Made by a program: the position numbers and the translations under genes. From assembly GCF_000315625.1 (NCBI RefSeq), contig NW_005434450.1, forward strand, positions 28,891-67,276: a stretch of DNA of 38,386 bases. The letters are read 5' to 3'. Under the pieces are notes generated by a model, which searched no databases, had not been told where the DNA came from, and saw only the letters and a program-made list of their open reading frames with translations. Below are positions 1-38,386 of the stretch, one piece after another. This DNA is from Guillardia theta CCMP2712. Its lineage: Eukaryota > Protista > Cryptophyta. The first letter of the stretch is position 1. Every line of letters starts with the position of its first letter.

Positions 1-222
1 GGACGAGGAGGAGGAGGAGGACGACGGACACGTCACGAATCGCGAAACCGCCGTACTCCTCCTCCTCTTCTCCTCCTCCTCCTCCTCCTCTCCCTCCTCT
101 TCTCCCTCCTCCTCCTCGTTCTCCTGGTCCTCCTCCTCTTTCTTCTTCTCCTTCTCCTTCTCCTTCTCCTTCTCCTTCTCCTTACTCCTCGCTCGGCTCC
201 TGCTCCTGCTCCTTCTCCTCTT
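1..222. repeat. (TCC)n/(TTCTCC)n low-complexity tract, intronic
   Basis: Runs of tcc and ttctcc are directly visible in the intron following the exon that ends at 225. Confidence 0.9.
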
Positions 223-1612
223 GCCTGTTGTTGTTGTCGGTCAGAATGTCGATGACGAAACCGACGCCGCCATGTGCGTAGACCTCCATTGAGCTCTCCT
301 TGTAGTCAGCCTGTAGCAGCGAGCGTCAGGCTACCTCCTTGTGCTCTCCTCATCTCTTTCTGCCTCGTCCCTGTCCCCTTCCCCTTCCCCTTCCCCTTCC
401 TTGTCCCTCCTCCCCTTCTGTCCAACTTTATCCCTCTCCATCCAACTCCTCTGCCTGCTGCTGATCTTTCTCTTTCCCCTCCTCCTTGTCGTGTTAGTCG
501 TCATATCCTGTCTGTTGCTCATCCCCCCTCCCCTCCCCTCCCCCCCCCTTTTTCCTCCTCCTCCTTCTCCTCCCCCCGTCCTTCTCCTCCTCCGTTGTTT
601 CACCTGGTCCTTGGAGGAAGCCTTCTTGATGGCATTGTCCATATTGGTCTTAGGAACTCCTGCATTCTTGGCTTGATCCAACACCTGGGGATGGAGGTCA
701 AGTGAGAATGGCAGCAGAGAGCATGGAACAGCACGAGGAGGAGGACGAGGAGGGGAGGGAGGGGGAGGAGCAGGAGGAGCAGGAGCAGGAGAGGGGGGGA
801 GGAGCAGCAGCAGGAGAGCACAAACCTTGGCTAGCTGCACGTTGGCAACAGGGTCAGGCCCTCCGGCCTTGACGCACATGGTCACCATCTTGCCATACCT
901 GACAATAACATCAGAGGCCCAGGCCCTTGGGGTCGAGCTCGGGAGAGCTCCACCTGGAGTAGAGCTTGGCCTTGGCAGCGTCTGTCTTTCCCTTCTTGTT
1001 GGCTCTCACCGCTGCAGCCCTTCCCATCATCACCTACCCGCCCCTGGTCACTTCCCTCCTCCCCTCCCCTCCCCTCCCCTCCCATACAGGAGAGATAGGC
1101 GCGGCCTTCCTCGTTGGCTTGCGCAGCTGCTGCTGGCTACAGGCATTGCGGATCTTGCAGGAGTTTTCCTCCTCCTCCTTCATAGGAAGCCTCTGCCCTG
1201 CTCGGGCTGCAGTCAACCGACCTCCTCCTCCTCCTCCTCCACTTCCTCCTGTCATACCGAAAATCTTTCCGACATTCAGCGAAGGAGCAGTGAAGGCCAG
1301 CGTGTCCTTAGCTTCTTCTCCTGTCCATCCCTTGGTAACGATGCTGATGCAGTCAAGAGTCTCAGACTTCCTCCTCTCTCTCTCTCTCTCTCTCTGCCTC
1401 CTCAAACGCTCACCGAAGATCCGCAAGGAACAAAGATGGCTTGTTGAACGCAGAAGCCGCATGCAAGCAGCAAACCAACAAGATAAGAGCGACTGAAATG
1501 AGAGGATAAGTGGAGGGAGAGAAATGAAGATGTGCAGCTGCAGGAATATGCAAGGGTCCTTCCCACCGACTCTTTACATGCTTCGGTCAAGTTTCGTACC
1601 ACGTTGTTCCAT
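1..1612 (-). CDS. YebC/PmpR/TACO1-family protein, plastid-targeted; 3' part lies beyond the window edge
   Basis: Exons include 1612-1600, 1492-1414, ~1033-952, 898-826, ~684-604 and ~311-225. They read MEQRVALILLVCCLHAASAFNKP...MGRAAAVRANKKGKTDAAKAKLYSRYGKMVTMCVKAGGPDPVANVQLAKVLDQAKNAGVPKTNMDNAIKKASSKDQADYKESSMEVYAHGGVGFVIDILTDNNNR, with the YebC motifs GGPDPxxN, PKxNxxxAIKKA and ExY-GGV-TDNxNR. Confidence 0.92.
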
Positions 1613-1979
1613 GGCTAAGCACTACACCTCATGGCTAAAATCCGACCCATTCTCGCATATATCCTGCACGATTCCTCTCTTCTGGTGATCATGCTAATCT
1701 TCACCTCTTTCTTCCTCTCCTTATCTTTACTTAGCTTAATATCGTTTTCCTGTGCTTGCTCCTTCTCCTGGTTTCCGCTGCCTCAGTCACATCATCAACT
1801 CCTCACCCATCCTCGAGCACTCTCATTCTACTGCTCGCCACAGATCACCACCATCTCAACACTTGTTCTTCTGTTCATCTCCTTCCCTTCTCGTCCTCTT
1901 CCACTTCTCCTCCGGTTCTCCTCCCCTCCATTCCCTCGCATCGTACCTCGCTGCATAGCTCTTTAGCGGCCTCCCGTTG

Positions 1980-2220
1980 ATCAGACTTCCTACCCCACCC
2001 TGTCTAGAGACTTCTTTAACCCACCCCATTCTTCATACCCACCCTGCCGCCATACCCAGCGTTTACCCTACAAAAATGAGGATTATATACCCCTACTTAG
2101 TGTACCCCTCGTACATACTACCCACTCTTCAAACCTGGCACCCCCAGATGATATACAGAATCACTACCGGTACTTTTGATTAATAAATAAAGGGGTACAT
2201 CATCGTCTCCTCTATCACCC
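1980..2220 (-). promoter_or_regulatory. ACCCC/TACCC-rich tract (GGGGT on the coding strand) upstream of the YebC/TACO1 gene
   Basis: Dense taccc/cacccc words on +. The same oriented tract recurs upstream of other genes. A regulatory role is inferred. Confidence 0.4.
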
Positions 2221-2231
2221 CGCAATTCTAA

Positions 2232-2417
2232 GTCATTTGGAGGGGTGGTCAAGATTCAGCGAACAGCCATGTTTGGCAAGCTGCACCAGGTAGTTGTAAC
2301 CCTCCTCATGTCTTGCGAACGAGACAGCAATCACTGCATGGAGCAAGAGCAAGAGGATCAGGAGAAGTCCACTGAGTGATGAGTTTCATGATCATGAGGA
2401 CCGCGAGTAAGAGCAGA

Positions 2418-2457
<40 letters not shown>

Positions 2458-3536
2458 AGATCAGGAGCAGGAGCAAGAGCAGGAGCAGGAGAGGTGCGCT
2501 AAGGAGATCGTGTTGGGAGATGATGATAAGAAATGTGGATTAGCCCGTTGCAAAGGATTTCTCAGGAGTGCATGATGCGCAAGATTGATAATTGCGACAT
2601 TCAAACCGATGAAAAGAGAAATTACAGGTTTGGAGTAGAAGGAGTCTGAAGTCGACGATGCAGACCACCTTGTTACTTATCCTATAGAGATGTGATTGTA
2701 CAAGGAAGAACAACGAGGATAGGACTATGCCTGCCAGTACGAAGAATTTAAGGAATGGTCTTGCTGCGATCGATCTCAGTGCATGGCTGAGAGGGGTTTC
2801 ACTTGGATATATCCTCCACCAGATCTTCTTCCTGTGTTGTTGCTGACTCGGACATGCTTCAGACGCAGTTCCAAATCCTCCAGGAGGCTCCTCTGACTGT
2901 TGGGGCGAGCTTGGACCTACGGTAAATGATACATGCTGCTGCTTACATCACCTTGAGGATTTCACTTGATGTTGCAAACAGGATTGCGGTCCTCTCGGAG
3001 ATGACTGTGGTTCTGGTTGGAAAATCTGATCAAAGGGCGAGGGCTAGCACTGTGAATAAAAGTTGAACAATCTGAAGTGTTCTCTGTTGTATAGCATGGA
3101 CATCAGTTGTCGTTGAGGGAACTATCCACTCTCAAAGTTGGCTTTTTCTGTAGGACAGGAAAGAAGTTTGGTATGAGACTCAGCTGTAGATGTTATGATG
3201 TTAGTGTATTCAGCTGTTGTTGGCCAGCAAATCATACGTGACACAAGCAGGTGTCAGTCAGTTTCACAAGCTTTATTGACAAACGATGCACATCGTGGTG
3301 GGTGATGCAGGTAAAACACAAAACCTTACAGTCTGTAACGTAAGACTGCAATGGGAGACTTGTTCAAGAACGGACCTCCTGAAGTTCAGTTTGGTTACCG
3401 GGCAGAATATATCACTTGCAGCATTTTCACCTGTTAAAGCACCAATGCACTGCATTCTGTTGTCAAGGTAGTCGAAGTTTTCGCAACCTGAGTGACTTGT
3501 TCAATTTTTTTTTTCAAGGAGTTGATGATGGTATGA
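2232..3536 (+). CDS. Hypothetical multi-exon protein, structure unresolved
   Basis: A chain of short segments bounded by AG/GT, e.g. AWSKSKRIRRSPLSDEFHDHEDR, TQFQILQEAPLTVGASLDLR|IAVLSEMTVVLVGK and TNALHSVVK|ELMMV* (TGA 3534-3536). No family recognised and no start found. Confidence 0.35.
2410..2492. repeat. (GCAGGA)n hexamer microsatellite, probably intronic
   Basis: Tandem gcagga units follow a gtaag donor at ~2407. Confidence 0.9.
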
Positions 3537-3588
3537 AATGTAGGCTAACTCCACTCCACCAAGGAAAACAGCACTCGTAGGTGAAGAT

Positions 3589-4485
3589 TCACGGAACCCA
3601 ACTCACTTTGTTTTGTGTCACGATCGAACACCGAGGTCACAGAAACATATCATACACTTTCCTCTTACATCAGCCAAGGTATCAAACACAAAGAAGGATC
3701 CACAAGAAATCATAGGAAGGAGAACTCATTTGAACAAACTGCATTCAATTTAACCGTCCAAGACAAACAGGTTCATTCCCCATTATCACCTTCCTACGAT
3801 CACACGTTCGGCGCGCACTTACAGTAGTCGATCGCGTCCATGTTCTTCTGGATGTCTGTGCTTGTGTTTCTTGTCGGGTAGTCTGAAGGAAGCGACCCCA
3901 GATCAAAGTCCAGCATGGCGCCTTCGCCTACCGGGACCCACAGCATTGTCGCTTGGCGCTGCCAAGAGCAGATGGGGGGTAGGGTAAGTCAATGGGGGGT
4001 GGATATTTCTGTTATGGTAAATATCTTCCGATTTTTGTTTTTTATTTTTGAATATTTTACTCATAATTTTAGAATAATTCAAGAGTATGGGGGGTAGGGG
4101 TACAATAGAATTGTGCCTTTGAGGTGGGGTGGTCATATTGTAACGACACGAGAAACGGCTTTGTCCCTTCGATACCCCATGCCGAGACGTCGAGGAAAAG
4201 TGGTAGTAGTGGGAGAGTGGCAACGAAGACGAAAGAGAATGAAGAGAGAAGATGCATAGATGAGAATGTGATGAGCAGGAACGATGAGATGCGGTATGCA
4301 GAGGGAAGGAGATGAAGGCTAGCAGAGCAGGGTTAGGAGCAGTCTGGAGTGTGAGAAAATATCTGCAAGGGAAGACAATAGGGGTTGGCTTGGACACGTT
4401 CAAGACAGAAAAAGGTGAATGGTATGAGGAATGACCAGTAGAGCAGATCGAAACTAGACCGACTGATTACAACGATTTGTGTCAT
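3589..4485 (-). CDS. Small acidic hypothetical peptide (~55 aa)
   Basis: Core exon 3958-3823 is bounded by CAG and GTAAG and encodes RQATMLWVPVGEGAMLDFDLGSLPSDYPTRNTSTDIQKNMDAIDY. Flanking exons 4485-4471 (MTQIV) and 3605-3589 (LSWVP*) are phase-compatible but tentative. Confidence 0.5.
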
Positions 4486-4717
4486 TTACATCGGCGAGAA
4501 CTTTTTGTTTGGATGAATCCAAAGGATGATCATTAGCACTGCAAGAGTACTGCAGACCGTTGATCCATGTCGCTCGACGAGAACTGAGTGCACTTGATCT
4601 TTCTGTTGATTTGTTCGGTGTCTCGCTTGTGCTGCGCTTTCTCAATCGCGCATTGCGGACGCAAGGATGGGTGAATTCATAAGTCCTTCCAACTGACACG
4701 GTTTTTGCCGATCCAGC

Positions 4718-5062
4718 ATGCTGCAAATGTTGTTCAGCAAACCCAGATTCTCCATGTTGTTCGACAACGTCAACCCATTCACCGAGGAGGTCGTCGGCGA
4801 GTGGAACCTCCCAGACGGCGTAAGTCCATATTCCTCACGCTCAGCCATCGCTTCTTCGAACCGCTGACCACGCCTCCAGATCCTCTTGGCCCCTGCTGGA
4901 GGGTTGGAATACCCCGCGAACGATCCGGCCACACAGTGAGCTCTCTCCTCCTCCTCTTCCCTCCTCCCCGCCCCCCCCGCCCCCGCTGATTCCTGCTGAA
5001 GGTACTACGGTCCTGATGGTGTGATCGACTTCACCACCCCCGTCGACGTCTCGGGATATTAG
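4718..5062 (+). CDS. Small acidic hypothetical peptide (72 aa, 3 exons)
   Basis: Exons 4718-4819, 4880-4935 and 5002-5062 have donors GTAAGT and GTGAGC, CTGAC/CTGAT branch-like words and consistent phases. Product: MLQMLFSKPRFSMLFDNVNPFTEEVVGEWNLPDGILLAPAGGLEYPANDPATQYYGPDGVIDFTTPVDVSGY*. Confidence 0.8.
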
Positions 5063-5115
5063 ATTCAAGCTAGTGGAGGGAGAATGTTCTTGAGGGGAGA
5101 GCTATAAACATGATG

Positions 5116-5580
5116 TCAGTGACCTATGCTGCCCTGACCACCGTGGCTGTCACTGCTCGAAAGATTCGACTGACGTGGCCCACGCCGCAGCCTCCGAGGC
5201 TCCGAGGCCAGCGGCAGTGAGCCGGCCCGGCGGGCAGCTCCTCCATGCAGTGCCCGGCTGACTCGGAAGAATCTTTCAATTTTGCAGAAGGGAACTTGAA
5301 CTAGGACTGCCACTGATCCGAACTGACTGAGTCCCGGTGACGCTCAGATGATCGGACTGCGGCTCAGGGCCGCACTGTCAATAGATGCCAGACTCTCAGT
5401 TCTGCACCGGCGAGTCAGCCCGGCAGTCACTTCAAGTACGGTTGCAGTACGGTCACAGGCGGCGGCCGGGTCGGCAGGCGCGGCGCTGGGAGGCCGCCGG
5501 GCTCCGAGGCTCACTGAGCGAGTACGGTCACTCAGTGATCGGACTCGGACGCCGGTCCACTCAGTGAAACTTGACGAGGG
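5116..5580. other. GC-rich intergenic island (CTCCGAG/ACTCGG/TCAGTG/GGCCGG vocabulary)
   Basis: Repeated words ctccgagg, actcgg, cactga/tcagtg and ccggc. The same vocabulary occurs at 10590-11180, 25690-25830 and 35310-35480. Confidence 0.6.
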
Positions 5581-5614
5581 TATGAGGGTGATGATTATGT
5601 TGCGTGTGCGAACG

Positions 5615-5885
5615 GAAGGGGTGGGAGGAGAAATTGGGAGGTAGTGAGGAAAATATGGGGTGGGGTGAGAAAATAGGGGTACTTGAGAGGTGAATTACAT
5701 TGGAAAAATAGGGGTGATGAATTTCCAGTGGGTTCGACGAATGGGTGGGTGGGTTGGGGTTTCAGGGGGTTTGATGATTTTCATGTGGGGTAGAAGCAGA
5801 AAGAGGGGTTAGATATCAGTCAAATGAGGGGGTACTGGTCAATTCACGAGGGGTGGTAGGAAATTGTGGGGTGGGGTGGGTGAGC
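5615..5885 (+). promoter_or_regulatory. GGGGT(A)-rich tract immediately upstream of QCR7
   Basis: Many ggggt/gggggtac words end a few bases before ATG 5899. Function is inferred. Confidence 0.45.
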
Positions 5886-5898
5886 GACGGCGGCGAAG

Positions 5899-6720
5899 AT
5901 GGACAAATTGCTGAGGCCGCTGGCTATGTGGTATGGCCGAAAAGTGGAGCACGAGCTTGCGAAATATGGTGAGATCATGTAAAAACATGCATGAAATGAC
6001 GTTATGGAGAGCGACTGGTACATGGTGGGTGTGCAGTTTGATTGAAATAGAAGGAATTAGCGGCACGGGGAGCAATGGAGAAGGAACAGGAAAAGAGAAC
6101 GAAGAGACACGATGAGCGGGGATGAAGATTGTGATATGCATGAGACATGATTGAATATTGTTCAACAGAGCAGAGATGTTAAGAACTGATAGTGATCGAA
6201 GTACCGGTAGTCCGGGTGCAAATGCGTGGATGAAATCTGCCCATGCGTGCTGTTTGTCTTTTTCCCTAGCATCACCACGTTGCGCCCGCATGTGGATGTT
6301 TCTCAGTGTGATATTTTGCTCTGAACAGGTTTGAAATACGAGGACATCTTGAACGACTCTCACCCGGACATTCAGACTGCCATTTTAAGGTTTGGCTGCA
6401 GCTGCCATCCGCGGACAGCAGGCTCACGTGATCGCAGGCTGTCGCCGGAGGAGATTTCGAATCGCAACAAGAGGCTGAAGAGAGCTCTGGACATCTCTCT
6501 GAAACACGCTGAGGTGCCATACCTCCTCTTGCTCGCCTCCTCGGCACTTGACCTCTCGTGTGGATCAACAGTTGAGCAAGGAGGCGCAAGCTAGCGTACA
6601 GCCGTTTGTAGGATACCTCCCTCTTCAGCGAGCAAGGGATGAGCGTCTTGAGAGGTACACAACGTTATCAGTGCTCTTGATCCATGCTGATGGGAACGAC
6701 GCAGGTTGATGAACAAGTAA
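5899..6720 (+). CDS. QCR7: Cytochrome bc1 complex subunit 7 (ubiquinol-cytochrome c reductase 14 kDa subunit)
   Basis: Exons 5899-5968, 6329-6389, 6438-6513, 6572-6654 and 6705-6720, all GT-AG and in phase: MDKLLRPLAMWYGRKVEHELAKYGLKYEDILNDSHPDIQTAILRLSPEEISNRNKRLKRALDISLKHAELSKEAQASVQPFVGYLPLQRARDERLERLMNK*. Contains the family motifs YGLxYxD and RxxRLKRAxDxSxKH. Confidence 0.97.
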
Positions 6721-7009
6721 GTTGTTGTTGTCACCTTGTTGGACGCGGATCTTTGCTTTTGATTTACATGAAGAACAATCACAAAGTTCTGCTGTTGCCT
6801 GCTCTGCTGTTTATTCTTCCTAATCTTGATGTGCGGCACCTCTGTGATCTGCAGGAAGAATTCTTCTTGGAGTTCTCTCCAGAAATCTTCGTGGAATTCT
6901 TCCTGCAGATTAGAGAATGGAAAGCGTGCAGGAAGCGCGAATCAGTTGATGTTGGGGGAGGTTGAGGGGAATAGGAGAGAAAGCAGCACGTTGCTAGGAA
7001 TGATATGAT

Positions 7010-10000
7010 TCACAATTCATTGATCGTCTCGGGAGGGTCGAGGTACTTGCGAGCGAGGAAGAGACTTAGGCCCTTGAGCCTTTTCTGCATCATGTCCCCG
7101 GGAACGAACTTGCCTGGGAGTGAGGGAGTGAGGCGAGGAAGCAGAGTACAAGTAGACATCACCGATGACGAGGCAGAGGAAGATCCATCGGGCAGGTGTC
7201 ACTGCCAAGGCTGTGCCGGTCGAGGCCACAAGGACGCAGAAGCACATGGACTGACGCGGATGTTCTTGAAGCCAAGTCAGAGATAATCACCTCCTCCTCC
7301 GCTCACCCCAAGAATACAAGATGGCGAGCTTAGCGAGTATTCGATTCACCTGCACCAACAAATATTAGCCGCCCGTGTCGCCGAATTCCATGATAGCAAG
7401 AAAACACTGCTGCTGCTGCTGCTGCTGGTCGCCGCTGTGGAGGAAGGAGGAGGAAGAAGCGCCACCCTCACCTGCTGGATCGTGTTCTGCAGCTGGCTCA
7501 GCTTCTGCGTCTTCTCCCTCCCCATCTGCAGACCAACTTGCAGCTGTCGCTCCACCTGCCAGGAAGCTCACGATGGGGCTGTGCAACCAGTCTGCTCAAC
7601 CTCCACGAAGTTCTCCCTGAGCGCCTTCTTCATGTTCTGACGAAGTTTGCGGACTGAGGCGACCTGGAGGACAAGTGACCAGCGGCTGGAGGGAGGAGGT
7701 GAGAGCAGGGCAGGAGGGAGCTGAGGAACGGGAGTGGCAAATATGGTAGACGCGAGGAAGAATTTGGGAGTGGCGAAGAGATCAGCGAAGAGGTGAGCAG
7801 CGGGCACTGGAAAGGAGAGGAGAGGAGGAGGGGGGGGAGGGAGAAACAAAGGTTTCTATTTGCAGGAAGGAGACCTACCTGATCGCCGATGCGAGAGAAC
7901 CATCCTCTGGTAGCAGGGGACCCCATGTTCCTCCCAGACATCTGCGAGGGCATCCTCTCCAGGGAGAAGTCCTCCTCCTGCTTCCTATGGCTGATGAGCT
8001 CCTCCGCCGAGCTCTCCTTGTACTCAGCAAAGTTCGTGCCCTCCTCTTCTTCCTCGCTCCCCCTCCCCTTCAGCCTCTGCAAGTTGTCTCGAGTGATGGA
8101 ATAGGAGCACCCCGTTGCCGATGCCACCACCGCTTGCTGCACACAAAGGTGAGGACTCAGCTCCGGAAGATCGCCGGAGAGTCACAGCTGAGCAACGGGC
8201 CGGGAGAAGGGAACAGCAGGCAAGGGAGGGGAGGGAGCAAAGACAAGTCACCTCCTTCATCGTCGTGCTCGCAGCTTCTATCACCGCTGTCCTCCTCCAG
8301 CCGCTCGAGATCGCCGGGAACAAGTGCCGCATGCACCCCCGCAGCGCAACTTTGCCAGAGAAGGTGATGAAGGCTCCTGGGATGAGCATGGACAGGGCAT
8401 CGTAGTGGAAGACGGCAAGGCAGGCGGCGAGGGCTGCGGAGGAGAGGAGGGGCTGCCGCCAGCTGCAGAGGTGGTCCAGACTCTTCAAAGTGTCGTAGAT
8501 GCCCAGGGAAAGCTCGTCTAGCTGGGGTTCAGCTGGTCAGCGCAGGGAGGGAAGAGGTCGGGGAGGAGTCACCTTGACCAGGTTCTGGTCGAGAGTCTTG
8601 AAGTTGAAGATGTCGAGGGTTTTCCCCTCCTCCTCCGCCTTCCGGTACCTCTCGGCGGCCTGGAAAGAGCTGTAAAGCTCCTCGATGAGCGGGCAGACGC
8701 CGTTGCTCTCGAGGCAGGAGGAGTTGAGGGAGCAGAGGAAGAGGGAAGAAACCTCTCGTCCTAGCACGCTCTCCAGCGCTCTAGCCCTGATGATGTTCTC
8801 CGCCACGAAAGCCGGCAGCCAAGGCAGGCGGCCACTCTCGAAGACTGTGTGGATGGGGATGGGAAAGTCGCTCCTCTCGTACCTCTCCCTCGCCATCTTG
8901 TGCGCGATCAGAAGCTCCTTGAGATGCTTCATCCACGTTGCACAGAGCAGGCCAGACAGCTCTACAAACTGGAACTTCGCCAGTCCTCCTCCGTGCCACC
9001 GAAACTGGATGGCTGAGAGGCCCATGAAGCCCTTCTGGCCTCCAGCTCCTCCAGCTTCCTGCTTCTCTCCCGCAAGATGCGCTCCACTATCATTGTCCGT
9101 GTCCGCATTGCTCGACTCGTACCCCGTCTCCCCCGCAAATTCCTCCCCGGGGCTAGGCATCCCGTTGTCGCTCGACGAGTCTCCGAACATGACCTCCCTC
9201 TTCGAGGAGGAGCAAGCTTCGTTCTTCAAGAGACCGCTGCTGCAGGAGACTGGAGAGCTGTTCCCGAGGTCGTTGGAAGAAGACTCGTTCGATCGCGTCG
9301 GTTTCTTTCGCAATGGCGTCAAGTCCGTTCCCTCCCCACCTCCTGATTTGAACCCAGCAAGCCGAGCTACAGCCGCCACTATCGAGAGGTTCCCCCCCTT
9401 AGCAAGCAGTCCAAAACCCGGGAGGTGAGAGAGGAGGAGGCGAGCTTGATTCAGCTCCACCGCTACCCTCCTCACGTCAATCACTGACTGTAGCGAGATA
9501 ACCCTCCTGTTGTGGAGCACAGGATCCTGGAAGACGATGTGGTCAGCAGAGAGGTATAGGGACCCAACAGCCGGAGGAAACTGCGAGCAGTCAGCAGCGT
9601 ATGGGGTGTGAAGGATACACTGCTCGGACTCCAGCCCACATTGCTCCTTGATCACCGACCACTGGTCCGCATAGTTACAGTCGAATTCGGCCTTATATAA
9701 GGCGTCCACGTACTTCTCGAAGCGATCGAGCGTGAGCTCCTCCTTGCTCTCGCAGTCGGAGACGAGCTCGTCAAAAACGATCCCCGCCACACCCGCAGTC
9801 CCTGCCAGCTGCTGCAGCAGGGGCGCCACTCGGACGAAACTGGACCGTGATCGGAGTTGTGTGTTGCCTTCCATCAGAGCGCTAACATCCATGAGCTCGA
9901 AGAAGAGGCGAGGGCACAGACGAAGAAGGTCGGGAATCTGCTTGCACGCTCGGAACATGGCATACTCCTCGAACTCCAGCTTCTTCTGTGCATGGATGTA

Positions 10001-10359
10001 ATACGACTGCGACGAGAGGTACTCGTCTATCAACTGTTGCATGCTGAGACCCATCAGGCTGCTGAGCTGCTTCATCTGCTCAAACTGCATCCACCATGTC
10101 TTAAGACCGTCTCGCTTGGTCGACATCATATCAAGTACTCCTTCTACCCTTGTTCCAAGCTCTGCTGTGCTGGCTCCTGCTCCTGCCCAGTTTCTTGCGA
10201 GGCACAGCTGTTAGCCCTCAAGGCTCCGAAGCACTGGAAGCACAAGGCTTCACTTCTCCCTCCTCTTCTATCTCAATCAGCTCGGGTCTAGATCTCTCCT
10301 CTCCTCCCCTCCCCTCACTCCTGCCCTCTCCACCTCCCTCCCTCCTTCCCTTTCTGCAT
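7010..10359 (-). CDS. GRAM-domain protein with MCTP/PRT_C- or GRAMD4-like hydrophobic C-terminus
   Basis: The large exon (~10206-8572) has a GRAM-like GSLYLSADHIVFQD...RVISLQSVIDVRR. Later exons give WRQPLLSSAALAACLAVFHY, LQNTIQQ|VNRILAKLAILYSW|EHPRQSMCFCVLVASTGTALAVTPARWIFLCLVIG and KFVPGDMMQKRLKGLSLFLARKYLDPPETINEL* (TGA 7012-7010). The start position is approximate. Confidence 0.7.
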
Positions 10360-10369
10360 GGCGCGTAAC

Positions 10370-10590
10370 TCAACCACCCACCCCCTCACCCTTTTTCCTC
10401 ATTTCTTGAGTACCCTACCCCACCACCCACAAACCCACCCATATCATATCCTGAATTTCCGTATAAAAAGTACCCGTGTTTATCACACCCCTACCCTCAC
10501 CTCAAAGATATCCACAAATATACCCCCCACACCTACCCCACCCCACCCCACCCCACCCCACCCCCTTCAATGCAAACAATTCCACCCCAT
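10370..10590 (-). promoter_or_regulatory. ACCCC-rich tract upstream of the GRAM gene
   Basis: (CCCCA)n and taccc words on +, which are G-rich on the coding strand. Confidence 0.4.
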
Positions 10591-11180
10591 CCCGGTCGCT
10601 CTGAGGGGCACCCACTGGGCCGCGCTGAGAGTCTCAGTCCCGGGCCCGGGGCCCCCGCGCGGCGGCCGCGCGCCGGGAGCCTCCGAGGGCCGCCGGGCCG
10701 CCCGGCGGCGGCCGAACTTCGGCCGCTCGAGGCTCGAATCGGAACCGTTGGACAGGCTCCTCGGACGGTGAGCCTGACTCAGTCGGAGCCTCACTGCACT
10801 GCTTAGTCTTTTAGTTAGACTCCGGCCGTGACTCGGAGGCCGCTCACTGTACTTCCCGGGCCGGCCCGTGGCAACCCAGCCGGGCGCCGGGCCGGGCCGG
10901 CCGCCGGCCTGCCCCGGCGGCCGGGCAGCCTCGGATCGGACGCCACGGTGCGCATGGCCGGCCGGGCGGCCGGGCCGGGTGACGGTGCGGCCCTGAACTT
11001 CCGGGCCCCCGGGCCTGACTCTCGTCGGAGCCTCGGAGGGCCGCCGGGGCGTGCCGCCGCAGTCGGAGCGTTGGCAGCGCCGGCCGGGCCCGGGCCCGGG
11101 GCCCCTGTCAGCGGCCGCACTGCACTGCTCGCGGTCGGCAGTCAAGCCTCGCGGCCCGCCGGGCCCGGTAATCAGGTTGT
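10590..11180. other. Very GC-rich intergenic island between divergent genes
   Basis: Dense ccggg, ggccg, gggccc, ctcgga and actcagt words with many short palindromes. Its ORFs are P/G/R/A-rich and not credible. Confidence 0.7.
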
Positions 11181-11569
11181 CCGTAAAACCATTTTAATTG
11201 ACCTTTGACACTGAAGAGACATGGCCTCTTGAGACTGAGGAGGCACCACTCCCCTGCAGACGCCAGCGCCACCTGCCTTAGATGTTCACATGGAGCAAAG
11301 ACCCTCAAGGTATCACCTTGGGCTGTTTCTGAAGTAAATTTATTGAGAAATGTCATCACTATACCCCCATCTCTTCGAATGAATTGAACTTTGAGTTACC
11401 CCCACCCCCCATTGGAACCCTTATAAATCCCATAAATTAAATGTATAACAGACCCAAATTGTAGCTTCCTATCTTCCTAGGACCTCTGGTGTACACATTC
11501 CTTAGAGGGATGCCCAGTTGGTCATAGGGAGGTCATAGCAATCAAAAATAGCGTAATTGAAGAGAAGAG

Positions 11570-11870
11570 GGTGGGGGTGGTTTTCGTTTTTATACATGTG
11601 GATGGGTAGGTAGGGTAGTCATTTTGCTGGGAATTGCAGGGTGGTCATCTCTTGGTGTAGAGCCCCCCTCGTACTACCCGGGTACTGTGAAGTCCAGCAG
11701 TGGGTACTGTGATGTGAAGGGGTCCATAAGGGACTGGGGTACACCATATGGGTGGGGTGGTAAAGGAAAGTTGTAGTGTTGTACTCTCCAAAGGGGGGTG
11801 GTTCTTGGAAGTTGATAGGGGTGGGGTTGGGTTGGGTGGGTTGTCCTGAAGTAGGTGGGGGTTGGGCTGA
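11570..11870 (+). promoter_or_regulatory. GGGGT(A)-rich tract upstream of the PB1-UBA gene
   Basis: ggggtgg, gggtagg and ggggtac words on +, the mirror image of 10370-10590. Confidence 0.4.
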
Positions 11871-11909
11871 CCATTGGCGCCCAAACAGAAGCAAAACATG
11901 GGTGGAAGA

Positions 11910-12072
11910 TGAGAGGGAGTGGGAGGGAGGGAGGGAGGGAGGAGAGGAGAGGAGAGGAGAGGAGAGGAGAGAGAGGAGGAGAGGAGAGGAGAGGAGAGGA
12001 GAGGAGAGGAGAGAGAGAGTGCGGGAGGGAGAGGAGAGGAGAGTGGGAGGAAAGGGAGGAAAGAGAGGAGAG
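11910..12072. repeat. (GAGAG)n/(GGGA)n purine microsatellite
   Basis: Directly visible. Confidence 0.92.
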
Positions 12073-12360
12073 GTCTGCGGGAGGGAGTTAGTGGGGAAGG
12101 AAATTAGAGGCATGATGAGCGAAAAAATGCACCGAGAGGGCACGCAGGAGAAACTTCGCGAGGAAGGAGCTGAATTCGATGAAAAGACCGATATCTGAAG
12201 AAGTTAGAACCAGCGATTGAGATGAAAGCTTGGCTACCATCCTCTAGAGTTGGGTGTGAAAAACCAACAAGAAAGATTTCGTTTTAAGTTTGGCTCCCCG
12301 ATTCTTGTGATGGTTTCCTCAGTAACTTGGCCTGACATGTGTCCACAGCAGAACCGAAGC

Positions 12361-14179
12361 ATGTACGTCTTCAAGATTAATCTTAATCATTCGCTCAAGC
12401 GGATCGTTGTGGATGAGGCGTTCACTTTCCCATCCCTGTGAGCATTTTTTGTGATCTCCTCCCAATTTGTTGATGTCTGGACAGTGTCTCGTTGATCAGG
12501 GAGCGCTTCGAATTGAACTCGGATGTCGCTCTGAAGCTGAAATACAAGGACCCAGAGGGTGACATTGTCACTGTAACCAGCAAAGCTGAGGTCTTGGAAG
12601 CGTTGAGCCTCCTCGACAAGGAGTCAAACCCTATCTTGAAGCTGTTCGTGGACATGGACAACAACTCAAGTGCCGGGGTTGTAGAGGAGCCGCAACCAGA
12701 CCTTCCTGTTCGATCGGAGGATCAACCTTGCATGAGAGAGTCGATAGCGTCTGAGGACTCTATTGTCATGGTGGATGGTGAAAATGACAACAGCTCTCCC
12801 AAGAATGACGAAAACGAAGAGGAGGTCCCGGCGGACGCGGATGAGGACGAAGTGTTGAAGGAGGTCATGAAAGCATCAGCTGAAGAATATGCCCGTCAAC
12901 AGGCGGCTGAGGCAGCCCGCAAGGCGGCCGAGGAAGAGGAGGCAGCCCGCAAGGCGGCCGAGGAGGAGGAGGCAGCCCGCCGCATTGCGGCCGAGGAAGA
13001 GGAGGCAGCCCGCAAGGCGGCCGAGGAGGAGGAGGCAGCCCGCAAGGCGGCCGAGGAAGAGGAGGCAGCCCGCAAGGCGGCCGAGGAGGAGGAGGCAGCC
13101 CGCAAGGCGGCTCAGGAGGAGGAGGCAGCCCGCCGCAAGGCGGCTCAGGAGGAGGAGGCAGCCCGCAAGGCAGCTCAGGAGGAGGAGGCATTCCGCCGCA
13201 AGGCGGCTCAGGAGGAGGAGGCAGCCCGCAAGGCAGCTCAGGAGGAGGAGGCAGCCCGCCGCAAGGCGGCTCAGGAGGAGGAGGCAGCCGCCCGTAAGGC
13301 GGCCGAGGAGGCAGCCGCCCGTAAGGCCGCCGAGGATGCTGCAAGAGAAATAGCAGTGTTTGAAAAGACCATGGTCATGTCAAGTGAAGAGCAGAAGGTG
13401 AGAGCAAAGCGAGATATCCATGATTGTCTCGCTCATCACTTTTGTAGATCGAGGAACGCATCATGGCCGAGATTGCTTTTGCAGCGGCGGAGGAGGATGC
13501 TCTCATGCGAGCAAAAAGTTTGATGAAGGCTGGGTGCTCTGTCGACCAGCTCAAGTCGATCTACTCTACTGGCATTCTCTCTCAGATTGGACTCGTTGGA
13601 GATGACTCGGTCGAGCATGGCTTCTCGCGTGGGCCCGTTGTCAACTGGGAATCCACAAAAGCTGTTGCAGAGCAGGATGAAAGCGAACGATTCCCCTCGC
13701 AAGAGCAGCAGGCGCTTGTGGACGAGGTCGGCAACCTTGCAGCTCGCCTGACAGCCTTCTACATGGAGCACAACCAAGCTCATCTCGATCGCGCCATCAG
13801 TGTCGCTCGTCAGTTCGTTGGTCGTGAGGACGATCTCAACGTGGCTCTTGTCAGGAAATACGGATGCGACTTGACTTCGCGAACAGCTGCTCGAGACATG
13901 TCAAGAAACACGCAGCTCCCTGTCGCTGAGGTTGCGATGAACAGCTCCAACGAGCCCAGAGCACCTGTTGTCGCTTCAGCTCCTGTGGAGGAAGACTTTG
14001 CCCCTGCCTCGCCCTCGGCTCCCTCTGCCCCCTCTCCTGCTCCTGCCACTGTCTCTGCGGACAGTGCGCTGGCTGTGCTGCTGGGAATGGGATTTTCAGA
14101 CATGGAGAAGAATCGATCGTTGCTGCAAGCGTGCGGGGGAGACCTGCAGGCTGTGATTGCTCAGCTACTTGACGAGTAA
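12361..14179 (+). CDS. PB1 - UIM - charged helix repeats - UBA protein (p62/SQSTM1- or NBR1-like ubiquitin adaptor)
   Basis: Exons 12361-12437, 12485-13397 and 13448-14179 are in phase. PB1: MYVFKINLNHSLKRI...LKYKDPEGDIVTVTSKAEVLEAL...ILKLFV (basic Lys plus OPCA DxEGD). UIM-like EDEVLKEVMKASAEEY. C-terminal UBA LAVLLGMGFSDMEKNRSLLQACGGDLQAVIAQLL. Confidence 0.88.
12905..13335 (+). repeat. Coding minisatellite of 30/33-bp units encoding EEEEAARKAA / QEEEAARRKAA
   Basis: About 13-14 tandem units such as gaggaggaggaggcagcccgcaaggcggcc. Confidence 0.95.
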
Positions 14180-14331
14180 GAAGAGTGAGGGGTTGGCTCG
14201 TTCAGATTGTGTAACCTTAGCAAGAGTTGGTTGGACAGCGTGAGTGAAGAAATTTGAGTGCTATGTGCTCGTGAGTAAGAAGAGATCTTCATTCAAGTAC
14301 ATCTAGCCTTTGATTTCATTCGTGTCCTGGG

Positions 14332-17300
14332 CTACTGCAGGGCTCGCCTGAGCTTGATGCTCCTGCAAATGCCAGCGAAGAGAGAGAACGTGTGTGACTT
14401 CTGCAGCAGCTGTCGCTGCGACGAGAAGCTCGACACTTTCGACTGCAAGAGGTGCTGGAGCTTGGATGAGTCAGCCCAGCAGCTAAGAAAGAAGCGAAGA
14501 AACTGCCTCTTCCCGTCCTCCCAATGTCTCTCTACACTTTCCATTCGCCGCGATCGCACGTCATCCGATCCATACCTAAGCACGTGAAAAACTCCTCTCA
14601 AAGTTCTTATCTTCCTGCGCTCCCCTAGCCGCCCCACTGCTGTCGCCCCTACCGTCCGCCTGGCTCGGACAGCCCTCCACCGCTCGATCGCGCCCCATGC
14701 CGTGCTCTTGTCTCTTGATGCTTTCATCGTCGCGTACCTCGCCCGCAGCACCGCCATGCGTCGAGCGAGCTGTGTCCAAGCAAGAAAAGCCCCGGCCTGA
14801 GAGCTGAGCGTCGAGCTCCTTGTCACGAGCCTGGAGCTCTGCTTCATGGTCCTCGACATGCTGAGGCCCTCCCTCCATGCCGCCATCGCTTTCTCCATCT
14901 GCTCCACTGCCCTTGACCTCACCGCCCTCGCTTGTATGCCCCGAGATCGTCGTCTCAGACCACTCGACACCCTCCAGTGGCACAAGACAGCCCGCTGAGT
15001 ATCGCTGCGATACGAGGCCACGGCCTTCAGCAGACGAGCCCGGCGAGATCTCCTTGCAGCCACCACGCTTGTCAGCACCCCAAAGTACACCCGGACGTCT
15101 CGTCGCACGACTCGAGTCTTGATCGAGTTAGCCTTGGCAAGCACCCACCGCGTCCAGGCTGTCAAGTCCGACCACGCCTGCAAGCCTCGACTTGTGACTC
15201 GCCTCTCCTCCATCCGTCGCGCCTTAGCATCGCTCGCCTGCTCTACCCTGAGCGTCGCCATGTCTGATACCGCAGATTGGACATACGCAGACAGCTCGTC
15301 AATCACCCGCCTGAGCAGCCGTTGCGACCTTGTCCGGTCTAGCCTCTGCATGAGTCGCCAGAGCTCTCGAGCCGCTTGTGTGTACGAGACCCAGCGGTGG
15401 AAGCGGGTGTAGAGCTGCATGGAGAGCGATCTCTGTACAGTGTGCAGCAGACAAGCCTTGAGCCGTCGTGCCTCCCACACTGCCTCCCGGTACCCTACAA
15501 ACGCCCCACGCTGGATCCGGTACCTGCCCTGTATTGAAGCGCCTGCGTGTAGCCGCAGCCTTGTGTCTTGGTCGAGCCTCTTAGACTTGGAGTCCTGAGC
15601 CAGCTCGGCCCATGCGACAAACAGGTCCTCGACATGCCTCTGCGTTACCACCAGCCAGATGGTGCGGCGGATCTGCTGCTCCCTCTTGCGCATACGGCGG
15701 CATGCGGCCACCGATGCTGCGAAACGGATCAAGGCTTCTCCTGCTCGTCGTCGCCTCAGCACCTCTACACAATGTGTCCTCCGTTGCCTCGTGCGGGAGC
15801 TATGACGCGATGCCCATGCCCACTCCGCTAGTAAAGGCTTGAGACTGCGTGCTCGCTGCCCCCGAGCCATGCATTCTCCGGACAGCACTCTCCATGTATA
15901 GATGGTAGCTCTTCCATGCCAGACGATGATGGCTTGCTTGAGCAGGTATGCTTCTCTATCGCGAGGACTCTGCAGCAAGTAGTACGCTTTGCCCAAGATC
16001 AGATGCTTCTGGGGCAGCGCACAGACGTGCAGGTGGTTGACTTGACGCAAGAGATACTGGGATTTCATCACCATCAACTCATCGCCAGGACGAGCTGCAA
16101 GCTTGACGTCCTCGCAGATTTGACTCGAGATCATACGCTGTAAGGCAAAGGAGCTCGTCTGTCGACTGATGTCCAACTCTGTCTTCACGTACTGGTTTAC
16201 ATTTCGCATTTGCCAAAGCGATACTAGATACTTGCTCAAGCACAGGCGGTCCCTGTTGGCGCGAAAGGACGTCGCTTTCGCTTGCAGTACAAGCTTGGCA
16301 TTGACCCGCCCCGCCCAGCTCACGAAGACAAGCCTGCTTGCAGCCCTGCGGGTTCGGTCCACGAGCTTGTTCACGCCATACTGCAGACGTCTCACACTCA
16401 GCAGGTACAAATCCAGCGCCTCAAATGCAGAAACCATGAGCTCCTTCCTCCTGCGCTCCCCTAGCCGCCCCACTGCTGTCGCCCCTACCGTCCGCCTGGC
16501 TCGGACAGCCCTCCACCGCTCGATCGCGCCCCATGCCGTGCTCTTGTCTCTTGATGCTTTCATCGTCGCGTACCTCGCCCGCAGCACCGCCATGCGTCGA
16601 GCGAGCTGTGTCCAAGCAAGAAAAGCCCCGGCCTGAGAGCTGAGCGTCGAGCTCCTTGTCACGAGCCTGGAGCTCTGCTTCATGGTCCTCGACATGCTGA
16701 GGCCCTCCCTCCATGCCGCCATCGCTTTCTCCATCTGCTCCACTGCCCTTGACCTCACCGCCCTCGCTTGTATGCCCCGAGATCGTCGTCTCAGACCACT
16801 CGACACCCTCCAGTGGCACAAGACAGCCCGCTGAGTATCGCTGCGATACGAGGCCACGGCCTTCAGCAGACGAGCCCGGCGAGATCTCCTTGCAGCCACC
16901 ACGCTTGTCAGCACCCCAAAGTACACCCGGACGTCTCGTCGCACGACTCGAGTCTTGATCGAGTTAGCCTTGGCAAGCACCCACCGCGTCCAGGCTGTCA
17001 AGTCCGACCACGCCTGCAAGCCTCGACTTGTGACTCGCTTCTCCTCCATCCGTCGCGCCTTAGCATCGCTCGCCTGCTCTACCCTGAGCGTCGCCATGTC
17101 TGATACCGCAGATTGGACATACGCAGACAGCTCGTCAATCACCCGCCTGAGCAGCCGTTGCGACCTTGTCCGGTCTAGCCTCTGCATGAGTCGCCAGAGC
17201 TCTCGAGCCGCTTGTGTGTACGAGACCCAGCGGTGGAAGCGGGTGTAGAGCTGCATGGAGAGCGATCTCTGTACAGTGTGCAGCAGACAAGCCTTGAGCC

Positions 17301-20300
17301 GTCGTGCCTCCCACACTGCCTCCCGGTACCCTACAAACGCCCCGCGCTGGATCCGGTACCTGCCCTGTATTGAAGCGCCTGCGTGTAGCCGCAGCCTTGT
17401 GTCTTGGTCGAGCCTCTTAGACTTGGAGTCCTGAGCCAGCTCGGCCCATGCGACAAACAGGTCCTCGACATGCCTCTGCGTTACCACCAGCCAGATGGTG
17501 CGGCGGATCTGCTGCTCCCTCTTGCGCATACGGCGGCATGCGGCCACCGATGCTGCGAAACGGATCAAGGCTTCTCCTGCTCGTCGTCGCCTCAGCACCT
17601 CTACACAATGTGTCCTCCGTTGCCTCGTGCGGGAGCTATGACGCGATGCCCATGCCCACTCCGCTAGTAAAGGCTTGAGCTGCATTTTCATCACCATCAA
17701 CTCATCGCCAGGACGAGCTGCAAGCTTGACGTCCTTGCAGATCTGACTCGAGATCATACGCTGTAAGGCAAAGGAGCTCGTCTGTCGACTGATGTCCAAC
17801 TCTGTCTTCACGTACTGGTTTACATTTCTCGTGAACCAAAAGGCAATCAGGTGCCTGCTCAAGCACAGGCGGTCCCTGTTAGCGCGAAAGGAGGTCGCTT
17901 TCGCTTGCAGTACAAGCTTGGCATTGACCCGCCCCGCCCAGCTCACGAAGACAAGCCTGCTTGCAGCCCTGCGGGTTCGGTCCACGAGCTTGTTCACGCC
18001 ATACTGCAGACGTCTCACACTCAGCAGGTACAAATCCAGCGCCTCAAATGCAGAAACCATGAGCTCCTTCCTCCTGCGCTCCCCTAGCCGCCCCACTGCT
18101 GTCGCCCCTACCGTCCGCCTGGCTCGGACAGCCCTCCACCGCTCGATCGCGCCCCATGCCGTGCTCTTGTCTCTTGATGCTTTCATCGTCGCGTACCTCG
18201 CCCGCAGCACCGCCATGCGTCGAGCGAGCTGTGTCCAAGCAAGAAAAGCCCCGGCCTGAGAGCTGAGCGTCGAGCTCCTTGTCACGAGCCTGGAGCTCTG
18301 CTTCATGGTCCTCGACATGCTGAGGCCCTCCCTCCATGCCGCCATCGCTTTCTCCATCTGCTCCACTGCCCTTGACCTCACCGCCCTCGCTTGTATGCCC
18401 CGAGATCGTCGTCTCAGACCACTCGACACCCTCCAGTGGCACAAGACAGCCCGCTGAGTATCGCTGCGATACGAGGCCACGGCCTTCAGCAGACGAGCCC
18501 GGCGAGATCTCCTTGCAGCCACCACGCTTGTCAGCACCCCAAAGTACACCCGGACGTCTCGTCGCACGACTCGAGTCTTGATCGAGTTAGCCTTGGCAAG
18601 CACCCACCGCGTCCAGGCTGTCAAGTCCGACCACGCCTGCAAGCCTCGACTTGTGACTCGCTTCTCCTCCATCCGTCGCGCCTTAGCATCGCTCGCCTGC
18701 TCTACCCTGAGCGTCGCCATGTCTGATACCGCAGATTGGACATACGCAGACAGCTCGTCAATCACCCGCCTGAGCAGCCGTTGCGACCTTGTCCGGTCTA
18801 GCCTCTGCATGAGTCGCCAGAGCTCTCGAGCCGCTTGTGTGTACGAGACCCAGCGGTGGAAGCGGGTGTAGAGCTGCATGGAGAGCGATCTCTGTACAGT
18901 GTGCAGCAGACAAGCCTTGAGCCGTCGTGCCTCCCACACTGCCTCCCGGTACCCTACAAACGCCCCACGCTGGATCCGGTACCTGCCCTGTATTGAAGCG
19001 CCTGCGTGTAGCCGCAGCCTTGTGTCTTGGTCGAGCCTCTTAGACTTGGAGTCCTGAGCCAGCTCGGCCCATGCGACAAACAGGTCCTCGACATGCCTCT
19101 GCGTTACCACCAGCCAGATGGTGCGGCGGATCTGCTGCTCCCTCTTGCGCATACGGCGGCATGCGGCCACCGATGCTGCGAAACGGATCAAGGCTTCTCC
19201 TGCTCGTCGTCGCCTCAGCACCTCTACACAATGTGTCCTCCGTTGCCTCGTGCGGGAGCTATGACGCGATGCCCATGCCCACTCCGCTAGTAAAGGCTTG
19301 AGACTGCGTGCTCGCTGCCCCCGAGCCATGCATTCTCCGGACAGCACTCTCCATGTATAGATGGTAGCTCTTCCATGCCAGACGATGATGGCTTGCTTGA
19401 GCAGGTATGCTTCTCTATCGCGAGGACTCTGCAGCAAGTAGTACGCTTTGCCCAAGATCAGATGCTTCTGGGGCAGCGCACAGACGTGCAGGTGGTTGAC
19501 TTGACGCAAGAGATACTGGGATTTCATCACCATCAACTCATCGCCAGGACGAGCTGCAAGCTTGACGTCCTCGCAGATTTGACTCGAGATCATACGCTGT
19601 AAGGCAAAGGAGCTCGTCTGTCGACTGATGTCCAACTCTGTCTTCACGTACTGGTTTACATTTCTCGTGAACCAAAAGGCAATCAGGTGCCTGCTCAAGC
19701 ACAGGCGGTCCCTGTTAGCGCGAAAGGACGTCGCTTTCGCTTGCAGTACAAGCTTGGCATTGACCCGCCCCGCCCAGCTCACGAAGACAAGCCTGCTTGC
19801 AGCCCTGCGGGTTCGGTCCACGAGCTTGTTCACGCCATACTGCAGACGTCTCACACTCAGCAGGTACAAATCCAGCGCCTCAAACGCAGAAACCATGAGC
19901 TCCTTCCTCCTGCGCTCCCCTAGCCGCCCCACTGCTGTCGCCCCTACCGTCCGCCTGGCTCGGACAGCCCTCCACCGCTCGATCGCGCCCCATGCCGTGC
20001 TCTTGTCTCTTGATGCTTTCATCGTCGCGTACCTCGCCCGCAGCACCGCCATGCGTCGAGCGAGCTGTGTCCAAGCAAGAAAAGCCCCGGCCTGAGAGCT
20101 GAGCGTCGAGCTCCTTGTCACGAGCCTGGAGCTCTGCTTCATGGTCCTCGACATGCTGAGGCCCTCCCTCCATGCCGCCANNNNNNNNNNNNNNNNNNNN
20201 NNNNNNNNNNNNNNNNNNNNNNNNNNNNNNNNNNNNNNNNNNNNNNNNNNNNNNNNNNNNNNNNNNNNNNNNNNNNNNNNGTCTCAGACCACTCGACACC

Positions 20301-23300
20301 CTCCAGTGCACAAGACAGCCCGCTGAGTATCGCTGCGATACGAGGCCACGGCCTTCAGCAGACGAGCCCGGCGAGATCTCCTTGCAGCCACCACGCTTGT
20401 CAGCACCCCAAAGTACACCCGGACGTCTCGTCGCACGACTCGAGTCTTGATCGAGTTAGCCTTGGCAAGCACCCACCGCGTCCAGGCTGTCAAGTCCGAC
20501 CACGCCTGCAAGCCCCGACTTGTGACTCGCCTCTCCTCCATCCGTCGCGCCTTAGCATCGCTCGCCTGCTCTACCCTGAGCGTCGCCATGTCTGATACCG
20601 CAGATTGGACATACGCAGACAGCTCGTCAATCACCCGCCTGAGCAGCCGTTGCGACCTTGTCCGGTCTAGCCTCTGCATGAGTCGCCAGAGCTCTCGAGC
20701 CGCTTGTGTGTACGAGACCCAGCGGTGGAAGCGGGTGTAGAGCTGCATGGAGAGCGATCTCTGTACAGTGTGCAGCAGACAAGCCTTGAGCCGTCGTGCC
20801 TCCCACACTGCCTCCCGGTACCCTACAAACGCCCCACGCTGGATCCGGTACCTGCCCTGTATTGAAGCGCCTGCGTGTAGCCGCAGCCTTGTGTCTTGGT
20901 CGAGCCTCTTAGACTTGGAGTCCTGAGCCAGCTCGGCCCATGCGACAAACAGGTCCTCGACATGCCTCTGCGTTACCACCAGCCAGATGGTGCGGCGGAT
21001 CTGCTGCTCCCTCTTGCGCATACGGCGGCATGCGGCCACCGATGCTGCGAAACGGATCAAGGCTTCTCCTGCTCGTCGTCGCCTCAGCACCTCTACACAA
21101 TGTGTCCTCCGTTGCCTCGTGCGGGAGCTATGACGCGATGCCCATGCCCACTCCGCTAGTAAAGGCTTGAGCTGCATTTTCATCACCATCAACTCATCGC
21201 CAGGACGAGCTGCAAGCTTGACGTCCTTGCAGATCTGACTCGAGATCATACGCTGTAAGGCAAAGGAGCTCGTCTGTCGACTGATGTCCAACTCTGTCTT
21301 CACGTACTGGTTTACATTTCGCATTTGCCAAAGCGATACTAGATACTTGCTCAAGCACAGGCGGTCCCTGTTAGCGCGAAAGGACGTCGCTTTCGCTTGC
21401 AGTACAAGCTTGGCATTGACCCGCCCCGCCCAGCTCACGAAGACAAGCCTGCTTGCAGCCCTGCGGGTTCGGTCCACGAGCTTGTTCACGCCATACTGCA
21501 GACGTCTCACACTCAGCAGGTACAAATCCAGCGCCTCAAACGCAGAAACCATGAGCTCCTTCCTCCTGCGCTCCCCTAGCCGCCCCACTGCTGTCGCCCC
21601 TACCGTCCGCCTGGCTCGGACAGCCCTCCACCGCTCGATCGCGCCCCATGCCGTGCTCTTGTCTCTTGATGCTTTCATCGTCGCGTACCTCGCCCGCAGC
21701 ACCGCCATGCGTCGAGCGAGCTGTGTCCAAGCAAGAAAAGCCCCGGCCTGAGAGCTGAGCGTCGAGCTCCTTGTCACGAGCCTGGAGCTCTGCTTCATGG
21801 TCCTCGACATGCTGAGGCCCTCCCTCCATGCCGCCATCGCTTTCTCCATCTGCTCCACTGCCCTTGACCTCACCGCCCTCGCTTGTATGCCCCGAGATCG
21901 TCGTCTCAGACCACTCGACACCCTCCAGTGGCACAAGACAGCCCGCTGAGTATCGCTGCGATACGAGGCCACGCGCCTTCACGCAGACGAGCCCGGCGAG
22001 ATCTCCTTGCAGCCACCACGCTTGTCAGCACCCCAAAGTACACCCGGACGTCTCGTCGCACGACTCGAGTCTTGATCGAGTTAGCCTTGGCAAGCACCCA
22101 CCGCGTCCAGGCTGTCAAGTCCGACCACGCCTGCAAGCCCCGACTTGTGACTCGCCTCTCCTCCATCCGTCGCGCCTTAGCATCGCTCGCCTGCTCTACC
22201 CTGAGCGTCGCCATGTCTGATACCGCAGATTGGACATACGCAGACAGCTCGTCAATCACCCGCCTGAGCAGCCGTTGCGACCTTGTCCGGTCTAGCCTCT
22301 GCATGAGTCGCCAGAGCTCTCGAGCCGCTTGTGTGTACGAGACCCAGCGGTGGAAGCGGGTGTAGAGCTGCATGGAGAGCGATCTCTGTACAGTGTGCAG
22401 CAGACAAGCCTTGAGCCGTCGTGCCTCCCACACTGCCTCCCGGTACCCTACAAACGCCCCACGCTGGATCCGGTACCTGCCCTGTATTGAAGCGCCTGCG
22501 TGTAGCCGCAGCCTTGTGTCTTGGTCGAGCCTCTTAGACTTGGAGTCCTGAGCCAGCTCGGCCCATGCGACAAACAGGTCCTCGACATGCCTCTGCGTTA
22601 CCACCAGCCAGATGGTGCGGCGGATCTGCTGCTCCCTCTTGCGCATACGCCTGCACTCAATCGTGGTGTAGTGCATCTGTGTGAAGCAATCTTGTATTGT
22701 TCTCTGCGTTCTGTTCACGCTGATTACGGCATAGCTTTGTTGAAGTTCTTTGCTGATTTGAATGTACTGAGTGTACTTGTTGAAGAATTCTGTGATTGTA
22801 CATCGGTTCAATCGGTTGGATACTTGAATTTGAAGGTTAGACCTGTATGAACAATTTGAGTATGTGTGTCCTTGCCATGTTTTACACACACTTTGTAGCT
22901 TCCGTTTCTGGTAAGATTGAAGTCTGTAGTTTGCAAATTGTCTGGCGCACTGCATACACCCAACATGCTTTTGCCAGTTGTTGAAGGTTGAGCATATCAA
23001 ACTGAGATACATCTTGGATTCTGTTCTTTGGATGCAGTGCGTAGCCCGATCGTTCTTAGCTGATAGTTCTTGGTACCAAAATTGAAAGTAATATTTCTGC
23101 ATATTTGCAAATATCGTCTTTGACATCTTTGAAATCAGGTATTTTGAAAACTTGGATCTCTTTGTATGATTTTGGAAAATTTTCATGCACATCGACAGAT
23201 TGCGACGCGTTGCTCTTCTCCAAATGAGAGACGAAATCCTGGAAGCATGTTGAGTTTGCTTGCAGGAATGTAACCATTCGAGGAGACATTGTTTTTTAAG

Positions 23301-25210
23301 AAGATTTCTGTTTCTCGAAACTGCGGAAAAAGTGACAGCTCGAATCAAACGAGCATCATGCATCATATTTGTAAATAAGTGAAAAGCTCTGTACAACAAT
23401 TTTCCAAACCCTTTCTTCAATAGCCACAAGACCCTATCTCTTGTGCCCAAGACGTATTTCCAACTAGCCAACACTTCAATACATTTGCTTCTGTTTGTCA
23501 AGAACTTCTTGTCTACTTTCAGATCCAGGGTGTCTCCGCATGCCTTCTTGTATCGAGACTGAAGAACAATGCTCGCTTTCCGTAACAAATGAGTATTGTG
23601 TTTTGTATACGCGTACCAAAGTTCGAAATGGTGCTGTTTCATTCGAAAATAACTCTTGAGTGATCTTGTTTGGTACATTTTCGATTTCCATCTCCTTTTT
23701 CCTGCGCCTTTGAACAGATGGAAGAAATAACGTGATAGAAGGTGAGAATTTTTGCAAAGAGAGTCTTGTTTCAAAATGTTTATACTGTCTGTTGAGTTTC
23801 TTTTGAACCTCAGTGCTCGAATGTTTACCATCATTCCAGTGACCCAGAAAACTAAACATCAATGACTTGGTATATGTGTCCTCTACACGACATACCATGC
23901 CTCTTTTGGAGCTCATGGTTTGCATATACATAATCCATACTGATAGGCATTCTACCTGCCTTCGATGAATGGATTGCTCCCAAATTTGAAGAAATTTCTT
24001 GTGGTAATAATTTTGATCCGAGCAATAATGGATCCATTTTTGCATGTGAAATCGCAAACAAGTATATGTCCTGTCAACGAAAAGTTGTCCAACTTTGGCT
24101 CGCTTCAGTTTGTGAACACTCAAAGTATGTTTCCAGTCTCGGAGGTACGATAGAATGCGAAGAGATTCCCAACTTGCAATGATACGGCTCTGACGTTGAC
24201 GAAGTATCGTCACTCTTGATCTATGTGCATCAAGTATTCTGAAACATCTGCGTAATGATTTGATTCTGGATTGCATAAAAACATAGCTACATTTTTGTGA
24301 CCTTTGGCCCACAATCATCCCATGCTTGGCACTCCAAAGTGAAAAATACAAGGAATTGTAATTTTTTGATAATTGATTTGACAATTCTTTTCTTAAGTTG
24401 ACTCGCTCTTCATTGTTTGCAATATGATTCCATTGCAGGAATGAATTCACTAGAATGACCATTGCTGTCATGTCTTTCAATCTACCAGGTTGAACTTTCC
24501 ATTGACACTTTTTCAGTAAGAAATTATGGATTCTCGTGTGCAGGACCTTGTGTCTGTGCGCAATCTCGGCCCAGGAGAACAGGTAATGCTTTGCCCTCTT
24601 ACGATTTGTATGCACCAGTTTTCGATAGGACCGATGTATACATACTTGCATAAGATGTTGCGTTGCGAATTCAACCCAAAGTTTGAAATCTGAGGAGCGG
24701 TCAGCACCAAACACTAACACTTTTGATATCGCTCACATGTTCTTGTCCTGTTGCGTATTGCCCTTCGCAATGCAATACCCTCCAGGACCTGCAACATGTG
24801 AGTTCACACATACTTTTCTCTTCCCTTTGAGATGTCTGAGATCGTTGTAACCACCATAAGGATCCCCATTCAATGCTCGATCACATCCATAAGCATGCAA
24901 TTCTTTGCTCTTCAATGATTCCATCTCACATTCCTCATTCCATTCCTCCGAAACCTCTTATTTTCATTTGTTCTCTCATAATACTGATGTCAGATATCTT
25001 CATGTCGTTCTAGTCCTCAACTCTTTCTCTTGCTCGAACTGCCTCCAAGTCCCTTCCTGTGTTCCCTCCCGCGTACCCTTGCACGTTTCTGCGCACAAGT
25101 CTCGTCTATCTTTGCTAACATGTTCTCGAATTCCTTTCTTCCTGTCTCTGCATTTCATTTCCGCTCTTGTCTTACCTTCTTCATCGCTCGCTCCCAACTT
25201 CGCTCCATTT
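14332..25210 (-). CDS. Giant Sfi1-like (centrin-binding repeat) protein, >3000 aa
   Basis: ORFs 24720-23476, 23834-21906, 21972-20284 and 20154-14332 all show Arg-rich helical segments ending in (L/F)xxW about every 30-35 aa (TQRAVLCHW, MEKAMAAW, QLYTRFHRW, LICSTFNNW). They can be joined by introns at 24736-24691 and 23828-23789, a 2-nt indel near 21972-21983 and a gap at 20181-20280. The start position is approximate. Confidence 0.75.
14613..22649. repeat. Intragenic tandem array of ~4.6 near-identical units alternating 1836 and 1623 bp
   Basis: Landmark offsets: 14877->16713 = 1836, ->18336 = 1623, ->20172 = 1836. 19628->21284 = 1623+33, the excess coming from the gap. 20896->22521 = 1623+2. 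Confidence 0.97.
20181..20280. other. Assembly gap (100 N) inside the repeat array
   Basis: Run of exactly 100 N, whereas the repeat register predicts about 67 nt plus any whole number of missing units. Confidence 1.
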
Positions 25211-25229
25211 TCCTCCTTCCGCCCGTTAC

Positions 25230-26060
25230 TATTGGACCCACAACCCCAACTTTGTCTACCCCCACCCTGATGCTTCCCGTCTTTCTACCCACCTTCTGAT
25301 ATTAAAAGTCTCCCTCCATCACTACCCCTACCCCTCTGTTGATAGCATTCCACAAACTCTACTCTGATCACGACTACGAAGGCTCAGTTCAGACCCCCAC
25401 CCTTGGTGCCTTCGGACCCCAGGCTACCCTTGCCAATGACCCCTACCTCCCCAGACCGTACAGACTTAATTTCCCTAAGGAGAGGGGGTGAACTCAGGGT
25501 ACGGTGGGCGGATCGCGAGCCTGCACTGACCTGCTGGGCCAGGGGGTGGTGAGGTAGTAGTCAACGCCATGTTACATAGTCATTGGTAAAGGTGCCCCCC
25601 TTCTGGTGGGTACAGGGGGTGGGTACTGGCGGTTACACCCCACTGTGCCCATGCTCAGGGAGGACTCCGGGACCCCTGGTCACTACCGCAAGTCACGGGG
25701 TCACTCCCCGGAACAACAGTCGAGGGGGGTGGTTGGCTCGGCCGGCGCACGGTGTGGCCTCAGTGGCCCGACCGGCTGGGGCCCCGGCCGGGTCACCGGG
25801 CCGGGTCCGATCACTCACTGTCTGAGTCCACGTATCAATCAGGTGTGCTAAGCCTCCTCCCTCCCCGAACAAGCTATAGACCCACCCCCACCCTCTCACA
25901 TGAGTATCCACCCCTATCGACTATTTTGGTTCATGTACCCTCATTAGGGACTCATATTACAATGCCAAGTACCGGTGTACTAAATACCCCACCCATATTG
26001 AAATACTGCAACATCACCCCACCCCACCCTGCGTCCCCTCGAATCTCTCGAACCCCCCCC
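25230..26060. promoter_or_regulatory. Intergenic control-like region: ACCCC tracts flanking a GGGTAC-rich stretch and a short GC island (25690-25830)
   Basis: Same word classes as the other intergenic regions. It lies between the divergent Sfi1-like and DUF1279 genes. Confidence 0.4.
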
Positions 26061-26967
26061 CCCCTCCCCTCCCTCCCTCCTCCCTCCTCCCTCCTCTCTC
26101 CTCCCTTCTCTCTAATTCCCTTCTCCCCCTTCTCCTCCTTTCTTATCCCTTCTCCTCGTCCCATGCGATCTTTGTCGTGAAATCTTTCACAAACACGCAT
26201 CTTCATTCATATCCTTCATTTCTCATGCTACATCAAACTCGCATACAATAACAACTCCCTCTTGCCCTCTCTCTTGATAAATTTCTCTTGGATATTCTCT
26301 GGCATTTATTCGTAACCAAGTAACAGTCTCAACCCTCTCTAGCTGTTTTAGCTCACGTTTGTTCGTAAAACATTCCCCCGCTTGCTATGTCTGTCTTCCT
26401 GTGCTTCCAAGAAGACAAGAGTCCTCAAAGTTTTCCTAGTTTTATTCTGCACGCCCTGGAAGTACTCTTTGAAAGCTTGAATGGAACCGGCAAGTCTTGA
26501 GCGTGAACTAAGGCTTCAGGGCTTGTTCAAGTCCTGGTTGTCCTTTTGGCTTCTACTGCTTTATTCTTCCTGTTTGTTTCGAATTATCCAAAGGCAAAGT
26601 TTCACGATATTTCATGTCATCCACTACCTTGCGCTGTGTCTGCTTGCCTGTCCCTTCCTTTCCTCGATGGTCAACGATTCATAGGACCGACGACTAGAAC
26701 ATTTGCTTGCATAGGACATTATGGCTATGCTGTATCTTGTGCAGATTCGTTCACCAGTCTTCCACTACTTGGTGTTTCATTTGCTATCTCCCAAGCCTTG
26801 CAGCTGCTCAACGTGTAGAGTATGTGCGATCTGATTTTTTTTTCCTTCTGGATCTTGTGTAGGACAGAGATGAGAGAAGAAACAATCACAGTCACTTGCG
26901 ATCACAAATCTTTTCCTCTCTCCTACCCAACAGCTCGTTCGTCTGCTTGAGCTAACCCTTGCTGCAG

Positions 26968-27873
26968 GAGCTGCATATTCAGCGTGCGCGTGTGATGGCG
27001 GGGTCTGTGATGATGCAGCCGTACCTGCTCGCCGGTCTGGAGATGTCAGTGGCCTCTCGGATCCGGATGCTTCGATCGTCAAGAATCACTCTACAGAATC
27101 TTCAGCATTTGTCAGAGGACAAGGACAGTGTGCTACGGCTGCCTGTCTGTCAGACGACCCTTGGACGGGCGATCATGCGAGGGAAGGCGAAGCTGCAGCA
27201 GCGCTTGTCGCAGGACTGTAAGATGCTGCGGGTCCCCAACCTCTATCCCCTCCACTTCCTCAAACGGGCTCGTCAGAACATGCTCAACAAGATGAAGCTC
27301 AATTCTAAGATCCTTGCTGCAAGCTCAACACATACCCACAGGCGCAGGCAGACTGTAGAGGACAGCAGCAGCAGAGGGATCTTCTCGCTGGCCGCCAAGT
27401 TGAAAGACGTTATGGCCGAGTACGGCAGGCTTGCCGCTGCCTTCCACCTCAGCGGTCTTGTGCTTACCACGGGGATCTTCTACACGGGCCTTTACATGGG
27501 TGTGGTGGACTTGGAGCCTTGGTTCGACAAACTTCCCAGCCAGCTCGCCGAGGGAGTGAAGAACGGGTCAGGAAACCTTGCCGCAGCATTCGTGTTAGCA
27601 GAGTGTACAGCTCCCCTGAGGTAGACCCTCATCCTCCTCCTCTCCTCCTCCCTGACCTTGCCCCTTCCACTGGTCACTACCTCTTTACATTTGTCTCACT
27701 TCCCCACTTCATCTGAACGTTTCCTTCCCTCCTCTCCCTCCTTGTCCACCTTCTCGTCCCCCTCCCACTTGCTGACTTGGGCCAGGTACGGCTTGACAAT
27801 CGCCGTTGTCCCGAGGATTGCTCCCTGGGTGCGCAACCATTCCTTTGCGCGTCGAATCTTCGGGCTCAAGTAA
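26968..27873 (+). CDS. DUF1279 / FAM210-like membrane protein
   Basis: An exon ending at 27620 plus exon 27786-27873 gives KLKDVMAEYGRLAAAFHLSGLVLTTGIFYTGLYMGV...GNLAAAFVLAECTAPLR|YGLTIAVVPRIAPWVR...*. This matches the DUF1279 pattern LK...YG...H...PxRxxLT...P. The N-terminus is basic; the start is uncertain. Confidence 0.85.
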
Positions 27874-28034
27874 TTGGAGCCAGTGTGAGGTGTGAGCCAT
27901 GTACTTGTATAGTTTGCGGAATACTTGTGTTTGCAAAGATATTCTTTACTCTTGTTGAAATGAAAAATCAAACGTAGCGCGGACTTACTTTGCACTGCGA
28001 CAAGAGTCAGCTAGATGCCAGAAAGCGGCTCGAA

Positions 28035-29662
28035 CTACCGGGTAGACATGTAGAAGACGATGGCGCAGGAACCAGCCGAGCTTGCGGCGTAGTTGATGAC
28101 AGGGGACGATGATCTGCGAAGGAGATAAGAACACGGAGGGAGGAGAGCACTTTAGCTTCACCTCAAGATGAAAAATGCGAGGCCCATGAAGACGATGAGG
28201 AAGAGTGAGTTGGTGCTGGAGAGAGCGAGGGAAAGAGCCTGTTCGAATCACAACTCAGCTGTCGAGACACACGGTACTAGGGCAGTATCGTCACCTCCCA
28301 GTTGATCTCGGACCTCTTCCTCTCAGCCTCCTGTGGCAGGTAGTGTCAATTCCGAACCCACCGACACTCTCTTTTGCTTGCCTTGAGCTTGTTCTTCGTC
28401 CTCTCATCCATCTCACCCTTCTGCTTCAGCCTGGCAGTGGATTCAAGCTCGATGCCGCGGCTCTTGATCAGTCTGCAAGGACAAGGTGAGGAAGTCCTCT
28501 CGGTACCAACATGAAGGATCAGCGATCATGCCAAGCACAAAGAACGCTGTGACAAGAAGAGCGCCAAGGACAAGGCGGAAAATCAAAAATCATGAAGGGG
28601 TACAGCATACTGAAGGGCAATGAGAATGTGAGGAGCGACAAACCTGTCGCGCAGCTTCTTGAGACGGTTCTGGCAGGCAAGCGCAAGGACGAGGACGGAG
28701 AGGACCCCAACACTTGCGAACACTGGCAGATTGTCCATGACATTGACCTCAAAGATGGCAGAGAGCAAGTCTGCAACAGGATCAGGAGTAGAGTCACAAC
28801 AGCAAGAGGGCCCAGACACGAAACAAGAGGAAGGAGGGACACCAGGAGGGAGAGAAGGATGGAGAGGGATGAACTACATCACAACACGTTCCAACACGTT
28901 CAAGTCCATCAAGTTCACCATGAGACATAGGAGCGCCCTCTACACATCAGAATCCTTTGGTCTATACAAACTCGAAAGACCATATCTACTTCCAGTGGTT
29001 GTGACAGTTTCATGTTCACAAGCCAAGACACATACACCACGACTCTAGCACCTTGACGGTTCTCATAATCGTTCATCCATCCTTACCCATCCTTATCGGA
29101 TGTTTCCTATTCCAACATCCAATGGGGACCAGCCTGAATCATTTTCTGCTTCTAGTCCTCTACACTCCTCTCTCCTCTTCCCTGCCTCTCTTCCCCGTTC
29201 ACCCTTGCCCTCCTCTGCCCATATCTGCTCTTGTCTTCTCGAATCCCACAACATTTAAAGGCAAGGTAGCAGGAATTCTACATCTCAGCTTGCACGCACA
29301 TCAATGTCGTCACCTTTGTATCTACTATCCACTTTCACTTTCATGACGTGAGAACCCTCCACTTCACTCCTTCATCTCTTCTAACTCCATCACAAGCAAA
29401 CAACAACAAAGCCCACATCCACCATCACCACCACCACCACCACTATCATCATCGTCTCCATCATCGTCGCCTCCACTCACTGCCACCTCCTCAACAGCCA
29501 CAACCGTCACCTCCTCCTCCTTCACCTCCTCCTCCGCATATACTCACACACAGGTCCAGTGGCCAGTGCAAGGACGTCCATCATCATGAGAGTCGCCAGG
29601 CTCATCGTCACGCGCTCGTCCGCCTTCACGTCCAAATCCTCCCATTCTTCTTTCCTCCCCAT
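28035..29662 (-). CDS. SSR3: Translocon-associated protein subunit gamma (TRAP-gamma)
   Basis: Exons 29662-29548, 28770-28644, 28472-28382 (GC donor), 28330-28295, 28238-28162 and 28113-28035 are in phase: MGRKEEWEDL...GPVYLLSAIFEVNVMDNLPVFASVGVLSVLVLALACQNRLKKLRDRLIKSR...EAERKRSEINWEALSLALSSTNSLFLIVFMGLAFFILRSSSPVINYAASSAGSCAIVFYMSTR*. It has the 4-TM layout and the C-terminal N-x-LFL...FFIL...P..NY..S signature of SSR3. Confidence 0.88.
29415..29535. repeat. (CAC/CAT/CCT)n trinucleotide low-complexity tract in SSR3 intron 1
   Basis: Directly visible. Confidence 0.8.
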
Positions 29663-29679
29663 CGTCGCTGCCGAAGTGG

Positions 29680-30040
29680 TACCCTACCCCTCCTTCCTCA
29701 CTAAAAACTACCCCTCATGTATAACCCCACCCGGTCGAAATGCTCGAACACTTCTTACTACCCCCAAGACACCAACATGTACCCACCCCTTTTTCGACAA
29801 TTATTTGAAATGACCCTACCCACTATCAGTCACCTCCGTCTTGATTCCATATACTTTTTCTGTCTATCACCCCCAATTTTGATCAACCCACCCATCTGAA
29901 TCCCTCAACCTTACCACCCCCACCTCATCAGTTCGCATACCCCACCCACTCTTTTCTTCTTAGATCTGTGCACGAGGCCATTCCGGCAAAAAAACGTTAC
30001 CATATCGTTACGAGCGTTATAAAACGTTTGAACGTAACTG
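29680..30040. promoter_or_regulatory. SSR3/DUF2256 divergent promoter region: ACCCC tract plus phased CGTTAC cluster
   Basis: C-rich words at 29680-29950. CGTTAC-like words start at 29995, 30006, 30015, 30025 and 30033. Confidence 0.45.
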
Positions 30041-30253
30041 ATTGAGCGGGGATGGGGCCCCATCCCCGGTGCGCCTTGTATGGTGAGGGAGGAAAGGAAA
30101 CGATGGAGGGGAGGGAGGGGGAGGAAGAGGGGAGGGAGGGTGGGGGAGGAAGAGGGGGGGGAGGGAGGGAGGGGAAGGGAAGGAGAAGTAGGAAGAGACG
30201 AGTAAGGAAGAAGGCGGTTTGAAGGAGATCATCTCACACCTGTGATCGTACAG

Positions 30254-30487
30254 ATGTCGTCGGTGGCGGGGAAGATTTGGGATCGAGGAGGTTGGAAGGA
30301 ATGGAAGCCATGCAGGATGTGTAAACGACCGATGACATGGCGGACGTCATGGGAGAAGAACTGGGATGAAGTAAAATATTGTAGTGACAAGTGTAGGTGA
30401 TGCACATGCACTGCCATTCTCTGTCTCGAGCTGAAGTCTTTGTATTCCAGAGCACAAGCGAAACGCGAGAAGAAAGTGGAGTTGTGA
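30254..30487 (+). CDS. DUF2256-family small Cys4 protein
   Basis: Exons 30254-30396 and 30451-30487: MSSVAGKIWDRGGWKEWKPCRMCKRPMTWRTSWEKNWDEVKYCSDKCR|AQAKREKKVEL*. Contains the motif KxCxxCxRPxTWRxxWxxxWDEVKYCSxxCR. A possible ATG-only upstream exon lies at 30080-30082. Confidence 0.92.
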
Positions 30488-30517
30488 GATAGGGGTGGCT
30501 GTAGCTGTATGTGACTG

Positions 30518-32162
30518 TTAACATCTGAGAAGAGTGAAGGATTCAAGACTCGATGCCAATCTGCCTCCTTGTGGGTCATCTTCCTCCTCTCCACCTTCAA
30601 TCGCAAAATCGACTTGTCCCTGTTTTGCAGGCACAAACCAGATGTCAGGCGCTCACGTGGGAGGAGCGTCTCTTCGGAGATAGTTTCTCCATCCTAGCAC
30701 CAGCGTCACTTGAATGAGAGCATGCGAGGAACGCGTGAGAGCATGCGAGGAATGCGGTCCCACCGTTGGAGTCACGGCCCTGAGGTGAGAATGCCATGAT
30801 GCGAGCTGAGACCTGTCGGGAGGGTCAGGGCAGCCTTGACCCCCGACCGTCACCTGCTCCACCAGCATGATGACTGCTGCCCCCAGCAGACGAATCTCTT
30901 TGATGTGCGGGAAAGATTCCATGCTCGCCGGGAGATTACGGTACCTGAGCAGGACAGCTTGACGTAAGCTGCGGTCGTTGAGCTCAGAGAGCATGGGAGC
31001 ACCTGACGTTGTAGTAGAAGACGGCGATCAGGTAAAGGCCCACCGCCACCAACACCCAGAAGAAGATGGGAAGAAACGTAGATGGCTGCGACAAACTTGT
31101 GTCACGAGCACTTCACAACCAGGGCATGTGAACCTTCCGAGGGCAAGCATAACCTGTCCGCCATCGGACCACGAACTCGCAATCACCGTACACGGCGATC
31201 GGCCTTCCTACGCTCAGCTGCCATGATCCATTCAATACGACGCCATGAGACATTGAACTTGCCGTGCGATCGCATTCGAAATGGAATGAGATGGATCTTG
31301 AGGTTTTCCCGTCGCATCTATCATCTCTTGAGGACACGCACACAAGGTACACACGCTGCTACTCACCTTGATCCTCCTCCGTAGTCCAACTTCACCCCGC
31401 GGGACGGCCGTCTGTCAGGATCTCAGTGGGAAGGGGGTTCGGGTACTTTGCACCGAGGGTCCAGCAACGACCACCGCGCTCTTGACGCGTCTCCCATCTT
31501 GTAACAGACGCCATCGGCTGTCTGGAACAAGGTCACCCCCTCCCTCAACTCCCTTGAGAGGCACTTGATATCCGATGCCGCGCGGGATCTTGGATGGATC
31601 CTTGTACAGCGCTATGCACTCGTCGGGGAGATTCATGGTATTCCGACAAATGTTAAAGAAGAAGACCTCGTCTCCTCTCGTCAACGAGTAGTCTCTGCTC
31701 CGACATGAGTAGATGCATGAGAGCAGGGCGAGGACTCGCCTGCAGTGTCTGGTGGTGCATTTCTCGTTGGAGTTCTGCAGTTGGCTCAGATCCCAGTCGT
31801 AAACATTTCCGGTGGATTTGCTGTGGTGCTCGAAGACGCAGGGATGGCTGGACATGCTCTCTTCAACCTGTGCATCCTTGCAATCACTAACCTTCCTCCC
31901 ATACTCAAAACAACGACCTCCTGAAGTTGGAACGCTATGCTGTAGTAGCCGACGAACCCTATGACAGCGAGGAGAATGACGAACACGAAGAACGTCGCAA
32001 ACTCTGGCCTGTGTGGACGCAGAAGACAAGATCAGGTGCCTGCACGACCTTGCAGAGGAACAAGAAGGCTCACCTCTCTCTGAGCCTCGATTGAAAGCTT
32101 CCTCCTGCCGCAACCACGTCACTTTGGGTCTCATTCCACAGGAAGTTTCCGTCACCCAACAT
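30518..32162 (-). CDS. Mannose-6-phosphate-receptor-homology (MRH) protein, CD-MPR/ATG27-like
   Basis: The spliced product has GNVYDWDLSQL, FFFNICR, CYKMGD, CDGKTSRSISFHFECD and DCEFVVRWRTGYACP. These are followed by TM IFFWVLVAVGLYLIAVFYYNVR, then MESFPHIKEI and the tail GQVDFAIEGGEEEDD...LESFTLLRC* (TAA 30520-30518). Confidence 0.82.
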
Positions 32163-32324
32163 GCTTCCTCGGCTCCCGGACGAGCGTGGGAGAGGCGGGA
32201 AGGGAGAGCAGCAGAGGTCTTGCGGTCTCTCTCAGACTGTCGATGGTCTCCTCCTCCTCTCCTCTCCTCCTCACTCGTCGACCCCTCTCCATCTCGTCGC
32301 TCCATGCATCATGACGCAACCAGA

Positions 32325-33370
<1,046 letters not shown>

Positions 33371-33993
33371 CTGCAGAGCTGGGAGGCGAAGCTCATCGAT
33401 CTCTTTCACTCTCACGCCCCCATAGCAGACCTGACAGGCATGAGGCTGCGCTTTGACGGTGCGAGGGTCCCTCTTGCCTTGCGGCATGCTGACGTTCCAG
33501 TCAAGCAGGGGAGGAAACGGTCGTGGAGCTCCCGTACAACAACAAGCTGGACTCTTCTCCCCGGCCAGGGAGATTGGTAAGGTGGCCATCATATCAGATT
33601 CTCCGCTGCTCACTGTCACTGACAGCTCGGAAGCACTCATGGAGGGGTATACTGCCTCCTTGCTGACACAGCCGGATGGTTTGCAAGCGCAAGGGGCCGA
33701 GAAGGCGGTTGGCCGCTCACGACGACGTTGAGCTGTCACTTCGTTAAGGTGAGCTTTAATCACAAGCCCCTTCCCTCACGATCCTCAGTCGAGCAAGGAG
33801 AAAGACATCGCTGCTCGGGCTCGAGTCGTTCAGTCCTCTCCACGTCAGGTCAGCCTCTCCTCCCTCCTCCCTCCTTAGGCCTGACAAGTGACATGGATGG
33901 CAGGACATCTGCGAGGTGCGCATAGTGGACAAAGAGGGTCTGGATCTAGCTTACGTCACAGCCGTCTTTGCTGTCGCAGCTCGGAAGGGATGA
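33371..33993 (+). CDS. PaaI-family hotdog-fold thioesterase (C-terminal exons)
   Basis: Spliced: LFHSHAPIADLTGMRLRFD|AGEETVVELPYNNKLD...|LGSTHGGVYCLLADTAGWFASA...LTTTLSCHFVK|SSKEKDIAARARVVQSSPRQ|DICEVRIVDKEGLDLAYVTAVFAVAARKG*. Contains the GxxHGG...LAD motif. Confidence 0.87.
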
Positions 33994-34040
33994 TTGGACA
34001 GATCAAGTTCTTCATGGAGATGACGCACTTCATGCAAGAG

Positions 34041-34435
34041 CTACACCGGAAGCTCGCGCTGGTGCTTGAAATAATTCATGGAGAGCCCCATGAGCGCGAA
34101 TCTGCCAAGAGCGGTCAAGACAGACAAGGCCGACAAGCAAGCACTGACATGAGGCTTGAAGCAATCTGTTTCAGGTCGACCTCAGATTTCTTGACGTTGG
34201 CAACAGAAGAGAGACAAGCATACAGCGCTAGCCAGGAACAAATCTTATACTGGAAGTTGAGGCCCACGTGAGAACAGAACAGAGAGTGTTCAAAGCTGTT
34301 GACCTTAAGCAGAAGTCCAAGTAAACCAAAGAGAAGAGACAGAAGAGCCATGTAGTCTGGAGGAAGTTCCTCTTGAGGGATGGGAGGAGGTGGAGTATAA
34401 GGCCGGACAAGATCCGGTCTCTTGGCACCCTGCAT
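34041..34435 (-). CDS. WDR83OS: Asterix / PAT10 (UPF0139), PAT intramembrane chaperone subunit
   Basis: Exons 34435-34304, 34249-34149 and 34101-34041: MQGAKRPDLVRPYTPPP...PPDYMALLSLLFGLLGLLLK|YKICSWLALYACLSSVANVKKSEVDLKQIASSLI|FALMGLSMNYFKHQRELPV*. Confidence 0.95.
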
Positions 34436-34894
34436 ATTGCTTCCAGTGCTCCAACCCTGCAGTCAAAAGAACTTGAGAAGAGAAAACTATATCGCTGATG
34501 GTGATGGTGATGGTGATGGTGGTGGTGGTGGTGATGATGTTGTAGTGATGGTGTTTTTGTTGACGATGATGAGGTGCAAGTTGAAGCAGAAGAAACGAAG
34601 GCAGCTGGAGACAAGCTCATGCAGACAAAATGACTAGGAAGGGTAGCGATTGGAGACCTCAAAAGGAACGAATGAAAGAAATCATGTGGATGTTGAAATA
34701 TCGGATACAACACAAACAAAATTTGATGCAAACACACTATGCTAATCCCTTCCTCGCTTCCACACATCATCTTTTCTTCCCTCAAGGATTCTCTCTTGTT
34801 AAATTGTGCACCTGAATCTACTCCTCCTCGTCTTCCTCTTGATCCAATGCTCCATATTCTTCTGGTACTCTTCCACCCAACTATCAATTGCCTC

Positions 34895-34993
34895 ATCCTG
34901 CTCATCCTGCTGCTGCTGCTGCTGCTGCTGCTCCTGCTCCTGCTCCTGCTCCTGCTGCTCCTGCTGCTCCTGCTGCTGCTCCTGCTCCTGCTC
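34895..34993. repeat. (CTG)n/(CTCCTG)n microsatellite
   Basis: Directly visible. It produces spurious poly-L, poly-A and poly-S ORFs. Confidence 0.93.
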
Positions 34994-35088
34994 TTACGCT
35001 CCTGCACAATGTGTGGGATAACCGTTACACGAACGTTGCGTATTCTATGTATCCGTTACAGATCGTTACAGTGCCTCAAACCCATAAC

Positions 35089-35226
35089 NNNNNNNNNNNN
35101 NNNNNNNNNNNNNNNNNNNNNNNNNNNNNNNNNNNNNNNNNNNNNNNNNNNNNNNNNNNNNNNNNNNNNNNNNNNNNNNNNNNNNNNNNNNNNNNNNNNN
35201 NNNNNNNNNNNNNNNNNNNNNNNNNN
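35089..35226. other. Assembly gap
   Basis: Run of N. Confidence 1.
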
Positions 35227-35372
35227 CGTCCTCTCCTCCTTCCTCTTCACGACGCCGCGTCCCATACCCTTTATATGAGCATCGCCCCTCGTCCCCGCTC
35301 AAAACTACCTGACAGGCCCGGCGCACTGCCCGGCGCAGGCCTCTGTCCACCAGGTGCCCGGCCGGGCCTCAG

Positions 35373-37913
35373 ATGATGAATCCGCCGAGAGCCTCAGAGC
35401 CACCGCTGCGGGCCCGACTGCCATCATGTCACCCTCGCGCTGCCGGCGGGGCTCCGAGTCCGACCGTCAGTCACGGTTCCGAGGGAGCAGTGAAAAAGCG
35501 GAAAGTGAAAATCGCCATGAGGGCTGCCCTACAGACTCATGGGACCGACCAGGAGGAAGGGATCTGGATAGGGGAGCCAGCAGGGAAGTGGAAAGGGAAC
35601 ACACTGTATGTGGGGGTGGTGCTCCGTGGCAAGTACTATGCCTCTGGTGCGGATGTCTACATTCGAGGAGAGGAAGGGGAGAGACAGGTTTGTCCGGTGC
35701 CGCTCGTGTGATCTTGACTGACATGTGCTGGATGAAGTACATCGCAAGGATAACACGGATGTACGAGAGGGCGTCAGACTCAGCGAGGATGATAGGCTGT
35801 CGCTGGTACTATCGATCGGATGAGACCAACCTGAACAAAGATAAGAAGAAGTCTTCTTCTGGGGTTGACAAGAGCGGTGGTAGCTGTTGGAGCATTGATT
35901 CTGGTTTCAGGCAAACGACCAGGAGCTGTACATTTCTGACGTGGTGGATGACAATCCGGTGAACACGATTGAAGACCTGTGCAATGTTAGGTGGAAGCTA
36001 GATTGTGTGAAGATGTTTCTTATCCTGACTTCACTCAACAGAGCAAAGTTTCTCATTGAGGACATGAATGCTTGGCTGCAGCAAAGGTGGACCTTGAGTG
36101 ATGAATGAAAGTCGTGAGAGTGGTGCAGAAACAACTTCACGTATAGCTTGAAATACGTGCCCACACTTGGAGTCGCAAGGGAACTCAGGTGGGTGCAGAG
36201 AGAAGGAATGGCTGGGTTGTGATTTTCTCTCAAGCGACAAGGACATTCGAGATTCGAAGGCTGCGTTTGCTGCCAACTCGCGGTCTGAACGTCTGACTCA
36301 AGCCTACCAGAGGTCAGCTCCTCCTCCCTTGTATGTCTGCACTGAGAGATGAGTAGTCTCGGCCGCTGCCAGTATGCTAGCCTTGAGGTACCGTTCCAGC
36401 ATAAGGACGAGCTGGAGTCGCAGGTATGGTTGACTGCTGGAGGGTGGACGGGCTGACATTCTTCAACAGAATGTCACCGTCATCATCAAGCAAGGCAAGC
36501 ACCGCACCAGCCTCAAGCAAGGAGCGGAGCTCTGCTGCGCATGGCGCTCTATTCTGTACGGAGTGATCTACAATAAGATCTCGGCGTTCAACAGGGAGAA
36601 GAAGGAAGAGCCACCCCGAGCGCAGACGTTGGCCAAGACCAAGAAGACAGAAGTACCTCTGAACAAGAAGCCCGAGAACGTCGCCAAGCAGAAGACGCCG
36701 GAGGAAGACTTCATTGAGAACCATAAGAAGATTCAATGGATCGGAAGTCCCGTGAAGACGGAGGGTACAAGGACTTACTACTCCAAGGTGCTGTTGGCCA
36801 ACGGCACGGAGGTCAAGGTGGGAACGGCGGTGAAGCTGCTCGCCCCGGACGGAGAGCCTTCGTTCCTGGGGAAGGTGCAGTGCCTGTGGGGGAGCAGTAA
36901 GGATCATTTCAAGATGATGCGATGCAAGTGGTTCTACAGGCCCGAAGAGGCTCCGGGGTACAAGGGAACGGTCCATGCCCGGGAGGTGTTCATCTCCGAG
37001 CACCAGGACGAGCAGTACCTGACCACCATCGAGAAGCCCTGCACTATCATGCACGACTCGGAGATCCCGGGCGAGATCCGAGAAGACTTCCTGAAGCATC
37101 CCGACAACTTCTTCTATCGCATGAAGTACCTACCCGACCGCAACAACTTCGTCGTCCTGAAGGAGCCCGTGGCGATTGACCCTGTCACGGCAGCCAAAGA
37201 CAGGCCGAGCTCTGCGTCCAGGGGCAAGAAGAAGTCAGCAGCCTCTTCCAAAGTCTCAGAGAAGCGAGGGAGCGACACGCCCACGGGCAAGGTGGCGGCA
37301 GAGAGCACGACGAAGCGACCACTAGAGGTGAAGGAGGAAGATGCGGCTCCGAAGACGAAGAAGATCAAGAGCGAGACGAGCGAGAAGGTCGCCGAGAGCG
37401 AAAAGAGCGACAAGAAGGAGAAAAGCGAAGAAGCTGAGACGGCAGCGGCAGCGGCAGCGGCAGCGGCACAGGAAGGAGGCGAGGAGAAAGGACACGACGA
37501 GTGAGTCCTGGGCTGCTAGTGAGGGTCGCTGACGCTGCAGCAGGTCGGGAGGGAAGGGCGACGCCTCCTTCCCCTCCTCCAAGGACGACTGGTACGCTGA
37601 GGAGTCGGAGGTGACCGATGCAGGGCCGCACATGGCATGGGCGAGCGACAGCGTGTTCGGGGTGAGTGTGGAGGGAAAGTCGCAGCTGGGGGAGGACGAG
37701 CGAACCTCGACCAAGGCAGGAGAGGAGGGGTCAGCGGTCGAGGAAGCGCTGCCGGAGAAGAAGGAGATGGAGGGAGCACAGCCGTGGCAAGCCTCCTCCT
37801 CTTCCCTCGAAGCTGAGCCGCATAAGCACGAAGACGGCGCGACTGAAAACACTCCCTTCCTCTCCTCCGCTAACTGGATCTCGAGCTTCGAGGTGGCTGA
37901 CATCAACAGCTGA
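35373..37913 (+). CDS. Tandem BAH-domain chromatin protein
   Basis: BAH1: IWIGEP...YYASGADVYIRGEEGERQ|YIARITRMYE...IGCRWYYRSDET...ELYISDVVDDNPVNTIEDLCNV. BAH2: IQWIGSP...YYSKV...VKVGTAVKL...FLGKVQCLW...RCKWFYRPEE...EVFISEHQDEQYLTTIEKPC...FFYRMKY. A K/E-rich tail follows, with a probable last intron at 37501 and stop at 37913. The start is uncertain. Confidence 0.88.
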
Positions 37914-38027
37914 AGCGCTTGGGACCGCGAGGGGCTGCGAATGAGGAAGGAAAGCGGACATGGTTGTCCGGGGAGGAGAAGGGGAAGGAGGAGGAGAGGA
38001 GTAGAGTCTCTCAACTTGTACATGAAT

Positions 38028-38386
38028 CATTAAGTCCCCGGTCTACTTCCTCTCTCCTCTGTTGCCGGCCGCACGTCCTGAGCAGTCCTGCCACAACCTT
38101 GAGGAGGAGCAGCCGTAGCAGCAGCAGGGAGCAGCTGGGATTTACCTGGGTAGCTGCCGAGAAGCTCTGAGCTCCGCGACGTCTTGAGCACTCAGGGGAC
38201 GAAGTTCTTGCCTGCAGGAGAGTGTGAGGAGAAGTCGGCGAGAAGAGAAGGAGGGAGGGAGAGGGAGGAGGTGGGAGTGACAGGGAGGGAGGGGGGGGGG
38301 GAGGGGTCGTGGAGGGAGGGGCGAGCCGAGTCGGACCGTTGAGACTCGAACGAGGAGGCAGCTCCTGGCACAGCCGGTCTGATGAA
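38028..38386 (-). CDS. 3' exons of a hypothetical gene entering from the right edge
   Basis: AG/GT-bounded segments ending DVRPATEERGSRPGT* near 38030, separated by pyrimidine-rich introns on the minus strand. Confidence 0.4.

Follow-up and report, generated by a model that had tools for sequence, protein, structure and literature searches.

Does the minus strand of this Guillardia theta contig encode a giant Sfi1-like filament protein that has grown by kilobase-scale duplication, as a preliminary description of the locus proposed? The window analysed here is the whole stretch of 38,386 nucleotides, and the locus in question lies between positions 25210 and 14332 of it. Our best explanation, to which we give a probability of roughly one half, is a species-restricted, basic and helical rod protein built on a 33-residue tryptophan repeat, with an array derived from unequal exchange and gene conversion and with a predicted capacity to bind centrin. 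The AT-rich 5' third of the gene would then consist of old, diverged repeats, and the 3' two thirds of a young array of about 4.6 units, probably made by unequal exchange and kept near identical by gene conversion.

The locus apparently holds a minus-strand protein-coding gene that is species-restricted and unannotated; no public gene model or transcript-derived protein for it was seen in the protein collections searched. Outside the array its parts are, in gene direction:

25176..25208, minus strand, candidate first exon (ATG, 11 codons, then GTAAG), predicted from sequence alone
23829..24732, minus strand, N1, AT-rich 5' coding part with a GC content of about 0.40 and diverged tryptophan repeats
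23690..23838, minus strand, shift of frame from N1 to N2, which a 40-nt GT..AG segment (23828-23789) or a 1-nt error would explain
22650..23788, minus strand, N2, AT-rich coding part whose open frame is shared with the array
14332..14612, minus strand, C-terminal tail, unique, with two more W sites and the stop codon

The N1 open frame extends over 24732-23479, and a second open frame (23858-21909, 650 codons) crosses the AT/GC junction at 22650. GC content is 0.39 in the AT-rich 5' part versus 0.60 in the array, and GC3 is 0.46 in N2 versus 0.70 in the array units; the sharp GC step falls exactly at the array edge, and a single open frame and the same repeat are found on both sides of it. The stop-free stretch of 1940 codons described previously is present (ORF 14332-20154). 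The frame across 25210-14332 is not continuous as assembled: single nucleotides are inserted at 21982 and 21974, one is deleted at about 20308, and the frame changes near 23800 (23838-23690). With these breaks read through, the conceptual product has about 3,440 residues, a length that holds only if the frame breaks are errors. The tail was also considered as a diverged unit and rejected: the collinear alignment fell short of significance (z = 1.7), and at the DNA level identity was no better than random. It converges with a neighbouring plus-strand gene ending at 14179.

The array makes up about two thirds of the gene. It runs on the minus strand from 22649 (unit column 1000) to 14613 (unit column 247) and contains 8002 real nucleotides, or about 4.6 units, arranged as follows:

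21811..22649, minus strand, U0, partial unit (unit columns 1000-1836), frame shifted by the 1-nt insertions at 21982 and 21974
20155..21810, minus strand, U1, short form with a K-type patch; the assembly gap and the 1-nt deletion at about 20308 lie inside
20181..20280, no strand, assembly gap of 100 N, in place of 66 nt of a unit, with or without further whole units
18319..20154, minus strand, U2, long form of 1836 bp; R-type patch at 19665-19691, 213-bp segment at 19303-19515
16696..18318, minus strand, U3, short form of 1623 bp; R-type patch at 17829-17855
14860..16695, minus strand, U4, long form of 1836 bp; K-type patch at 16206-16232, 213-bp segment at 15844-16056
14613..14859, minus strand, U5, partial unit (unit columns 1-247), 3' end of the array

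The near-identical units of 612 and 541 codons reported earlier were recovered at 1836 and 1623 bp, both multiples of 3, with unit-to-unit identities of 98.6 to 99.5%, and the long unit is open over all its 612 codons. U1 to U4 follow each other as short-long-short-long in gene direction, and the start-to-start spacings of the five in-register copies were 1836, 1623, 1836 (+33 from the gap), and 1623 (+2) bp. Short and long forms are one 213-bp (71-codon) in-frame segment apart. This segment has GT..AG ends and its removal is frame-neutral, yet an intron was rejected: the segment encodes one of the best repeats with an exon-like GC3 of 0.63, and the short form is not a spliced product of the long form. 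The flanks of the gap are collinear within a unit, and the deletion at about 20308 lies 27 nt from the gap edge. Because whole units, in any number, may be missing at the 100 N in addition to the 66 nt, the copy number is a lower bound, and the earlier warning that copies may be hidden there was well founded.

The preliminary description had read the size alternation as a 3459-bp super-unit. The alternation is present, but it is not the product of clean copying. A 27-bp patch with 14 differences groups U2 with U3 and U1 with U4, and all three possible pairings of the four units are backed by variable sites; since every pairing is supported, gene conversion has acted, rather than the copying of one super-unit. 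The history of the array is one of gene conversion or unequal exchange among units, and not of 3459-bp super-unit duplication. The three nested periodicities described before, namely the 33-residue tryptophan period, the two unit sizes and their alternation, are nonetheless present. Patch type and length form occur in all four combinations, with both markers within about 170 nt, a distance that fits one read. Concerted evolution within coding sequence is cleanly illustrated by this locus, with four unit types of reticulate history. Among the isolated differences between units, six of eight are synonymous, which supports the earlier proposal of a recent expansion under selection for frame. Although the patch alters eight codons out of ten (seven of the nine that lie between Ser and Arg), the W is retained, as are hydrophobic residues at -3 and -4.

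Two further explanations bear on how these units and frames are to be read. The first is an assembly with a wrong copy number or order, for instance two allelic two-unit arrays set in tandem or units misplaced at the gap; the unit length exceeds a Sanger-era read, the gap lies inside the array next to a flank of low quality, and a short-long pair present in two alleles would also fit the four units. We consider such an artefact very unlikely, given four distinct unit types with markers near enough for one read, unique junctions at both array ends (22649/22650 and 14612/14613), and the same kind of array at three other G. theta loci. The second is a dying or dead gene, that is, a recent amplification inside a pseudogene whose frames are open only through the youth of the copies. 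The three single-base indels, the further frame change, and the lack of a protein from this locus in any collection searched would fit it, but the synonymous excess and the motif preserved by the patch despite 14 changes in 27 nt argue against it. So do the open frames of 418 and 650 codons that persist at a GC of 0.39 in the old AT-rich 5' part. All three indels lie inside repeats, one of them close to the gap, where consensus errors are likely, and we regard a dead gene as unlikely. Public gene sets appear to have missed this gene.

The tryptophan repeat was then defined by its spacing and its context. Of the 26 spacings between hydrophobic-x-x-W anchors, 11 fell within 2 residues of 33, 66 or 99 (expected 2.4, P<0.0002), and W autocorrelation peaked at lag 33 in two of three parts, N1 among them. 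A unit holds 16 to 18 repeats, and a W is present in only about two thirds of the 33-residue slots. Position -3 was hydrophobic in 27 of 36 W contexts (75%, versus a background of 34%), with L, F and I the commonest residues, and in 10 of 11 W contexts in N1. This enrichment was significant against shuffles in N1 and in the units (P<0.0005), and the long unit contained 14 hydrophobic-x-x-W motifs compared to 6.0 expected. The parts are rich in tryptophan (2.5 to 3.3%), nearly free of proline (0 to 0.7%), and strongly basic (pI 10.4 to 11.7). A single-sequence AlphaFold model of the long unit, with a mean pLDDT of 37, was nearly all helix by DSSP, with helices of up to 68 residues. TPR or HAT repeats, suggested by the 34-residue period with W, were judged less likely on account of helices of 55 to 68 residues in this low-confidence model and the near absence of G and P.

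To what extent is this repeat of the Sfi1 type? Like Sfi1 (yeast Sfi1p, human SFI1; PF08457), the rod has a W with F/L at -3, a spacing of about 33 residues, few prolines, and a long predicted helix (PMC2173958); Sfi1 repeats are spaced by 23 to 36 residues, and by 33 in most human repeats (PMC2173958). Besides the W itself, the most conserved Sfi1 feature from yeast to ciliates is the basic residue that follows it (PMC2173958; PMC9946354). In the rod, K/R/H directly after W was not enriched (25% versus 23% background), and [FWL]-x2-W-[KRH] occurred once per part, the same as in shuffles. The Kilmartin ScanProsite rules ask for A-x12-[FL]-x2-W-[KRH] at least 3 times or for the double motif at least 2 times (PMC2173958); the former was found once per unit and 4-5 times in the whole protein, all copies of one site, and the double motif 0 times. 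Leucines at -7 and -8 of W were not enriched. The Sfi1 HMM, proposed earlier as a check, came out negative: Pfam PF08457 (cut-off 22 bits) gave no match at E <=1 for any piece of the locus, and a Pfam search of every piece, of the antisense ORF of 155 codons and of the alternative frame yielded nothing above noise. Solved Sfi1-centrin chains were not matched by sequence or by 33-column profile search. Recognition in the ESM Atlas was low, and the nearest named clusters were weak and mixed (Sfi1 0.78, IQ 0.77). The Sfi1-type assignment is upheld for the pattern (hydrophobic-x-x-W, spacing of about 33 residues, basic, proline-poor, helical) and not for a Pfam match or for K/R/H after W. The rod further differs from Sfi1 in lacking a clear LL at -8/-7 and a clear A at -16, in that about a third of its slots are without W, in being roughly three times longer, and in its kilobase units at 99% identity.

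Searches for relatives returned nothing. Word searches of protein collections with the units, the whole ORF and the 5' part were blank, with no self-match either, as was a full HMMER search of 1.84 billion representatives. Metagenome contigs gave 74 pattern matches, of which 0 were confirmed, and the rest of the G. theta genome contained no second copy and no paralogue.

The same genome does contain other W-repeat loci. Pfam Sfi1 scored above its cut-off in three matches on contigs C113 and C72, and weaker matches were found on C60 and C85. Three of these four loci carry near-identical arrays of 198, 297 and 693 bp, each a whole multiple of 33 codons. In their contents of tryptophan (2.4 to 4.2%), arginine (14 to 19%) and proline (about 0.5%) these loci resemble the rod. 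One of them also has an assembly gap inside its array. On C72 and C85 a single open frame runs through a GC-rich (0.68-0.74) near-identical array and an adjoining AT-rich part of diverged W repeats; the rod gene likewise joins a GC-rich near-identical array to an AT-rich W-repeat part, and its composition is alike. Unlike these arrays, that of the rod has units of 1623 and 1836 bp, which are not multiples of 99 bp, and unlike C113 and C72 the rod does not reach the cut-off. A position matrix from the repeats of these loci scored the rod repeats at z=3.7 over within-repeat permutation, and hhalign of the two 33-column profiles gave P=4.5e-5 over all 32 columns, compared to 2e-4 to 3e-3 for column-permuted controls. 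Phmmer and BLASTP of the rod versus the Pfam-matched G. theta loci showed no significant pairwise similarity. The Sfi1-type assignment is upheld by analogy as well, through the build that the rod gene shares with four other G. theta loci whose Pfam Sfi1 scores reach or approach the cut-off.

These comparisons also weigh on the possibility that the gene encodes a real basic helical W-repeat rod that is no centrin scaffold, Sfi1-like in pattern only, and that would bind something else, for instance calmodulin or a further EF-hand protein, nucleic acid, or membranes. The unconserved residue after W, the missing Pfam match and the mixed Atlas neighbours are in its favor, whereas the profile fit to the other G. 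theta loci, better than that of permuted controls, and the architecture and composition common to them speak for the Sfi1 type; we hold a non-centrin partner to be possible but rather doubtful. In the preferred reading of a centrin-binding rod, by analogy with Sfi1-type scaffolds, which bind in this way, each W site would bind one molecule of a small acidic EF-hand protein, most likely centrin, with many of them along the rod, and array length would then set rod length. G. theta is included in a published centrin phylogeny (PMC5483020).

Giant Sfi1-like proteins of ciliates are among the nearest known counterparts. Spirostomum GSBP1/GSBP2, Stentor Sfi1-1 to -3 and the Paramecium centrin-binding protein are backbones of calcium-triggered centrin or spasmin networks (PMC9946354; 10.1101/2025.08.11.669701). 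The rod resembles such scaffolds as a very long, predicted helical W-repeat protein with blocks of high internal identity. It differs in its period of 33 residues without a basic residue after W, compared to 69 residues and W followed by R/K in the highly regular ciliate repeats, and in its conceptual length of about 3,440 residues versus 13,125 and 17,974 for the GSBPs; there is no detectable sequence kinship. Poly(A) protocols were found to miss giant repeat genes (PMC9946354).

In cryptophytes centrin forms a regular cortical network and also lies along the gullet; no scaffold protein is named for these structures in the U-ExM survey. Long W-repeat rods in the one well-studied cryptophyte genome are concrete candidates for this role. 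It is conceivable, though a long shot, that the rod gene and its sister loci encode the scaffold of the cryptophyte cortical centrin mesh, with unit number setting rod length and mesh spacing. If so, the GC richness of the arrays would be a trace of GC-biased gene conversion still under way, which would enable quick change of rod length. The transverse mesh of Rhodomonas has a period of roughly 530 nm by expansion microscopy (10.1101/2024.10.18.618984). Taken as one helix, the rod would measure about 3,440 residues x 0.15 nm, or about 516 nm, a computed length close to the Rhodomonas period.

The locus, which lies on the minus strand of the window (C224:28891-67276 in the assembly), is best read as a genuine gene, restricted to its lineage, whose product would be a long, basic, helical rod built of Sfi1-like tryptophan repeats. 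On this reading, the 3' two thirds of the gene form a young tandem array in which gene conversion has homogenised the kilobase-sized units. The central observation of the preliminary description, a kilobase-scale tandem array, was confirmed with corrections. A repeat search returned five in-register copies; depending on the register, their starts are 1836, 1623, 1869, and 1625 bp or 1836, 1623, 1836, and 1656 bp apart. Unit boundaries were set by the exact start motif of the units, which yielded the following array in gene order:

Units of the tandem array
Upstream of U1, minus strand: U0, partial unit
21810-20155, minus strand: U1, full unit
20154-18319, minus strand: U2, full unit of 1836 bp
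18318-16696, minus strand: U3, full unit of 1623 bp
16695-14860, minus strand: U4, full unit of 1836 bp
Downstream of U4, minus strand: U5, partial unit

Array identity starts at 22649 (column 1000 of the 1836-bp long unit) and stops at 14613 (column 247), covering 8002 real bases or approximately 4.6 units, and the four full units are 98.6 to 99.5% identical in pairwise comparisons. The long (612-codon) and short (541-codon) forms differ by a single segment of 213 bp, or 71 codons. This segment (19303-19515 and 15844-16056) is bounded by GT and AG, and its removal would keep the frame; it appears to be coding, with one good repeat and a GC3 of 0.63, and could in principle be spliced from some transcripts to yield rods of different length. 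The 1940-codon stop-free stretch noted earlier corresponds to an open reading frame at 14332-20154.

Both flanks of the assembly gap at 20181-20280 are collinear in the unit, and the downstream flank restarts 66 nt past the end of the upstream flank. The 100 N therefore represent 66 nt, or 66 nt plus any number of whole units, as had been suspected of this gap, and since whole units may be hidden there the count of units is a minimum. Compared with every other unit, U1 lacks one nucleotide at approximately 20308; the site is 27 nt from the gap edge, in the kind of position prone to read-end errors. In U0, two single-nucleotide insertions (21982 and 21974) lie 8 nt apart and shift the frame into a stop at approximately 21906. 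The coding frame also changes by one base between 23838 and 23690, where a 40-nt GT..AG segment (23828-23789), or else a 1-nt error, would restore it. With these breaks read through, the conceptual product has approximately 3,440 residues (5' part 680, U0 280, units 541, 612, 541, and 612, U5 plus tail 175).

Several features together favour selection on a protein encoded in this frame. A stop-free 612-codon unit at a GC content of 0.60 is very unlikely to occur by chance. The AT-rich 5' part (GC 0.39) contains open frames of 418 and 650 codons, the latter crossing the junction directly into the array. Eight isolated differences separate units, six of them synonymous and one a K/R exchange; taking about one site in four as synonymous, a binomial estimate for this small sample gives roughly P = 0.006. 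A 27-bp patch at unit columns 464-490 holds 14 differences that alter 8 of 10 codons, and still keeps the tryptophan and the hydrophobic residues at -3 and -4.

The variable sites of U1 to U4 support all three possible splits of four units: the length form and its linked sites set U1/U3 against U2/U4, the patch and column 1493 set U2/U3 against U1/U4, and column 270 sets U1/U2 against U3/U4. These sites cannot all be placed on one tree, and segment exchange has therefore taken place among the units. Short and long units do alternate, as in the proposed 3459-bp super-unit, but plain copying of one such super-unit is too simple. Patch type and length form, markers approximately 170 nt apart, occur in all four combinations, hence at least four distinct units are present in the sequenced DNA, which speaks against a plain assembly artefact.

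When the long unit is written in rows of 33 residues, the first ten rows hold W, or F/L instead, in one column. Of the 26 anchor spacings in unique sequence, 11 are no more than 2 away from 33, 66, or 99 (2.4 expected), which upholds the tryptophan-anchored period of about 33 residues. Among 36 tryptophans with full context, position -3 is hydrophobic in 75% (background 34%) and none of the other positions stands out; a basic residue follows the tryptophan in 25% (background 23%), i.e. without enrichment. The product contains 2.5 to 3.3% tryptophan and 0 to 0.7% proline, with 17% arginine in the units and a pI of 10.4 to 11.7. A poor single-sequence AlphaFold model (pLDDT 37) was helical almost throughout, and several of its helices span 55 to 68 residues.

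The published Sfi1 consensus reads A-x7-LL-x3-F/L-x2-W-K/R; in yeast it recurs with gaps of 23 to 35 residues, and the human repeats are 33 residues long. The accompanying search rules ask for three or more occurrences of A-x12-[FL]-x2-W-[KRH], or for two of a double motif (PMC2173958). At the array the former pattern matches once per unit, the double motif is never matched in the protein, and neither the Pfam Sfi1 model nor the solved Sfi1-centrin chains match the locus. Elsewhere in the G. theta genome the Pfam model gave three matches over the cut-off, on contigs C113 and C72, and weaker ones at C60 and C85. Three of these loci contain near-identical tandem units, all exact multiples of 33 codons:

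Tryptophan-repeat genes on other G. theta contigs
C72:247626-251315: units of 297 bp, Pfam Sfi1 over cut-off
C85:100257-105111: units of 693 bp, Pfam Sfi1 below cut-off
C113:35919-37325: units of 198 bp, Pfam Sfi1 over cut-off

The build of the Pfam-matched loci is strikingly like that of the array gene, with open frames of 469 to 1251 codons, 2.4 to 4.2% tryptophan, 14 to 19% arginine, and approximately 0.5% proline; one of them also has an assembly gap inside its array. A position matrix from 60 of their non-redundant repeats, with W and -3 left out, scored the 28 repeats of our locus 3.7 standard deviations over within-repeat permutations. With hhalign, the two 33-column profiles aligned in register over all 32 columns (P = 4.5e-5; column-permuted controls, P from 2e-4 to 3e-3). 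Judged by these profile comparisons, the array repeat is of the same kind as in the loci recognised by the Sfi1 model, in a more degenerate version. The Sfi1-type assignment stands at the level of the repeat pattern; neither the Pfam model nor the residue after tryptophan backs it, and membership in the Sfi1 family proper is a possibility.

Word searches with the unit, the 1940-residue frame, and the 5' frame found no relatives, nor did a search of 1.84 billion representatives with a 1200-residue piece (both unit forms plus tail). None turned up in metagenome contigs or elsewhere in the G. theta genome either. As even a self-match was absent, these searches suggest that the locus is missing from public gene models and transcript-derived proteins. 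Ciliates are known to have giant Sfi1-like backbones that contain blocks of high internal identity, and the giant Spirostomum transcripts were recovered only from total RNA without poly(A) selection (PMC9946354); Stentor has a comparable protein family (10.1101/2025.08.11.669701). The array gene is a further member of this kind, distinguished by the largest units, the lost basic residue after tryptophan, and a GC content that steps up sharply where the array begins. Centrin binding by the rod is a reasonable inference. In cryptophytes, an expansion-microscopy survey reports that centrin forms a regular network in the cortex, measuring about 193 nm by 530 nm in Rhodomonas, and also runs along the gullet; the survey terms this a novel structural role and names no scaffold (10.1101/2024.10.18.618984). 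Our literature search found no Guillardia-Sfi1 link beyond a species list in a centrin phylogeny.

At 22650, the exact start of the array, the GC content climbs from 0.39 to 0.58 over no more than 100 bp, and the step is seen at all three codon positions (GC3 from 0.40-0.46 to 0.70). It may reflect a bias of mutation or conversion within the array rather than the need for arginine codons alone. On C72 and C85, GC-rich arrays are likewise joined to AT-rich parts with diverged tryptophan repeats, and such steps may mark conversion-driven arrays throughout this genome. In both, the array (GC 0.68 to 0.74) shares one open frame with the AT-rich part (GC 0.39 to 0.48).

The convergent plus-strand neighbour, noted at first reading as a p62/NBR1-like receptor, contains an imperfect 30-bp (10-codon) tandem repeat of approximately 14 copies at 12909-13336, which translates into an acidic stretch rich in alanine. 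The locus lies between short CT-rich and AG-rich microsatellites (26054-26113 and 12000-12073), and two further assembly gaps lie outside the array gene at 32677-32818 and 35089-35226.
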